Origin: Desulfobacteraceae bacterium UBA2156
Lineage (GTDB): Bacteria > Desulfobacterota > Desulfobacteria > Desulfobacterales > UBA2156
Direction of reading: 5' to 3'
Length of the DNA stretch: 64,000 bases
Assembly (NCBI GenBank): GCA_002328165.1
Contig: DCWS01000029.1
Coordinates: 46,387-110,386, forward strand
The position numbers were made by a program, and so were the translations under genes. How positions within the stretch are numbered: the stretch's first letter is position 1; every line of letters starts with the position of its first letter. Below the pieces are notes generated by a model, which did no database searches, was not told where the DNA came from, and saw nothing but the letters and a program-made list of their open reading frames with translations. This document shows, piece by piece, positions 1-64,000 of the stretch.

Positions 1-1
1 G

Positions 2-184
2 TTTGGTGATGTTCTTGCCGGCCCTCTTTATGATCAGGAGGGTATTTTACATGCGGAATTGGACATGGGAGAGATAATAAGAGGAAAGGTCGATTTTGAT
101 GTCGTTGGTCACTATGCGCGTCCTGATGTTTTCCAATTGATCGTTAATGAAAAATCGATGTCTCCTGTAGTAAGAGAGAGATAG
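2..184 (+). CDS. Carbon-nitrogen hydrolase / nitrilase family protein, C-terminal end (5' part lies outside the window)
   Basis: The open frame from the window edge translates to FGDVLAGPLYDQEGILHAELDMGEIIRGKVDFDVVGHYARPDVFQLIVNEKSMSPVVRER, with TAG at 182-184. The motif D..GHY.RPDVF is typical of nitrilase C-termini, recalled from family knowledge. Confidence 0.55.
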   Translation, partial: FGDVLAGPLYDQEGILHAELDMGEIIRGKVDFDVVGHYARPDVFQLIVNEKSMSPVVRER

Positions 185-308
185 TTGGCGTCTTTTATCG
201 CCAATCGATATGTTATCAGGTAATATTGCGTAACTTTACATCTACCGGAGGTTGTGTCATAATAATAGAAAAAACGGCTTCCATCAGATTTCCTTTGGAG
301 ATGAAAAA

Positions 309-572
309 ATGAAAGACAACTGGGAAAAAACGCTTTCCTGTGCCATCCAATGTGAAAAGTGCGGCAACAAGCTGGACCCGACTGATCAACGGATCTTATC
401 GGCCTATGATCACCAGCCTATCTGTATGGCCTGCAAACTGGAAGAAGAAGACCGCCCGGATTACGCGGAAGTATCTAAAGATATGATCGGACAATGTCTG
501 GCGGAATCGGAAATATTGTATAGCGATCCAGGAGGATACTGTTTTTATCATTTTTACCCATTCAAATGTTGA
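309..572 (+). CDS. Small Cys-rich protein (CxxC...CxxC zinc-ribbon-like), function unknown
   Basis: The track ORF is 252..572. The ATG at 309 is preceded by GGAG at 296-299, while the upstream TTG at 252 has no RBS. Motifs CEKCGNKL and ICMACKL are present, with 8 Cys in total. Confidence 0.45.
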   Translation: MKDNWEKTLSCAIQCEKCGNKLDPTDQRILSAYDHQPICMACKLEEEDRPDYAEVSKDMIGQCLAESEILYSDPGGYCFYHFYPFKC

Positions 573-665
573 CGGTTTTTTAAATCACCTAATCTGCCAA
601 AGCTGGTGACTCATTCTTTATCAAAAAATTTAATGCCCAAAAAGCAATAATGATCATTTTAAACA

Positions 666-3600
666 ATGTTCTTTAAAAAGTTAAAGATCATCCTCCTCCC
701 GATTCTCGCCCTACTTATTTTCATCATTGTTTCAGTCTTTATCCTCAATGCCCTCATCTCAACCCCTTCGGTTCGGCATTATTTGCTGTCACGATTATCC
801 GCGTCAATCGGGTATGAGCTCCATGCAAAAGATATAGAACTCAGTTTTTGGAAAGGTGTGGGAATCAATGTCAGTGGATTGGATGCGATCTCCCTCACCG
901 GGGCTGAGAAAATTCAAATATCGAATATCAAAATCACCCTTCAGATTAGAGAACTGCTGCGGGGAAGTCTTATTCCGACCAATCTTGTCTTTGTCAGACC
1001 CCAAATCCAACTTGATAACCCTTTCGGCCCTCGGGTCTTCCCCGGCCGTAGGAAAATAACATTGCAAACGCTAAAACAGTTCGGTCGGGATTTTCAAGGA
1101 ATCTATATCCGGAAATCCACAGGACCCCTCTCGCTTGCGATAGAAGACGCAAAGATTTCAATCAATGATCTGCCTTTTGAGTTCGACAACATCAATTTTG
1201 ATTTGGTTCAAAGAAGCGAAGACCCCTTTAAATTAGATATCGCATTAAATGGAAAGATCGGACTTCATCAGGAAAGAATTTCACTTCAAATAAAAGGATC
1301 AATCACCCGGGACGCAGATGAAAAGGGACGCACTTTTGCCGAAGCCGTTTTGAAGACAAGCGATGTTCCACTGACATGGATTAAATGGCCATCGTCCTTT
1401 CCAGTTGAAAAAGGAAGTGCTGAAATCAGGGTAAAGATCCAGGGTCCACTCACGGGGCCGATGTCGTCCAGGGGGCAAGTCAGGGCCAAGGACCTCGATT
1501 TCCTGATTGTAGGTGCCAAAAACAAAAAATCTTTTTCTTTTAAACGCTTTGTTATTGATTTTGACACGCATTATTCTGAATCGATCTTGCGGATTTCCTC
1601 TCTTCAACTCAAATCCGAAAACGTGTTGATGAATGCCAGCTCAAGAATCGATTTCGGAAAACTCTCAAACCCCCACTTGGCCTTTAGAGTCAAAGCCCCT
1701 TTTATGCCTTTAGGGACCTTTCAAAAAATTTTCCCATCCCCTCTCTTACCTTCTTGGTTGGAGGCACGCCTTTTTCCACTTTTCACAAAGGGCGATGTCC
1801 GGCTCGATCTCTTTTCACTCAACGGCCGTTTGAATCAGATACGGAATCTGCACCTTGCCAAAAATGCGGCTCTTCTGACATTGAAATTGACATGTAAGGC
1901 TTTTAATGTGCTTGAGGGCAAACCCGGCCTGCCCTTCACCAATGTTTCGGGGGTAGTAAAAATTGAAAAAGGGGCCCTCTCTGTATCAGATGTGTTGGCT
2001 GGATTCGGAAAATCATCCCTTGAAAAAGGATCATTTAACGTCAGCAGCCTCTATGGCGCCAACCGCACCTTTCACATCCTCTTTGAGGGGGAGTTCTCCC
2101 TTGAAGACCTTATGCTGCTAAGGAAGATCGATCTGATACCTGTTGATCTGCACCGGAAACTTCAAGGGTTTGAATCAGCTGCAGGTAGGCTAAAAACCGG
2201 CATCAGCATTTCCTATGACAGCGCTTTAAAGTATATGAAAGTCAGAAAAGGGACCTTTCAACTAGTGGGTGGTTTTATCCAGCATAAAAGACTGATTTTG
2301 CCCCTTGTTTTAACCCGAGCCGAGCTCAAAATTAAAGGGGAAAAGAACCATCGATTTCAGGGCATCGGTCAATGGGGAAAATCAAACATCCAATTCTCCG
2401 GATCAGTGGGGCCATTGTTTCAAATCGGTGAAGTTAAGGTCTCAGCAAAGGCAGACGTCACCGAGATAGTGGATATTTTTTTTCCAGATCGAACGGTGCT
2501 TCGAAAATTTCAAACACCTGTACCTTTGCAGTTCACACTCTTCAAAAGAAAACGAATCTGGGCATCCCGTGGTGAAATTGCCCTCAATGACGTAAGATTT
2601 GAGGCAGGACCTCTTTTCATAGCACCCACTCAAAAAGACAGCAGGATTCTTTTTGATATCGAACTTGATCCAGGCAAAAAAATCGATTTTAAGCGTCTGC
2701 GGTGGCATACAGGGGAGTCCTCGCTCCAAATGACAGGTGCCTATGACCTGAAGGACAAAGACACCCTGAGTCTTGGGGTCTCAACCGACAGACTTGCGGT
2801 GGAGAATTTAGGAATCAGATTTAAAACGGGGGACTTACGAGCTTATGGTCTTTTTGCGTTTAACGCTATGCTCAAAATTTCGCGAAAAAATCTCAAATTG
2901 ACCGAGCTGAACGGAGAAATGGTAGCTCAAGGGCTCTCTTTGTTTTCTGCGGCCTTCCCCTGGCCCGTTGTGAACAGTAACTTCAAGCTCAATTTTTCCG
3001 GTAAAGAGACCCACATAGAATCGATGAATCTTCAGCTGGGTCAAAATAGACTATCTATTCAAGGCCGTTTAAAAGAATGGAGACGCTTAAAAGGATCATT
3101 GGTGGTATCGACAAGCCGTCTGGACTTCTCGGATTGGATAACACATAAAACCGGCAGCGCTTTCAATTACAATGATTCCGCCCTCGGCCGTTTTATCGAC
3201 AAATCAGATCTGCGGATAAAATTAAAGGTCGGCAAAGGTCAATTTGAGGGTATGAAATACGGCCCGTTAAAGATACAGGGTACTTTTCGATCAGGGGATA
3301 TCAATATTACAAATTCAGACATTCAGCTGGAACACGGAATCCTCCATGTGAAAGGTCACGTCAAAAGAGGAAAAACACCAGAAACACTCCTTTCCAGTTA
3401 CATAAAGTTGACCAAGCAGCCGCTCAAAGAACTTCCCCAAAAATTTGACGGCCTGACGTCGCGCTTGGAAGGACTGTTGACTCTGGAAGGGTTCTTTTTC
3501 ACCAGAGGGGAAAAAAAGAAAGACTTGATTTCCGGCTTAAACGGAGGGTTTAACATTCTCATTGAAAAGGGAATGTTCAAAAAGAAGCCCCATGTGATTT

Positions 3601-4118
3601 TTAAGATCCTCGAATTTTTGAGTCTCAAAAATCTATTAAAGAAGAGGCCGGAAACCTTTTCAAAAGGGGGATTCTATTTTGAAACCATTATGGCACACAT
3701 CGCCATTGATAATGGGGTTTTTGGTACAGATAGTCTTATGATGAAAAGCCCTATATTTAACGGAATCGCCAAGGGAAAGATGGATCTGGCCGGATTAAAA
3801 GTAGATGCTGAAGTGGGGATCCAACCCCTGGGCACTGTCGATTTTCTCCTCAGCAATATACCGATCGTCGGTTATATCTTGACTGGAAAAGAAAAATCTC
3901 TCTTGGTCTATTACTTCAAAGTGGAGGGACTTTTCCCCACGCCTGACGTTCGATACGTACCATTGGAAAACCTGGGGAAAAGCACGTTCGGCTTTATTAA
4001 GCGTCTGCTGTTTACCCCAGGGCGGATATTTAAGGATATTTTAAAGATCACCCAGGAGTTTTCTCAAAAAGAAGTCTCCCCGCTGAGTGTCGATAAGGAA
4101 AACAAAATGGATCCCTGA
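666..4118 (+). CDS. AsmA-family / YhdP-like large envelope protein (N-terminal TM anchor, AsmA-like C-terminal region)
   Basis: The ORF is 1150 aa with an N-terminal hydrophobic helix (IILLPILALLIFIIVSVFILNAL) and a long beta-rich body. The C-terminal block FETIMAHIAIDNGVFGTDSLMMKSPIFNGIAKGKMDL..GIQPLGTVDFLLSNIPIVGYIL resembles AsmA_2/YhdP C-termini. Confidence 0.6.
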   Translation: MFFKKLKIILLPILALLIFIIVSVFILNALISTPSVRHYLLSRLSASIGYELHAKDIELSFWKGVGINVSGLDAISLTGAEKIQISNIKITLQIRELLRGSLIPTNLVFVRPQIQLDNPFGPRVFPGRRKITLQTLKQFGRDFQGIYIRKSTGPLSLAIEDAKISINDLPFEFDNINFDLVQRSEDPFKLDIALNGKIGLHQERISLQIKGSITRDADEKGRTFAEAVLKTSDVPLTWIKWPSSFPVEKGSAEIRVKIQGPLTGPMSSRGQVRAKDLDFLIVGAKNKKSFSFKRFVIDFDTHYSESILRISSLQLKSENVLMNASSRIDFGKLSNPHLAFRVKAPFMPLGTFQKIFPSPLLPSWLEARLFPLFTKGDVRLDLFSLNGRLNQIRNLHLAKNAALLTLKLTCKAFNVLEGKPGLPFTNVSGVVKIEKGALSVSDVLAGFGKSSLEKGSFNVSSLYGANRTFHILFEGEFSLEDLMLLRKIDLIPVDLHRKLQGFESAAGRLKTGISISYDSALKYMKVRKGTFQLVGGFIQHKRLILPLVLTRAELKIKGEKNHRFQGIGQWGKSNIQFSGSVGPLFQIGEVKVSAKADVTEIVDIFFPDRTVLRKFQTPVPLQFTLFKRKRIWASRGEIALNDVRFEAGPLFIAPTQKDSRILFDIELDPGKKIDFKRLRWHTGESSLQMTGAYDLKDKDTLSLGVSTDRLAVENLGIRFKTGDLRAYGLFAFNAMLKISRKNLKLTELNGEMVAQGLSLFSAAFPWPVVNSNFKLNFSGKETHIESMNLQLGQNRLSIQGRLKEWRRLKGSLVVSTSRLDFSDWITHKTGSAFNYNDSALGRFIDKSDLRIKLKVGKGQFEGMKYGPLKIQGTFRSGDINITNSDIQLEHGILHVKGHVKRGKTPETLLSSYIKLTKQPLKELPQKFDGLTSRLEGLLTLEGFFFTRGEKKKDLISGLNGGFNILIEKGMFKKKPHVIFKILEFLSLKNLLKKRPETFSKGGFYFETIMAHIAIDNGVFGTDSLMMKSPIFNGIAKGKMDLAGLKVDAEVGIQPLGTVDFLLSNIPIVGYILTGKEKSLLVYYFKVEGLFPTPDVRYVPLENLGKSTFGFIKRLLFTPGRIFKDILKITQEFSQKEVSPLSVDKENKMDP

Positions 4119-4198
4119 CCTTCTGGGTTTGGACCCGGTGGATCAAGGGAGTTCCAACGGCAAACAGAATTGAAAACACCTGTTTTCAAGGCCAAATA

Positions 4199-4486
4199 AT
4201 GATTAAAGAAAATCTTTCAAAAAGATCAGCTAATCCTTTTTGATTTTTCAAATTTCTCTTTCTGGCATTTATACTCTTAGCTGGCAATGCGTGTCAAAAG
4301 CGCCCGCCCAATGTCCTGTTGATCTCTCTGGATGCTTGCCGAGCCCGGGAATTGGTTTTGTTATTTGCTCCCAAAAATCAAGTCCCACACAAAAAAAATG
4401 ACGCCAATACAAAACAGCAAAACAAACAGAGATATCGTAAAGACATATTCGAATATATTTCCGATACCCAGTCAGAAAATGGATAG
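4199..4486 (+). pseudogene. Sulfatase / alkaline-phosphatase-superfamily lipoprotein, N-terminal remnant with an in-frame TGA
   Basis: One frame reads MIKENLSKRSANPF-TGA(4241-4243)-FFKFLFLAFILLAGNACQKRPPNVLLISLDACRARELV, then unrelated sequence up to TAG at 4484-4486. This is a signal peptide plus lipobox (LAGNAC) followed by the PNVLLISLDxxRA motif of sulfatase-like N-termini. No catalytic domain follows. Confidence 0.45.
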
Positions 4487-4728
4487 AAGTGATAAAAGAT
4501 ATTTTTCATCAATAATATCGATTAGACCCCGATACTCCCAATCCTTACTCTCAGTCTCGGTTAATGATGAAATCAACTGAAAAACCAATAAAACACTCCC
4601 TGCGAAAAACGAAAGGATCCATACCTGTGATATTTTTCTCATGGCGTTTTTCTCTTAACTCCGGATGATAAAGGCCCGCTTATTATTGGACTGATAAGCA
4701 ATCCGACCCGCCGGTCTGTGCCGCTTAG

Positions 4729-6108
4729 TTATCGAATGGCAAAAGGGGCGCCAGTGACGTATTTTAGCAGAATTGGGTCACCTGCGGCAAGGGTAACATC
4801 CAGATAGCCTCTATTGCCATCGCTTTGGGTCAGCAAAAGGGTCTCCACCTTTCCATTGAGCTTGTTCAGGGTGAGCAGTGATGACCGACTGGTTTCCTGC
4901 GGCGCGTTCGAAAAATCAAATGTGATGCGGATCGTATCGGTGCCCCCTTCACTCACCGGCCAGGATCCATGGGTGTGGGAAACATTCTGCAGCATGAAGT
5001 AAAATTCGCCGGTATCATCTCGAAAAAAACCAACAGAAAACTCCAGCAACGAGTTTTCATTTGAACGTTCAATATCGACGATATAAGGATCATTCCCGGC
5101 ACCCGCCTCCCAGTTTTTTGTCTCTTTTGGTTGTAGCCACTCTATTAAGGGAATGTAGCGGACCGCTGTACTCGTCAACTGGGTTATCGCTCGCCCGAGA
5201 TTGTACATCTCGATATTGATCTGGGCTGCGATATGCCAGAGTGCCGTCGGCGATGTATTGAAACTGTCTTCGGCTTCAAACAGCGCAGGATCAAGGCCGT
5301 GATCCGGCCCAATGTTGTAAAAGAACCAGGTGTGTCCAGTGTATCCATAGAGAATCCCCGAAAATGCATTCCATCTCATGTCCGATTCGGTGAACGCGTC
5401 CGGATCGTCCTGGTTATAGTACGATTTTAGATAGCGCCAATACGGCTTATTTTGATCCAGACCGGCGTGACGAAAAATCTCCAGGGCCTCGTATGCGGAG
5501 CTGCTCCGTGTGTAATGATCGTAACTGATGATATCGCCGTCCACATGCTCACCGTAGTAGTCAAGAACATCATCGACATAATCGCTCATCTGAAAATTGA
5601 GATAGATCAATGCATTAGAATCCAGGGCACGAACCGCATTGACACCCGCCTCCATCGTCTGGAGGTTGTTAATAGCACACGCCAGACTGAGACAATCTCT
5701 GGCCGGCTCATCCCCTATCTGAAATCCGATCCTCCCCTGCACATCAGCGCTGTAACCGCCGATCAGTTCACCCCCGTCCGCGCTAGTTCCATCACTTTTT
5801 ACCCAGGAAACAAATCGAAAACTCGGGTGACCCGCGGCTGCCCATGCATCTGCCTCTCGAGGCAATCCATCTTCCCACAGATGCACTGCTGTCGCATAAA
5901 AATCATTAAAATACGTATTGACAAAATCACTGGGAGGCTCTCCCATCGAAACACTCAGGCCGCTAACAAACATAGGATTCGCCCTTATCCATTCAAGGGC
6001 TCGTGTCATCTGTGGCGGTTCGAAATCCGGATCATCCGGGTAATCGATTCCCAAATCGATACACGCGACAAGCAAAATTGCCAGCAAAATGATGATAATA
6101 CGCTTCAT
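4729..6108 (-). CDS. Hypothetical lipoprotein (possibly glycoside-hydrolase-like TIM-barrel; uncertain)
   Basis: The ORF is 459 aa. The signal peptide carries a lipobox (MKRIIIILLAILLVAC). GC is visibly higher than in flanking genes. I recognise no family-defining motif beyond a GDEP-type segment. Confidence 0.55.
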   Translation of the reverse strand: MKRIIIILLAILLVACIDLGIDYPDDPDFEPPQMTRALEWIRANPMFVSGLSVSMGEPPSDFVNTYFNDFYATAVHLWEDGLPREADAWAAAGHPSFRFVSWVKSDGTSADGGELIGGYSADVQGRIGFQIGDEPARDCLSLACAINNLQTMEAGVNAVRALDSNALIYLNFQMSDYVDDVLDYYGEHVDGDIISYDHYTRSSSAYEALEIFRHAGLDQNKPYWRYLKSYYNQDDPDAFTESDMRWNAFSGILYGYTGHTWFFYNIGPDHGLDPALFEAEDSFNTSPTALWHIAAQINIEMYNLGRAITQLTSTAVRYIPLIEWLQPKETKNWEAGAGNDPYIVDIERSNENSLLEFSVGFFRDDTGEFYFMLQNVSHTHGSWPVSEGGTDTIRITFDFSNAPQETSRSSLLTLNKLNGKVETLLLTQSDGNRGYLDVTLAAGDPILLKYVTGAPFAIR

Positions 6109-6389
6109 AACCGCTCCAATGAAAGATACTCTTCTGTTATAAAAACGGGATTATAAAAAATTAAAGCCTCTCGAAGTCCTTTTTTGCTTAATTTAAATGC
6201 AACACTTCTGATTTTTAATTTATACCATGTTAACCGCATGTCAACAATATATTGCATCTTTTCTTATCCTATAGACTACATAGAGTATAATTTCTTTGAA
6301 TTTTCTGTTTTTTCCTGTTTCCAATGCCCTTTTGTGACAACCCGGACACCCATGTTAGCAACATCCCATCTTATCTGATCGCCCGAGAA

Positions 6390-6731
6390 TCAGACCGGTT
6401 TTTCGATCAGGTTTGTCTGTGTTACCTCATCGACGATCCAGTCCAAAAACGATTGGTTCCCCCCGGTTAATGGAAGACTCACAATACATGGACAATCATA
6501 GGTATGGAGTTTTTTGACCCTTTCGACCACCTTCGGCACCCTTGTTTCCGCTGTTTTCGCTATGAGGATGACCTCCTGATCCTCCTGAAGCTCGCCTTCC
6601 CAGCGATAAATGGCGTTCATATTATCGATGATATTGACACAGGCGGCCAGTCTCGACTCAACCAGTGATCTACCGATCATTTTTGCTTCATCTTTGCTGC
6701 CGACTGTGACGTAAATAAGGTTCACCTTCAT
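6390..6731 (-). CDS. cutA: Divalent-cation tolerance protein CutA
   Basis: The 113-aa product MKVNLIYVTVGSKDEAKMIGRSLVESRLAACVNII..IYRWEGELQEDQEVILIAKT.. has the characteristic CutA1 pattern. Confidence 0.85.
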   Translation of the reverse strand: MKVNLIYVTVGSKDEAKMIGRSLVESRLAACVNIIDNMNAIYRWEGELQEDQEVILIAKTAETRVPKVVERVKKLHTYDCPCIVSLPLTGGNQSFLDWIVDEVTQTNLIEKPV

Positions 6732-6808
6732 CTTTCCACCCCTTCCATATTAAAATAATTAACCTCCATATACAAAACAAAGGCAGCAAAAAATCCGACC
6801 CCACGGAG

Positions 6809-7648
6809 TCAACCCTCCAGAAGTAGCGTATGCTTCGAATCCCTCGTCTCATTTTCTGCTGTGACCCGAATCGCTCGTTTCCCAAGAACCGGGCATTCGT
6901 GTTCACAAACCCCGCAGCCGATGCAACTTTTGAGATCAACAAATAGCTGCTGCAGTCGGACATTAATTTCAACACGGGCTTTTGACACAGGTGGCGATTT
7001 CCATTGAAATTCCGGATCAATCGACAGGGTCCGGGCGGTATTTTCAATTATGGGCCGAGGACGATCGTCCGGTGATTCCTTTGCCACACAAAAATAATCA
7101 CCGGTTGAAAACAGATCGGGAATAAATACTTCCCCGCTGAATTCGATATGCGCGTTCCCAGCTGTTTTCACAATTAAAGCGGTATTTATGTTTACCGTGT
7201 TGAAGGTTTCACGTGTAAAAATCGCTTTGGGGCTGACCGAACAATTTTCCTGACACACGATGCAGGATCTGTCCATCGCCCAGGGGAGACAGCGACCCCG
7301 ATCGACAAAGGCGGTTCCGATTCTTATCGGTCCTTTATCGGCATACGATTTTTCACCGAGTCGTTCATCGATGGTAATCGGTCGGATGGCCGCGGTCGGG
7401 CACAGATTTCCGCAGGCAATACATTCCAGCTGACAACCGCTCGTACCGATCCGAAAGTTGAGCAAAGGAGCCCACAGACCTTCCAATCCACCCTCGAATC
7501 CCGCTGGATGGATGACATTTGTCGGACAGATCCGCATACACTGACCACATTTAATGCACCGTGACAGAAAATCTTTTTCAGTCAACGCACCAGGCGGGCG
7601 GATAAGCCCGGATTCCCAATGGCTTGCCAGGCCTCCAGTCTGTTGCAC
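6809..7648 (-). CDS. 4Fe-4S dicluster domain protein (multi-ferredoxin-domain)
   Basis: Cluster motifs are CIKCGQCMRICP, CIACGNLCP, CIVCQENC and CIGCGVCEHECP. A GTG start lies 7 nt after the efp stop. The N-terminus begins only 17 aa before the conserved IRPPGAL segment, so an N-terminal signal/TM region present in relatives as I recall them may be missing. Confidence 0.7.
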   Translation of the reverse strand: MQQTGGLASHWESGLIRPPGALTEKDFLSRCIKCGQCMRICPTNVIHPAGFEGGLEGLWAPLLNFRIGTSGCQLECIACGNLCPTAAIRPITIDERLGEKSYADKGPIRIGTAFVDRGRCLPWAMDRSCIVCQENCSVSPKAIFTRETFNTVNINTALIVKTAGNAHIEFSGEVFIPDLFSTGDYFCVAKESPDDRPRPIIENTARTLSIDPEFQWKSPPVSKARVEINVRLQQLFVDLKSCIGCGVCEHECPVLGKRAIRVTAENETRDSKHTLLLEG

Positions 7649-7655
7649 TCTTTTT

Positions 7656-8225
7656 TCACACTTTCACACGCTCCACATATTCACCGGTCCTTGTGTCAAT
7701 CCGGATCATCTCACCCTCCTCAATAAAGGGCGGGACCTGCACAATAAAACCGGTCTCAAGGGTAGCGGTCTTTGTGCTCCCTGAAGCGGTATCCCCCTTT
7801 GTCCAGGGATCTGTTTTGATTATCTTTAAAACGATGAAATTGGGGAGGGCAACACCGATCGGTTTCTCCTCGAAAAAAAGGACAGTACATTTGGTATTTT
7901 CCTTTATTAAACTCCGGCTTTCACCTAACTGATCCTCGGAAAGAAATTCCTGACTCCATGTAGAGGTGTTCATAAAGCAGTATTGGGTCCCATCAATATA
8001 CAGAAACTCCATCGGGTGCTCTTCCAGGTTTGCTTTCTTGAATTTATCACCTGATCGAAACGTTCTGTCAAATTGTGCACCGGTCAACATGTTCTTGAGT
8101 TTACATTTATAAAGGGCCTGACCTTTGCCGGGTTTGACAAATTCGAACTGCACAATTATGTAAGGGTCTCCATTGATTTCAATTTTTAATCCTTTTCTCA
8201 GATGTCCGCTTTCATACATAGTCAA
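7656..8225 (-). CDS. efp: Elongation factor P
   Basis: The 189-aa product contains LRKGLKIEINGDPYIIVQFEFVKPGKGQALYKCKLKNMLTG, the canonical EF-P N-terminal domain including the KPGKG loop. Confidence 0.95.
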   Translation of the reverse strand: MTMYESGHLRKGLKIEINGDPYIIVQFEFVKPGKGQALYKCKLKNMLTGAQFDRTFRSGDKFKKANLEEHPMEFLYIDGTQYCFMNTSTWSQEFLSEDQLGESRSLIKENTKCTVLFFEEKPIGVALPNFIVLKIIKTDPWTKGDTASGSTKTATLETGFIVQVPPFIEEGEMIRIDTRTGEYVERVKV

Positions 8226-8550
8226 TACACCTCCATTAATCTCCGGTTCTTCGATCGACTATGGATGATCCCTTCTTATCCATATCGACAGACAATTTCC
8301 CCCGGTACCAGAATTCGGTTGACATTTTTTATTATCTCTAACATATTCGGCATGTTTTGGCAAATCGTTTGGTTCTGGCATCCCGGTGGAAAACGACGAT
8401 AAAGCCGGGTTTTTGAAGAACCCTGCAACCAGCTACAGCCTCTGCTTCAGCGGGATTCCACTGATAAGAAAATTGTCTTATTTTAAGATTCGCTCGCTGA
8501 TCCCGCAAACCCGAATGACGGGATCTTAGCTGCGCTTCGACAAGGCTATT

Positions 8551-10080
8551 ATGATACTCATCATTGATTTTGGTTCGCAATACAATCAGTTAATCGCCCG
8601 GCGTGTACGGGAGTTCCATGTTTATTCCCAGATAGAACCACCAGACATAACGATTGAAGAGATTAAAAATCTCAAGCCGGAAGGAATCATTCTTTCCGGC
8701 GGTCCCTCCAGCATATACGAAAAGGCACGCCCGGGGACAGATCCTGGCCTGTTTGATCTTGGTATCCCGGTGCTAGGTATCTGTTATGGCATGCAGTTCA
8801 TGGTGGACGTACTTGGGGGAACGGTCAAGAAGGCCGCAAAACGGGAGTATGGATATGCGTTGCTTCAGGCTAAAAGCGAAAAAGGGATTTTCAGCGGTGT
8901 GGATAAAATCACACCATGTTGGATGAGCCACGGGGACTCAATTAAAGCGCTGCCAAAAGGTTTTAAAATAACCGCTTCAACAAAAAATGCCGCGATCGCA
9001 GCTATGGCGAATCACCGAAAAAACCATTTTGGTCTGCAATTTCATCCTGAAGTGCATCACACCCCCCAAGGTCAGCGGATGTTGAAAAATTTTATTCTGG
9101 ATGTTTGCAGATGTCAGCCTTCCTGGACGATACCATCCTTTGTCAATGACTCGATCGCTCGGATAAAGGATCGGGTCGGTTGTAAAAAAATTATTTTGGG
9201 GCTCAGCGGCGGCGTGGACTCTTCGGTCACAGCCGTGTTGCTCCACAAGGCAGTGGGAAAACGTCTCACCTGCATTTTTGTCGATAACGGCCTTCTCAGG
9301 ATGGATGAAGCGGAAAAATTAAAAAGCGCGTTGAGACAACATCTTAAGATCAACATTCGATTTGTAAACGCACAAAACAAATTTTTAAGACCGCTAAAAA
9401 ATATAACCGATCCGGAAAAAAAGCGAAAAATCATCGGCAAGGTCTTTATTGAGGTCTTTGAGACTGAAGCCAATAAGGCTAAAGGGGTTGAATTCCTTGC
9501 CCAAGGAACGCTCTATCCAGATGTCATTGAATCTGTATCCGCATTTGGCGGGCCAACCGCCGTTATCAAATCCCATCACAACGTGGGGGGCCTTCCCGGT
9601 AAAATGAGATTGGCGCTTTTAGAACCTTTAAAATATCTTTTTAAAGATGAGGTGCGTGAACTCGGAAAGACTTTGGGTATACCCGAAGAATTGATTTGGC
9701 GACAGCCGTTTCCAGGACCTGGTTTGGCCATCCGAATCATCGGAGAAGTGACCCGGAAACGATTGTCTGTTTTAAGAAAAGTTGATGCGGTTTTGATTGA
9801 AGAAATAAAAAAGAACGGGTATTATAAAAGATTATGGCAATCGTTTGCGGTGCTCCTGCCGATAAAAAGTGTGGGCATCATGGGAGATCAACGGATATAT
9901 GAAAATATCATTGCCATCCGCGCGGTGACCAGCACAGATGCAATGACAGCAGACTGGGCAAAATTGCCCCATAAATTTCTCGGTCTGATTTCGAACAGAA
10001 TCATCAATGAAGTCAGTGGGGTGAGCAGGGTGGTTTATGACATCAGCTCTAAACCGCCCAGCACAATTGAGTGGGAATAG
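8551..10080 (+). CDS. guaA: GMP synthase (glutamine-hydrolysing)
   Basis: The 509-aa product has the GATase motif GICYGMQ, the ATP-PPase P-loop LSGGVDSSV, and the C-terminal IEWE. Confidence 0.97.
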   Translation: MILIIDFGSQYNQLIARRVREFHVYSQIEPPDITIEEIKNLKPEGIILSGGPSSIYEKARPGTDPGLFDLGIPVLGICYGMQFMVDVLGGTVKKAAKREYGYALLQAKSEKGIFSGVDKITPCWMSHGDSIKALPKGFKITASTKNAAIAAMANHRKNHFGLQFHPEVHHTPQGQRMLKNFILDVCRCQPSWTIPSFVNDSIARIKDRVGCKKIILGLSGGVDSSVTAVLLHKAVGKRLTCIFVDNGLLRMDEAEKLKSALRQHLKINIRFVNAQNKFLRPLKNITDPEKKRKIIGKVFIEVFETEANKAKGVEFLAQGTLYPDVIESVSAFGGPTAVIKSHHNVGGLPGKMRLALLEPLKYLFKDEVRELGKTLGIPEELIWRQPFPGPGLAIRIIGEVTRKRLSVLRKVDAVLIEEIKKNGYYKRLWQSFAVLLPIKSVGIMGDQRIYENIIAIRAVTSTDAMTADWAKLPHKFLGLISNRIINEVSGVSRVVYDISSKPPSTIEWE

Positions 10081-10086
10081 ACGCAG

Positions 10087-11025
10087 ATGAAAAAATATGA
10101 ATCTTCGAATTTCAAGTTCCGTTTTGAAGGTGAAAGACCGGATTCCATTTTTCAAGACCAGATAAGACAGCCCCGGGGGGAAATGGCGGGTCGACGAATG
10201 GTGATCTTTTCCATTTTCGCCCTCCTGATTGTGGGCGTTACAGTTGTCTTTGTATACATGGATATTAAAAAGAGATTTACAAGTCTGCAGGTCACAGGCA
10301 GCGCAGGCGTTGAAAATCTAATGAAAAGCCTCGATTCAAAGTTTTCTTCCCTTTCCATTCAACAGGCAAAATTTGAAGAGACCCTTACAAAACTAGATGG
10401 GTCATTGTCGAAAAAGGTTTCGAACGTTGAAAAAAGAATTTCCGGTTTGGAAAATAAGTTGAAGAAAACCGAAACGCTCGCAAGGGCAATTGGCAAATCA
10501 AAACTGGGCAGAAACGAACTTAAAACCGCCTTGAGTCGCATCGACAAAACAGTGGCGCCGATTCAGAAAACGCTGAAAAATATGACGGCTGATCTGGATA
10601 GTCTCGATAAAAATTTGATGGAAGAATTAGCAAGGATCGAAAAAGATGTAACCGAAAAATTGACAACGTTCTCCGGAGCTGCCGAGCAGTCAAAAGATCA
10701 ATTCCAAGAATTTAAGGCGAACCTGACCGCACTTTCCAAAAACATGGTAAGCCAAACTAAATTCGATCTGACACTGAAAACCGAACAGGAAACTTACCGG
10801 GACAATCTGAACAAAACCACCAGGGAACTTGGAAATAAAATCGATTCAATTCAAAAGCAACTGAAAGCCCTTGAAAAAAGCGCTTCCCGCCGCCCTGCAA
10901 AGATAAAACCGGTAAGAAAGGCGGCAGCGCCACCACCGTCAAATCCGACGGTTAAGAACAAATCGACAGACAAAGACCTCATCCTAAAACCGGGGGGCAA
11001 AATCATAGAGCAGGACATCAATTAA
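10087..11025 (+). CDS. Coiled-coil membrane-anchored protein, function unknown
   Basis: The ORF is 312 aa with one TM helix (MVIFSIFALLIVGVTVVFVY), a long heptad-like K/E/L-rich region and a Pro-rich tail. The start is uncertain; the alternative is MAGRR at about 10183. Confidence 0.5.
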   Translation: MKKYESSNFKFRFEGERPDSIFQDQIRQPRGEMAGRRMVIFSIFALLIVGVTVVFVYMDIKKRFTSLQVTGSAGVENLMKSLDSKFSSLSIQQAKFEETLTKLDGSLSKKVSNVEKRISGLENKLKKTETLARAIGKSKLGRNELKTALSRIDKTVAPIQKTLKNMTADLDSLDKNLMEELARIEKDVTEKLTTFSGAAEQSKDQFQEFKANLTALSKNMVSQTKFDLTLKTEQETYRDNLNKTTRELGNKIDSIQKQLKALEKSASRRPAKIKPVRKAAAPPPSNPTVKNKSTDKDLILKPGGKIIEQDIN

Positions 11026-11749
11026 GAACCTTTTCGACTCTGGCTATATCATTTGGAAAATCGACCTCCGGAGAATCATATTTGGTGATAATCACCTTAA
11101 TTCGATGACCGAATTCGATGGCCCGAAGCTGCTCCAATTTTTCGAGATTCTCGAGTTTTCCTTTCGGAAGACTTTGGAAGATCTCAAGAAATCGTTTTTT
11201 ATAAGCGTAAATCCCTAAATGCTTGTAAACCATGGGACACACGTCCGGATCGCGATGAAACGGTATCGGCGATCTGGAAAAATAAAGCGCAAAACCCTCG
11301 AAATCAAATGTTACCTTGACGTCTTTTGGATTGTTAATTTCATTGTCATCAAGCGTTCGGAAAGCAAGGGTGGCCATTTCGAAGCCGGAACCGGTATTAA
11401 AAGCGTCGATTAATTCGTCGATAGACCGGGGATCAAGTAAGGGCTGATCTCCTTGAATATTGACGACAATATCATCTGACACGAGCCCAATTTTTTCTGC
11501 AGCTTCCGCTACTCTGTCCGTACCGCTTCTGTTTTCAGAAGATGTCATCAATGCGTGGCCATCAAAACCGAGCACGGCATCAACAATCCGCTGGTCATCG
11601 GTGGCTACAAAAACATCTGTGATTTTTTCCGATTGTTTTGCTTTCTCATAGACCCGTTGAACCATCGATTTTCCGCCAATTCGGGCAAGCGGCTTGCCCT
11701 CAAAGCGGGTCGATCTGAACCTGGATGGTATAATAGCTACAACTTTCAT
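11018..11749 (-). CDS. kdsB: 3-deoxy-manno-octulosonate cytidylyltransferase (CMP-KDO synthetase)
   Basis: The 243-aa product MKVVAIIPSRFRSTRFEGKPLARIGGKSMVQRVYE..VNIQGDQPL.. shows the KdsB signature. Confidence 0.9.
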   Translation of the reverse strand: MKVVAIIPSRFRSTRFEGKPLARIGGKSMVQRVYEKAKQSEKITDVFVATDDQRIVDAVLGFDGHALMTSSENRSGTDRVAEAAEKIGLVSDDIVVNIQGDQPLLDPRSIDELIDAFNTGSGFEMATLAFRTLDDNEINNPKDVKVTFDFEGFALYFSRSPIPFHRDPDVCPMVYKHLGIYAYKKRFLEIFQSLPKGKLENLEKLEQLRAIEFGHRIKVIITKYDSPEVDFPNDIARVEKVLN

Positions 11750-11926
11750 ATGGCAAATTCAATTTTGGATTGACTATTTTGCCCAGGAATTTTATTTGAA
11801 TTGAGAATCTCGTAAGCAGCATGGAAGTCCCTACACCACGCTGTATAGAGTTTCAAACCGGTCCAGTGTCTGTGATGGACCATCATTAACCAATAGAGAA
11901 ACCAATGTAAAGGGGTAATATATTTT

Positions 11927-12682
11927 ATGAACTTAGAATCATTGCATGAGATCCTAGGCAAGGTAGCCATGGGAACCTCATCTGTCGAAGAGGCCGCAAA
12001 ACAACTCATACACCTCGGGTTTGAAGATATAGAGTATGCCCATATCGACCACCATCGTTCTTTGCGGAAGGGTTTTCCTGAAGTAATCTTTGGACAAGGT
12101 AAAACAGTGGAACAAATCATCGGGATCATGGAGAAAATGTTGCCACAGGAAGATATCGTTTTGGTCACCCGAATCGATCCATTAAATGCAAATAAAATTG
12201 TATCAACCATTTCCGGAACGGTCTATCACGAAGATGCCAAAATGCTTATTTGGGGGAAGAACAAGGTGCCCTCAAAAGACAAAAAGACGATACTTGTACT
12301 CTCGGCCGGTACATCGGACATACCGGTTGCAAAAGAGGCGTATCTTACCGCAAAGGCCATGGGAAACCCGGTGGAATCGGTTTTTGATGTGGGAGTCGCA
12401 GGCATCCACAGGCTCATGGATCATAAAGCACTGCTGGAGACGGCATCTGTTTTAATTGTCGTTGCAGGAATGGAGGGTGCCCTTCCCACCGCGGTAGCTG
12501 GAATGGTCACCTCCCCGGTCATCGCTGTTCCGACAAGTGTCGGCTACGGTGTCAGCCTGGGTGGTTTAACCGCTCTTTTCGCTATGTTAAACAGCTGCAG
12601 TTCAAATATTGCGGTGGTCAACATCGATAACGGATTTGGCGCCGGTTATATGGCGGCAATAATCAACAATGTTTCGTCCTAG
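11927..12682 (+). CDS. larB: Nickel-pincer cofactor biosynthesis protein LarB (AIR-carboxylase-like)
   Basis: The 251-aa product has an N-terminal helical region followed by HHRSLRKGFPEVIFGQGKT and a PurE-like domain (ILVLSAGTSDIPVAKEA..VVAGMEGALP). Confidence 0.85.
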   Translation: MNLESLHEILGKVAMGTSSVEEAAKQLIHLGFEDIEYAHIDHHRSLRKGFPEVIFGQGKTVEQIIGIMEKMLPQEDIVLVTRIDPLNANKIVSTISGTVYHEDAKMLIWGKNKVPSKDKKTILVLSAGTSDIPVAKEAYLTAKAMGNPVESVFDVGVAGIHRLMDHKALLETASVLIVVAGMEGALPTAVAGMVTSPVIAVPTSVGYGVSLGGLTALFAMLNSCSSNIAVVNIDNGFGAGYMAAIINNVSS

Positions 12683-12805
12683 TTGAAAAATATTAATATA
12701 TATATCCTTAAAGAATTACCAGATTCATTACAGTGTCGAAAGCAGAACCGCCACAAGCTTCAAACCATAACCAATTAGAATAGACCCCTCGGAACTCTTT
12801 TTTCT

Positions 12806-12834
12806 TTGAAACCCGGTAAGAGTTTTGCTATACT
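12806..12834 (+). promoter_or_regulatory. Sigma70-type promoter candidate for the activase gene
   Basis: TTGAAA (12806-12811), a 17-nt spacer, then TATACT (12829-12834), about 95 nt upstream of the ATG at 12931. Confidence 0.45.
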
Positions 12835-12930
12835 CGGTTTGTCTTAGCTTACGGTTTAAATACCGATTTTTATAACCTCGTAAGTCGAACCATTGTTATC
12901 CTTCCTCTAAAACAGGAAACTTCTCAAAAA

Positions 12931-15900
12931 ATGTCTGGTTTGATTCTCAGAAAATCAGGGAGGATGAGGGCGCTGGGTTTGTGCCTCGGCGCATCCTCTG
13001 TATCGGCTGTTGATCTTATTATGGATCTATCCGACAGCCATGGCGGAAAGATCGAACCCAATTCAAAAAATTCCCGTATTGCCAAATATGCCATTTATCC
13101 CCATGAAGGTAATCCAAAAAAAACCCTCCTGTCGGCCCTCAACGACTTTAAACTGGATTCACTGGATAGAATCGCTGTTACGGGCCGGCGTTTTAGAAAA
13201 TTTGTAAACCTTTCTTCAATACCCGAACCTGAATCAGTAGAGTACGCCTATCGATTTGTCAAACCGTCCGATGTTTCATGCCCGGTCCTTGTATCCGCCG
13301 GCGGTGAGACCTTCATGATTTATATCCTGGATCGTTTTGGCAAGATATGCAATGTGTTAACCGGGAACAAATGTGCCTCCGGAACCGGTGAATTCTTCCT
13401 TCAGCAGCTGCGAAGGATGGACGTATCCATGGAGGAGGCTGCCAGGTGGGCTGCAGCTGAAGAACCGTATCATGTTTCCGGGCGATGCTCTGTTTTCTGT
13501 AAATCCGATTGCACCCATGCGACCAATAAAGGGATTCCCCGTTCAAAGGTTACCGCCGGCCTCTGCAAAATGATGTCCGATAAAATTCTATCCCTGTTGA
13601 AAAAAGAGACAAAGCAGAATGTCATGATTACCGGTGGCACGGCGCGTAATAAAATGATGATCGAATACTTGGGTCGGGAAATTTCCGGTCTGATTGTTCC
13701 TGATGAAGCACCATATTTTGAAGCGCTGGGAGCGGCACTTTGGGCCCTAAACCATGAAACAGCTCCTTTTCCCGGCATTTCCAATCTGTTAAAGGAGAAT
13801 GTCGTTTCATTTGATACGCTTCCATTTCTCCAGAATTTTGAAGACAGGGTCGAATTCAAAACCATTGAGATGGGGGAAATTCAATCCGGCGAAGTGTGCA
13901 TCCTCGGCCTGGATGTCGGTTCGACCACCACAAAAGCGATTCTTCTTAAAAAAACGAACAACGCAATTCTTTCATCCGTTTATCTTCGCACTAACGGGGA
14001 TCCGGTGGGAGCCTCCCGGGAATGCTATCGCTCTTTGCTGAACCAGATAATAGAAAAAGTCAGCCCTTCGACCATCACCATAGAGGGATTGGGTATTTGT
14101 GGCTCCGGTCGTCAAATCGCCGGTCTCCATGCACTGACGGACGGCGTTATCAATGAAATCATCGCACATTCAACTGCTGCAGTATATTTTGATGAAAAGG
14201 TGGATACGTTATTTGAAATTGGGGGCCAGGATGCAAAATACACCTATATAACAAATGGCGTTCCTTCGGATTATGCGATGAACGAAGCATGTTCGGCGGG
14301 AACCGGATCATTTCTGGAAGAGTCGGCATATGAAACCCTTGGTATTAAAATGGAAGACATCGCAGCAGTGGCACTTAAAGGAAAAAACCCGCCCAATTTT
14401 AACGATCAATGTGCAGCATTTATCGCCTCCGACATCAAAAATGCCATTCACGAGGGAGGGAAACACGAGGATATTGTAGCCGGGTTGGTCTATTCGATCT
14501 GTATGAATTACACCAACCGGGTCAAAGGTAATCGACCGGCGGGTGAGAAGATCTTTATGCAGGGCGGTGTATGCTACAACAGAGCTGTACCATTGGCCAT
14601 GGCCGCCCTGCTGGGAAAACCGATTATCGTTCCACCGGAACCGGGTCTAATGGGTGCATACGGCGTTGCCCTTGAAGTAAAAAAAAGAATTGAAACAAAT
14701 TTATTGGAAAAAAAGCGTTTTGATCTGAAAACGCTGGCAAACAGAGAGATTGTTTATAAAAAGCCCTTCAGATGTAAAGGCGGCAAGGAGAGATGCGACA
14801 GGCGGTGTGAAATCGCCACAATCGAACTTGACAGGAAAAAATATACCTTTGGCGGGGCATGCAATCGATATTATAATTTGCTTCACAACATAAAATATAA
14901 CGTGGAAAAATTAGACCTCGTCCGCATTCGACAACACCTCATATTTGAAAAATACGGCGCCCCGCTTTCTGAAGAAAGCGAACAAAAAACCAACCGGCGC
15001 ATTGGGATCAATCGGAGTTTTCTTGTTAACAGCTATTTTCCGCTTTATTCCACGTTTTTCGCTGAACTGGGAATTCAACCGGTTATTCCTGATTTTCCCT
15101 CTCAAAAAGGTATTGATCAAAAGGATGCGGCGTTCTGCTTTCCAGGTGAGCTGTCCCACGGTTTTTTTGATTCTTTGATCAATATGAAAGATTCCCCTGA
15201 ATTCATATTTCTTCCCCACTTCAAGGCAGTTCCGATTTTGGACAAAAATTCTGCCTCCCAGGTCTGCCCTTTAATTCAGGGTGAAACATTTTATCTCCGG
15301 GCAACCTTCAAAGATAAGCTCAACGACCTTAGAAAAAAAGGAACCAAAATTTTAACGCCGCTGATCGATCTCACCAAGGGATTGGCCGAAGCCAGAAAAC
15401 CGCTTGTTGAAACCGCTGTTAGCATGGGGTTAAGTCTGGAATCGGCTGAAAAGGCCTTCAGAAAGGCGCTAATGAAACAAACGGACTGCTTTGCTGAGAT
15501 GAAGGCTCTCGGTAAAGCCGCCCTTGAAACACTTATTACCGATCCGGACAAAACTGCGGTGATCTTATTTTCTCGTCCCTACAACGGTTTTACCAATGAG
15601 GCCCATATGGGAATTCCCCACAAACTCGCGTCAAGGGGCGTTTTGGTATTGCCGTTGGATTTCCTCCCCGTCGATGATGAGATCTCAAGACGCCACATGT
15701 ACTGGGGGATGGGACAACTCATTTTAAAGGCCGCCAGATTCGTTAAAAAGCATCCCCAGCTCTTTGGAACCTATATCACCAATTTTTCCTGTGGCCCGGA
15801 TTCATTTATTCTTGGATACTTCAGGGATCTGATGGGTAAAAAACCGTCTCTCACCCTCGAACTGGACAGTTATACGGCAGATGCAGGCCTGGAGACCCGG

Positions 15901-17391
15901 ATTGAGGCATTCCTCGATATCGTTTCAGCTTATCGACAATTGTCGACCCAAAACCAGATCACTCAGAAAAAAAGAAAATTTTCTCCCGCCCGGGTGGTGT
16001 TTGGAAATGGTGTGCCCAAGGTGATCACTACCGCCGGCAAGACCCTGTCTATGACCGATCCCCGTGTCTCCCTTCTTTTTCCCTCGATGGGAGACCTTGC
16101 AACCGAGTCGATGGCGGCGATTTTTCGGGGAAGAGGGTTTAACGCAAAGGCACATCCACCGGCGGATGAAACAATATTAAAGCTGGGACGTGCCAATACA
16201 TCCTGCAAAGAATGTCTTCCGCTCATCCTAACCACCGGAACACTACTCAATTATATTCAGAATAAAAAACAGGAAGCGGAAGTTTTGGTTTACTTTATGC
16301 CGACCGGTTCCGGTCCGTGCCGGTTCGGCCAGTATTACATTTTTATGGAAGACCTGGTCCGAAAGCTCGGTATACCTGATGTCGCCCTGCTTGCCCTGAC
16401 GTCGGATAATTCCTACACCGGTTTGGGAAATGGCTTTCAGAAAAGAGGATGGTGGGCGATTATTATATCCGATGTTATGGAAGATATTCGATCCATGCTG
16501 CTGGCAAATTCAAAAGAGATTGGGACGGCAATGGATATATTCGATCGTGAGTGGCATCTGATACTGGGTGAACTGGAAAAAGGAGAATTCAATACACTGA
16601 ACAAGCAGCTGATACGAACCGCTCGGCATTTTCGCCAAATTCCATTGAAACGCCCATCCAATCAAGTACCGTTGATCTCCCTTGTCGGCGAGATATTTGT
16701 CCGGAGGGATCAATTGTCCCGCCAGTATCTGACCGAGACGCTTGCTGATAAAGGTTTTGCTACTATCTGTTCGCCAATTGCCGAATGGATGCTCTATTCC
16801 GACTATACACTCCAAAACGATCCGAGCAGTTACAAAATGTTAAAGAAGGAAAAACTGGGATTTTTGATCAAAAAAATATCGATGGCCCGGTTTGAAAAAA
16901 AGATCAAATCTTTACTTTCAATATCAGGTCTCGTTCACGCCACACCGGTCAACATCAAATCCATCATCGCCAATGCCGCACCCTACATAACATCGGATCT
17001 GGCCGGAGAAGCCATCCTCACCGTGGGGAGTGCCATGACCGAGATCGCGACCCAGGCCTGCGGAGTGATCTCCATCGGTCCCTTCGGCTGTATGCCAAAC
17101 CGATTGTCAGAGGCCCTATTAAATAATGCAATGACCCGTGAGGGAAAGCTGGGAACCGACCCGCGAAATAAAAGATTGAAAGCTGTCCTTACAGAAATGG
17201 ATGATCTCCCCTTCCTGGTGATTGAAAGCGACGGCTCCTCCTTTCCCCAGTTGATCACCGCCAAGCTGGAATCCTTCTGCCTTCGTGCGGGCCGATTGCA
17301 CCAGCAGATGATGTCGTCTATCGACGCCATCCGCCCATCAAGTGCAGGTGCAGATGGAAAATCACCTGCCCGCCACCTTTTTCCACGTTAA
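12931..17391 (+). CDS. Giant CoA-substrate-specific enzyme activase family protein (tandem BcrAD/BadFG ATPase domains plus DUF2229-type region)
   Basis: The ORF is 1486 aa with two acetate/sugar-kinase-fold ATPase modules (LGLCLGASSVSAV.. and ILGLDVGSTTTKAILL..GGQDAKY). The C-terminal half is Cys-rich, as in 2-hydroxyacyl-CoA-dehydratase-activator-related fusion proteins. Confidence 0.85.
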   Translation: MSGLILRKSGRMRALGLCLGASSVSAVDLIMDLSDSHGGKIEPNSKNSRIAKYAIYPHEGNPKKTLLSALNDFKLDSLDRIAVTGRRFRKFVNLSSIPEPESVEYAYRFVKPSDVSCPVLVSAGGETFMIYILDRFGKICNVLTGNKCASGTGEFFLQQLRRMDVSMEEAARWAAAEEPYHVSGRCSVFCKSDCTHATNKGIPRSKVTAGLCKMMSDKILSLLKKETKQNVMITGGTARNKMMIEYLGREISGLIVPDEAPYFEALGAALWALNHETAPFPGISNLLKENVVSFDTLPFLQNFEDRVEFKTIEMGEIQSGEVCILGLDVGSTTTKAILLKKTNNAILSSVYLRTNGDPVGASRECYRSLLNQIIEKVSPSTITIEGLGICGSGRQIAGLHALTDGVINEIIAHSTAAVYFDEKVDTLFEIGGQDAKYTYITNGVPSDYAMNEACSAGTGSFLEESAYETLGIKMEDIAAVALKGKNPPNFNDQCAAFIASDIKNAIHEGGKHEDIVAGLVYSICMNYTNRVKGNRPAGEKIFMQGGVCYNRAVPLAMAALLGKPIIVPPEPGLMGAYGVALEVKKRIETNLLEKKRFDLKTLANREIVYKKPFRCKGGKERCDRRCEIATIELDRKKYTFGGACNRYYNLLHNIKYNVEKLDLVRIRQHLIFEKYGAPLSEESEQKTNRRIGINRSFLVNSYFPLYSTFFAELGIQPVIPDFPSQKGIDQKDAAFCFPGELSHGFFDSLINMKDSPEFIFLPHFKAVPILDKNSASQVCPLIQGETFYLRATFKDKLNDLRKKGTKILTPLIDLTKGLAEARKPLVETAVSMGLSLESAEKAFRKALMKQTDCFAEMKALGKAALETLITDPDKTAVILFSRPYNGFTNEAHMGIPHKLASRGVLVLPLDFLPVDDEISRRHMYWGMGQLILKAARFVKKHPQLFGTYITNFSCGPDSFILGYFRDLMGKKPSLTLELDSYTADAGLETRIEAFLDIVSAYRQLSTQNQITQKKRKFSPARVVFGNGVPKVITTAGKTLSMTDPRVSLLFPSMGDLATESMAAIFRGRGFNAKAHPPADETILKLGRANTSCKECLPLILTTGTLLNYIQNKKQEAEVLVYFMPTGSGPCRFGQYYIFMEDLVRKLGIPDVALLALTSDNSYTGLGNGFQKRGWWAIIISDVMEDIRSMLLANSKEIGTAMDIFDREWHLILGELEKGEFNTLNKQLIRTARHFRQIPLKRPSNQVPLISLVGEIFVRRDQLSRQYLTETLADKGFATICSPIAEWMLYSDYTLQNDPSSYKMLKKEKLGFLIKKISMARFEKKIKSLLSISGLVHATPVNIKSIIANAAPYITSDLAGEAILTVGSAMTEIATQACGVISIGPFGCMPNRLSEALLNNAMTREGKLGTDPRNKRLKAVLTEMDDLPFLVIESDGSSFPQLITAKLESFCLRAGRLHQQMMSSIDAIRPSSAGADGKSPARHLFPR

Positions 17392-17650
17392 AAAGGAGTT
17401 TGAATCCGGACCTGGAAATGCCCGTTTTTACTGCCATCATCTTAGCAATATCGATTGTATCTAAAACTATCGATTTGTCATCCTCCCCAAAGTCATTGAT
17501 GCTCCGTATATGTTTTTTAGGGACGATTAACAAATGAATCGGTGCACGCGGATGGATATCTTTAAAAACCACCACCGTATCATCTTCATATAGGAATTCA
17601 CTCGGAAGTTTTCGATTGATAATATTGCAAAAGATGCATTCTTTTTCCAT
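17318..17650 (-). CDS. HIT (histidine triad) family protein
   Basis: The 110-aa product has CIFCNII..., PRAPIHLLIVPKKH and the histidine triad HLHLHLMGG. Confidence 0.88.
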   Translation of the reverse strand: MEKECIFCNIINRKLPSEFLYEDDTVVVFKDIHPRAPIHLLIVPKKHIRSINDFGEDDKSIVLDTIDIAKMMAVKTGISRSGFKLLFNVEKGGGQVIFHLHLHLMGGWRR

Positions 17651-17683
17651 GGGACAGTACCCTCCTCTTTTTACCCCCTTTTG

Positions 17684-18367
17684 TTATCTGCTTGCCCACT
17701 TTCTCTTTAAATCTGGTACGTTAAGGGATTGTTTCAGCTGATCCAAAAAGAGATCTCTCGGGATCTTTCTGGCGCCGAAACGAATCATGTGTTCGGTGGT
17801 CATCTGGCAGTCAATCATATCAAAAGATAAAGATTTTAAATATTCGGACAGAAAAACCAGGGCCACTTTCGAGGCATCGTTGACCCGTGTGAACATCGAT
17901 TCTCCAAAAAAACATTTACCCATTGAAACGCCATATAATCCGCCTGCCAACTCACGATGATGCCAGGCTTCAACTGAATGGGCAAAACCGGCTTCGTGTA
18001 ATTGACAATATGCCGCTTTCATCTTCTCGACAATCCAGGTCTCCTCACCCGCTTCCGATCGCACCCGTGCACACTCGGTTATAACTTCCTTAAACGCGGT
18101 ATCTATAGTCATCTGAAAAAAATTCTTTTTAAGCACTTTTCTCAGGCTCTTTGGAATTCGAAGTTCATCAGGGTAGAGAACAAGACGAGGATCAGGACAC
18201 CACCACATGATCGGTTCGCCATCTGAAAACCATGGGAATATGCCCATTCGGTACGCGAGGAGAAGCCGTTTCTGGCTAAGGTCGCCGCCAACGGCCAGCA
18301 GGCCATCTTTTCTGGCAAGATGGGGGGGAGGAAACGCTATTTTTTGGGATAATAGAAAGACCGGCAT
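17684..18367 (-). CDS. aat: Leucyl/phenylalanyl-tRNA--protein transferase
   Basis: The 227-aa product has LLLAYRMGIFPWF and WWCPDPRLVL. It directly abuts clpA, giving the N-degron pathway arrangement clpS-clpA-aat. Confidence 0.9.
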   Translation of the reverse strand: MPVFLLSQKIAFPPPHLARKDGLLAVGGDLSQKRLLLAYRMGIFPWFSDGEPIMWWCPDPRLVLYPDELRIPKSLRKVLKKNFFQMTIDTAFKEVITECARVRSEAGEETWIVEKMKAAYCQLHEAGFAHSVEAWHHRELAGGLYGVSMGKCFFGESMFTRVNDASKVALVFLSEYLKSLSFDMIDCQMTTEHMIRFGARKIPRDLFLDQLKQSLNVPDLKRKWASR

Positions 18368-20605
18368 TTAACCATAGTGGAAGGCTAAATCGTTATTTTT
18401 CAGATCAATGAATACTTTACCTCCTTTTTCAAGGCACCCGAATAGAATCTTATCTGAAAGGACATCCTTAATCTCTGTCTGGATGACCCTTGCCAGCGGC
18501 CTTGCGCCATAACGTGGATCATGCCCTTTTTCCGCCAGCCAGGTCCGCACGCGCTTGGCAATGTTGAGATACACCTTCTTGGGAGCAAGTTGTTCGTTCA
18601 CCTCATCCATAAATTTATCGACAACCTTCTCCATGATATTGACGGTCAACGAATTGAAATTTATGATTCCGTCTAACCGGTTTCTGAATTCTGGGCTAAA
18701 AAAGGCTTCGATGGCTTTTTTCCCTTTTGACCGGGTATCGGTTTTTTGATCCCCAAAACCGATGTTGAGGGTGCTCATCTCCCTTGCGCCGGCATTAGAG
18801 GTCATGATGATGATCACATTTCTGAAATCAGCCTTTTTACCGTTATTGTCCGTCAGGGTGGCATGGTCTAGAACCTGGAGCAAAATACTGTAGAGATCGG
18901 AATGGGCCTTTTCAATTTCATCAAGTAGGAGTACGCTGTGGGGGTGCTTTCGAATCCCATCTGTCAACAGTCCACCCTGGTCAAATCCGATGTAGCCTGG
19001 AGGAGCGCCGATCAGTCTGGCTACCGCATGCTTCTCCATGTATTCGCTCATATCGAAGCGCAAAAACTGAACCCCTAAATTCAAGGAGATCTGTCGTGCC
19101 ACTTCAGTTTTCCCAACACCGGTCGGCCCGCTGAATAAAAAGGATCCGATCGGTCTACCGGGTGTGCGCAGGCCGGCCCTTGATCGTTTTATAGAGGTCA
19201 CGATCGATCGGAGGGCATCATCTTGGCCGAAAACCTTCTGTTTGAGCCTGTCTTCGAGGGTTTCCAGTTTTTTCTTATCCGACGTGGATACGCTTACAGT
19301 GGGTATTCTTGCCATTTTTGCCACGATCTTTTCAATATCCGCCGGGTTGATCTTCTTCCTCATGGAGGAACCGGAAAGCCTTACAAAAGCACCCGCTTCA
19401 TCGATTACGTCAATTGCTTTGTCCGGGAGGAAGCGGTCATTGATATATTTTGCGGAAAGCTCAACCGCCGCCTTCAGGGCGGGATCGGTATAGACAATAC
19501 CGTGGTGTTCTTCATAACGGGTCCTCAGCCCTTTCAAGATCTGGATCGACCCTGAAATCGGAGGTTCAGCCAATTCGATCTTTTCAAACCGTCGGGACAT
19601 GGCCCGGTCTTTTTCAAAATGATTTTTATATTCCTCGTATGTTGTCGAACCGATACATCGAAGCTCGCCAGTTGCAAAAACAGGTTTCAGGATGTTTGAC
19701 GCATCCATGGATCCGCTGCTGGTTGCCCCTGCTCCGACAATGGTGTGAATTTCATCAATAAACAAAATCGCATGTCTTTCTTTTTTCAGCGCCACGATCA
19801 CCCCTTTGAGTCGCTGTTCAAAATCGCCGCGAAATTTGGTCCCTGCTAGGAGTGCGCCAAGATCGAGGGAATAAATGTGTACGTCTTTGAGCAGATCAGG
19901 TACATCACCTCGATAGATTTTTTGTACCAGACCTTCGGCCAAAGCGGTTTTCCCCACACCGGGATCTCCCACATAGATCGGGTTGTTTTTCCGCCTCCGG
20001 CAAAGAATCTGCATGGTACGTTCCAGTTCATTCTCTCGACCGATGAGGGGATCGAGTCTCCCTTGGGCAGCCTGCTGGATAAGATCAACGGTGAACAACT
20101 CGAGCGGATCTGTTTTTTTCCTCTTCTCCTCCTTGCCGCTTTTCGCGAATCTGCCGACCTCTTCCTGGGAAGGCTCTTTCGAAGTGCTGTAGGAAAGGTA
20201 ATTTAAGACATCAAGCCGTGTAATCCCCTCCTCCTTTAAAAAGTATGCGGCGTTTGAATCCTCCTCCTGGAAGATGGAGACCAGGATATCACCGACATCA
20301 ACTTCTTGCTTTTCAGCGGAACGGACGTGGTTCACCGCACGCTGGATCACCCGTTGAAAACTGATGGTCTGCTGGAGAATATATTCATCCCCTTCAAGGA
20401 TGACGTCCAGGCGTTCATCAAAAAAAATTTTCAAAATTTTTTCCAGGCTCTCTATATCTCCTCCGCAGCTCTCGATGATTTGCCTTCCAGCATTATCATG
20501 CAGAATGGCAAAGAGAATATGCTCTATGCAGACGTACTCATGTCGTCTTTTTTTGGCTTCATTCACCGCAAAGCCGAGGGCAACCGTAAGCTCTTTACTG
20601 ATCAT
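18368..20605 (-). CDS. clpA: ATP-dependent Clp protease ATP-binding subunit ClpA
   Basis: The 745-aa product has a Clp_N domain and two AAA+ modules with Walker A motifs GDPGVGKTALAEGL and GPTGVGKTEVARQ. Confidence 0.95.
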   Translation of the reverse strand: MISKELTVALGFAVNEAKKRRHEYVCIEHILFAILHDNAGRQIIESCGGDIESLEKILKIFFDERLDVILEGDEYILQQTISFQRVIQRAVNHVRSAEKQEVDVGDILVSIFQEEDSNAAYFLKEEGITRLDVLNYLSYSTSKEPSQEEVGRFAKSGKEEKRKKTDPLELFTVDLIQQAAQGRLDPLIGRENELERTMQILCRRRKNNPIYVGDPGVGKTALAEGLVQKIYRGDVPDLLKDVHIYSLDLGALLAGTKFRGDFEQRLKGVIVALKKERHAILFIDEIHTIVGAGATSSGSMDASNILKPVFATGELRCIGSTTYEEYKNHFEKDRAMSRRFEKIELAEPPISGSIQILKGLRTRYEEHHGIVYTDPALKAAVELSAKYINDRFLPDKAIDVIDEAGAFVRLSGSSMRKKINPADIEKIVAKMARIPTVSVSTSDKKKLETLEDRLKQKVFGQDDALRSIVTSIKRSRAGLRTPGRPIGSFLFSGPTGVGKTEVARQISLNLGVQFLRFDMSEYMEKHAVARLIGAPPGYIGFDQGGLLTDGIRKHPHSVLLLDEIEKAHSDLYSILLQVLDHATLTDNNGKKADFRNVIIIMTSNAGAREMSTLNIGFGDQKTDTRSKGKKAIEAFFSPEFRNRLDGIINFNSLTVNIMEKVVDKFMDEVNEQLAPKKVYLNIAKRVRTWLAEKGHDPRYGARPLARVIQTEIKDVLSDKILFGCLEKGGKVFIDLKNNDLAFHYG

Positions 20606-20609
20606 CTAT

Positions 20610-20924
20610 CTACTCTCTTTCCTTGGTACATTTTAGTGGGAAACCATGCTTCTGGGCTAAAGTATGGACCATATCCACCTTAGTTTCCGCAACTTCATGG
20701 GTATAGATCCCACAAAGACCGATTCCCTTCCGGTGGACATTCAGCATGATACCTGTTGAATCTTCCACCGATTTGTTAAAAACATGAACGAGTATTTCCA
20801 CCACAAATTCCATTGTCGTGTAGTCATCGTTGTGGAGAAACACCTTGTACATGGGAGGCTCTTTAAGCTCCTTCTCTGTCTTTACTAGGGTATCCCCTTC
20901 TGTTTCATGGTTGTAAGGAGCCAA
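20610..20924 (-). CDS. clpS: ClpS adaptor protein
   Basis: The 104-aa product contains PPMYKVFLHNDDYTTMEFVVEILVHVF, the ClpS core. It has a TTG start and lies 4 nt upstream of clpA. Confidence 0.9.
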   Translation of the reverse strand: MAPYNHETEGDTLVKTEKELKEPPMYKVFLHNDDYTTMEFVVEILVHVFNKSVEDSTGIMLNVHRKGIGLCGIYTHEVAETKVDMVHTLAQKHGFPLKCTKERE

Positions 20925-21091
20925 TTTTTAGGAACCTTTTCGCGACTCTGGTATTGAAAGATTGTGGCTTTTTAATTTGGGAAAATCAGTCATATCCCCA
21001 TATCGAATCAACAAGCTTTAGGATCTACACTGAATATAAATTCTGCAGCAATAAAAATCAAGGTTGATCTGTATGATATCGCCGCTGCGGC

Positions 21092-23617
21092 TCATTTGCC
21101 ACAGCATTTCTTGTACTTCTTTCCGCTACCACAGGGGCAAGGTGCGTTTCTACCGACCTTCTTTTGGGTTCGTTTGACAGGACCTTTCTTTGTTTCGGCT
21201 TCATCTCCACCGGAAAAAATGAGTTGTTGTTCCTTTGGCTGCCGTAAGTCGGTGATCTTTTCAGGTTCGGCAATCTGGATTCTGAATAAGATTTCCAGGG
21301 CCTCTTCCTTAACACTTGAAATCATTTCATTGAACATCTCAAACCCTTCCTTTTTATAAATGAGGAGCGGGTCCTGCTGTGCATATCCCCTTAAACCGAT
21401 CCCTTCTTTTAAATGATCCATGTTCAGCAGATGATCTTTCCACAGGTTATCGACGGTCTGCAGCATAACAATTCGTTCCAATTCTCTGCACTCCTCATCA
21501 CCGATGACCGATTCTCTTTCGCGATATATCTTCAGAACATTATCAGAAATAAGCCGGCTCAGTCCGCTCTTTGTCAATCCGTCCACCGCAGTTTTATCGA
21601 TCTTCAGCCGAAAATTAAACTGTTTGAACACCGCCTTGTCCAGCCCTGTAAAATCCCATTCTTCGGGGAGCACTTTTTCATCAGTAAATAGATCCGCAAA
21701 GTCTTCGGCCTTTTCATCGATCATCTCTTCTATGGCGCCTTTCAAACTTTTGCCGCTTAACGCTTCGCGCCGCTGTTTGTAAATGACTTCTCGCTGCTGA
21801 TTCATTACATCATCGTACTCAAGGAGCTGTTTTCTGATACCAAAATTGTGCCCCTCCACCTTCCTTTGGGCATTTTCGATGGCCTTGCTGATCAGATTAT
21901 GTTCTATCGGTTCTCCGTCCTCCATTCCCAGTTTTTCCATGATGCCTGTAATTCGTTCTCCACCAAAAATCCGAAGGAGGTCGTCCTCCAGGGCCAGAAA
22001 AAACCGCGAAGATCCCTGATCCCCCTGCCGACCGGAACGGCCCCTCAGCTGATTATCGATGCGGCGGCTTTCATGCCGCTCGGTACCGAGGATATGAAGT
22101 CCTCCCAGTTCAACCACACCGTCACCAAGGACAATATCGGTGCCACGGCCCGCCATATTTGTTGAAATCGTCACCGCCCCTTTCTGACCAGCCATGGCAA
22201 TGATCTCCGCCTCCCCTTTATGGTTCTTTGCATTCAGCACCGTATGTTTGATTCCCCTTTTGCCCAGTTTTTTGCTCAGGCTTTCTGAAACATCGATGGA
22301 AATGGTACCGACCAGGACAGGCTGACCTTTCTCATGAAGTGCCCCGATCTCATCCAGAGCCGCCTCATATTTCTCTTTTTTGGATTTATAGATGACATCC
22401 GGGTAATCTATTCTGATCATCGGCTTGTTTGTCGGAATAACCATCACGTCCAGATCGTATATCTTTTTAAATTCAGCGGCTTCTGTATCGGCTGTCCCCG
22501 TCATACCCGCAAGTTTATCATATATTCTGAAATAATTTTGAAAAGTAATCGTAGCGAGGGTCTGGTTTTCGTTTTCTATTTTGACATTTTCTTTCGCCTC
22601 AAGCGCCTGGTGCAGACCCTCGCTGTATCGACGGCCCGGCATCAAACGGCCGGTAAATTCATCGACAATAACGACTCCGCCGTCCTTTATAATATAATCA
22701 ACATCCCGCTTGAAAAGGGCATGTGCTTTCAGCGCCTGATTGATGTGGTGGAGAAGTTCGATATATTTCGGATCAAACAGGTTATCCACCTTTAGAATAT
22801 TTTCAGCATTTGCCACCCCTCCCTCTGTCAGAACAGCGGTACGCGCTTTCTCGTCTACGGTGAAATCCTCATCCTGTTTAAGGCGCGGGATAATGCCGTT
22901 CACATGGTAGTAGAGGTGGGTCGATTTTTCAGCCGGTCCGGATATAATCAACGGGGTCCGTGCTTCGTCGACCAATATACTGTCTACCTCGTCAACGATG
23001 GCAAAATTTAGGTCGCCCTGCACAATCGACTCCCCCTCAAATTTCATGTTATCTCTCAAATAATCAAAGCCGAACTCGTTATTTGTACCGTAGGTGATGT
23101 CTGAACCATACTCTTTTTTCCGTTGATCATCATCAAGACCGTGGAGAATGGTCCCAACCGATAGACCCAGAAATTGATAAATATTTCCCATCCATTCGGT
23201 GTCGCGTTTTGCCAGATAATCGTTCACCGTAATGATGTGAACACCCTTACCGAAAATGGCATTGAGATAGGCGGGAAGCGTGGCAGCCAGGGTTTTTCCT
23301 TCACCGGTTTTCATCTCAGCGATCTTGCCCTGATGAAGCACAAACCCCCCGATCAGTTGGGCATCAAAATGTCGCATCTCGAGTGTCCGAACGGAGGCTT
23401 CTCTAACAGTGGCAAACGCCTCGGGAAGGATATCATCAAGCGACTCGCCCTGTTCCACACGATTTTTGAATAGCGATGTTTGGGCTTTAAGCTGATTATC
23501 GCTCTTAACCTGCATTTCAGGTTCCAAAGAATTGATTTTTGCAATCACAGGAGCGAGTTTTCTCAGCTCTCGTTCATTTTTGCTCCCAAAAATTTTTGCT
23601 AAAAAATCAAAAACCAT
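21092..23617 (-). CDS. secA: Preprotein translocase ATPase SecA
   Basis: The 841-aa product has MKTGEGKTL, a [19 protein letters not shown] (DEAD-like) box and the C-terminal zinc motif [14 protein letters not shown]. Confidence 0.97.
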
Positions 23618-24155
23618 ACGGGATATAATCCTTCTTCCCCCTCTGGGTTGAAGATCCTTAAAACAGACGGCGGGAGATCTTTTCCAACAAAGCAGGGTAT
23701 CTTTTTTCGTCTACTTGTCACAATCGAAATTCAAACAGAAAAAAGGAAATATTGGCGCTCATTTAGCCGTATTTTTTTACATTAAACAGTAATCGGAATC
23801 ATACATCATTATTATAATCTTCGTGAAATATTCAAGAGGATTCTCTATTAATATTTTGCCCGATGGAAAAAACCAAAGATTTTGGAATGCTCATTTGAAA
23901 GGCAATAAGAGGCACAATCGCAATCAGTTTGTTGTAAACCATTGATAAAAAAGGAAATAGTTCTCTCCGATACCGGTCTGATGGAGGTGTTCGAAAAAAT
24001 TGAATTCGGAGTCAGAAATTCTGACTGTATCGGATTGACGAAAAAGATAGCTTTGAGCAGCGATCAGGTCATCGACAATCCATATTCAGGTCTCGATTTA
24101 AGAAGGGGGGGGAGGGACCCGGAACAGCTCTCCCCCGGTTTTCCGCCTCTCTTTT

Positions 24156-25070
24156 TTATTCATAGGCGATTCCGAGTTTAAATTTGAGAGATTTTAGGGT
24201 ATTTTTCATCAGCATCGTAATGGTCATGGGACCCACCCCACCGGGAACAGGGGTAATGCAACCGGCGATCTCTTTTGCCGCCTCAAAATCGACGTCCCCT
24301 TTTAAAATCGCTATCTTTTTTCCCGTCTTCTCACTGATCTTTTCTCCAACTCGATTGACACCGACATCAATAACGCAGGCACCCGGCTTGATCCATTCGG
24401 GTTTGACGAGCCCGGGGACACCGGCAGCAACGATTAGGATGTCTGCGCGCTTGCAGTGTTGATCCATGTTCTTCGTCCTAGTGTGAACGACGGTAACGGT
24501 TGAATTGGCACCATCTCCCTTTTGAAGCATCATGTTGGCGATCGGCTTTCCCACAATATTGGAACGCCCGACAACTACGACCTCGGCGCCGCTGGTATCG
24601 ACCCCGGAACGGACAATGAGTTCCTGTATCCCCGCGGGTGTACAGGGAGGAAACCTGACCTCATCCCCACCGATCATCAGACGCCCGACATTGATCGGAT
24701 GAAATCCATCCACATCCTTATCAGGGTCGATGGCATTTAAAACTTTTTTTTCATTCATGTGCTTTGGAAGCGGAAGCTGTACGAGGATCCCGTTGATGGA
24801 ATCGTCGTTATTATACTGCTCAATGAGGTTCAAAAGGTCACTCTCGGTCATATCGGCCGGCTGACTGTCCTGAATTTCTTTAAAACCCACCCGATGAGCT
24901 GTTTTTATTTTCAGCGTGACATATGACAAGGAGGCGGGATTTTCACCCACCAAAATGGTGACAAGACCGGGAACAACCCCATGCCGCTCCTTAATTTGAG
25001 CCACCTCCGACGTAATCTCCTCCAGAATCTCCTCACGAACCTCGATTCCTTTGATCAACTTTGCTGACAT
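24156..25070 (-). CDS. folD: Bifunctional 5,10-methylene-THF dehydrogenase / methenyl-THF cyclohydrolase
   Basis: The track ORF extends to a GTG at 25088. The ATG at 25070 (MSAKLIKG) has GAGAGG 4 nt upstream. Motifs include VVVVGRSNIVGKP and PGGVGPMT. Confidence 0.93.
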   Translation of the reverse strand: MSAKLIKGIEVREEILEEITSEVAQIKERHGVVPGLVTILVGENPASLSYVTLKIKTAHRVGFKEIQDSQPADMTESDLLNLIEQYNNDDSINGILVQLPLPKHMNEKKVLNAIDPDKDVDGFHPINVGRLMIGGDEVRFPPCTPAGIQELIVRSGVDTSGAEVVVVGRSNIVGKPIANMMLQKGDGANSTVTVVHTRTKNMDQHCKRADILIVAAGVPGLVKPEWIKPGACVIDVGVNRVGEKISEKTGKKIAILKGDVDFEAAKEIAGCITPVPGGVGPMTITMLMKNTLKSLKFKLGIAYE

Positions 25071-25262
25071 GTCACCTCTCTTTTCCACAAATGGTTTTTA
25101 GATGGTATAATTTGAAATCGTTTTAACAAATAAAAAAAATTTAGCCTTTTTATTCCAAACACCTTCTCGAAGTCAAGCAGAAAGGCGGAACCTCGCCTCA
25201 AACAACGCAAAAAAATGCGCAGTTTTAAAAAAAACAAAAGTTTCCCATAAGCAGCGACCTCA

Positions 25263-26300
25263 TTACAATGGAAATGGAATATGGCTTAGCCCGGTAGTTT
25301 CATCCAAACCGAGCATGATATTCATATTTTGAACCGCCTGCCCTGCGGCTCCCTTTATCAGGTTATCGATTGCAGACATCAGAATGAGACGATGATGCCG
25401 TTCATCTATATGGAATCCGATGTCACAAAAATTGGTTCCCCTGACATGTAAAGTATCCGGTGGACGATGGTCTGGTCTGATACGAACAAAGGGGGAGCCC
25501 GCGTAAAATGAAGAAAGACACTCCTTAACATCCTCATGACTTGCGTCCTTATGAAGATTTGTATAAATCGTCGTCTCCATCCCCCGGGTCATCGGAACAA
25601 TATGGGGTACAAATGTTATTCGCACTTGTTTTCCGGCTTCCGAACTGAGAATTTCCTCCATTTCCGGATTATGGCGGTGTTGAGCAACGTTGTAAGCTTT
25701 GAAAGACTCATTGCCTTCGCAAAAGTGTGTCTTGAGAGAAAGAGAGCGGCCGGCGCCGCTGACCGCTGATTTTGAATCAGCAATGATGGAATGAAGATCC
25801 AAAATACCGCTCCGCAACAAAGGGATAAGCGGCAAAAGCACGCTGGTGGGGTAACAGCCCGGATTTCCGATCAAGCGGCTGTTTTTTATCTGATCAGGGT
25901 AAATTTCACAAAGCCCGTACACTGCTTCGTCAAGAAAATCCTTAGCGGTATGGGGCTGGTAGTAAGCCTCATAGGTTGAACCATCTTTGAATCTAAAATC
26001 AGCGGAAAGGTCTATCACCCGTTTTCCCCTCTCAAGCAGTTCAGGGACATATGCCATGGGGAGCTTGTGAGGAAGCGCAAGAAATACGACATCGGCAATG
26101 TCACAGACGCCATCTATGGTAAATTCGCGGCATTTTAGGTTCACCACACCGGCCATGGATGGAAAGACCTTGTCGAACGCATCTCCAGCGTATTGACGGG
26201 AGGTTACGATGGCCAGCTTGACACCCGGATGCCCTGTGAGAATTCGTACGAGCTCCGCACCCGCATATCCGGTCGCACCCACAACGCCTGCTCTTATCAT
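25263..26300 (-). CDS. argC: N-acetyl-gamma-glutamyl-phosphate reductase
   Basis: The 345-aa product has GATGYAGAELVRIL and the active-site segment GNPGCYPTS. Confidence 0.95.
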   Translation of the reverse strand: MIRAGVVGATGYAGAELVRILTGHPGVKLAIVTSRQYAGDAFDKVFPSMAGVVNLKCREFTIDGVCDIADVVFLALPHKLPMAYVPELLERGKRVIDLSADFRFKDGSTYEAYYQPHTAKDFLDEAVYGLCEIYPDQIKNSRLIGNPGCYPTSVLLPLIPLLRSGILDLHSIIADSKSAVSGAGRSLSLKTHFCEGNESFKAYNVAQHRHNPEMEEILSSEAGKQVRITFVPHIVPMTRGMETTIYTNLHKDASHEDVKECLSSFYAGSPFVRIRPDHRPPDTLHVRGTNFCDIGFHIDERHHRLILMSAIDNLIKGAAGQAVQNMNIMLGLDETTGLSHIPFPL

Positions 26301-26407
26301 GATACCTCCATTTTACTTCTTGTTACAGATATTTCGAACAGTGGTGATCGTCGTTGGTTTTTGCAATAGAAAATCGAATAATACGGCGATTTTCAATTAT
26401 CAATATT

Positions 26408-26614
26408 TTATTTTTTCAGATCACCCACCAGATCCTTGATGATGGAAAGAACGTTTTTTCCCCTTTTCCGCGCAATCTGATGTGCATCATCCACCAGTTT
26501 ATCCGCCCGGCGTTTCAATTCAGACGCAACCGGTAGGGGAAAATTCATTCGCTTGTATTGCCACTCCAGCAAACGGAGCGCCATCTGCTCTTCCTGACGT
26601 CTGATAAACCCCAT
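26408..26614 (-). CDS. Small hypothetical protein (68 aa)
   Basis: An ORF with GGGAGAG about 8 nt upstream of the ATG, on the same strand as and upstream of argC. I recognise no family. Confidence 0.4.
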   Translation of the reverse strand: MGFIRRQEEQMALRLLEWQYKRMNFPLPVASELKRRADKLVDDAHQIARKRGKNVLSIIKDLVGDLKK

Positions 26615-27015
26615 GGTATCACTCTCCCGAACCCGTCTTCAAGATCGGTTTTCAGCCGATCACTACAGGTGTTTATTATTTCAATTGCCTCAAAAGCAAT
26701 CATACTCAACACCCTCTAAACTGGTTATTACTTAATTTTAAGATATTACATTTCCTATTAAAAAGGTCAACATTGGACTGCAACAACTACATATTCAAGT
26801 TTCGCACCGCCAATCCACTGGAGCATCCGGTCGGATTTCGTCTGAACATGATTTTTCGTTCAGGCACTGCCGGCAAGATATGGACATTGTATTCAAAATG
26901 AGTTAGTTAGAGCTTCTCCATTAACCAGCTGACATTGAAAAAACAATACCGGAAAATTTCCAAATTGAATTGAAGGTATCAGGCTGTGGTCTCTATGAAA
27001 TTAGGATAGGAGAAA

Positions 27016-27545
27016 ATAACGATCCATCCGTTGGTCACCCAGTTGCGTTTTGCCCGTACCGAGTTCATGCGTTGTCTCGAAGGTGTTTTTGCAGAGGATG
27101 CTCGCCGGCGTCTTCTACCAATGAACTGCATCAGCTGGATTGTGGGACATCTGGCATACCAGGAGCACCTGTACTGGGTGGTTCGGGCCCAGGGCCGCGA
27201 TCTAGCGCCCGACCTGGAACATCAGGTGGGTTGGGACCAACACCCGCGAGTACGCCGCCTTTGGATGGGATGTGGGACACCTATCACACCGTTACCGATG
27301 CTGCTGACACGTATTTGGACTCGTTCGTTCGGTCGTTAACGTGGACGACCGGACGTTTGCAGACACACCAAAAATGGGAAGGTGAGCATTTAGACGAGAG
27401 TATCGGTACCAAGTTGTTGAGAAATATCTACCACTATTGGTTTCATACAGGCGAGGCACACGCAATCAGACAGTTGTTGGGGCATACTGATTTGCCGGAG
27501 TTTGTGGGTGATATCTCCAGGGCAGTCTACCACCCAGAAGCTTAA
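27016..27545 (+). pseudogene. DinB-family (DinB_2-like) protein gene, frameshifted; GC-rich
   Basis: The N-terminal half sits in the frame of ORF 27031 (..LVTQLRFARTEFMRCLEGV..MNCISWIVGHLAYQEHLYW..). The C-terminal half sits in the frame of ORF 26970 (..PASTPPLDGMWDTYHTVTDAADTYLDS..LLRNIYHYWFHTGEAHAIRQLLGHTDLPEFVGD). The frames switch near 27228-27233, consistent with a 1-nt loss in ggt(t)tggga. The only starts are TTG at 27031 or ATA at 27016. Local GC is about 58% against about 42% in the flanks. Confidence 0.7.
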
Positions 27546-27738
27546 TGTGTGTGCTTTCAATTGGGCAAGCAAATAGCCGGCACCCCGCTTTTATTTTCTT
27601 TCCTCTTATTTTATCTGAAAAACAATTTTATGGTAGGTGTTACCGGCAATTTCATTGAATTCATTCGATTTGATTTCTATCGGAATCCCAATGGTTTCCT
27701 CCTGAAATCTATAGGGTGGAGGGTTTATTTGCATTTTA

Positions 27739-28014
27739 TTAAGAATCCACCCGTTCTTTCAATTCCTTACTACATTTGAAAAACGGTAATTTCTTAGGTT
27801 TGATTTTGACCTTTTCACCCGTTTTTGGGTTCCTACCGGTGTAAGCCTTATATTTTTTTACATAAAAGGAACATAAGCTGCGAATTTCAGCTCTGTCACC
27901 TTTTGCAAGGGAGTTCGCCATTTCATCGAAAAATATGTCAACAACCGCGGTTGCTTCTTTCATGGAAAGTCCGTTTTCATCTTTAAGAGTTTTTATAAGT
28001 TCCAGTTTATTCAT
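27739..28014 (-). CDS. HU/IHF-family DNA-binding protein (IHF-beta-like)
   Basis: The product MNKLELIKTLKDENGLSMKEATAVVDIFFDEMANSLAKGDRAEIRSLCSFYVKKYKAYTGRNPKTGEKVKIKPKKLPFFK is typical of the family. The ATG at 28014 has a GGGGG RBS, and the track's longer N-terminus is unlikely. Confidence 0.88.
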   Translation of the reverse strand: MNKLELIKTLKDENGLSMKEATAVVDIFFDEMANSLAKGDRAEIRSLCSFYVKKYKAYTGRNPKTGEKVKIKPKKLPFFKCSKELKERVDS

Positions 28015-28271
28015 AAAGCCCCCTTGGAATGTCACATAAGCCGGTATCTTAAAGAGTTGTTTGAAAAATGTCAATTAATTCTATAGAAATGTATGCCTCA
28101 AAAAAAAAAACCTGGAGATTCAAGGGATGAGTCCGTCCAAAATGGCCTAAAATGGGGTAATTCCCATCAATCTGTGGGTGATCACATCTACTCACCTCTT
28201 TTTGCAACCATTCACAACCTTTTCTGCCATACCGTGCTCCTAAATCTCCATATATCGTGGCCCATTATTTC

Positions 28272-28300
28272 TTGACATACAAGGCTAATTCCGCTATATT
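28272..28300 (+). promoter_or_regulatory. Sigma70-type promoter upstream of the rubrerythrin-type remnant
   Basis: TTGACA (28272-28277), a 17-nt spacer, then TATATT (28295-28300). AGGAGGG at 28364-28370 precedes the ATG at 28376. Confidence 0.5.
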
Positions 28301-28375
28301 TCTTCCTCGAAAAAACAATGTCTTATCTCTTTAATCACTGGTAACTTGTTAATAACCTGAAAACAGGAGGGAAAA

Positions 28376-28621
28376 ATGAAAAAATTTGTTTGTTCAATAT
28401 GCGGATTTGTTCACGAAGGCGAATATCCACCGGGAAGGTGCCCCGGTTGCGGTGCAGGCGGGTTTAAATTTAAGGAACAGCAAACCGGTGAATAATCCTG
28501 GGCCGACGAGCACGTAACCAGTGTGGAAAAAGATGTTGACCCTGAAATCATTGAAGGTCTAAAGATGAATTTTATCGGTGAATTCACGGAGGTACGAATA
28601 TATCTAGCCATCTGTGGTTGA
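28376..28621 (+). pseudogene. Reverse-rubrerythrin-type gene remnant (rubredoxin-like N-domain plus the first ~40 aa of the ferritin-like domain)
   Basis: The frame reads MKKFVCSICGFVHEGEYPPGRCPGCGAGGFKFKEQQTGE-TAA(28493-28495)-SWADEHVTSVEKDVDPEIIEGLKMNFIGEFTEVRIYLAICG-TGA(28619-28621), all in one frame. Similarity to the diiron four-helix domain stops after ..TEV.IYLA, so the rest of the gene is absent. Confidence 0.6.
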
Positions 28622-28731
28622 AATCAAACGGACTGTGGATAAAACACTAATCAAATATCGCGGGAATTTTCAGAACTGATATATGCCGAATCGTATGGAG
28701 ATATGTAAACTGAACGACCCTGCTCAGAGGG

Positions 28732-28995
28732 CTAATCATGCACTCGGCCCGGAAACTTGCTCCAACTCCGAAAAGATAGCCCTGGACTTGACGATCGGGC
28801 ACCGCCCGCCACCTTATCCAACTCTTTATCACTCAACTCTACCGATCCATTTAAATCCTCAGCGGTGAATTCATAGCCCTGCTCTGCTCCTAAGGCAATC
28901 AGAGACTCGCTATCAATTTCGTCGCTAATCCTTGCCTTAAGTTCATCACTCTCTGCTGCATGTTTCATAAATTGTTCAAAATCCTCTTTGCTCAT
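28732..28995 (-). CDS. Nif11-type leader peptide RiPP/bacteriocin precursor (87 aa) with GG cleavage motif
   Basis: The sequence is MSKEDFEQFMKHAAESDELKARISDEIDSESLIALGAEQGYEFTAEDLNGSVELSDKELDKVAGG | ARSSSPGLSFRSWSKFPGRVHD. Its architecture parallels prochlorosin-type Nif11 leaders (MSEEQLKAF...AGFxIxxEDL...LSDxELExVAGG). The ATG at 28995 has AGGAA about 8 nt upstream. The track's 131-aa version starts further upstream. Confidence 0.72.
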   Translation of the reverse strand: MSKEDFEQFMKHAAESDELKARISDEIDSESLIALGAEQGYEFTAEDLNGSVELSDKELDKVAGGARSSSPGLSFRSWSKFPGRVHD

Positions 28996-29659
28996 GATGG
29001 ATTTCCTGTTGGTTGAAGCGGTTCCAGATTTGAAATTCCCCAAGTTTCGGGCCATTCCAGACCTTTTGTCTGATCTGGAATTTTGGATGGTTAAATTGGA
29101 GATAGCTAAATTATGGTTCAATGTCAATATGGATAAACAAGATTTTATGGTTTGTTTCTTGATGATGTTTTTGCGGTATCTTGAAGGTTTTTATCAGAAA
29201 ACCTTATATCACGGAACCTTTGTCAGTTGATTCTAACGCATCTATTTCATATGGCTTGCAAGCCGATTTGTTAATTCAACGGCATTGATGATAATGTGCC
29301 AATAATCATATTTCCACTTCAATGAGCGATTAATAACAAAATAAAACCCCTGTCTTGTCCAGGTAAAAAGGGTTTTATGCAATATCTCTATGTATCCCTC
29401 CTATTAAAGTCGAAACCAATTTTAAAAATATAGCGAAAAATTACCTATATTCATTCAGTTAGTAAAGAATTTTTATGAGAAAATTCAAGCAGTTATCCTA
29501 AAAAGACAAAATACTATAACAATGAATTGAAGCGTTATCTCCGACAATTCTTTTCATTGTCCGCGTTCGTTGACATTAAATATAGATTTTTCAATAACTT
29601 TATATAATATCTTTAAAATTTCAGGTTTTCAATTATTAAAACGATTAAGAGAAATAGGA

Positions 29660-30846
29660 ATGGAAATGAATTTAAAAAACGGTTATCGGTGGAATATTCT
29701 TGGGCTCGCTACTTTTTGCTTATTGACATTTGGTGTTATTTTTCAAGGTATTCCCCCGCTTATACGAATTTTGGTTAATGTCTTAAATATCTCCTACGCA
29801 AAGGCCGGTGCACTGATGGGCATATTTACACTCCCATCGATTTTTTTGTCGCTTCCCAGTGGTATGCTGGCGGACCGTTATGGACCCAAAAAAGCGGGTG
29901 TTGCTTCACTATGGCTCTCGGATCGGTAATAGTTGCTTTGGCCGGCAGCTATTGGGTTATGGCAACTGGGAGACTGGTGGCGGGGATCGGAGCAACCGTC
30001 TTGGTCGTTGTGACACCAAAAATTGTCACCTCATGGTTCTATGATCGAGAGATAGGCCTATCGATGGGAATATTTAACACTGCAATGCCGCTGGGTACGA
30101 TTTTATCCCTTAATTTTATGGGAATCATTGCATACCGATTCAGCTGGCAGGCATCAATATGGGTTGACTTTGCCATCAGTATAGCCGCGTTAAGTCTTTT
30201 CCTCTTGTTATACCGAAGCCGAAACGCTGATGAAGGGTTACGAGCAGACCCACAGAATTTGCCAACGGTGATAAAACAGGCCGGCGGGAAAGTCTGGCTG
30301 GTCGGGCTGTCATGGGGTTTATTCAACGCCGGCATTATCTCGTTTTTTACCTATGCACCGGATTACTTTGTTGCCCAAGGAGAAAACATTGCCAAAGCGG
30401 GGCTTCTGGCAAGTTATCCGATGTGGGGTTCTATCTTCCTATCACCGCTAGTGGGTATGTCAATTGACAAAATTGGGAGCAAATGGCTGTTTGTCTCGGT
30501 TGGGTGCTGTGGTGTAGCCATATTATTATATTTGCTCCCGCAATTAACTCATCATGCCACAATCCTTTCCATTTCTATTGGAATCTTCATAGCTCTCCTG
30601 ACTCCAGCGATATTTTCATTACCGGCAGAGCTTCTGCCAGAACCGATGATGGGCTTCGCATTTGGTATCTTTGGCACTACCCTCGGCATTGGGATATCAG
30701 TTGGCCCCTATATCGTTGGCAGTTTACGGGATGCGACTGGCGACTACTTGCGGAGTTTCGCCGCAATGGCCATTTTCTCTGGATTAGGTATAATACCTAT
30801 GTTGATACTCAGAATGAAGAAAAATTTGATCCATTTTGAACTATAG
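29660..30846 (+). pseudogene. MFS transporter gene split by a -1 frameshift
   Basis: ORF 29570..29929 (..LPSGMLADRYGPKKAGVASL-WLSDR*) and ORF 29911..30846 (MALGSVIVALAGSYWVMATGRLVAGIGA..) form one 12-TM MFS protein if a single base is restored near 29909-29912. Confidence 0.7.
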
Positions 30847-31050
30847 GAATGGTGCCCCAAATCCCATAAGCGCTAAGTTATTTTTACACCGGGGGACCGT
30901 GGAAGGTTAACTGAAAAAAAATGAATATTCGAACATCGAACGTCCAACATCGAATGTTGAATGGGAAAAGATAAAGAAACAGACTTATTACTTAGAAAAA
31001 CGGTAAGTGTTGCGGTAAGGATGGAGGAAAGAGAAAGGAATTTTTTCCAA

Positions 31051-33129
31051 ATGGAAGATAAAATTCGCTGGGTGAAGACACATTGTGGAAGAATGGACCA
31101 TGGAGGTTGCGCCCTTCTGGCTGGGGTCAAGGATAACGAAATCGTAAAGGTTAAAGGAGATCCGGACGGTTTTTTAAACAAGGGCTATGTTTGTCCCAAA
31201 GGCCTGGCCTCGCCGGACCGACTCTCCCATCCTGATCGCCTCAAACACCCATTGAAGCGGGTCGGGAAACAGGGAGAAGGAAAATGGGAACGGATATCCT
31301 GGCCCAATGCCATCGAGGAAATCAGTGAAAACCTCAACAGAATAAAAACAAAGTATGGGGCCAAAGGTGTCGCCTTCTGCCAAGGCATGCCTAAAGGGCT
31401 GGAACTTTTTGTGCTGATTCGCCTGGCCAATATCTTCGGTTCTCCCAACGCGGTTGGAATACAGGACGTCTGTCATATACCGCGTGAAATAACAGGGAAC
31501 CACAGCTGCGGGTTTTATCCTGTGACAGATTTCCATCACCCCAGTAAGCTTGTCATGCTCTGGGGAAGCAATATCACCAGCACCAACGAGGAAGGAACCA
31601 TATGCAGCCTTCTGTTAAACCAAATGAAAAATGGAACCGAGCTGATTGGTATAGACCCCAAAAAGACAGAGTTGGCGGGTAGGGCCAAGTTCTGGCTTCA
31701 GATTAGACCGGGTTCGGATAATGCCCTGGCACTCGCTTTTCTAAATGTGGTTATCGAGGAAGGGCTTTATGATCGAATGTTCGTTGAAAACTGGACATAC
31801 GGTTTTGACGAGCTGGCCGTTCATGTACGGGAATATACCCCGGAGAAAATGTCCGAGGTAACCTGGGTGCCTGCACATCTCATTCGAGACGCTGCAAGGT
31901 TTTATGCCCGGTCCAGTCCAGCAGCAATCCAGTGGGGGAATCCCATTGAACACAATGTACACACGTTCGATACGGTGAGGGCGCTTGTTTGTCTGATGTC
32001 CATATGCGGAAACCTGGATGTACCGGGCGGCAACATTCAGGCCAATGAGCCCAAAACCAGTAACTTAGGACGGTTTGTGAGGGCCGATCTCATACCTTCA
32101 AAAAGAAAGGAAATGATTCATACCTATCATCACACCATTCCCAGACTGATGAATGTCCCACCCGCTTTTTTCAGAAAAGCGGTTCTGGAAGGGTTCCCCT
32201 ATCCTGTGAAAGGGGCCTACATGCAGGGAACCAACCCCATGCTTACCTATGCGGATAGCCGAAAGACGCACGAAACTTTAATGAACCTGGATTATTTGGT
32301 TGTTTCTGACATATTTATGACCCCGACAGCCGCCTTTGCGAACGTGGTGCTCCCGGCCGCCACTCAATTCGAATTCAATGATATCGGTCATTGGGGCATG
32401 GGGCATGGTCTTATATTGGCCCGACCCAAGGTGGTTGATCCCCCTGTGGAATGCTGGCCTGACATAAAGATACTGAATGAATTGGGCAAAGCCATCACAT
32501 CCGGTGAATACTGGTACAAGGACTATGAGGAGCTTTTAGAAGAGGTTGTGAAACCAAGTGGCCTCAGCTACGAAGAGTTTGCGGATAAGGGATATCTAAA
32601 GGGCCAAGATCTATTCAAAAAGTACCTATCTTCGGGTTTTAAAACACCGACTGGGAAGGTGGAGTTGGCCTTATCTCAGGCGGAAAAATATAAACTCCCT
32701 TTGCTGCCTCGATTTGTTGGCCTTCCAGAGGAGAGTAATATTCAGTACCCTCTGGTCCTCACCAGTTCCAAGAGCCGCTATTACCTCCATTCCTCCTACA
32801 GGTGGGTAGATCGATTAAGAAAACATAGACCACATCCAAAAACTGAGATCCATCCGGAGACTGCTGCAAAGTATGGTATCCAAGAAGGAGATGAGGTAAT
32901 CATTGAAACAGAGCGGGGCGAGATAGTCCAAATGGCTCATCTAACCGAAAGGATGCATCCAAAGGTCATTAACGCGGCCTACGGGTGGTGGTTCCGGGAA
33001 GGGAAGGCTGAATCTCAATATGACTGGGAGAAATCCAACTTTAACATCCTTACCTCAATGGAGAAATTGGGAAAGGAGTTCGGCACACCCAACCTCAAAG
33101 GAATCGGATGTAGCGTAAGAAGAAAATAA
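31051..33129 (+). CDS. Molybdopterin-dependent oxidoreductase (DMSO-reductase superfamily), no Tat signal
   Basis: The track ORF starts at 30961. The ATG at 31051 (MEDKIRWVKTHCGRMDHGGCALLAGV..) fits the usual N-terminus better. The body is typical of molybdopterin oxidoreductases (..VVSDIFMTPTAAFANVVLPAATQFE..), with a C-terminal molydop-binding beta-barrel (..HPETAAKYGIQEGDEVIIETERGE..). The N-terminal Cys pattern is not the canonical CxxCxxxC. Confidence 0.85.
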   Translation: MEDKIRWVKTHCGRMDHGGCALLAGVKDNEIVKVKGDPDGFLNKGYVCPKGLASPDRLSHPDRLKHPLKRVGKQGEGKWERISWPNAIEEISENLNRIKTKYGAKGVAFCQGMPKGLELFVLIRLANIFGSPNAVGIQDVCHIPREITGNHSCGFYPVTDFHHPSKLVMLWGSNITSTNEEGTICSLLLNQMKNGTELIGIDPKKTELAGRAKFWLQIRPGSDNALALAFLNVVIEEGLYDRMFVENWTYGFDELAVHVREYTPEKMSEVTWVPAHLIRDAARFYARSSPAAIQWGNPIEHNVHTFDTVRALVCLMSICGNLDVPGGNIQANEPKTSNLGRFVRADLIPSKRKEMIHTYHHTIPRLMNVPPAFFRKAVLEGFPYPVKGAYMQGTNPMLTYADSRKTHETLMNLDYLVVSDIFMTPTAAFANVVLPAATQFEFNDIGHWGMGHGLILARPKVVDPPVECWPDIKILNELGKAITSGEYWYKDYEELLEEVVKPSGLSYEEFADKGYLKGQDLFKKYLSSGFKTPTGKVELALSQAEKYKLPLLPRFVGLPEESNIQYPLVLTSSKSRYYLHSSYRWVDRLRKHRPHPKTEIHPETAAKYGIQEGDEVIIETERGEIVQMAHLTERMHPKVINAAYGWWFREGKAESQYDWEKSNFNILTSMEKLGKEFGTPNLKGIGCSVRRK

Positions 33130-33185
33130 TCGTGAAAAACAGCAAAATCTGAAAGAAACCAGGTTTTGATTGCAAAAGGTATGTC

Positions 33186-34616
33186 CTAGAGTTTTCTTAA
33201 AATTTTAAACACTGCGCCTTCAAGTATCAACTTTGGATTCTGTCCGGTTGACTTGAGTCGCAGATCTGCTTCTCTCAGAGACTCAATTGCATGGATCAAT
33301 TCTTTTTTAGTAAAATTTTCGGATTGTTGGAGCATCATGTAAACCGGGTAAGGACTCTTTGGGGTTTTTGCAATGAGCAGATCGGTGATGGTTTTTTTCT
33401 TGGCGGTCTCACCGGTTTCCCATGTCTCAACCGCTTTAATGAACAACCGGTCATAATTTTCAACCCCGGGGAATACCTCTCTTTTGAAATAGCCGTAGTC
33501 ACGCCCTGAATCCCAAAGCCTACCCTGATCGCTATCGGTAAAATCCTTAAGCTGGATCATTCTCCGGAACAGATTCGCCATGGCGGTCAGGATCTGTAGC
33601 GGATGGAAACCGGCTGCAAGGAGGGAATCTAAAAAAAAGAGCGCTCCATGAATGTTTTTGTCCAGTACGGAACCGGTCAGATCGTACACCGGATCTTTTT
33701 TGGTGCGGTGTAAAACAGCTTCAATGTCCTCAATCGTTATCTTTTTTCGATCTCCCGCATAACTGATCAGTTTCTCCAGGTTATTTGAAAACGTTCGAAG
33801 GTCGAAGCCGGTCATTTCAACCAGTACCTGATAAGCATCCCTCGTCATTGTTTTCTTGTTTTTGGAAAGAATTCTCCCCATTTCTTCATAAAGAACCGCC
33901 TCCTGCACCTTCTTGTCCGCAGTACGATCTCCTTTTGGCACAGAACAATCAATAATGATTCCGTTTTTGTCGATGGTGTTATAAAGACGTCGTCTTTTAT
34001 CTACCAAATCGGTGGTGATAATCAGATGATTATCGCCCGGAAAACCGTTTTCGATCGCTTTTTCCAAAACCTCTCCGGTATCCATCATCGATGGAATGGT
34101 CATACCATGGTCCCGGCAGTAATCGATGATCTTGTCAATCCAGTGGCCGGCCTGGGAATCTAAAAGGTCAACCACAGCGATTTTGTCTCGATATACCTCG
34201 CGCAAATCATCGAAGGAAAGATTCGAAAAGGCCAGATAGCTTAAGAGGTGTTTTGCCGCTTTATGGATCTTGTCCTTATCATAGGCTTCATGCGCTTTTT
34301 CGAGAAACTTTTCTTGATCTTCTTTTCTGTAAAAAACCTTTGAATCGCAAATCGCCACAATCTTTTTCCCCAAAAGGAGAGAAAATGTATTTATTCGCTC
34401 AACCGCTTCGGGAATATTCTCATTTGCACCTTCTATCGGCTCATAGTTAAAGTCCTTCAAAGCGCCGGGCGAATCTGATATAATCCGGTTTAAAACGCCC
34501 TCTAATGCTTTTTTATAGAGTAGTTCGTCGCCATAGATCAAATAGACCGGTGCCACCTGCTTTTTCTTTAGATCATGAAGATATGTTTTTAGATGTTTAT
34601 AATTGAGTACAGACAT
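33186..34616 (-). CDS. holA: DNA polymerase III delta subunit-like protein (long form)
   Basis: The 476-aa product has an N-terminus APVYLIYGDELLYKKALEGVLNRI, typical of HolA, and a C-terminal helical domain. It is longer than the usual ~330 aa because of an internal insertion. Confidence 0.62.
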   Translation of the reverse strand: MSVLNYKHLKTYLHDLKKKQVAPVYLIYGDELLYKKALEGVLNRIISDSPGALKDFNYEPIEGANENIPEAVERINTFSLLLGKKIVAICDSKVFYRKEDQEKFLEKAHEAYDKDKIHKAAKHLLSYLAFSNLSFDDLREVYRDKIAVVDLLDSQAGHWIDKIIDYCRDHGMTIPSMMDTGEVLEKAIENGFPGDNHLIITTDLVDKRRRLYNTIDKNGIIIDCSVPKGDRTADKKVQEAVLYEEMGRILSKNKKTMTRDAYQVLVEMTGFDLRTFSNNLEKLISYAGDRKKITIEDIEAVLHRTKKDPVYDLTGSVLDKNIHGALFFLDSLLAAGFHPLQILTAMANLFRRMIQLKDFTDSDQGRLWDSGRDYGYFKREVFPGVENYDRLFIKAVETWETGETAKKKTITDLLIAKTPKSPYPVYMMLQQSENFTKKELIHAIESLREADLRLKSTGQNPKLILEGAVFKILRKL

Positions 34617-34665
34617 GGTGCCATAAGAGAGATAATTGTGTTAATCACTTTTGGTTGATACCATT

Positions 34666-35157
34666 TCATTCCGGCATCTTTTTGAAGAGAAGATGGAATA
34701 AAAAAATCACGATACCCACAGAGACGGCACTGTCTGCAATATTAAAAGCGGGCCAGTGAAAATCATCGAGATAAAAATCGAGAAAGTCAACCACTTTTCC
34801 AAAACGGACCCTGTCGATCAGATTTCCAACAGCCCCTCCCAGGATCAATGAAATCCCTGTTGCAAGCAAGGGCAAGGTTTTCGGTGTATTTTTATACAGA
34901 TAAAAAACGAGACCTATCGATAGCAGAGAGCCGGTCAGAAAAACAATGCTTCGCAGACCTGAAGGCTGTTGGGCAAGAAATCCAAAAGCACCTCCTGGGT
35001 TTTGGATGTGGGTAAGGTTGAACAGACCGGGTATGACCGGAACAGAGCTGTAAAGGGAGAGTCTGTTTACAATGATGGCCTTGGCGACTTGGTCAAAAAC
35101 AACCACCAATCCGGAAATGGCGGCGAGTCTAATGTATTTGTTATCGGTGTTTTTCAT
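34666..35157 (-). CDS. lspA: Lipoprotein signal peptidase (signal peptidase II)
   Basis: The 163-aa product has 4 TM helices and the motifs IQNPGGAFGFL and FNIADSAVSVG. Confidence 0.92.
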   Translation of the reverse strand: MKNTDNKYIRLAAISGLVVVFDQVAKAIIVNRLSLYSSVPVIPGLFNLTHIQNPGGAFGFLAQQPSGLRSIVFLTGSLLSIGLVFYLYKNTPKTLPLLATGISLILGGAVGNLIDRVRFGKVVDFLDFYLDDFHWPAFNIADSAVSVGIVIFLFHLLFKKMPE

Positions 35158-35190
35158 CTCTTCCCCGGCTCATCACCGGTTACCGACAGA

Positions 35191-38019
35191 CTAAATTTTC
35201 TGATCCTGTGTCTGGGCATCCAATTTTAACTCACCCAGCACATCTATGCACCGATCACAAATCGTGGGATGATCTGCGCTTTGTCCGATCGTTGGCTCGT
35301 GTACCCAGCACCGTTCGCATTTGTCACCCTTCGCGGGTTCAACGAGGATCGAAAGATCCTTGATTTCAGCGCTTTCATAGGCGTCTGCCGATTTTTCGCT
35401 TTTTACCAGCGTTGCCCGGGAAACAATAAATACGGATCTTAAATCATCAGAAAACTGCATAAGTTTTTGATACAAATCTCCATTTGAAGCGATCGTAACG
35501 GCGGCATCCAGCGGGTGTCCAATCCTCTTCTCAGCCCTGGCTTTCTCGAGTGCTTTGGTCACCTCCCCCCGAACCGCTATCAACTGTTCCCATCTTTCAG
35601 CCAAATTATCGTCTTTCCATTCTTCTTTTACGTCCGGCATTGATAAGAGATGGATACTTATCTCATTTTCTCCCCTACCCGGCATATATTGCCAAATTTC
35701 TTCCCCTGTAAAGGAAAGTATAGGTGCCATCAGCCTGACAAGTGTTTCCAACACCGTATGCATGACGGTCTGGGCGCTTCTTCTCCCCGGAGAACCCGAC
35801 GCCGATGTGTATAGCCGGTCTTTGAGTATATCAAGGTAAAATGCGGAAAGATCGAGGGTGCAATAATTGTAAAGCCCATGGTAAATGGAGTGAAATTCAT
35901 AGGTATCATAAGCCTTGCGTGTCTTCTCAACCAGTTCCTGGAGTTTGTGGAGAGCGAACCGGTCGATATCCGGCATCGATCCAAAAGGTACCTGATCGTT
36001 TTCCGGATCAAAATCCGATAGATTTCCCAACATAAATCTGCAGGTATTCCGGATCCGCCGATAGGCATCGGTCAACTGCTTCAGGATATTTTCTGAAATA
36101 CGGATATCCTCTCTGTAATCCGTTGCCGACACCCAAAGACGTAGAATTTCAGCACCGTATCTATCGATTACCTTTCTTGGGGAAACAATATTCCCGATCG
36201 ATTTAGACATTTTTTTTCCATCCGCGTCGACCACAAATCCATGGGTTAACACCGCATCGTAGGGTGCGCGATCCCTCGTGCCAACCGACGTCAGGAGGGA
36301 GCTGTGAAACCATCCACGATGCTGATCACTTCCCTCCAGGTAAAGATCGGCGGGCCATCTTAAATTCTCGCGCTGTTCCAATACCGCCGCGTGGCTGACA
36401 CCTGAATCAAACCATACATCCAGAATATCCGTCTCCTTAATGAAGGAAGCGCCCCCGCACTCGTTACAGATGGTACCCTCGGGAACAAAGTTCGCAACCT
36501 CCCTTTCAAACCAGATATCTGCACCGTGTTTTTCAAACAGATCATACACAGAATCCATGATTTCCCGATCGAGGAGAAGGGCTTCACAATCTTCACAGTA
36601 AAATACAGTTATCGGAACGCCCCATACTCGTTGTCTGGAAACACACCAGTCCGGACGGTTTTCAATCATGCTGTATATCCGGTCTTTTCCCCAGGACGGT
36701 ATCCACTCTACCCGATCGATTTCGGCAAGTGCTTTCTTTCTCAACTCTGTTTTCTCCATTGAAATAAACCATTGGGGGGTCGCCCGGAAAATAACGGGCT
36801 TTTTGCAGCGCCAGCAGTGTGGATAGGAGTGCTCAATCGTCTCCTCCTTGATGAGCATTCCGGAATCTCTCAATCGTGCATTGATTTCCTTATTGGCGGA
36901 AAATACGAATTTGCCTTTGAAAAAGTCGACCTCCTCTGTGAAACAACCACTATCATCCACGGGAGAGTATACATCAATACCATATTGGAGCCCCACCTCA
37001 TAATCTTCGCGTCCATGACCGGGGGCGGTATGGACACAGCCGGTTCCCTCCTCTAAAGTGACATGGGCGCCCAAAATGATCAAAGACTCCCGGTCATAGA
37101 GGGGATGGATACATTTTCTGTATTCAAGGGTTTTGGGATCGATGGAAACGAGGACTGAATAATCTGTAATACCAAAGGTCTGCATACACTGGTCCAACAG
37201 ATCCCGGGCAATGATAAAAACCACATCGTTTCCCACATCAACCGCAACATATTCAAGTTCGGGGTGCAGTGCCACGGCCAGATTGGCCGGGATGGTCCAA
37301 GGTGTGGTGGTCCAAATCAGAACAAAGACCTCTTTATTTGACAGCTCCGGAACTGTTTCACCGATTTTATCTTTCAAAGGGAATTTGACGTAAATCGATG
37401 GCGAAGACTCGTCATGATATTCGACCTCGGCCTCGGCAAGGGCGGTTTGACAGGTACTGCACCAGAAGATCGGTTTTTGGCTTCTGAAAAAACTCCCATT
37501 TCTGGCGAATTTCCCGCACTCCCTGGCGATGGTAGCTTCATACTTGTAGTTCATCGTCAGGTAGGGATTTTCCCAGTCACCAATGACACCGAGTCGCTTG
37601 AATTCTTTACGCTGGATGTCTATGAATTTTTCAGCATATGTACGGCACAACTTTCGGATCTCCGCCTGTGTAAGATCCTTTTTTTTGTCTCCGAGTTCCA
37701 GGTCAACATTGTGTTCGATCGGCAGACCGTGACAATCCCATCCCGGCACGTATACCGCGTCAAAACCTGACATCTGCCTGGAACGAACGATAATATCTTT
37801 CAAGATCTTATTCAGGGCGGTGCCGATGTGAATATAACCATTGGCATAGGGTGGTCCGTCATGCAAAACAAATAATTTTCGACCCTTGGATTTTTCCCTT
37901 ATCCGATCGTACAGGCTATTCTCTTCCCATGATTTTAACTGCTCAGGTTCGCGTTTCGATAGATTTGCTTTCATAGCAAAGGCGGTAGTTGGAAGGTTGA
38001 GTGTTTTTTTATAGTCCAT
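35191..38019 (-). CDS. ileS: Isoleucine--tRNA ligase
   Basis: The start is the ATG at 38019 ([20 protein letters not shown]). Motifs include [16 protein letters not shown] (HIGH region), KMSKS, and C-terminal zinc motifs CERCW..CDRC. The 86 extra N-terminal codons in the track ORF are an open leader, not protein. Confidence 0.97.
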
Positions 38020-38477
38020 TGATTCCCCACAAATACTTTGGTTCCAAATAGCAAGCGCCAATCCTTTCCCCGAAGTGACTGGATTGGCGAACAACAAAAT
38101 CGAGGGTAATTTCCACCATGTCACCGACAACGATACCGCATCGAGGAAATCGGTGCTTTGAAGATGCCCATCCCGTTCCTGCTCACCGGTCCAAATTTGT
38201 GTCGCATCGATGGTCACCTCGAACCAAACAAAAAAATAAAATTCAAAACATCCTAGTACAGGTAATTTAGATATCACATGGCAACCTCAAATGTAAACAG
38301 ATCTATTCGTAAAACCGTAATATGGAAAGTGAAGCGGTTACGATGGCACCTATAAAAGAGGCATCGATCCTTCGTCATCGCTTTTTAAAATGTTCGCCGA
38401 GAAATGCTGCGCCGGATGATCCTTACTTGACAAAGAGACCGAGTTGTCCGTATATTTGATGATCATCAGGGGGAGGC

Positions 38478-39647
38478 ATGCATCTTTTCGCACTCTTGTC
38501 TAATCTGCGATTCCAGGATATACTCGACATCCTGTTTCTTTCAGTGGTCGCCTATCATCTCTACCTTTGGTTTCAGGGAACAAAAGCCTTTAAGGCGCTG
38601 GTGGGATTGTTGGGCTTTGGGGTGATCTATACCATCGCCCAATCCTGGGGGCTTTTTTTGACCACCTGGGTATTTCAGGTTTTCTGGCAGGTTCTGGTCA
38701 TCCTCCTTATTATCCTCTTCCAATCTGAAATCCGTCAAGTCCTTGAACGGGTCAACCCCCTTTCCGCGCTCGGATTAAGAAAAATATCCAAACCCGAGCA
38801 TTGGATACCCGAGTTCTCAAAAGCGATCTTTTCCCTCGCAAAACGGAAAATCGGTGCTTTGGTGATCATTGAGCGGATGGACATGGTAGAAGACATGGTT
38901 ACTGACGGACAGGCGCTGTATGGAGAGCCTGGGCCCGAACTTCTAATGAGTATTTTTCATAAAGAATCCCCTTTACACGACGGCGCCATGCTAATCAGAA
39001 AGGGTCGAGTTGATCAGGTCGCGTGCTATCTACCTCTGAGCGCGGATGAAGGTCTCCCAAAGGAATGGGGCACCCGGCACCGAGCGGCTTTGGGTATCAC
39101 TCAACGTTGTGATGCCTGCGTGGTAGCGGTCTCTGAAGAACGGGGTAAAGTATCCTTTGCAAGGGGAAAGAAGGTGTCACCCGTGGATGATGCCGAAATA
39201 CTTTCTGACTGGTTGATAGAGGCGATTATCCCGGGCAGTCCCGAAAAAAACTCCTTATTGGAAAAGGCACTTTCAATCTTCCACCATCGCTGGCCGATAA
39301 AAATCGGCACCCTGGTTCTGGTGGGTCTGGTTTGGCTGCTGCTGGCAGGACAACAAAACTTTGAAGTGGCCATTGAGATTCCGCTGGAGATTAAAAACAT
39401 TCCCGCAAACATCGAGAGGCTCGGGACAACAAGCCCACAGGTGAAAATCACCGTTAGGGGGCTTCGAAAGGATGCCAGCACCCTGGACAAAAGCGACCTA
39501 CATGCCGGGATTGATCTTTCATCGGCACGATCCGGTATACAGTCTTTTCGTATCACACGTGATCAAATTGTTCTGCCGAACGATCGATTGTATGTCATTG
39601 AGATTGTCCCTTCAATTTTGCAATTTGAATTCCAAGAAAAACCATGA
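38478..39647 (+). CDS. cdaA: Diadenylate cyclase CdaA fused to a TM helix and a YbbR (CdaR-like) domain
   Basis: The product has three N-terminal TM helices and a DAC domain with LHDGAMLI and GTRHRAALG. These are followed by a TM segment (IGTLVLVGLVWLLLAG) and a YbbR-like beta domain (FEVAIEIPLEIKNIPAN..VKITVRG..). Confidence 0.85.
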   Translation: MHLFALLSNLRFQDILDILFLSVVAYHLYLWFQGTKAFKALVGLLGFGVIYTIAQSWGLFLTTWVFQVFWQVLVILLIILFQSEIRQVLERVNPLSALGLRKISKPEHWIPEFSKAIFSLAKRKIGALVIIERMDMVEDMVTDGQALYGEPGPELLMSIFHKESPLHDGAMLIRKGRVDQVACYLPLSADEGLPKEWGTRHRAALGITQRCDACVVAVSEERGKVSFARGKKVSPVDDAEILSDWLIEAIIPGSPEKNSLLEKALSIFHHRWPIKIGTLVLVGLVWLLLAGQQNFEVAIEIPLEIKNIPANIERLGTTSPQVKITVRGLRKDASTLDKSDLHAGIDLSSARSGIQSFRITRDQIVLPNDRLYVIEIVPSILQFEFQEKP

Positions 39648-40657
39648 GCAAATCCTCTACATCCCCCCGTCCCCAAGGAGAAATGACAAGTGCGGAACGG
39701 TTCCGGGAAATTATGCGGTTTGGATCTCCGGACCGCGTGCCCTACTTTGAAGAAGGCATTAGAGACGAAGTTATCAAAGCTTGACAAACAGAGGGACTGA
39801 CCCCGCAGACCGACCTCAATCAGCTCTTTCCAACCGATCGACGTCGGGAAATACAAATCGATCTGGAGCCATTGCCGAGACTTGAGAACTGGCCCATAGG
39901 CATCGCCGATCTCGATACGATGTAGGACAGACTCGACCATCTTGATCCCGACCGCTTTCCTGAAAATTGGTCGGATGTCGTTCGGAGTTCTAAAACAGAT
40001 GGCCAGGTAAACATGTTAAGGGTACACAGGGGCTTTTTCCAGTCCATGGGGGTTAAGGGGTGGGACCGGTTTCACAAATTGATGCAATTAACTGTTTACA
40101 ACCCGGAATTCGTACGCCAGGCGATGCTGATCCAGGGTCAATTTTCAACCAGGCTGGTTGAACGGGTACTCAATGAGATTCAGATCGATGCGGCCATCTT
40201 CAGCGAGCCGATCGGAGGAAATGACCGACCGCTGATCTCACCAAAGATGTATGAAGAACTGATGCTCAAAAGCTATTCCCCGATCCTGAAAGCTCTGAAC
40301 CGCGGGAAGGTTCACACGATCATTTTCAGAACTTACGCCAATGCAAAAATATTGATCCCGAGTATTTTGAAATGGTGCTTCAATTGCCTGTGGGCCTGTG
40401 AGGTCAACGCCGAAGCGATGGACTATCGGACACTGCGGCGGGAGTTTGGCCCTGATCTGCGTCTTATAGGAGGCATCGACCTCGATGCCCTGCGACAGGG
40501 AAAGGCGTCGATTAAGCGAGAATTGCACGCGAAAATTCCCCCGCTCCTTATAGGTGGATATGTGCCGATGGCTGACGGTCGGGTTCGCGAAGATGTAGCG
40601 TTTAAAAATTATATTTATTACCGCCGGTGGTTGAAAAAAATAACCGGGATCCTATAG
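39644..40657 (+). pseudogene. Uroporphyrinogen-decarboxylase (URO-D) family protein gene with two in-frame stop codons
   Basis: The ATG at 39644 overlaps the cdaA stop (ATGA). One frame reads MSKSSTSPRPQGEMTSAERFREIMRFGSPDRVPYFEEGIRDEVIKA-TGA(39782-39784)-QTEGL...ADLDTM-TAG(39923-39925)-DRLDHLDP... and continues into track ORF 40013..40657 (..IFSEPIGGNDRPLISPKMYEELM..). Confidence 0.7.
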
Positions 40658-40705
40658 TTACATGTGAAAAGGGTACATGGCTCAACACAAAAGAAACATA
40701 AGGAA

Positions 40706-41326
40706 ATGTTTTTGAAGAAATTTTTATTGGTAATCGGCCTTCTCCTGTTCATCTTTTTTCATTGATGTGCCACTTTTGCAGCTGCACCGCCTCCCGCCAT
40801 TTCAAAAAGACCGCCAACTCACGACCGGTTTTTTAAGCTTTTGGATACAGAGGTTAAAAAAGCAGGCGTACGGGATACCTCCAATGAATCGGTCACCGAT
40901 TTTCCATATCTTCGAAACAATCGCTTTCTAACTTTTCTAGGCAAAAGGTTGGAACATAATTATCAAAAAGAGCTGTGGGCTAAACAGATGTTGAAATTGA
41001 ATCTCAACGCCAGAAAAAAAATTCAACACCTCCCCGCCATTGCAATATTCCATCTGGCAGATCAACTCGGTTTCGAGCCCCAACGAAACGCTATACTGAA
41101 CCGGATAACCTATTTGGCTTCAAATCTTTTCAAATTCGATCAAGGACAGATAAATTACTATCAATCGATTCGATCCGCCGCCCCTTATCCAGACGAATAT
41201 TTTACTGCCTTGAGGGTTATCGGACTTTATCCAGTCGCCTCTTTACCCATTGCTTTTCTCACCACCCGCAAGACCAGAAGGGAATTCAAGACCTGGTATG
41301 CAACTCCCCTCGACCATGCCAATTGA
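40706..41326 (+). pseudogene. Secreted/lipoprotein-like hypothetical protein gene interrupted by an in-frame TGA and apparently 3'-truncated
   Basis: The frame reads MFLKKFLLVIGLLLFIFFH-TGA(40763-40765)-CATFAAAPPP... and continues in frame into track ORF 40841..41326 (..FPYLRNNRFLTFLG..). AGGAA precedes the ATG at 40706. Confidence 0.45.
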
Positions 41327-41492
41327 ATAACTCTGCAGGCCCTTTGAGGCGGGCGGGGAATGCGCTCGTTGTTTCGGTTCAGTTAGCCTGTAGCTTTCTG
41401 CTGGATGCTTGAAAATCTTTTTTAAATTGACCCACGGACAATCTACTGATAAGATCGATATGGTTTTCCAAAGGTCAAATGAGACAAAGCCG

Positions 41493-41896
41493 ATGAAGTC
41501 TTCCAAATCTTCAGATATCTTCAAATCGTTTAAGGATCTCAAATTCCTCCTTGATAAAAAATCTTTATCCACAACCCGCCGCAGAGAAAATGACATAGAA
41601 GTTCACCGGGTAGTCAAAATCGATATTAAAAAGGAAAGCCAGCTTTTTTTTGGATGCAATGGATGGTGCAAAACCGTGGCTGTGGCCTCTCTTTCGCTTC
41701 AAAACCGATACTCAAAACCAAAGTTTTTCAGTGGCTCGCCAGCGAGCCATGGCGAAAGTGGGTTATCGCCTTCTCCAGCGCAAGGCTTTGTGATGGTGGC
41801 GCCGGAGCTGCCTATGTACTCCTGCGACAGCGCCCTGTCACTAAACGGTTAAGAAAACAAAAGAACACCCGCCTTCTCAGTTTCATCAATGTTTGA
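41493..41896 (+). pseudogene. Smr-domain protein gene: homopolymer frameshift plus large internal deletion
   Basis: The N-terminus is MKSSKSSDIFKSFKDLKFLLDKK...KKESQLF. A frameshift lies in the T8 run at 41644-41651, after which the next frame reads LDAMDGAKP. A second frame switch follows near 41668-41680, directly into ..GCGLSFASKPILKTKVFQWLASEPWRKWVIAFSSARLCDGGAGAAYVLLRQRP, the extreme C-terminus of Smr-domain proteins. The middle region and most of the Smr domain are missing. Confidence 0.6.
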
Positions 41897-42023
41897 CGGG
41901 ATCAGAAAAAGATATTTATTAGAAAAATATCGCTTGACAAATCAATTTTAAAAAACTAAATGATCTCGCTTTTGCCCCTGTTTCATACATCAATATTTTA
42001 TCGGAGGCATTGCACAAAGCCCC

Positions 42024-44090
42024 ATGAAAAATGATAATACTATAGTGAGGAACATCGGAATCAGTGCCCACATCGATGCGGGGAAAACCACGCTCACCGA
42101 AAGAATCCTCTATTATACAAAGCGAATCCATACCATACACGATGTCAAAGGAAAAGATGGCGTCGGGGCGACGATGGACTATATGGAGATCGAAAAAGAA
42201 CGCGGGATCACCATTGCTTCCGCTGCCACATACAGTGAATGGAATGGCCATAAAATCAACATCATTGATACCCCCGGCCATGTCGATTTCACTATAGAGG
42301 TAGAGCGCTCACTAAGGGTACTCGATGGCGCCATACTCGTCCTTTGTTCGGTGGGTGGGGTTCAGTCCCAATCTATCACGGTGGACCAGCAGATGGCCAG
42401 ATATAAGGTGCCCTGTATTGCCTTTGTCAACAAATGCGACCGAAGCGGTGCCAATCCGTCCCGTGTGATTGGCCAGCTCAAAGAAAAACTCGGTCATAAT
42501 GCCGTTGCCCTGCAAATACCGATCGGTCTTGAAGCTAATTTGGCAGGTATCATCGATCTTATCGAGATGAAGGCCGTATATTTTGACGGGGATAATGGAG
42601 AAGAGGTCCGAACCGAAGATATACCTGCAGCCCTCCTTCCAGAAGCAAGGGAAAAACGTGAGGCGCTCATCGATGCAGCTGCCATGTTTTCAGATGAATT
42701 GACGGAAGCCGCCTTTGAAGAGCGAATCACCTCCGATTTGTTGATTTCAGCCATCCGAAAAGCGACCTTAACACGCGAACTGACACCCGTCTTAATGGGG
42801 TCCGCGTATAAAAACAAGGGAGTTCAACCTCTCCTCAATGCAATCAATCGCTTACTCCCCTCTCCTTTTGAGGTGAAAAACCTGGCGATTGACCTTGAGG
42901 ATGAAGACAAAGAGATTGTTCTCTCAAGCGATGCCGACCTTCCACTGATCTCGCTCGTCTTTAAACTGGAGGACGGCCCATATGGCCAGCTTACCTACAT
43001 CCGGGTTTACCAGGGCATCCTTGCCAAAGGAAATACATTGGTCAATGTTCGGACAGGAAAAAAGGTCAAGATCGGCAGAGTGATCCGCATGCATGCGGAT
43101 CAAATGGAAGACATTGAAAAAATCCCGGCAGGATACATCGGAGCCCTTTTCGGTATTGACTGCACCTCGGGCGATACCTTAGTAACGCCGGGAATCCGAG
43201 TGAGCATGACATCCATGCACGTACCGGATCCGGTGATCTCTTTAGCAATTACACCCGAAGATTACAAATCTGAAATAGGCATGTCCAAGGCGTTAGAACG
43301 GTTTACCAAGGAGGATCCCACCTTCAAGACCCATCACAATGACGAGACCGATGAAACCATCATCTCCGGAATGGGAGAACTCCATTTGGAGGTCTATATC
43401 GAGCGGATGCGAAGAGAGTTTGACGCAACCGTATTCACAGGGGCACCCCAGGTGGCTTATAAGGAGACCATCACCTGCAGGGTGGAATTCAATTATACCC
43501 ACAAAAAGCAGACCGGAGGTGCCGGCCAGTTCGGTCGCGTGGCCGGTTATATGGAACCGGTTTCTAATAAGGAGTTTGTCTTTGAAAACCGGATTGTCGG
43601 TGGAGCCATTCCCACCCCGTATATCTCCGGGTGTGAAAAAGGTTTTAAAAAATGTCTTTCAAAAGGGCCCTTTGCAAAATTTCCGGTCACCGGAGTTAAA
43701 ATTGTCATCAACGACGGTAAGTCACATGCTGTTGATTCTTCTGATATGGCGTTTCAGGCCGCTGGCCGGGGGGCCTTTCTTCAAGGATATGCCAAAGCCC
43801 GACCGGTCATTCTTGAACCGATTATGAAAGTGGTGGTGGAAACGCCAACCGAATTTCAGGGCGCTGTCATGGGTACGTTGAGCAAACGGAGGGGAATCAT
43901 TGTCGGATCCCAGGACGAAGGCCGCTTCTGTATCATTGAAGCCCAGGTTCCCCTTGCGGAGATGTTCGGATATTCAACGGTCCTCAGATCTTCCACCCAG
44001 GGCAAGGCACAATTCACCATGGAATTTTCAGCCGCCAGACAGGTCCCCCGGCCTGTGGCGGAAAAATTACTTGAACAAAGAAAAAAATAA
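42024..44090 (+). CDS. fusA: Elongation factor G family GTPase (paralog located outside the str operon)
   Basis: The 688-aa product has the motifs [17 protein letters not shown] and NKCD, followed by EF-G domains II-V. Confidence 0.92.
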
Positions 44091-44236
44091 TAAAAAATAT
44101 CTGATGACCAGGAATGATCCATTAAAATCTTTGAAAAATGCTCGATAAGAAAATGTTATTCCCATGAATTTACAGAATACTTCGGAAAGTAAAATTTGCG
44201 CCTGATGTTAGGATTGGGCAAAAGGAGGGGTTTTGC

Positions 44237-44938
44237 ATGAACAACGACGATCCGATTTTTCAAAATCCGCTGACACACTTGGAATACGATACCGAAGACC
44301 TCCTTCCTTTGGGAGGATTCGGTGCGGTGGTAGCCCGCGCTGGTGTTGGAAAAACATCATTTCTGGTTCAACTGGCATTAAACACCCTTTCAAGACAAAA
44401 AAATGTCCTACACATCAGTTTCAAGGATCCGATAGACAAGGTGAATCTTTGGTACAAGGAGGTCTTTTATAATCTTGTGACGTCAGGCACCTTCGAAGAG
44501 CCGGACGGACTATGGGAATGGTTACTTCCCAATAGGGTCATCATGACCTTCAAAACAACAGACTTCACTATTCCAATGCTCAAAGATAGGATCACAGACC
44601 TTATCGATCAGGCCCGGTTCTCACCCCAAACAATAATCATCGATGGCCTTCCCTTTAGATCGTCTCTTCAAAATTCACTTGCGAACCTGAAAGCGATCGC
44701 TAAAATCAACGCCTTTAGGGTCTGGTTCGCCGTAACCAGCCACCGCCACAAAACAACCGGACCGGACTATATACCCGGTCCTCTTTCTGCGGTTGCAGAT
44801 CTTTTCGAGACCATCATCCAACTTCAACCTGAAGGCAAAAAGATCCACGTCAAAATCATAAAAGGCCGGCCTAAGACCTCAGATCGTCCTCGGCTGTTCC
44901 TTGATCCTTCCACGCTATTGATACAAGAAAGCCACTAG
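44237..44938 (+). CDS. Small stand-alone RecA-fold P-loop ATPase (DnaB C-terminal / KaiC-like)
   Basis: The 233-aa product has Walker A VVARAGVGKTSFLVQLAL, which resembles DnaB ARPGMGKT, and a Walker-B-like QTIIIDGL. A strong RBS AAGGAGGGG lies upstream. Confidence 0.6.
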   Translation: MNNDDPIFQNPLTHLEYDTEDLLPLGGFGAVVARAGVGKTSFLVQLALNTLSRQKNVLHISFKDPIDKVNLWYKEVFYNLVTSGTFEEPDGLWEWLLPNRVIMTFKTTDFTIPMLKDRITDLIDQARFSPQTIIIDGLPFRSSLQNSLANLKAIAKINAFRVWFAVTSHRHKTTGPDYIPGPLSAVADLFETIIQLQPEGKKIHVKIIKGRPKTSDRPRLFLDPSTLLIQESH

Positions 44939-44994
44939 GCCAAAAACCCTTTCTGGGTTCATAATCGACTAACCGTCTAACCTCTTGAAATATG

Positions 44995-45023
44995 TTGACA
45001 TTATTTTAAGACCCTGTTATGAT
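44995..45023 (+). promoter_or_regulatory. Near-consensus sigma70 promoter upstream of the HNH gene
   Basis: TTGACA (44995-45000), a 17-nt spacer, then TATGAT (45018-45023). The predicted TSS near 45030 leaves a leader of about 165 nt before the ATG at 45197. Confidence 0.5.
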
Positions 45024-45196
45024 CCTTGCCAAGTTCGCCGGTACGTCGGCAAACGCTTTCCAAACCGAAGCGGCCAACACCGTCAGGTTATCTACATTGA
45101 ACGCAACTCTAACATTGCAGCCCGCTGGGATTTAGAGACGCCCTGACCGATTTTAGAGTTCGACCGGGGGTTTTAAGAGACAGAGGATTAGATCAA

Positions 45197-45706
45197 ATGA
45201 CACAGTGTATCTTGCTTAATGCAGACTATTCTTTTTTAAATATAGTCCATTGGAAGAGGGCCATGTGCCTTGTCGTAAAGGGAAAGGTTCAGGTCTTAAA
45301 GGAATCTGAACGAATTATCCGGGGCGCAGAAGGGTTGATCACGAAAGTCCCCGCTGTGTTGAAGCTGATCAAGGTAATTCGAACTCTCTACAAAAACCGG
45401 ATTCCTTTTAGCAAAAAAAATGTGTTGGTAAGGGATGGATTCAAATGTGGGTATTGCGGAAAAGACGGAGAAAGGTTGACGGTAGACCACATCATACCCA
45501 AATCAAAGGGCGGAAAGACCTGTTTTGAAAACTGTGTTGCGTGCTGTAAACCATGTAATAACAAGAAAGGGGCCAGAAAACCAAGCGAAGTGAATATGTA
45601 CCTGAAAGTAAAAGTCTACCAACCGACCATTTCAGAATTTTTAATACTGAGGGTCAAAAAACTCGGAATAAATGAGCTTTTAAAGGATTTCGGGATATAC
45701 GGATAG
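45197..45706 (+). CDS. HNH endonuclease (McrA-like small family)
   Basis: The 169-aa product has an N-terminal LLNADYSFLNIVHWKRAMCLVVKGKV segment and an HNH core CGYCGKDGERLTVDHIIPKSKGGKTCFENCVACCKPCNNKKG. Confidence 0.85.
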   Translation: MTQCILLNADYSFLNIVHWKRAMCLVVKGKVQVLKESERIIRGAEGLITKVPAVLKLIKVIRTLYKNRIPFSKKNVLVRDGFKCGYCGKDGERLTVDHIIPKSKGGKTCFENCVACCKPCNNKKGARKPSEVNMYLKVKVYQPTISEFLILRVKKLGINELLKDFGIYG

Positions 45707-45774
45707 CACTTTACCAAACAAACTGCATATAGATTGAAAAACCTTACAGTCCACTAAAATTTTTTCATAAAAAA

Positions 45775-46176
45775 TCAGAGGCGATCCTTTATTTTCTGGT
45801 AGGCCTCTTGCACTTCCTTAAAATGCTTTTCTGCCAACTTTTTAAACTCTTCACCCAGATGAACCACCTTGTCCGGATGATACTTGTTTACAAGACGTCT
45901 GTATGCCTTCTTTATTTCTTCTGCAGTGGCGTTTCTATCCACCTCAAGGATGGTATAGGGGTCTTTTAGTGTTTCGCCGCGGTCAGCATATTCCGTTTTG
46001 CGATATTGCTGCTGGTAGGCGTATTTTTTTCTTTTTTTTAAATAAAAATACCGCCACAAAAAGCCCAGGATCGCCAGGTCGTCGAGCCAACCCCACCCGA
46101 CCAACATGTCGGGGAGTATGTCATAGGGAGAGAGAACATACAATACGGCCAAAATGACTAAAATAATATTTATCAT
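45775..46176 (-). CDS. J-domain protein with N-terminal DUF1232-like membrane segment
   Basis: The 133-aa product has [23 protein letters not shown] (YkvA/DUF1232-like) followed by a J domain ([32 protein letters not shown]). Confidence 0.8.
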
Positions 46177-46314
46177 TCGTTTTCCGACAGAATCTCAATG
46201 GGGAATGCCCGGGTTATGTAACCCAAAATACATATTTAAAGCATATCGGTTCAATCACCATCACAACGGATTTGCAAGGAAAGAATACTTTATCAGATTA
46301 ACAAGGCCAAAAAA

Positions 46315-47577
46315 ATGAAACTGACGAAAGAAGAAAAAAGCTGGGTGCTGTATGATGTGGCCAACTCCGCCTTTGTCTTGATAATCGTTACGACCGTCAT
46401 GCCGATATTTTTCAAAGATATCGCTTCTAAAGGTGTCGCCGATGCCGTTTCAACCGGAAATTGGGGATTTGCCAATTCACTGGCATCATTACTTCTCGCC
46501 TTCATGGCGCCGATCATGGGCGCCTTCGCCGATTATAAGCTGTTTAAGAAACGGTTTCTGATGGGATTTTTGTCTTTGGGGATTCTTTTTACCCTGCTTT
46601 TGACCACTGTGAAAGAAGGAGATTGGCTGAGCTGCCTAATCATATTCATATTTGCCAGGGTCGGTTTCTCAGGAGCCAATCTGTTTTATGATGCGTTTCT
46701 GGTCGATGTAACAGAAAAAAAACGAATGGACTGGATATCATCGTGCGGATTTGCCTGGGGGTATATCGGAGGTGCTGTTCCGTTTGTTGCCGTGATCGCG
46801 GTGATCATAATCGGAATGTCCTCGGGCACCTCGGGTGCTATCTCCATCGAATCGGCAAAGATCGCCTTTGTTATTGTCGCGCTGTGGTGGCTGGGGTTCT
46901 CCTTTCCTATTCTGAAAAATGTAAGCCAGGTCCATTTTATTGAACATGTGGCGCATCCGATAAAGGACAGTTTTATTCGTCTGTTAAAAACCTTTAGGGA
47001 AATTCAAAAATATAAAAATGCTTTTCTTTTTTTAATCGCTTATTTTTTTTATATTGATGGTGTCGACACCATTATCACAATGGCAACCGCCTATGGCCGG
47101 GATATCGGACTCGGGATAACCATGCTAATCCTTGTGGTGCTGATGATTCAGGTCGTCGCTTTCCCGTTTGCGCTGGTTTATGGAAAACTGGCAAAAAAAT
47201 ATTCAACAAAGGCAATGTTGTTTGCAGGCATCGGCATTTATACGCTTATCACAATGATCAGCTTTTTTCTTCCTGCACTTCCCACAATGCAAATGAAAGT
47301 TCTGGTCTTCTGGGTGCTTGCTTTCCTTGTTGCAACTTCACAGGGAGGCATACAGGCCCTCAGCCGATCATATTTTGGTAAGCTTATCCCCGCGGAACAT
47401 GCTGGGGAGTTCTTTGGGTTCTATAACATTTTCGGAAAATTTGCCGCCATTACAGGCCCGTTTCTCGTGGGTCTTATCACCCGCGTCACCGGTCATTCCC
47501 GTTTTGGAATTTTAAGCATCATCGTCCTTTTTATTATTGGGGGAATCTTTCTTATAAAGGTCGACAGGGAGCCATGA
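46315..47577 (+). CDS. MFS transporter (UMF1/Atg22-like family)
   Basis: The 420-aa product has about 12 predicted TM helices and an N-terminus EEKSWVLYDVANSAF typical of the UMF1 family. Confidence 0.78.
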   Translation: MKLTKEEKSWVLYDVANSAFVLIIVTTVMPIFFKDIASKGVADAVSTGNWGFANSLASLLLAFMAPIMGAFADYKLFKKRFLMGFLSLGILFTLLLTTVKEGDWLSCLIIFIFARVGFSGANLFYDAFLVDVTEKKRMDWISSCGFAWGYIGGAVPFVAVIAVIIIGMSSGTSGAISIESAKIAFVIVALWWLGFSFPILKNVSQVHFIEHVAHPIKDSFIRLLKTFREIQKYKNAFLFLIAYFFYIDGVDTIITMATAYGRDIGLGITMLILVVLMIQVVAFPFALVYGKLAKKYSTKAMLFAGIGIYTLITMISFFLPALPTMQMKVLVFWVLAFLVATSQGGIQALSRSYFGKLIPAEHAGEFFGFYNIFGKFAAITGPFLVGLITRVTGHSRFGILSIIVLFIIGGIFLIKVDREP

Positions 47578-47694
47578 AAGTGTGCAATATTAAATTGGAC
47601 GAACATGATGCTTTCGAAACACCTGGTTCCATCAAGAATATTTGGCAAACAGATATAATAAGCTCGCAAAAAGGTCTTTTACAAACCGTCATGT

Positions 47695-49845
47695 TTATCT
47701 AAGGCGTTTGATAAAATGCCAGATCGCCTGGTGAACCCTTCCTGCACCTTCTCCAAGGAGAATTCCGTGGCGGCTAAAATTGAACAGAAGATACGTTTTG
47801 TCTGCCGAACCCAGCCGCTCAAAAATTCTTTTCGAACCGCCGGGATCAACTACCGGATCTCCTTGGGATTGGGCCACCAGCGCTGGAATGACGATTTCAG
47901 ACAGCTTCGATTCCAAAGATTCCATCAAACGCTCAATCTCCAGTACCCCTGAAATTGGGTTTCTCAAATAGTTGATGTGGGGATTTTCAGCATTATTGTT
48001 AACAAACTCTTTTTTGGCCCCATCAAATTTGAAGCGGTCCATGATCCGATTCCAGACGTCGACTGCTGGTACAAACTTTGATGAAAGATCCTGAAGACGG
48101 AGAGGGGGAGAAATTGCAAAAACACCTTTTACCTCTCTCATCCGGGTTACAAGATGAAGGGCGAGACCTGCACCGGTGGAAAATCCGCCGACCACCACTC
48201 GTTTGCAGATGTTGCTGATGATGGCATATCCGTTATCCACCGATTTCGACCAATCTGCATATGTTCTCAAAGCAAGATCGTCAGGGGAAGTCCCATGCCC
48301 TTTTAACCTAGGGGCGTAGACCCAAACCCCTCTTCGACCCAGATAGCAGGCAAGCTCTTTCACTTCAAGGGGTGCCGCCATATAACCGTGAACAAGCACC
48401 ACACCGAGATCTCTTGATCTTCCTTTGACGAGAAAAGGTCTGCCCACATCCTTTTTTTTTGATTCACCTTCGATATAAAATGCCTCATAATCTGCTTCAA
48501 ATTCACTCACAGCGTTTTTTAGTAATTGGGCGACGATCTTCCGTCTGATCCAAAAGTCAGGCTGCCACGCGATCCGGCGAAAATGCCGTTGGAGGTCGGT
48601 TAAAGGTTCCACTTCGTTCGCAATAACCGCAATGGGATTATCAATTCGAACCCGATGGAAAGGGAAAACAGAAGAAAATTTCGACCGGTCCTTTTCAAGC
48701 ACTTTACCGTTTTTCTTCACCACCCCTTTTTCCACTGCCAGGGTGATAAAATCCCTGTATATATCAAACCGATCGTCGATCAGAAGAGGAGCCTGGTCGC
48801 CGTTAAAATGCCGGTGAATCGGCACATTTTTCTTTTTGATGAAATCTGCCGCAAGGTAGACCTTCCGTCTCAGACTCCCCTCATCCATCCGTGAGCCGGG
48901 GACCTGCTTGAGCATGCTAGCAAACAGGTGATCATAGTTGAGGGTCGTCATCTTGTAGATATCCGAAATATAGCGATGCATCAAACCCAGGGCGGTTTTT
49001 CGCATGATCTGTTTTGAGGGGATCGGATCATCAAAATTGATTTTCCGTCTGGCTGACATATCGTTGTCGATGGCAATTTTTTTTAGAAAATGCGATACAG
49101 CAATCGGCTTGCCGAACCGGATGTCCGCATCGACTCCGGTTAGGAACATCGTTCCTTCGGTCATAATTTCTTCGATGACCCGTTCGGGGATTTCCTCCAC
49201 CAAATTCATGGCCAATTGACTCAGAATATTTTCCTCGGCTCTGATCGGGTAATAGGTAACATTGACCGGCACAATGTAGGTATTTTTATCCAGCAAAATC
49301 TCTATGGCATCTATCTTGAAAAGGCCCATCAACCGCTTTGCCTCCTCGGGAAACTCCTTTGACAGTTTGGACAACCGTTTCCGATAAAATTCGGTTCGAA
49401 GCGCCAAAGTCGCGGCACCAGTATGGGGAGGACGTCTGCCATCGCCGAATGAGATCATAAACCGCCCCTTTTCAACGATCTTTTTGCTTTTTACCATGCG
49501 GCCCTCAGGAAAAATGATCCAGGCGGCCTCTCCGGTCAGAAGACTTTTTACGATCAATAGATCCCGGTCCGGATTTTTTGTGGAGACAGCGCCGATCTTA
49601 TCGAGAAACCGACCAAGATAGGTTTCAAACAGATTGTAGTCCGCTAGGGACCAGACCGGTAAATGTGTAAGCCTATTGAGGTGATAGGGGAGAAGGAGTG
49701 TCTCAACCCTGGTGAAATGATTACTGACAAAAATGAGAGCGCCTTCAGGAATATTCTCCTTGCCATGGATATTGATTCTTGCCCTTGAAAGGAATGAAAG
49801 TGCCTTTATGGCAAGACCAGTTGTGCGATAGGCAAACCGGTTCAT
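47695..49845 (-). CDS. Fusion protein: LPLAT/PlsC-type acyltransferase domain plus C-terminal alpha/beta hydrolase (lysophospholipase-like)
   Basis: The 716-aa product has an N-terminal acyltransferase block VSNHFTRVETLL (an HX4E variant of HX4D) and IFPEGRMV. The C-terminus has VLVHGYMAAP...GFSTGAGLAL (the GxSxG nucleophile elbow). Confidence 0.7.
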   Translation of the reverse strand: MNRFAYRTTGLAIKALSFLSRARINIHGKENIPEGALIFVSNHFTRVETLLLPYHLNRLTHLPVWSLADYNLFETYLGRFLDKIGAVSTKNPDRDLLIVKSLLTGEAAWIIFPEGRMVKSKKIVEKGRFMISFGDGRRPPHTGAATLALRTEFYRKRLSKLSKEFPEEAKRLMGLFKIDAIEILLDKNTYIVPVNVTYYPIRAEENILSQLAMNLVEEIPERVIEEIMTEGTMFLTGVDADIRFGKPIAVSHFLKKIAIDNDMSARRKINFDDPIPSKQIMRKTALGLMHRYISDIYKMTTLNYDHLFASMLKQVPGSRMDEGSLRRKVYLAADFIKKKNVPIHRHFNGDQAPLLIDDRFDIYRDFITLAVEKGVVKKNGKVLEKDRSKFSSVFPFHRVRIDNPIAVIANEVEPLTDLQRHFRRIAWQPDFWIRRKIVAQLLKNAVSEFEADYEAFYIEGESKKKDVGRPFLVKGRSRDLGVVLVHGYMAAPLEVKELACYLGRRGVWVYAPRLKGHGTSPDDLALRTYADWSKSVDNGYAIISNICKRVVVGGFSTGAGLALHLVTRMREVKGVFAISPPLRLQDLSSKFVPAVDVWNRIMDRFKFDGAKKEFVNNNAENPHINYLRNPISGVLEIERLMESLESKLSEIVIPALVAQSQGDPVVDPGGSKRIFERLGSADKTYLLFNFSRHGILLGEGAGRVHQAIWHFIKRLR

Positions 49846-50021
49846 CAGGATACCCTTTCAAATGTACTTAAAGATTCCAGCAAGTTCTGGTGGTGGAAAC
49901 TGAGATTTGATCGATGAACTGTCGGGGATATCTCCGCTTTTCGGGTTCAAATATCCCTTTATCGTTCCTTTATAACCAAAAAATTTTGTAGTATCAATAA
50001 ACAGGTAGAGTTTAAAGGAGA

Positions 50022-52106
50022 TTAGGCTGAAATTTTAGAAAAATCTGCAAATTTTCCAAATAAAGCAGCAATTCGTCCCAACACCGCAAGACGGTTATGG
50101 CGTATTTTTATATCCTCGGCCATGACCATGACCCCGTCAAAAAAAACATCCACCGGCTTGCGCAAACCAGCGATATCCAGAAGCGCCTGGCTAAAATCCC
50201 CTCTTTTCAGGTTTTCTCTGACCCTTTTTTGAACCTTTTTATAGGCGTTGTATAGGTCAGACTCGCATCCGTGCTGAAACTGTTTTTCATCAACATCGGT
50301 TGTTTCAACCCGACCCGCCTGTTTTATGATATTGACCACACGCTTAAAGGCGATGGCAAGGGGTTCAAAATCAGGAGCGGATCTGAGTCGTTCCAGCGCC
50401 TGAACCCGCTTCCAGACTTCCGGTATATGATCTACCGAGACATGTATAACCGCTGCAATGACATCTTTTGAAAATCCTTCTTCAGAGAGGAGATGGACCA
50501 TCCGGCGCTTTAAAAAAGCATAAATCTTTTGGCCGGTCTCATTTTTATCATCTGTTTTCTTTTCTCCAAAAAGCCCGATGCCTTTTTCGATCATCTCTTT
50601 TATGGAAAAGGGCATCTTCTTATAAAGCATGATCTGAGCGATCCCGATCCCCTGGCGACGGAGTGCGTAAGGATCGGATGCACCGGTAGGGACAAGTCCA
50701 ACACAGAAACAGCCACAAATAGAATCGATTTTATCGGCGATACTCAATATCGCGCCGGTCATGGTTTCAGGGAGCGGACCACCGGAGTAAGTGGGCCGGT
50801 AATGCTCTTCGATCGCTGTCGCCACAAGGGGAGGTTCCCCAGCAACCGTCGCGTAGATCCGTCCCATAATCCCCTGAAGTTTCGGAAATTCTACGGCCAC
50901 CTGGCTGACGAGATCGGCCTTGCACAAAAGGGCGGCCCGCATCACCTGTTCCTTGATCTTTGAATCATATTCCCCTGCATCGGCCAAAAATGCCCCAAGT
51001 TCTTGAACCCGCATGATCTTTTCATACATCGATCCCAGCCTGGCCTGAAAGAGAACCTTTTTCAATTTTTTGATCCTAACATTAAAAGGGACTTCCAGAT
51101 CGCTTTGGTAAAAAAATTGAGCATCTTTCAGTCGAGCCCGGATCACTCTTTCGTGCCCTTTTCCGGAGAGATCCCTGTTTTTTACAACGGTATTGTTCAT
51201 TGCAATAAAACACGGCATTAGATTTTCGTTTTCATCTGTTAGGGCAAAATATTTTTGATGTTCCCGCATGGCAGTAATGAGTATCTCCCTGGGAAGTTCA
51301 AGAAAAGCTTCTTCAAATGCCCCTGCCACAGCAACCGGATACTCCACCAGGTTGTTGACAGTATCCACAAGCGCACCATCGGTTAACACTTTTCCACCAA
51401 GACCCTTTGCAGCCGTTTCAATTTCATCCTCAACCCTTTCCCGCCGTTCCTTTCCATCTACCAAGACGAACGCCTTGCGCAGTTGTTGAACATATGTGTC
51501 AGGATGAGAAACCTTGATTCGGGATGGATGCATGAAACTGTGCCCATATACACACCTGTTACTTTTAATACCCCCTAAAACAAATGGAACGATCTGACCC
51601 CCCAGGAGTGCCAGGATCGAACGGATCGGTCTTGCGAATGAAACAGAGATACATCCCCATCGCATGGTTTTGGGAAAGGGCATTGACAGAATGACCTCCG
51701 GTAAGATGGTCTGAAGAACTGTACGGGTTGCCGATCCTTTTTCTGTTTTTTTAACAGACAGATAGAGGCCCCTGTCCGTCTTTTTAATTTTTAGAGCTTT
51801 CAATGAACTTCCTGTTTTTTCTGCAAATTTCTTTGCCGCCAGAGTGGGTTGACCGTTTTCATCAAACCCGATCCCTGCCGGAGGTCCGATGATCTCATCT
51901 GTTAAAGACCTTTGTCTATCCGCAACATTTTCGACAGTTACCGCGAGCCGTCTGGGGGTTCCAAATGTTCTTGCGGCACCATGGCCAATGTGGGCATCGG
52001 TCATTTTTTGCAGTAAACGTGATGATAGCGCTTTTAAGGCGGGTGCAATATAGCCTGCCGGTATCTCCTCTGTTCCTATTTCAAGCAACAGTGTTTTCAT
52101 GTACAC
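50022..52106 (-). CDS. glyS: Glycine--tRNA ligase beta subunit
   Basis: The 694-aa product begins LLLEIGTEEIPAGY and shows the typical GlyS pattern throughout. It lies immediately downstream of glyQ. Confidence 0.95.
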   Translation of the reverse strand: MYMKTLLLEIGTEEIPAGYIAPALKALSSRLLQKMTDAHIGHGAARTFGTPRRLAVTVENVADRQRSLTDEIIGPPAGIGFDENGQPTLAAKKFAEKTGSSLKALKIKKTDRGLYLSVKKTEKGSATRTVLQTILPEVILSMPFPKTMRWGCISVSFARPIRSILALLGGQIVPFVLGGIKSNRCVYGHSFMHPSRIKVSHPDTYVQQLRKAFVLVDGKERRERVEDEIETAAKGLGGKVLTDGALVDTVNNLVEYPVAVAGAFEEAFLELPREILITAMREHQKYFALTDENENLMPCFIAMNNTVVKNRDLSGKGHERVIRARLKDAQFFYQSDLEVPFNVRIKKLKKVLFQARLGSMYEKIMRVQELGAFLADAGEYDSKIKEQVMRAALLCKADLVSQVAVEFPKLQGIMGRIYATVAGEPPLVATAIEEHYRPTYSGGPLPETMTGAILSIADKIDSICGCFCVGLVPTGASDPYALRRQGIGIAQIMLYKKMPFSIKEMIEKGIGLFGEKKTDDKNETGQKIYAFLKRRMVHLLSEEGFSKDVIAAVIHVSVDHIPEVWKRVQALERLRSAPDFEPLAIAFKRVVNIIKQAGRVETTDVDEKQFQHGCESDLYNAYKKVQKRVRENLKRGDFSQALLDIAGLRKPVDVFFDGVMVMAEDIKIRHNRLAVLGRIAALFGKFADFSKISA

Positions 52107-52118
52107 CTCTAATAAATA

Positions 52119-52991
52119 TTACGAGTTTTTAGATAACGGAAAACCCATTGTTTCTCTCTGTTCCAGATATCCTTCTGCACAGGCACGGGCCAGATTTCTG
52201 ATCCGGGCGATATAGCCGGTTCTCTCTGTGACACTGATTGCACCGCGGGCATCCAGTAGGTTAAATGTATGCGAACATTTCAGACAGTATTCATACGCCG
52301 GCAAAACCATTGAGGCCTGTATCACCCGGGTGGCTTCCTTTTCGTATGTATTAAAAAGCGCCAAAAGCATATCTACATCCGCCAGTTCAAAATTGTAGGT
52401 TGATTGTTCCACTTCCTGCTGATGATGGATATCTCCGTAAGCAATACTGTCGTCCCATTTCAAATCATAAACACTATCGATCCCCTGAAGGTACATAGCG
52501 ATCCGCTCCAGGCCATAGGTGAGTTCGACGGAAATTGGATAGAGCTCAATACTTCCGGCCAACTGAAAATACGTAAACTGCGTGATTTCCATACCGTCCA
52601 ACCAAACCTCCCATCCCAGACCTGAAGCACCCAAAGTAGGAGATTCCCAGTCATCTTCAACAAACCGAATATCATGTTCTTCAGGATCGATACCGAGAAC
52701 TTTGAGGCTTTGAAGAAAAAGTTTTTGAATATTGGGCGGAGAAGGTTTGAGGAGCACTTGATATTGGTAGTAATGCTGAAGCCGGTTGGGATTTTCTCCA
52801 TATCGGCCATCGGTGGGTCGCCGGGACGGCTGAACATATGCAACGTTCCAGGGTTCCGGACCTAGCGATTTGAGAAGAGTTGCCGGATGAAAGGTACCGG
52901 CACCCACTTCCGTATCATAGGGTTGAACCAGAACGCACCCTTTACGCATCCAATACCTGTTCAACGTCATTATCATTTCCTGAAAATTCAT
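52119..52991 (-). CDS. glyQ: Glycine--tRNA ligase alpha subunit
   Basis: The start is the ATG at 52991 ([14 protein letters not shown]), which overlaps the upstream gene's TGA as ATGA. The core is highly conserved ([23 protein letters not shown]). Confidence 0.95.
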
Positions 52992-54058
52992 TTTTCTTTT
53001 CTTACCCCCTTTGAATCTATCTCGATCTGGAGCAGACGGGCATCTTTCCTGGATCCAAGGATGTCTCTCCAATCGTTTCTTAATCGGTCAATACTAATTT
53101 TTTCACCCAATGCCCAAATGCACCCTCCCCCTCCTGCCCCGGTAAATCTAGCACCACACTCACATTTCAAGGCAACATCAACCAGCTTTTTTCCCATCTC
53201 GTCGAGAACCTCAGGAGTCATCCTTCGTCTCAACGCTGTCTCCCGGTTCATCGACACCAAAGCAGTCTCATAATTTCCATCAGAAAGGGATTTAACAAAA
53301 GTTTTGACACATTCTATAATTTCATACCAATAATTCCTCTGTTTTCCCGAGACAAACTGTCGGATCCATCGGCTGTTAATCTGTTTTGATTCATGGGGTA
53401 TGCCACAGTATGCCAAAAGGAGATGTCGGGCAAAATCGGTATGAATTTTTTTTTTAATGACAATTTTCCGCTTATAACAAGATCCTTTTACCTCTCCGGG
53501 CCAAAACCACGCATTCACCCCGCCGTAAACAGCTGCAAGTTGATCCTGAAGACCGCAGGGTACACCCGCTACGCTTTGTTCCACTGCATGGGCCAGCAAA
53601 GCAATTTTTGACCGCGGGAGAGGGATTGCCCCCATTTTCTTGTAGGTCTCTGAAAATGCAGCAATTAGCGCTACCGCGGCTGCCGATGAGCCGCCCAGAG
53701 CACTTTTTGGGGGAGATGAGGATTCGATATTGATGTGAGTCCCCTCTGCCTTGAAGTAGGATGCAATCGCAAACATCAGACCAAGCGGATGATCAAAGGG
53801 GGCGTGTTCAAAGGGATAGGTTGCGCTTTTGAACCCCTTTGAGGAAATTTTCACCATACCTTTTTGAAAGGGGCGGAGCGACACCTTTGTCCTGAGATTG
53901 ATCGCAATGTTAAAGGTACACGGGACAAGATGTCGAAGCGGATAAAAAAAAGTGCCGATATCCAGCGTTCCTCCCATATCGATCCTATTGGGGGCGGACG
54001 TTTCAATCTCCTCTGTTTCTAGAATATCTCTGAAGTCTATTTTTCTATTTTCAGTCAT
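52988..54058 (-). CDS. GHMP-family sugar kinase (HddA/fucokinase-like)
   Basis: The 356-aa product has GHMP motif 2 [18 protein letters not shown] and a C-terminal GAGGGGC motif. Confidence 0.75.
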
Positions 54059-54100
54059 TGTCTTTGACCTGGCCTACACAGGATAGGGGCGCGAACCCAA

Positions 54101-54871
54101 TTATTGATCATTCCTAAGCCGTCGCAGGAATTTAAGACTTCGGGGTTCTTTCCCCAGGTGATAGGGAACGAATGCCTCTAAAAATTCCTGTCCCTCCTGA
54201 ATCGCCGGAAGCGAAAATCTGATCCGCTCCGCCTTTGTCCAGTCGCCGCTTTCAAACCATCGGAGCTGTTTTATGGTTCCCTTTGAAAGCGATCTTTTGT
54301 TTAACGACCCCGAGATACATTTTTCACATAGGAGCCCCCCTTTTACAAGATCAAAAGTAATCCTGTTTTTTCTCATCTTTTCCATCCCTGTTCGGCAAAC
54401 GCTGCAGTGCTCCAGATTTGGATAAAATCCGGATAGTTTCATAAATCTCATTTGAAACAAAATCGAAAGGGTCTCTTCCGGCAGATGGTCTTGATCGAGT
54501 TTATCCAGAACCTGCTGGAAAAGGAGATAAAGCTGGACCTGTTTCTCACCCTCTTCCAGCCATTGATTAATCAACTCCGCCCAATAACTGGCATAGGCTG
54601 TTTTTTTGATGTCCCCCCGAATGTGTTGAAATGGGTGTTTCAAGGCTGCTGCCTGCAAAACAGGTAGGCCCTTGCGCTGACTCGTTCTGTAAACCACATT
54701 CAAAACAGAAAAAATCTCAAGGACCCCTGAAAACCGTTTGGTACTTTTTTTGGCCGATTTTGCGATGGCTGAGATTTTTCCCCCGTCGAATGTAAAAAGG
54801 GTAACAATGAGATCATGATCACCATAATCAATCCGACGCAGCAAAATGGCGGGTGTTGATATGATAGGCAT
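54101..54871 (-). CDS. recO: DNA repair protein RecO
   Basis: The 256-aa product has an OB-fold N-terminus (AILLRRIDYGDHDLIVTLFT) and a zinc motif CSVC...CEKC. Confidence 0.85.
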   Translation of the reverse strand: MPIISTPAILLRRIDYGDHDLIVTLFTFDGGKISAIAKSAKKSTKRFSGVLEIFSVLNVVYRTSQRKGLPVLQAAALKHPFQHIRGDIKKTAYASYWAELINQWLEEGEKQVQLYLLFQQVLDKLDQDHLPEETLSILFQMRFMKLSGFYPNLEHCSVCRTGMEKMRKNRITFDLVKGGLLCEKCISGSLNKRSLSKGTIKQLRWFESGDWTKAERIRFSLPAIQEGQEFLEAFVPYHLGKEPRSLKFLRRLRNDQ

Positions 54872-54875
54872 ATCT

Positions 54876-56228
54876 TCAGAGACCCAGGAGGGTCGTGGCG
54901 ATTTGAAAGTAGAAAAAAACGCTGATGATATCGATAGCGGTTGTCACAAAAGGGCCGCTCGCGACAGCCGGATCGATATTGACCCGTGCAAAGGCCATTG
55001 GTACCAGAGAGCCCACAAGGGCAGCAATGGACATGGAACAAATTAAGGCGATGCCCACCGATACGGCCAGCGCTTCCCTACTGTATCTAAACTGAGCTGC
55101 CATGCCGATGATAATCCCATAAACAAGCCCCAGGATAAGACCGATGGCCAGCTCTTTGGAAACTACGGACCAGATATCTCTCAATTGAAGTCGCCCGGTC
55201 GCAAGTCCTCGTACGACGATGGTAGACGACTGTGTTCCTATGTTTCCACCCATACCCATAATGACCGGGATAAATGCGGCAAGATAGGCGAGCTTGCTTA
55301 GGCTTCCCTCAAAATGTCCAATGATCAAAAATGCAATTATACCACCAAGACAGCTGGCGAAAAGCCAGGGAAGACGAATCCTCGTACTCTTTAAAACAGA
55401 CTTTGTTTCGACAAACTCCTCCCCTGCACCCGCCATCTTAAGCATATCTTCGGTTGCTTCTCGCCGGAAGATATCGATGACATCATCCACAGTAACGATA
55501 CCCACCAGTTTGTTGGCTCCATCTACAACCGGCACGGCCAAAATATCGTAGCGGGCAACAATTTTTGCCACCTCTTCCTGGTCCATATCAGTCTGAACCG
55601 AAAAGACGTCTGTGGTCATGAAATCCCTAAGAGTCGTTTCGTGCGGAACAACCACAAGCTGCCTCAGAGAGATGACTCCCACCAGTTTGTCATACCGGTC
55701 CACAACATACAGATAAAAAGGCATTTCCACATCAAGGTGTTCTTTTTGCAGGGATTCGATCGCTTCTTTAGCAGTAGTGTCTTCTGCCAACGCGATAAAA
55801 TCAGGAAGCATGATGCCACCGGCCGTATCATCCTTGTAACGCAGAAGATCTTCAACCTCTTCAGATCCCTCCACTTTCATCTTTTCAAGGATGGTATCAG
55901 ACATTTTCTCGGGAAGTCGCCCAATTAGATCTGCAACATCATCGGTGGGCATCTGTTCCAAAATTTCGACGAAATGATCCAACTCCACCCCTTCAACCAG
56001 ATCGAGAAAAGTGTCTTCATCCAGTTCCGTAAAGAGGATACCTTTTTGTTCCGTGTCCTCGATGATACCGAACAGCTTGCGCTGGTGGGATAGGGATAAA
56101 GACCGAAATACCATCGACAGATCAGCTGCGTGGGTCTTGTTGACAATTTTGATAAGGTGGCTTGTCGCCCCACGCCTTAGCAGTCGCTTGATACTTTCGA
56201 CAAGAATTTTGTTTCGATCAGTCTGCAT
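54876..56228 (-). CDS. mgtE: Magnesium transporter MgtE
   Basis: The 450-aa product has an MgtE_N domain, tandem CBS domains, and a C-terminal TM domain with GGNIGTQS and PFVTTAIDI. Confidence 0.93.
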   Translation of the reverse strand: MQTDRNKILVESIKRLLRRGATSHLIKIVNKTHAADLSMVFRSLSLSHQRKLFGIIEDTEQKGILFTELDEDTFLDLVEGVELDHFVEILEQMPTDDVADLIGRLPEKMSDTILEKMKVEGSEEVEDLLRYKDDTAGGIMLPDFIALAEDTTAKEAIESLQKEHLDVEMPFYLYVVDRYDKLVGVISLRQLVVVPHETTLRDFMTTDVFSVQTDMDQEEVAKIVARYDILAVPVVDGANKLVGIVTVDDVIDIFRREATEDMLKMAGAGEEFVETKSVLKSTRIRLPWLFASCLGGIIAFLIIGHFEGSLSKLAYLAAFIPVIMGMGGNIGTQSSTIVVRGLATGRLQLRDIWSVVSKELAIGLILGLVYGIIIGMAAQFRYSREALAVSVGIALICSMSIAALVGSLVPMAFARVNIDPAVASGPFVTTAIDIISVFFYFQIATTLLGL

Positions 56229-57249
56229 TTAAACGGCCGTTAAACATAATCTTTATATGAGACCTTTTACGAAGATCCTTCAACCATGATTGATACTTGT
56301 CGTTGATGATTTCTTTGTGAAGTTTTGATTCAATCTCAGAAGAAACTTCCTCGACCTGCTTGCCCCCACTGTTTATAATCTCTTCGAGAAAAAAGATCTG
56401 ATAGCCATGCTCGGTTTCAAGGATGTCGGTGAATTCACCCGGTATTATCCCCTTGATGACTTTCTTTACTTGAGGTGAAAGATCATCCAATTCGAACAGC
56501 CCCAGCACTCCTCCGGTCTCACCCGATATTTCAGAATAAATTTTAGCCATCTTTTCAAAAGGATGTCCAGCTTTTAACTCTTTTTGAACCATTTCCATTT
56601 TTTTTTGTACCGCTAGCCTACCATCTTTATCTGCTTCGGACGGAACCCGCATGATAATATGCCGCAAACGAATTTTTTTCTTTCCAGCATATTCCTCAGG
56701 GTGCTGTTTGTAATAGGCCTCTATATCCGCTTTGGTAATCACAATCTTTGATTGCACTTCACGATTGACAAGTTTTCCCCTAAGGATCTGATCCCTGATG
56801 TACTTGCGGTATTCTACCATCGATATCCCATCGCGTTCAAGTGCTTCCTTTAACCTCTTATCCGTAAAGTCGTTGGTTTCTTTAAACCGTTTAATTGCAT
56901 TATCGACTTCTTTTCCACTGATGTTGATTCTGAGGCGTTTAATTTCCTGGTCAACAAGCTTTTCATCGATGAGGCGGTTAAGAACATCCTCTCGGATTTT
57001 AAAGAGTATTTTTTTTTTCTTTTCAGCAGAGTAATCGAGTGTTTTGACTCTCTCTGTAAATGATTTGACCGTCTGGTTCATTTCGAACAGGGAAATAATA
57101 TCATCATTCACCACAGCCACGATTCGATCCACGATCTCTGCGCCACCAGCTCCGGGAACAATCAAAAAAACAATCCCACAAAAAAGAAAAGCAACCGTTG
57201 AGAAACCGACCACATGTTTAAACAATTTTTCAATAATTCTATTTTTCAT
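56218..57249 (-). CDS. SurA-like periplasmic chaperone / PpiC-type peptidyl-prolyl isomerase
   Basis: The 343-aa product has a signal/anchor segment, a SurA_N-like region (IVDRIVAVVNDDIISLFE) and a parvulin domain (IRLRHIIMRVP...GGVLGLFE). Confidence 0.8.
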   Translation of the reverse strand: MKNRIIEKLFKHVVGFSTVAFLFCGIVFLIVPGAGGAEIVDRIVAVVNDDIISLFEMNQTVKSFTERVKTLDYSAEKKKKILFKIREDVLNRLIDEKLVDQEIKRLRINISGKEVDNAIKRFKETNDFTDKRLKEALERDGISMVEYRKYIRDQILRGKLVNREVQSKIVITKADIEAYYKQHPEEYAGKKKIRLRHIIMRVPSEADKDGRLAVQKKMEMVQKELKAGHPFEKMAKIYSEISGETGGVLGLFELDDLSPQVKKVIKGIIPGEFTDILETEHGYQIFFLEEIINSGGKQVEEVSSEIESKLHKEIINDKYQSWLKDLRKRSHIKIMFNGRLNAD

Positions 57250-57304
57250 TATTACCCTTCGTTTTTCTTTTAAAATGGGTCAGAGGCGTTTTGGGCGCTC
57301 TTTA

Positions 57305-60300
57305 TTAAACACGTTCAACAATCTCTTTCAAGATGTTTTTAGTCTGAGCCAGCTGGCTCACTTTGATCTGTTTTGTTAGCTTGACTTCCAAAACCTGATC
57401 TGATGTAAATCCAAATTTTTTTGGATTTGAGTCGATCATCTCAATGATCCCGGTTGGATCCTTTATGTGGGCTTCAGAAAAATTGAGCATCAGTTGATGC
57501 CCGACAAGATCGAGTCGTTTGACCCCTGCTTTGATCGATAACACCCTCAATAACACTTTTGAGAGAAGGTTGACCGCCTCCCGGGGTAAAGCGCCAAACC
57601 GATCGATCAGCTCCCCTTTAAAATCAGATATCTCACTCAATTCGGCTACCTTTGTCAGACGGCGATATGCTGAAAGCCGCTGGTCGATATCCGGGATATA
57701 AGTCTCCGGAAAATATGCCGGTAAGTCCAGGTGTATTTCCGGCTCCAGGGTTTTGGGGAGGGGATCCCCTTTCAATTCAGCCATGGCGTTTTCCATGAGC
57801 TGAAGAAACATGTCATATCCAACCGCCGCAATATGGCCCGACTGGGAAGCGCCTAAAACAGTACCGCCGCCTCTGATTTCCAAATCACTCATGGCGATCT
57901 GAAATCCTGAACCGAGATCACTGTGTTCCATCAATACTTTCAGTCGCTTTTGCGCATCAATGCCAAGAAGGCTCTCTTTGGGGATAAAGAGGTAGGCATA
58001 GGCCTGTTCTTCCGCCCGTCCCACACGACCCCGCAGTTGATAGATCTGCCCCAAACCAAATCGATCCGCTCGATTCACCAGTATGGTGTTTGCAGAGGGG
58101 ATATCCAATCCTGCCTCGATGATGGTGGTGCAGACCAACAGATCAATTTCTCTGCAAAGAAACGACAGCATCACCTTCTCCAGATCATCCCCATCTAAAC
58201 GACCGTGTGCCACACCCAGTCTCACCTCAGGCACCAATTCTTTTAAATATTTTGCCATTGCCGATATGGTCTGAATATTGTTGTGGACAAAGAAAATTTG
58301 TCCCTCTCTGTTAACCTCTTTCCGAATCGCCTCAGAAACGAGTGCATCATCCATTTCAGAAATATAGGTGATGATAGAATGGCGATGCTCCGGAGGGGTC
58401 GAAATAATACTTATATCCCGTATCCCCATCAGGGAGATGTGAAGGGTTCTAGGAATCGGTGTCGCAGTCAACGCCAGAACATCCACCGTGCTCCTCATTT
58501 TTTTCAACTTCTCCTTATGTTTGACACCAAATCGCTGCTCCTCGTCGATGATGATCAGTCCCAAATCTTTAAAAGATACATCCTTCTGGAGAAGACGATG
58601 GGTTCCGATAACAATATCTAACTCGCCTGTTTTAAGATCGTGTATGATGGAACGTTGTTCACTCGGCGGGCGGAATCTGCTCAGGCAATTCACTTGGATC
58701 GGGTATGGTTCGAACCGTTTTGCAAAAGTAGCATGATGTTGCTCCGCGAGGACAGTGGTCGGAACAAGGATTGCCACCTGTTTTCCGTCATTTGCAGCCA
58801 TATAGGATGCCCGAAGCGCCACCTCCGTCTTACCGTAACCCACATCTCCACAAACCAGGCGATCCATGGGTGTTGGTCTTGCCATATCTTCAAGGACATC
58901 CTCAATTGCCTTGAGTTGGTCATCTGTCTCTTCAAATGGAAAAGCAGATTCAAAATCGCGAAAATAACTGTCCGGAGATCCGAAAGCGTACCCGTTTTTC
59001 ACCTTTCTCGCCGCATAGAGTTTTAACAGTTCCCCGGCGATCTTCTCGGCCGATCGTTTGATACGTTTTTTAATCCTCTCCCAGGACCTGCCACCCATTT
59101 TGTCAAGCACTGGTTTAATGTTATCAGCCCCGACATACTTTCGAACCATATTCATGCGATCTACAGGAAGATAGAGCTTGTCGTTATCTTGGTAGATAAT
59201 CAGAAGATAATCGTTTGAAGCGCCATCTAATTTGAGCCTGACGAGGCCCCCATACCTCCCGATACCATGTTCATCGTGAACAACCACGTTGCCTTTTTTG
59301 AGATCTTCAAAGGCAATCTGCTCTGATTGAATCCTTTGGTCGGATTTTTTCCGCTTTCGGCGTTTCGTGCCGAATATTTCATCTTCGGTCACAAGCGACA
59401 GTGCTTCTGTCGGCCACACGAACCCCTGTGAAACCTCACCAATGCAGAGGTACACCCGCCCTTTTTTCATTTTTTTTGCCGATGCAACTTTAAGAAAACC
59501 GTCCAAGATTTCAGGGTGTATATCATAGGGGAAAAGGAGCAAATTCAACCGCTCGGCCTGTGAGTCGGTACCACAAACAAGGAGGGTATCACAACCGGCG
59601 GCGGTTTGATCTTTGATCCAGGTAGCAAGGTGGAGAAAAAAATGCTCCTTTTCCTTTTGGCGTTGGAGTTTTCCGCTTAACTCGCTGTTTTCTTCAACAA
59701 AAAACCGGCATGATTGAACGTCCTGACTCGCGTGGGAAACGCCGATTGACAACGGAAGTCTTTCAAAGATCAACGGTTTCTTCCCCATAAAGGTTGCCTT
59801 TGCCTTCTCCCACTCCAGATAAAGATGATTCGGTTTAACACAGAGTTTCCCCTCGTCTCGGGCTGTCTTAAAATTATTAGCGGCCTGTTCCTGGGATTTT
59901 TCAGCAGCCTTTTCAAGTTCCTTCAGCTCCATTAAAATAAAGAGCGCCTGATTCGGGATATAATCAAAAAATGTATTGAGTGATGGATAAATGAATGGAA
60001 TTAGGCCCTCTATCCCCGGGGAAACAACTTCATTTTTCAATTGATCGATCGTTTTCCTCACCTGAGTGACCGGCGTTTCAAGCTCGGCGGCTTCTCTTCT
60101 GATTTGGCTGATGATATGATGCAGGCGATCCTTTTTTATTATCGTTTCCTTTGCCGGAAGGATGATTGCCTCAGATATCCTTTTTCGTCTCCTTTGGGTA
60201 GCCGGGGAAAAGAATCGCAATGATTCAACCGTCTCCCCCGATAATTCGATGCGCAATGGATATGAATAAAGCGGTGTATATAGGTCCAGGATACCACCTC

Positions 60301-60832
60301 TTAGACTAAAATCACCCGGTTCCTCGACAATCAGGGAACGGGTATATCCACCGAAAATGAGTTTTTGAATCAAACCATTCCGATCGATCTCCTCACCTTC
60401 AATGATGAGTTCGGCATAATCGGTTATTTCATGTTTCGGAACAATTTTTTGCAGCAGCGCATCGACTGTTGTCACCACTAGGGGAGATGCCCCTCCTGCG
60501 GTCAGTTGATAAAGGGTTCGTATTCTCCTTGCAGCAGTTTCATTGTGATAAGAAAGAAATTTAAAAGGCAAAATGTGATAGGAGGGAAAATAGATGAGTG
60601 GAAGGCCGGACCGATTTGAAAAAAAATGCAAATCCTGAAAAAACCTTTCTCCATCCTTCGATGAAGGTAAGATTACAACTGTGGGGAGATGAAGTCGCAG
60701 ATAAATCTGCACTGTCAAATAGGCTGCCTCAGCTCCGTGAATGCCCGTACAATGAATCCGGCTGCGCCTTTGAGGTATCGAATTGATGAAAGTTTGAAGT
60801 GAAGTTTTTTCTTGATTTCGATCTGTATTCAC
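57305..60832 (-). CDS. mfd: Transcription-repair coupling factor Mfd
   Basis: The 1175-aa product has a CarD-like domain, helicase motifs CGDVGYGKTEVALRA and IIDEEQRFG, and a TRG region. The start is GTG at 60832. Confidence 0.96.
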   Translation of the reverse strand: MNTDRNQEKTSLQTFINSIPQRRSRIHCTGIHGAEAAYLTVQIYLRLHLPTVVILPSSKDGERFFQDLHFFSNRSGLPLIYFPSYHILPFKFLSYHNETAARRIRTLYQLTAGGASPLVVTTVDALLQKIVPKHEITDYAELIIEGEEIDRNGLIQKLIFGGYTRSLIVEEPGDFSLRGGILDLYTPLYSYPLRIELSGETVESLRFFSPATQRRRKRISEAIILPAKETIIKKDRLHHIISQIRREAAELETPVTQVRKTIDQLKNEVVSPGIEGLIPFIYPSLNTFFDYIPNQALFILMELKELEKAAEKSQEQAANNFKTARDEGKLCVKPNHLYLEWEKAKATFMGKKPLIFERLPLSIGVSHASQDVQSCRFFVEENSELSGKLQRQKEKEHFFLHLATWIKDQTAAGCDTLLVCGTDSQAERLNLLLFPYDIHPEILDGFLKVASAKKMKKGRVYLCIGEVSQGFVWPTEALSLVTEDEIFGTKRRKRKKSDQRIQSEQIAFEDLKKGNVVVHDEHGIGRYGGLVRLKLDGASNDYLLIIYQDNDKLYLPVDRMNMVRKYVGADNIKPVLDKMGGRSWERIKKRIKRSAEKIAGELLKLYAARKVKNGYAFGSPDSYFRDFESAFPFEETDDQLKAIEDVLEDMARPTPMDRLVCGDVGYGKTEVALRASYMAANDGKQVAILVPTTVLAEQHHATFAKRFEPYPIQVNCLSRFRPPSEQRSIIHDLKTGELDIVIGTHRLLQKDVSFKDLGLIIIDEEQRFGVKHKEKLKKMRSTVDVLALTATPIPRTLHISLMGIRDISIISTPPEHRHSIITYISEMDDALVSEAIRKEVNREGQIFFVHNNIQTISAMAKYLKELVPEVRLGVAHGRLDGDDLEKVMLSFLCREIDLLVCTTIIEAGLDIPSANTILVNRADRFGLGQIYQLRGRVGRAEEQAYAYLFIPKESLLGIDAQKRLKVLMEHSDLGSGFQIAMSDLEIRGGGTVLGASQSGHIAAVGYDMFLQLMENAMAELKGDPLPKTLEPEIHLDLPAYFPETYIPDIDQRLSAYRRLTKVAELSEISDFKGELIDRFGALPREAVNLLSKVLLRVLSIKAGVKRLDLVGHQLMLNFSEAHIKDPTGIIEMIDSNPKKFGFTSDQVLEVKLTKQIKVSQLAQTKNILKEIVERV

Positions 60833-60853
60833 AATAGCTTATCCATACAACAT

Positions 60854-60929
60854 GCCGGCGTAGCTCAGATGGTAGAGCAGCTGATTCGTAATCAGCAGGT
60901 CGACGGTTCAATTCCGCCCGCCGGCTCCA
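60854..60929 (+). tRNA. tRNA-Thr (anticodon CGU)
   Basis: The 76-nt cloverleaf reads GCCGGCG-TA-GCTC-AGATGGTA-GAGC-A-GCTGA-TTCGTAA-TCAGC-AGGTC-GACGG-TTCAATT-CCGCC-CGCCGGC-T-CCA. It is close to E. coli thrW in layout, has one A-C mismatch in the T stem, and encodes the CCA end. Confidence 0.92.
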
Positions 60930-60940
60930 CAAATACTAAG

Positions 60941-60982
60941 GGATTGCAGGCATTTAGCCTCCAATCTCTTTTTTTTATTTTT
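60941..60982 (+). terminator. Rho-independent terminator after tRNA-Thr
   Basis: The hairpin GGATTGCAGGC-ATTTA-GCCTCCAATC forms 9 of 10 pairs at 60941-60966. It is followed by a T-rich run, TCTTTTTTTTATTTTT. Confidence 0.6.
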
Positions 60983-60994
60983 GGACACTATATC

Positions 60995-61044
60995 GGCATA
61001 TTGGGGCATATTCAAGCCTTTCTGCGTAATAATTGCGTAATATT
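60995..61044. repeat. Two pairs of short tandem direct repeats (GGCATATT x2; TGCGTAATA x2)
   Basis: GGCATATT occurs at 60995-61002 and 61005-61012. TGCGTAATA occurs at 61023-61031 and 61034-61042. All lie in AT-rich DNA just past the tRNA terminator. Confidence 0.6.
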
Positions 61045-61363
61045 AGCATGAAGTTTTTATCAAAAATCCATGTTTAAAAGAAAATTATCCGCGAATTGAA
61101 CATGTCTGAATATATTAAATATATAGGATAAATTTCTTATGATGAAAAATTTCAATGGACGCATTTTGCCAGTATCGGAGAAACCAACTCTGCAACACAG
61201 GCTGATCGGGATCATGGCTTCCGCTAAATGATCTAAGATCTAAATTGAGACCTGTTTTTGCTTATAATCAACGTCAGGTGGCTTTGATGGAATCTTTGCT
61301 TCCGGCACGGTTATTACCTGAGGATATGTTGAAGGCTCCCGTTTTCAGAAAGGTACCGTACCG

Positions 61364-62011
61364 ATGCCGGAATCGGTTTATTGACAACGCAATCCACAAA
61401 ACTCGCCGTACTATCAGTGTGTTGAGGATTATTTCGAAACATTCGAACGGGTCTATAAAGACCGGTTCGAGCGCAGATACGGATTCTTTCGCCCCTGTGT
61501 CGGGTAGATGATGTTGCGGTACTTTGACTGCAGGATTCTGCACAACGGGTTTGCCCGTGTGCGTTGTGATCACCGTGGTTATGAATATTTATAGGCCCAC
61601 TCATGCGAAAGGCGTCATTTTTGTCCATCCTGCCATCAGAAGCGTGAGGTGGAGTTCGGTGAGTAGCTTTGTCAGGAGGTGGTGAAGGCCGTACCGCATC
61701 GGCATGTGGTGTTGAGCATACCGAAAATTCTGCAGCGGTATTTTCTTTACGACCGCAAGCCGCTTTCGGATCTCAGTCGTTGTGGATGGGAGGCGCTGAA
61801 AGCTTTTTACACAACCGGTGTAAGGGATCCAAAGGCAGTGCCCAGTGCGGTAGTCGCCATTCAAATATTTGGAGATTTTCTCGGGTTCCACCCTCACTTG
61901 CATATCCTCGTGTCTGACGGTTGTTTTCAGAAAAATGGTATGTTTTCAGTTTCTCCGGCCGTAGATACCGAAGCCCTGGAGCAGATATTCCGCAGCAAAG
62001 TGCCGTCTTGA
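61364..62011 (+). mobile_element. IS91-family (zinc-binding N-domain type) transposase gene remnant, multiply nonsense-mutated and 3'-degenerate
   Basis: A single frame reads MPESVY-TGA-QRNPQNSPYYQCVEDYFETFERVYKDRFERRYGFFRPCVG-TAG-MMLRYFDCRILHNGFARVRCDHRGYEYL-TAG-AHSCERRHFCPSCHQKREVEFGE-TAG-LCQEVVKAVPHRHVVLSIPKILQRYFLYDRK...FGDFLGFHPHLHILVSDGCF.... The stops are at 61382, 61505, 61592 and 61664. Only weak, frame-shifted similarity continues to about 62150, and the catalytic C-terminal half is absent. Confidence 0.7.
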
Positions 62012-62206
62012 CAATAAAATCTTCATCCGGTATGAATTTCGGTTATCTGAAGCCGCTTGGGACTTGCTGTCGCATCGTTGCAATACAATATGTTGTGACT
62101 CATTCCAGTTGCCACACAACTCTGTTTTTCTGCTTGATCTGTTTTCAAAAAGCGAATTCTTATCCTTTGCGCGGAGTCTGGAGATAAAGCGAGGACACAA
62201 GTTATC

Positions 62207-63328
62207 ATGCCGGCTGATTCTTGTAATGAAGCTGAGATGATGGTTTCCGGTGAACCCTTGAAACAGTGTCAACAATACCCTTGCAGTCCCATGGACGCAC
62301 GCGACGCCTTCAAGCGATTAGATGAAGGCGATGATGGAGAGTATTACGCCCAGGACCGGATGGTCAGTCATCTGGACTCCTTGGCCCTGCGGACGGTCAC
62401 AAGCGTGATTGGACAACTGGTCATTGAAGAGTCACCGGTGATTCTGGACCTGATGGCCTCCTGGGATTCCCATATCCCGGCCGATATCCGACCGTCCCGA
62501 GTAGTGGGCCTGGGCTTGAATCTCAGAGAGCTTTCGGCCAATCCGTCTGTGGATGACGCCGTGGTGCACGACATAAACCGGGATCCCCGGCTGCCGTTTG
62601 GGGATGACATCTTCGATGTGGTTCTCAACACAGTCTCTGTCGATTACCTGACCCGCCCGGTAGACGTATTCAAAGATGTTGCCAGAGTCCTTAGACCAGG
62701 GGGATTGTTCCTGGTGGTCTTTTCCAACCGGATGTTTCCTGACAAAGCAGTTCGTGTTTGGTGTGACAGTAGCGAAGAAGAACGGGTGATCCTGGTGGAG
62801 GAGTTCTTCTCGCGGGCCGGCGGGTTTGAAAAGCCGCAAACGTTCGTGTCAAGAGGACGGCCCCGGCCCCGCGACGACAAATATGCCGACCACCTTTCCA
62901 CAAGCGACCCGATATACGCCGTCTATGCCGAGTGGATAGGCGGGCACGCCGACCGCACGCCACGGCCTCAACCTGTGCTGGGATCGGAGATGGTATTCAG
63001 CCCAGAAGAAGTGCAACAGAGAAAACGGCGGATCAAGGAGACGTTGCGCTGCCCTCATTGCGACGGCCGGCTCGACAAATGGACCGTACCGGACAATCCT
63101 TTCGGGCAGACGTGGGACAATGAGCACATGTACGTTTGCTTCAATGACGCGTGCCCCTATTTCGTCGGCGGATGGCAACACATGTCCCAGCAGGGGAACC
63201 GGAGCGCGTCCTATCGCCTAATGTACAACCCGGAGAAAGACACCTGCTCCCCTATCCCGGTCCCCGGCCTCACGGCACTGTGTGAAAGTATCGTAGAAGA
63301 GGGCAAGGAGGATGGGGGTGATTGTTGA
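62207..63328 (+). CDS. Class I SAM-dependent methyltransferase fused to a C-terminal Cys4 zinc-ribbon-like domain; GC-rich
   Basis: The 373-aa product has a methyltransferase core (VILDLMASWDSH.., VVLNTVSVDYLTRP, LRPGGLFLVVFSN) and a C-terminus RCPHCDGRL....VCFNDACPYF. GC is about 54-56% against about 42% in the core genes. Confidence 0.72.
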   Translation: MPADSCNEAEMMVSGEPLKQCQQYPCSPMDARDAFKRLDEGDDGEYYAQDRMVSHLDSLALRTVTSVIGQLVIEESPVILDLMASWDSHIPADIRPSRVVGLGLNLRELSANPSVDDAVVHDINRDPRLPFGDDIFDVVLNTVSVDYLTRPVDVFKDVARVLRPGGLFLVVFSNRMFPDKAVRVWCDSSEEERVILVEEFFSRAGGFEKPQTFVSRGRPRPRDDKYADHLSTSDPIYAVYAEWIGGHADRTPRPQPVLGSEMVFSPEEVQQRKRRIKETLRCPHCDGRLDKWTVPDNPFGQTWDNEHMYVCFNDACPYFVGGWQHMSQQGNRSASYRLMYNPEKDTCSPIPVPGLTALCESIVEEGKEDGGDC

Positions 63329-63693
63329 GCACGAGTTTGGCATCGCTCGGCAGCGAGTCCGACGGGGCGTCGAGGTCCGCATTGGTAAGCTGAGCGATTG
63401 ATGCTCGCCCTGGTTGGCATGAACCAGCAGACAAGTCACATGAGAACCGTCACTCTACTGTGCGCTGCGGTCCTGGCGAGGGTTTGGGGCTCGGACTGGG
63501 CCTCTCTCCGCTTCGTTGATCGTTATGGCGGCTTGCGTCGACATGGCGACACAACGGCCTCAATGAGGTATTGCCGTGCCGACCGTGAAAAATTGCACTG
63601 CAAGTTGGATCAGCGCCGCGATTCTTTTGGCGAGCCTGTACTTTGGTGCGCCAAGCATATCGGAGCTGTGTCCCGTGTCGCCTCCATCGCTGG

Positions 63694-64000
63694 CACATAC
63701 GGCTGCCTTTTAATGTCAACTCCCTCTCCCAGACAGCGGCAGTTGAGACCATCAGTAGTCACCGTGAGGTGGAAAAGACCTTGACAATTATACGTAGAGA
63801 GCGGAAAAGGCTCTTCAGGAAGCTGGAAAAGATTGACGGCGTAACGCCCTATCCATCTGAGGCCAACTTTATTCCATTCAGCCTGAAGAATGCCTCCCCA
63901 GTCCATGAAAGACTGCTTTCAGAAGGAGTGCTTATCAGAAATATGGAGGGTGTTCTTAAGAACAGTCTCAGGGTAAATGAGAATAACACCTTCATTAAGG
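63694..64000 (+). pseudogene. Class I/II aminotransferase (HisC/CobD-like) 3' fragment, running off the window
   Basis: The frame reads ..HIRLPFNVNSLSQTAAVETISSHREVEKTLTIIRRERKRLFRKLEKIDGVTPYPSEANFIPFSLKN..LLSEGVLIRNMEG..LRVNENNTFIK. The PFNVNSLxQ, PSEANF and GVLIRN motifs fit HisC-type C-terminal domains. No matching N-terminal or PLP-lysine region is recognisable upstream, where GC-rich unrelated sequence lies instead. Confidence 0.5.

What the first reader, a model, noticed from the sequence alone, without database searches (positions are those of the whole stretch)
28732..28995. Orphan Nif11-type leader peptide precursor with a Cys-free core, sitting in a decayed locus
The 87-aa ORF has the full architecture of Nif11-like RiPP leaders, the family used by prochlorosins and other GG-cleaved peptides. 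It has an N-terminal MSxExFxxF helix, a central ..GAEQGYEFTAEDL segment, and the terminal LSDKELDKVAGG double-glycine site. The 22-aa core that follows is ARSSSPGLSFRSWSKFPGRVHD. It has five Ser, three Arg and one Trp, and no Cys or Thr. It therefore cannot be a lanthipeptide or a sactipeptide of the usual kind. No LanM, radical-SAM, YcaO or PCAT (C39 peptidase-ABC) gene lies anywhere in this 64-kb window. Three readings are possible. The maturation genes may be encoded elsewhere, as with scattered procA genes. The core may belong to an unrecognised modification class (Ser/Trp/Arg chemistry). Or the core may be degenerate, since the neighbouring genes are pseudogenes.
Basis: partly seen in the sequence, partly recalled or inferred. 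Interest (0 to 1): 0.6.

Follow-up and report, generated by a model that had tools for sequence, protein, structure and literature searches.

The report
Orphan Nif11-leader peptide gene, Cys-loss allele
This is a real but ordinary gene for a Nif11-type secreted-peptide precursor in a marine Desulfobacterales bacterium; its processing enzymes are not nearby, and its "cysteine-free" tail comes from one base change in this strain lineage, because every related strain keeps one cysteine there.

Summary
The 87-aa ORF (28732..28995, minus strand) is real. It scores above the curated cut-offs of TIGR03798 and Pfam Nif11, and it has a canonical LSDKELDKVAGG site followed by a 22-aa core.

The "Cys-free core" is true only of this allele. 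All 21 other ortholog variants read ...SPGLSFRCW(S/N)(K/R)FPGRVHD, with one Cys. The window has TGT>AGT (C77S).

The allele is not a sequencing error. The exact protein occurs on at least 37 contigs of up to 287 kb. The 23 contigs of this allele that were read show the window's gene order: a split MFS gene, and HU close downstream, which implies the 1352-bp deletion.

On the window's branch all four changes in the gene are non-synonymous. Pooled neighbouring genes give 36 non-synonymous to 57 synonymous changes (p = 0.026).

No maturase or C39-ABC exporter lies in the 64 kb, or within 10 kb in any relative.

The core is unique to this small clade. The leader belongs to a large marine family (623 clusters). 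In that family 63% of cores lack Cys, genes often sit in tandem arrays or alone among housekeeping genes, and a few abut radical-SAM maturases.

Verdict: a new member of a known kind, an orphan precursor matured in trans or, in this lineage, drifting. Low to moderate interest.

The parts
28732..28995 (-). Nif11-like leader peptide precursor gene, 87 codons plus TAG stop
   Evidence: ORF list and translation. TIGR03798 45.1 bits against a cut-off of 32.3. PF07862 44.3 bits against 23.8. The exact protein is in public collections as P0153, named 'Nif11-like leader peptide family natural product precursor [Desulfobacterales bacterium]'.
28801..28995 (-). Leader, residues 1-65, ending in LSDKELDKVAGG (double-glycine site)
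   Evidence: The HMM match covers residues 1-65. The AlphaFold2 model has four helices in residues 3-53 with pLDDT 72-83. A profile of the leader family matches PDB 9zn4_A 'Nif11 domain-containing protein' at E = 1.5e-8.
28735..28800 (-). Core, residues 66-87: ARSSSPGLSFRSWSKFPGRVHD (22 aa, +3 charge, unmodified monoisotopic mass 2460.24)
   Evidence: Direct translation. Composition and mass. Predicted disordered, pLDDT below 50. The last 17 residues are invariant in 21 other variants apart from S/N at position 79, K/R at position 80, and the window's C77S.
28765..28767 (-). Codon 77, AGT (Ser); TGT (Cys) in all relatives
   Evidence: Codon-by-codon comparison with L001-L009 and L030. The outgroups L009 and L030 have TGT, so Ser is the derived state.
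29002..29007 (-). AGGAAA Shine-Dalgarno-like sequence 6 nt upstream of the ATG
   Evidence: Read directly from the sequence. Its function is inferred, not tested.
28717..28732 (-). Weak terminator-like hairpin GCCCTCTGAGCAGGGT starting in the stop codon, tail CGTTCAGTTT
   Evidence: Consensus scan. Three such sites were found in 1.7 kb against 1.3 expected, so this is weak evidence.
28376..28621 (+). Remnant of a 'reverse' rubrerythrin gene: a 39-aa rubredoxin-like ORF (28376..28495), a stop, then a short ferritin-like N-terminal fragment (28523..28621). It converges on the precursor gene.
   Evidence: Translations. Pfam RUBY_RBDX is recorded for the same ORF in relatives. NCBIfam gives weak hits below cut-off to a rubredoxin-like domain and to rubrerythrin. 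The remnant is conserved in L001 and L009.
28078..28092 (.). Junction of a 1352-bp deletion specific to the window's lineage. The Cys-77 lineage and the outgroup L009 carry the extra segment here, with a 283-aa gene.
   Evidence: BLAST break points. L009 shares the segment with L001. The flanking imperfect 15-bp direct repeats ACTTTTCTATGGAAT / ACAATCCTATAGAAT collapse to one hybrid copy in the window.
29570..30846 (+). MFS transporter gene split into 119-aa and 311-aa ORFs by a 7-bp deletion at about 29910. It is intact (397 aa) in the Cys-77 lineage. It diverges from the precursor gene.
   Evidence: ORFs. Gap listing against L001 and L002. Gene calls in relatives.
26970..27545 (+). Frameshifted DinB/MST-like gene, with its two halves in different frames
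   Evidence: Two overlapping ORFs with DinB-like sequence in different frames. Relatives have only 87-91-aa fragments with a weak PF04978 hit. There is a 1-nt indel at 27241 between the lineages.

Best explanation
The ORF is a genuine single-copy gene for a Nif11-type (N11P, TIGR03798) double-glycine precursor peptide in a marine Desulfobacterales species. The first ~53 residues form a small helical Nif11 domain. In this family that domain is the handle recognised by maturases and by a C39-peptidase ABC exporter. Cleavage after Gly64-Gly65 would release a 22-residue cationic peptide.

The gene is an orphan. It sits in a rearrangement-prone gap between an MFS gene and an HU gene, beside a rubrerythrin remnant. 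Any maturase and exporter must act in trans from elsewhere in the genome, as with scattered prochlorosin genes and most of its own leader relatives.

The ancestral core carried one Cys (SFRCW). The lineage sampled by the window replaced it with Ser. The same lineage accumulated three more amino-acid changes and no silent ones, lost 1352 bp downstream, and frameshifted the MFS gene upstream. In this lineage the peptide is therefore most likely under relaxed constraint, or is used in a form that does not need the thiol.

Shown: family membership, orthology, the allele's history, the absence of local partners, and the properties of the leader family. Inferred: cleavage, export, trans-maturation, and relaxed selection.
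For: Family membership is above the curated cut-offs. The leader is predicted helical and the core disordered.

There are orthologues at 95, 86 and 77% identity, and 22 distinct variants. All are in frame with the same stop, and one variant has an in-frame 9-nt deletion.

Cys77 is present in every variant except the window's. The window's four differences from the sister lineage are all non-synonymous and all derived. Pooled neighbouring genes give 36 non-synonymous to 57 synonymous changes, Fisher p = 0.026.

The Ser77 allele is exact on at least 37 contigs, in 66 index blocks, on contigs up to 287 kb, from Tara, JGI, ENA and NCBI. The 23 contigs that were read show the split MFS and HU about 720 bp downstream, the spacing that implies the deletion.

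No maturase or exporter is in the window or within 10 kb in relatives.

The leader family has 623 clusters, and only one of them shares the core. Of 119 cores with a clear GG site, 75 have no Cys. About a quarter of the fetched loci (29 of 111) have more than one leader hit, usually 2-4 adjacent genes. Most members sit among housekeeping genes. Three kinds of locus abut radical-SAM maturases: L012/L096 and L068, next to an unclassified rSAM-SPASM, and L067, next to TIGR03975 at 506 bits.

Literature: the N11P consensus is ELSDEELEAVAGG with a suffix of about 23 aa. Some N11P occur in species with no identified TOMM or lanthionine enzymes, and many are linked to TIGR03794/6/7 exporters (PMC2887384). 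Nif11 clusters carry very diverse maturases (PMC8784127).
Against: No exporter, protease or maturase has been shown for this organism, because only 64 kb of the genome was available.

Purifying selection on the gene is weak overall. L001 vs L009 gives 9 non-synonymous to 7 synonymous changes. L001 vs L030 gives 13 to 2. The ORF is no better conserved than the adjacent pseudogene remnant in L009. The gene could therefore be drifting in the whole clade.

The selection test rests on four substitutions.

Nothing shows that the gene is expressed. The promoter scan is at chance level.
Confidence: 0.55

Rival explanations
1. Relic gene. In the window's lineage the precursor is no longer functional. 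Its partner enzymes, or its selective value, were lost, and the ORF survives only because it is short and the loss is recent.
For: The only Cys of the core is lost. All 4 changes are non-synonymous and all fall on this branch, while the sister lineage has none. Two more lineage-specific lesions lie within 1.2 kb: the 7-bp frameshift in the MFS gene and the 1352-bp deletion. The surroundings already hold older pseudogenes.
Against: The ORF is intact and identical on at least 37 contigs from many samples. The four replacements are conservative (N>D, Q>H, V>A, C>S). The leader still scores above the family cut-offs. With p = 0.026 from four sites, the acceleration is only suggestive.
Confidence: 0.25
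2. Unmodified double-glycine peptide. The core is exported and cleaved by a C39-ABC transporter encoded elsewhere, and it acts as a linear cationic bacteriocin or signalling peptide with no further modification.
For: There is no maturase near the gene in any relative. The core is conserved between species rather than hypervariable. The Cys/Ser swap is tolerated in an abundant lineage. The core is short, has +3 charge and contains aromatic residues. There are weak sub-threshold hits to double-glycine bacteriocin leader models: TIGR01847 at 13.5 bits against 15.7, and NF038167 at 21 against 32.
Against: No exporter, immunity gene or sensor kinase is adjacent. The bacteriocin models are all below cut-off. 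Nif11 leaders are long, folded recognition domains that are usually tied to maturases (PMC2887384, PMC8784127).
Confidence: 0.15
3. Ancestrally a one-ring thioether peptide. This could be a lanthionine from Ser74 (or Ser68-70) to Cys77, made by a distant LanM. It could also be a sactionine- or ranthipeptide-type link made by an rSAM-SPASM enzyme. The window allele would then be a ring-less variant.
For: Relatives have Ser at i-3 from the single conserved Cys, and four more Ser upstream. Nif11 leaders serve LanM in cyanobacteria (PMC2887384). rSAM-SPASM enzymes abut members of the same leader family.
Against: No LanM or rSAM is seen near any orthologue. A single Cys is weak evidence. An abundant lineage does without it.
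Confidence: 0.15
4. Not a precursor at all. It would be a small cytosolic Nif11-domain protein with a floppy tail.
For: The Nif11 domain is predicted to fold. Nif11 proteins of unknown function exist outside RiPP clusters (PMC2887384). No RiPP machinery is nearby.
Against: It passes the RiPP-specific TIGR03798 model over its full length, including the ELSD..ELD..VAGG end. Its nearest relatives are classic tandem precursor arrays with hypervariable tails, some of them next to rSAM maturases.
Confidence: 0.07

Closest known systems
N11P / TIGR03798 Nif11-like leader peptide RiPP precursors (Haft, Basu & Mitchell 2010, PMC2887384)
   Same: The whole leader matches above cut-off. The end motif LSDKELDKVAGG fits the consensus ELSDEELEAVAGG. 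The 22-aa suffix fits the typical ~23 aa. Some members occur without recognised maturases.
   Different: It is single-copy rather than part of a paralogous expansion. The host is a sulfate-reducer-type deltaproteobacterium rather than a cyanobacterium. The core sequence is unique to a very small clade.
Prochlorosin precursors (ProcA) of Prochlorococcus/Synechococcus
   Same: A Nif11 leader with a GG site, and precursor genes scattered far from the single maturase.
   Different: Prochlorosin cores carry several Cys plus Ser/Thr and are hypervariable between paralogues. Here there is one Cys at most (none in the window), no paralogue in 64 kb, and a core conserved between species. No LanM is seen.
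Marine metagenome Nif11-leader peptides with MSKENLEQFM...AELSDEELDGVAGG leaders
   Same: The leader is 50-70% identical. Most cores are Cys-free. Many genes are orphans among housekeeping genes. An F-(R/K)-hydrophobic motif is enriched in the cores and is present here as SFR(C/S)W.
   Different: Those cores are longer (median about 40 aa), hypervariable and often in tandem arrays of 2-4. A few abut an unclassified rSAM-SPASM or a TIGR03975 C-methyltransferase. None of this is seen at this locus.
Proteusin/Nif11 clusters with radical-SAM C-methyltransferases, epimerases, GNAT acyltransferases (polytheonamides, selidamides; PMC8784127)
   Same: They show that Nif11/NHLP leaders routinely guide chemistry that does not need Cys.
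   Different: Those precursors are clustered with their enzymes, and here none is nearby. Membership cannot be tested from the window.

Membership tests
TIGR03798 / N11P Nif11-like leader peptide RiPP precursor | Score at or above the curated NCBIfam cut-off (32.3 bits) across the leader model | tested here: met
   45.1 bits, E = 9.2e-12, protein residues 1-65 on model positions 1-68 of 68.
TIGR03798 / N11P Nif11-like leader peptide RiPP precursor | Pfam Nif11 domain (PF07862) at the N-terminus | tested here: met
   44.3 bits against a gathering score of 23.8, residues 1-48. A profile of the family matches PDB 9zn4_A 'Nif11 domain-containing protein' at E = 1.5e-8.
TIGR03798 / N11P Nif11-like leader peptide RiPP precursor | Double-glycine cleavage motif of the ELSDxELxxVAGG type, followed by a short core (~23 aa) | tested here: met
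   ELSDKELDKVAGG followed by 22 aa. Consensus and suffix length are taken from Table 3 of PMC2887384.
TIGR03798 / N11P Nif11-like leader peptide RiPP precursor | A maturase (LanM, cyclodehydratase, rSAM) and/or an NHLM-type exporter (TIGR03794/03796/03797) present in the same genome | not testable with these tools
   None in the 64-kb window or within 10 kb in relatives. The source species is not among the GTDB representatives that were scanned.
TIGR03798 / N11P Nif11-like leader peptide RiPP precursor | Leader actually removed and core modified | not testable with these tools
   Needs peptidomics or heterologous expression.
Class II lanthipeptide (prochlorosin-like) | Core with Cys plus Ser/Thr that can form a thioether ring | tested here: not met
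   The window core has 0 Cys. Orthologues have 1 Cys and 5 Ser, so the ancestral allele would meet this minimally.
Class II lanthipeptide (prochlorosin-like) | LanM (DUF4135 + LanC-like) encoded in the genome | tested here: inconclusive
   Absent from the window and from all the related loci fetched. The rest of the genome is unseen.
Sactipeptide / ranthipeptide | Cys donors in the core and an adjacent rSAM-SPASM maturase | tested here: not met
   There is no Cys in the window core and no radical-SAM gene in the window.
rSAM-matured Nif11 peptides of the same leader family (L012/L068/L067 type) | Precursor adjacent to an rSAM-SPASM (~525 aa) or a TIGR03975 C-methyltransferase | tested here: not met
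   Seen at L012/L013/L022/L096/L098, L068 and L067, but not at this locus or at its orthologues.
rSAM-matured Nif11 peptides of the same leader family (L012/L068/L067 type) | Shared core motif F-(R/K)-hydrophobic | tested here: inconclusive
   The motif occurs in 30 of 120 cores against 7.3 expected. In a hold-out set it occurs in 5 of 29 against 1.8, and 23 of 1000 shuffles reach that number. The orthologues' SFRCW fits the pattern. The window's SFRSW does not fit strictly. Part of the enrichment comes from homologous sub-groups of cores.
Unmodified double-glycine (class II) bacteriocin or pheromone | Match to a double-glycine leader model, with a neighbouring C39-ABC transporter and an immunity or sensor gene | tested here: not met
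   TIGR01847 scores 13.5 bits against a cut-off of 15.7. The other bacteriocin models are also below cut-off. No such neighbours are present.

The most novel reading that the evidence does not exclude
The peptide may be a conserved, single-copy offshoot of a large, uncharacterised marine family of Nif11-leader peptides. In that family the mostly Cys-free, hypervariable cores would be matured by an unclassified radical-SAM/SPASM enzyme acting in trans on an F-(R/K)-hydrophobic site. This would be a prochlorosin-like 'one enzyme, many scattered substrates' library built on radical chemistry instead of lanthionine. The SFR(C/S)W segment would be the modified site, and the Cys/Ser polymorphism would then be irrelevant to maturation.
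Probability: 0.12. Interest if true: 0.6.

Novelty: new member of a known kind. Interest (0 to 1): 0.3.

Why it matters
On its own it matters little. Orphan Nif11 precursors and Cys-free Nif11 cores are both documented, and nothing here calls for new chemistry.

Two points have modest value. First, the case shows that a "Cys-free" core read from one genome can be a strain-level allele. The ancestral peptide had a Cys, so class predictions made from a single sequence can mislead. The natural Cys77/Ser77 pair in two co-existing marine populations is a ready-made test of whether that residue is needed.

Second, the leader links this gene to a large, apparently uncharacterised family in marine metagenomes. 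Most of its cores are Cys-free, and some of its genes abut an rSAM-SPASM enzyme that fits no curated subfamily. That family would be a better target for discovery than this locus.

Tried and rejected
1. Frameshifted longer core. The other two frames and the read-through after the stop show no Cys-rich or conserved continuation. All orthologues stop at the same codon. Rejected.

2. Sequencing error as the source of Ser77 or of the MFS frameshift. Rejected. The exact allele recurs on dozens of long contigs, and those that were read have the same lesions. The MFS lesion is a 7-bp deletion, not a homopolymer slip.

3. The 283-aa gene next to the precursor in the Cys77 lineage as the missing maturase. 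Rejected. It has no Pfam or NCBIfam hit. It is a shortened member of a widespread family of about 342 aa. In other Desulfobacterales that family sits beside HU or MFS genes with no Nif11 gene present.

4. Searching for the core alone. A 40-aa C-terminal query found nothing, not even P0001, which contains it exactly, so that search is uninformative.

5. Finding the source genome or paralogues in GTDB representative genomes. Only other Nif11 peptides with unrelated cores were found.

6. Fold search of the model against the PDB gave no significant match, best E = 8.8. The model's confidence is only moderate (pLDDT 63.6).

7. Rfam and tRNA scans found nothing near the locus.

8. Promoter and terminator scans were at or near chance level.

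9. Strong purifying selection on the core. Not demonstrable. The last 17 codons are also identical at silent sites, and too few silent changes are expected there to tell.

Full report
**What is there.** On the minus strand, 28995 down to 28732, lies an 87-codon ORF: MSKEDFEQFMKHAAESDELKARISDEIDSESLIALGAEQGYEFTAEDLNGSVELSDKELDKVAGG|ARSSSPGLSFRSWSKFPGRVHD.

- It matches NCBIfam TIGR03798 (Nif11-like leader peptide family RiPP precursor) at 45.1 bits, against a curated cut-off of 32.3. The match runs over the whole model and ends at the GG.
- It matches Pfam Nif11 at 44.3 bits against 23.8.
- An AGGAAA sequence sits 6 nt before the ATG, and a weak hairpin overlaps the stop. The promoter and terminator scans are not above chance.
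- An AlphaFold2 model built with 54 family sequences gives four helices in residues 3-53 (pLDDT 72-83). Everything from residue 54 on is disordered. That is the expected shape of a folded Nif11 leader with a free core.
- A profile of the family finds one solved Nif11-domain protein, 9zn4_A, at E = 1.5e-8. A fold search of the model itself found nothing.

The only error is that the core has six Ser, not five.

**Surroundings.** The window is an ordinary chromosomal stretch of a Desulfobacterales bacterium. It carries EF-P, GuaA, KdsB, ClpA/S, SecA, FolD, ArgC, HU, HolA, LspA, IleRS, EF-G, GlyQS, RecO, MgtE, Mfd and others. I scanned the ten least obvious large ORFs against Pfam. None is a LanM, radical-SAM, YcaO or C39-ABC protein. 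A tblastn with the leader finds no second copy in the 64 kb.

Around the gene:
- Downstream and convergent is a rubrerythrin remnant: a 39-aa rubredoxin-like ORF, a stop, then a short fragment.
- Next comes HU.
- Further on is a frameshifted DinB/MST-like gene.
- Upstream and divergent is an MFS transporter gene, split in two.

**Orthologues.** A search of 5.8 billion proteins returned three clusters, at 95, 86 and 77% identity. Listing the cluster members gave 22 distinct variants in all.

Every variant except the window's reads ...SPGLSFRCW(S/N)(K/R)FPGRVHD. There is one Cys at position 77, where the window has Ser. The cause is a single T>A change, TGT to AGT. Both outgroups (L009 at 88% nucleotide identity, and L030) have TGT, so Ser is derived. 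All variants keep the frame and the stop, and L030 has an in-frame 9-nt deletion in the leader. But the central inference, that a Cys-free core defines the peptide, does not hold for the family.

**The allele is real and widespread.** The window's exact protein (P0153) is in the collection on at least 37 contigs, indexed in 66 blocks. The contigs reach 287 kb and come from NCBI MAGs, JGI, ENA, Logan and Tara. All 23 contigs that were read share the window's arrangement: a split MFS gene, and HU about 720 bp after the precursor.

The sister lineage (P0001, Cys77, 25 contigs) is about 98.7% identical in DNA. It has an intact 397-aa MFS gene where that neighbour is present, and an extra 1352 bp between the rubrerythrin remnant and HU.

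The more distant L009 also has that segment. In L001 it is flanked by imperfect 15-bp direct repeats, which the window has collapsed into one hybrid copy. It is therefore a deletion in the window's lineage.

The gene it removed encodes 283 aa and has no Pfam or NCBIfam hit. It belongs to a widespread family of about 342 aa. In other Desulfobacterales that family lies beside HU or MFS genes with no Nif11 gene nearby. I therefore reject it as a dedicated maturase.

**Selection.**
- Between the window and the sister lineage the gene has 4 non-synonymous and 0 synonymous differences (N5D, Q12H, V13A, C77S). All are derived on the window's branch.
- Eight intact neighbouring genes pooled give 36 non-synonymous and 57 synonymous changes. 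The one-sided Fisher test gives p = 0.026.
- This suggests relaxed or altered selection in this lineage, but it rests on four sites.
- Deeper in the clade the signal is weak. L001 vs L009 gives 9 non-synonymous to 7 synonymous changes. L001 vs L030 gives 13 to 2.
- In L009 the ORF is no better conserved than the adjacent pseudogene remnant.
- The replacements are conservative. The last 17 residues are nearly invariant, but they are invariant at silent sites too, so protein-level constraint on the core cannot be proved from these data.
- In L030, similarity to the window begins at the ATG and ends a few bases after the stop. In L009 it begins at the ATG. In L003 and L032 it breaks 227 bp upstream. 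The gene therefore sits at a rearrangement-prone spot, or it moves as a unit.

**The wider family.** A profile search of 1.84 billion cluster representatives found 623 clusters at E <= 0.001. Only one of them, the orthologues, matches over the core. All the others match residues 1 to about 67 only. The core is thus unique to a very small clade, while the leader is common.

- Cores of the best 150 hits, where a GG site is clear: 75 of 119 have no Cys and 31 have one. They are 13-73 aa long and unrelated to one another, apart from some sub-groups.
- Scans of GTDB genomes and JGI metagenomes brought in about 90 loci with such leaders. The genome hits come from Acidiferrobacteraceae, Arenicellales, Acidobacteriota, Longimicrobiales and unclassified Proteobacteria MAGs.
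- About a quarter of the loci (29 of 111) show more than one leader hit, usually 2-4 adjacent genes.
- Most precursors lie among housekeeping genes, such as trigger factor-ClpPX-Lon, ParAB, tRNA synthetases and transporters.
- Three kinds of locus have a maturase next door:
  - A GNAT gene plus an rSAM-SPASM of 525 aa (L012, L013, L022, L096, L098).
  - A 30%-identical rSAM-SPASM (L068; E = 1e-46 between the two). Both enzymes are far below every curated NCBIfam cut-off.
  - A TIGR03975 'RiPP maturation radical SAM C-methyltransferase' at 506 bits (L067).
- An F-(R/K)-hydrophobic tripeptide is enriched in the cores: 30 of 120 against 7.3 +/- 2.6 in shuffles. I chose this pattern after seeing the data. 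In a non-overlapping hold-out set it occurs in 5 of 29 against 1.8, and 23 of 1000 shuffles reach that number. The orthologues' SFRCW fits the pattern, and the window's SFRSW does not fit strictly. Part of the enrichment reflects homologous sub-groups, such as RFSFRVR cores.

Cys-free cores, orphan placement and radical-SAM partners are therefore normal for this leader family.

**Comparison with the literature.** Haft et al. defined N11P/TIGR03798 with the consensus end ELSDEELEAVAGG and a suffix of about 23 aa. They noted paralogous expansions, linkage to TIGR03794/6/7 exporters, and members in species with no identified TOMM or lanthionine enzymes (PMC2887384). Hubrich et al. surveyed 2,346 NHLP/Nif11 clusters. 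They found highly diverse maturases and frequent ABC-C39 transporters (PMC8784127). The present gene fits that description in every feature I could test. What I could not test is whether its genome encodes an exporter and a maturase.

**Verdict.** This is a genuine orphan Nif11-type precursor gene, and a new member of a known kind. The most likely mechanism is recognition of the folded leader by enzymes encoded elsewhere, cleavage after GG, and export of a 22-aa cationic peptide. These steps are inferred from the family. In the lineage sampled here the ancestral Cys has been replaced, and the gene and both of its flanks show lineage-specific lesions. Relaxed constraint is therefore a serious alternative for this copy. 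Nothing requires a new modification class. Interest is low to moderate (0.3). The more promising lead is the apparently uncharacterised Cys-poor leader family and its unclassified rSAM-SPASM partner.

Noticed in passing
L012:10755-12332 (+), L068:1187-2758 (+); precursors at L012:10001-10381 and L068:486-680: Two rSAM-SPASM proteins of about 525 aa lie directly after Nif11-leader precursors with almost Cys-free cores. They are 30% identical to each other and have a ~140-aa N-terminal extension. Both score far below the cut-off of every curated NCBIfam rSAM subfamily. The L012 type is also flanked by a 302-aa GNAT gene. This may be an undescribed maturase family.
   Followed up: partly
P0004-P0152; L034-L110: A large marine-metagenome family of Nif11 leaders (MSKENLEQFM...AELSDEELDGVAGG). 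Its cores are hypervariable and mostly Cys-free, and its genes often sit in tandem arrays of 2-4. Recurrent core motifs are seen (RFSFRVR, FDVGP, F-R/K-hydrophobic). About a fifth of the cluster representatives diverge from the leader before the GG site, as if frameshifted or recombined.
   Followed up: partly
window 28078-28092; L001:10919-12270; L004:1388-2239 (-): The window's lineage has a 1352-bp deletion between imperfect 15-bp direct repeats. It removed a 283-aa gene of a conserved family with no Pfam or NCBIfam hit. That family is usually about 342 aa, keeps 55% identity across many Desulfobacterales, and includes an Olavius Delta-1 symbiont protein. It usually lies next to HU.
   Followed up: partly
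L030:229-490 vs window 28729-28999; L009:1168; L003/L032 break at window 29222: Similarity between the window and the most distant orthologue is confined almost exactly to the ORF, about 90% identical, with unrelated flanks. Two other relatives have break points at the ATG or 227 bp upstream. The precursor gene either sits at a rearrangement hot spot or moves as a unit.
   Followed up: partly
window 29570-30846 (+): The MFS transporter gene is inactivated by a 7-bp deletion (ACTGAAA, at about 29910). The split gene is seen in all 23 Ser77-lineage contigs that were read. The gene is intact in the sister lineage.
   Followed up: yes
window 28376-28621 (+): A rubrerythrin remnant. Its 39-aa rubredoxin-like ORF (CxxC...CxxC) is almost unchanged in a relative that is only 88% identical overall, and gene callers call it as a gene. 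It might survive as a mini-rubredoxin rather than as dead DNA.
   Followed up: no
window 4729-6108 (-) and 40013-40657 (+): ORFs of 459 aa and 214 aa with no Pfam match at E <= 1e-4. The first begins with a lipoprotein-like signal sequence.
   Followed up: no
window 26970-27545 (+): A DinB/MST-like pseudogene whose two halves are in different frames. The two lineages differ by a 1-nt indel at 27241, yet neither restores a full-length frame.
   Followed up: partly
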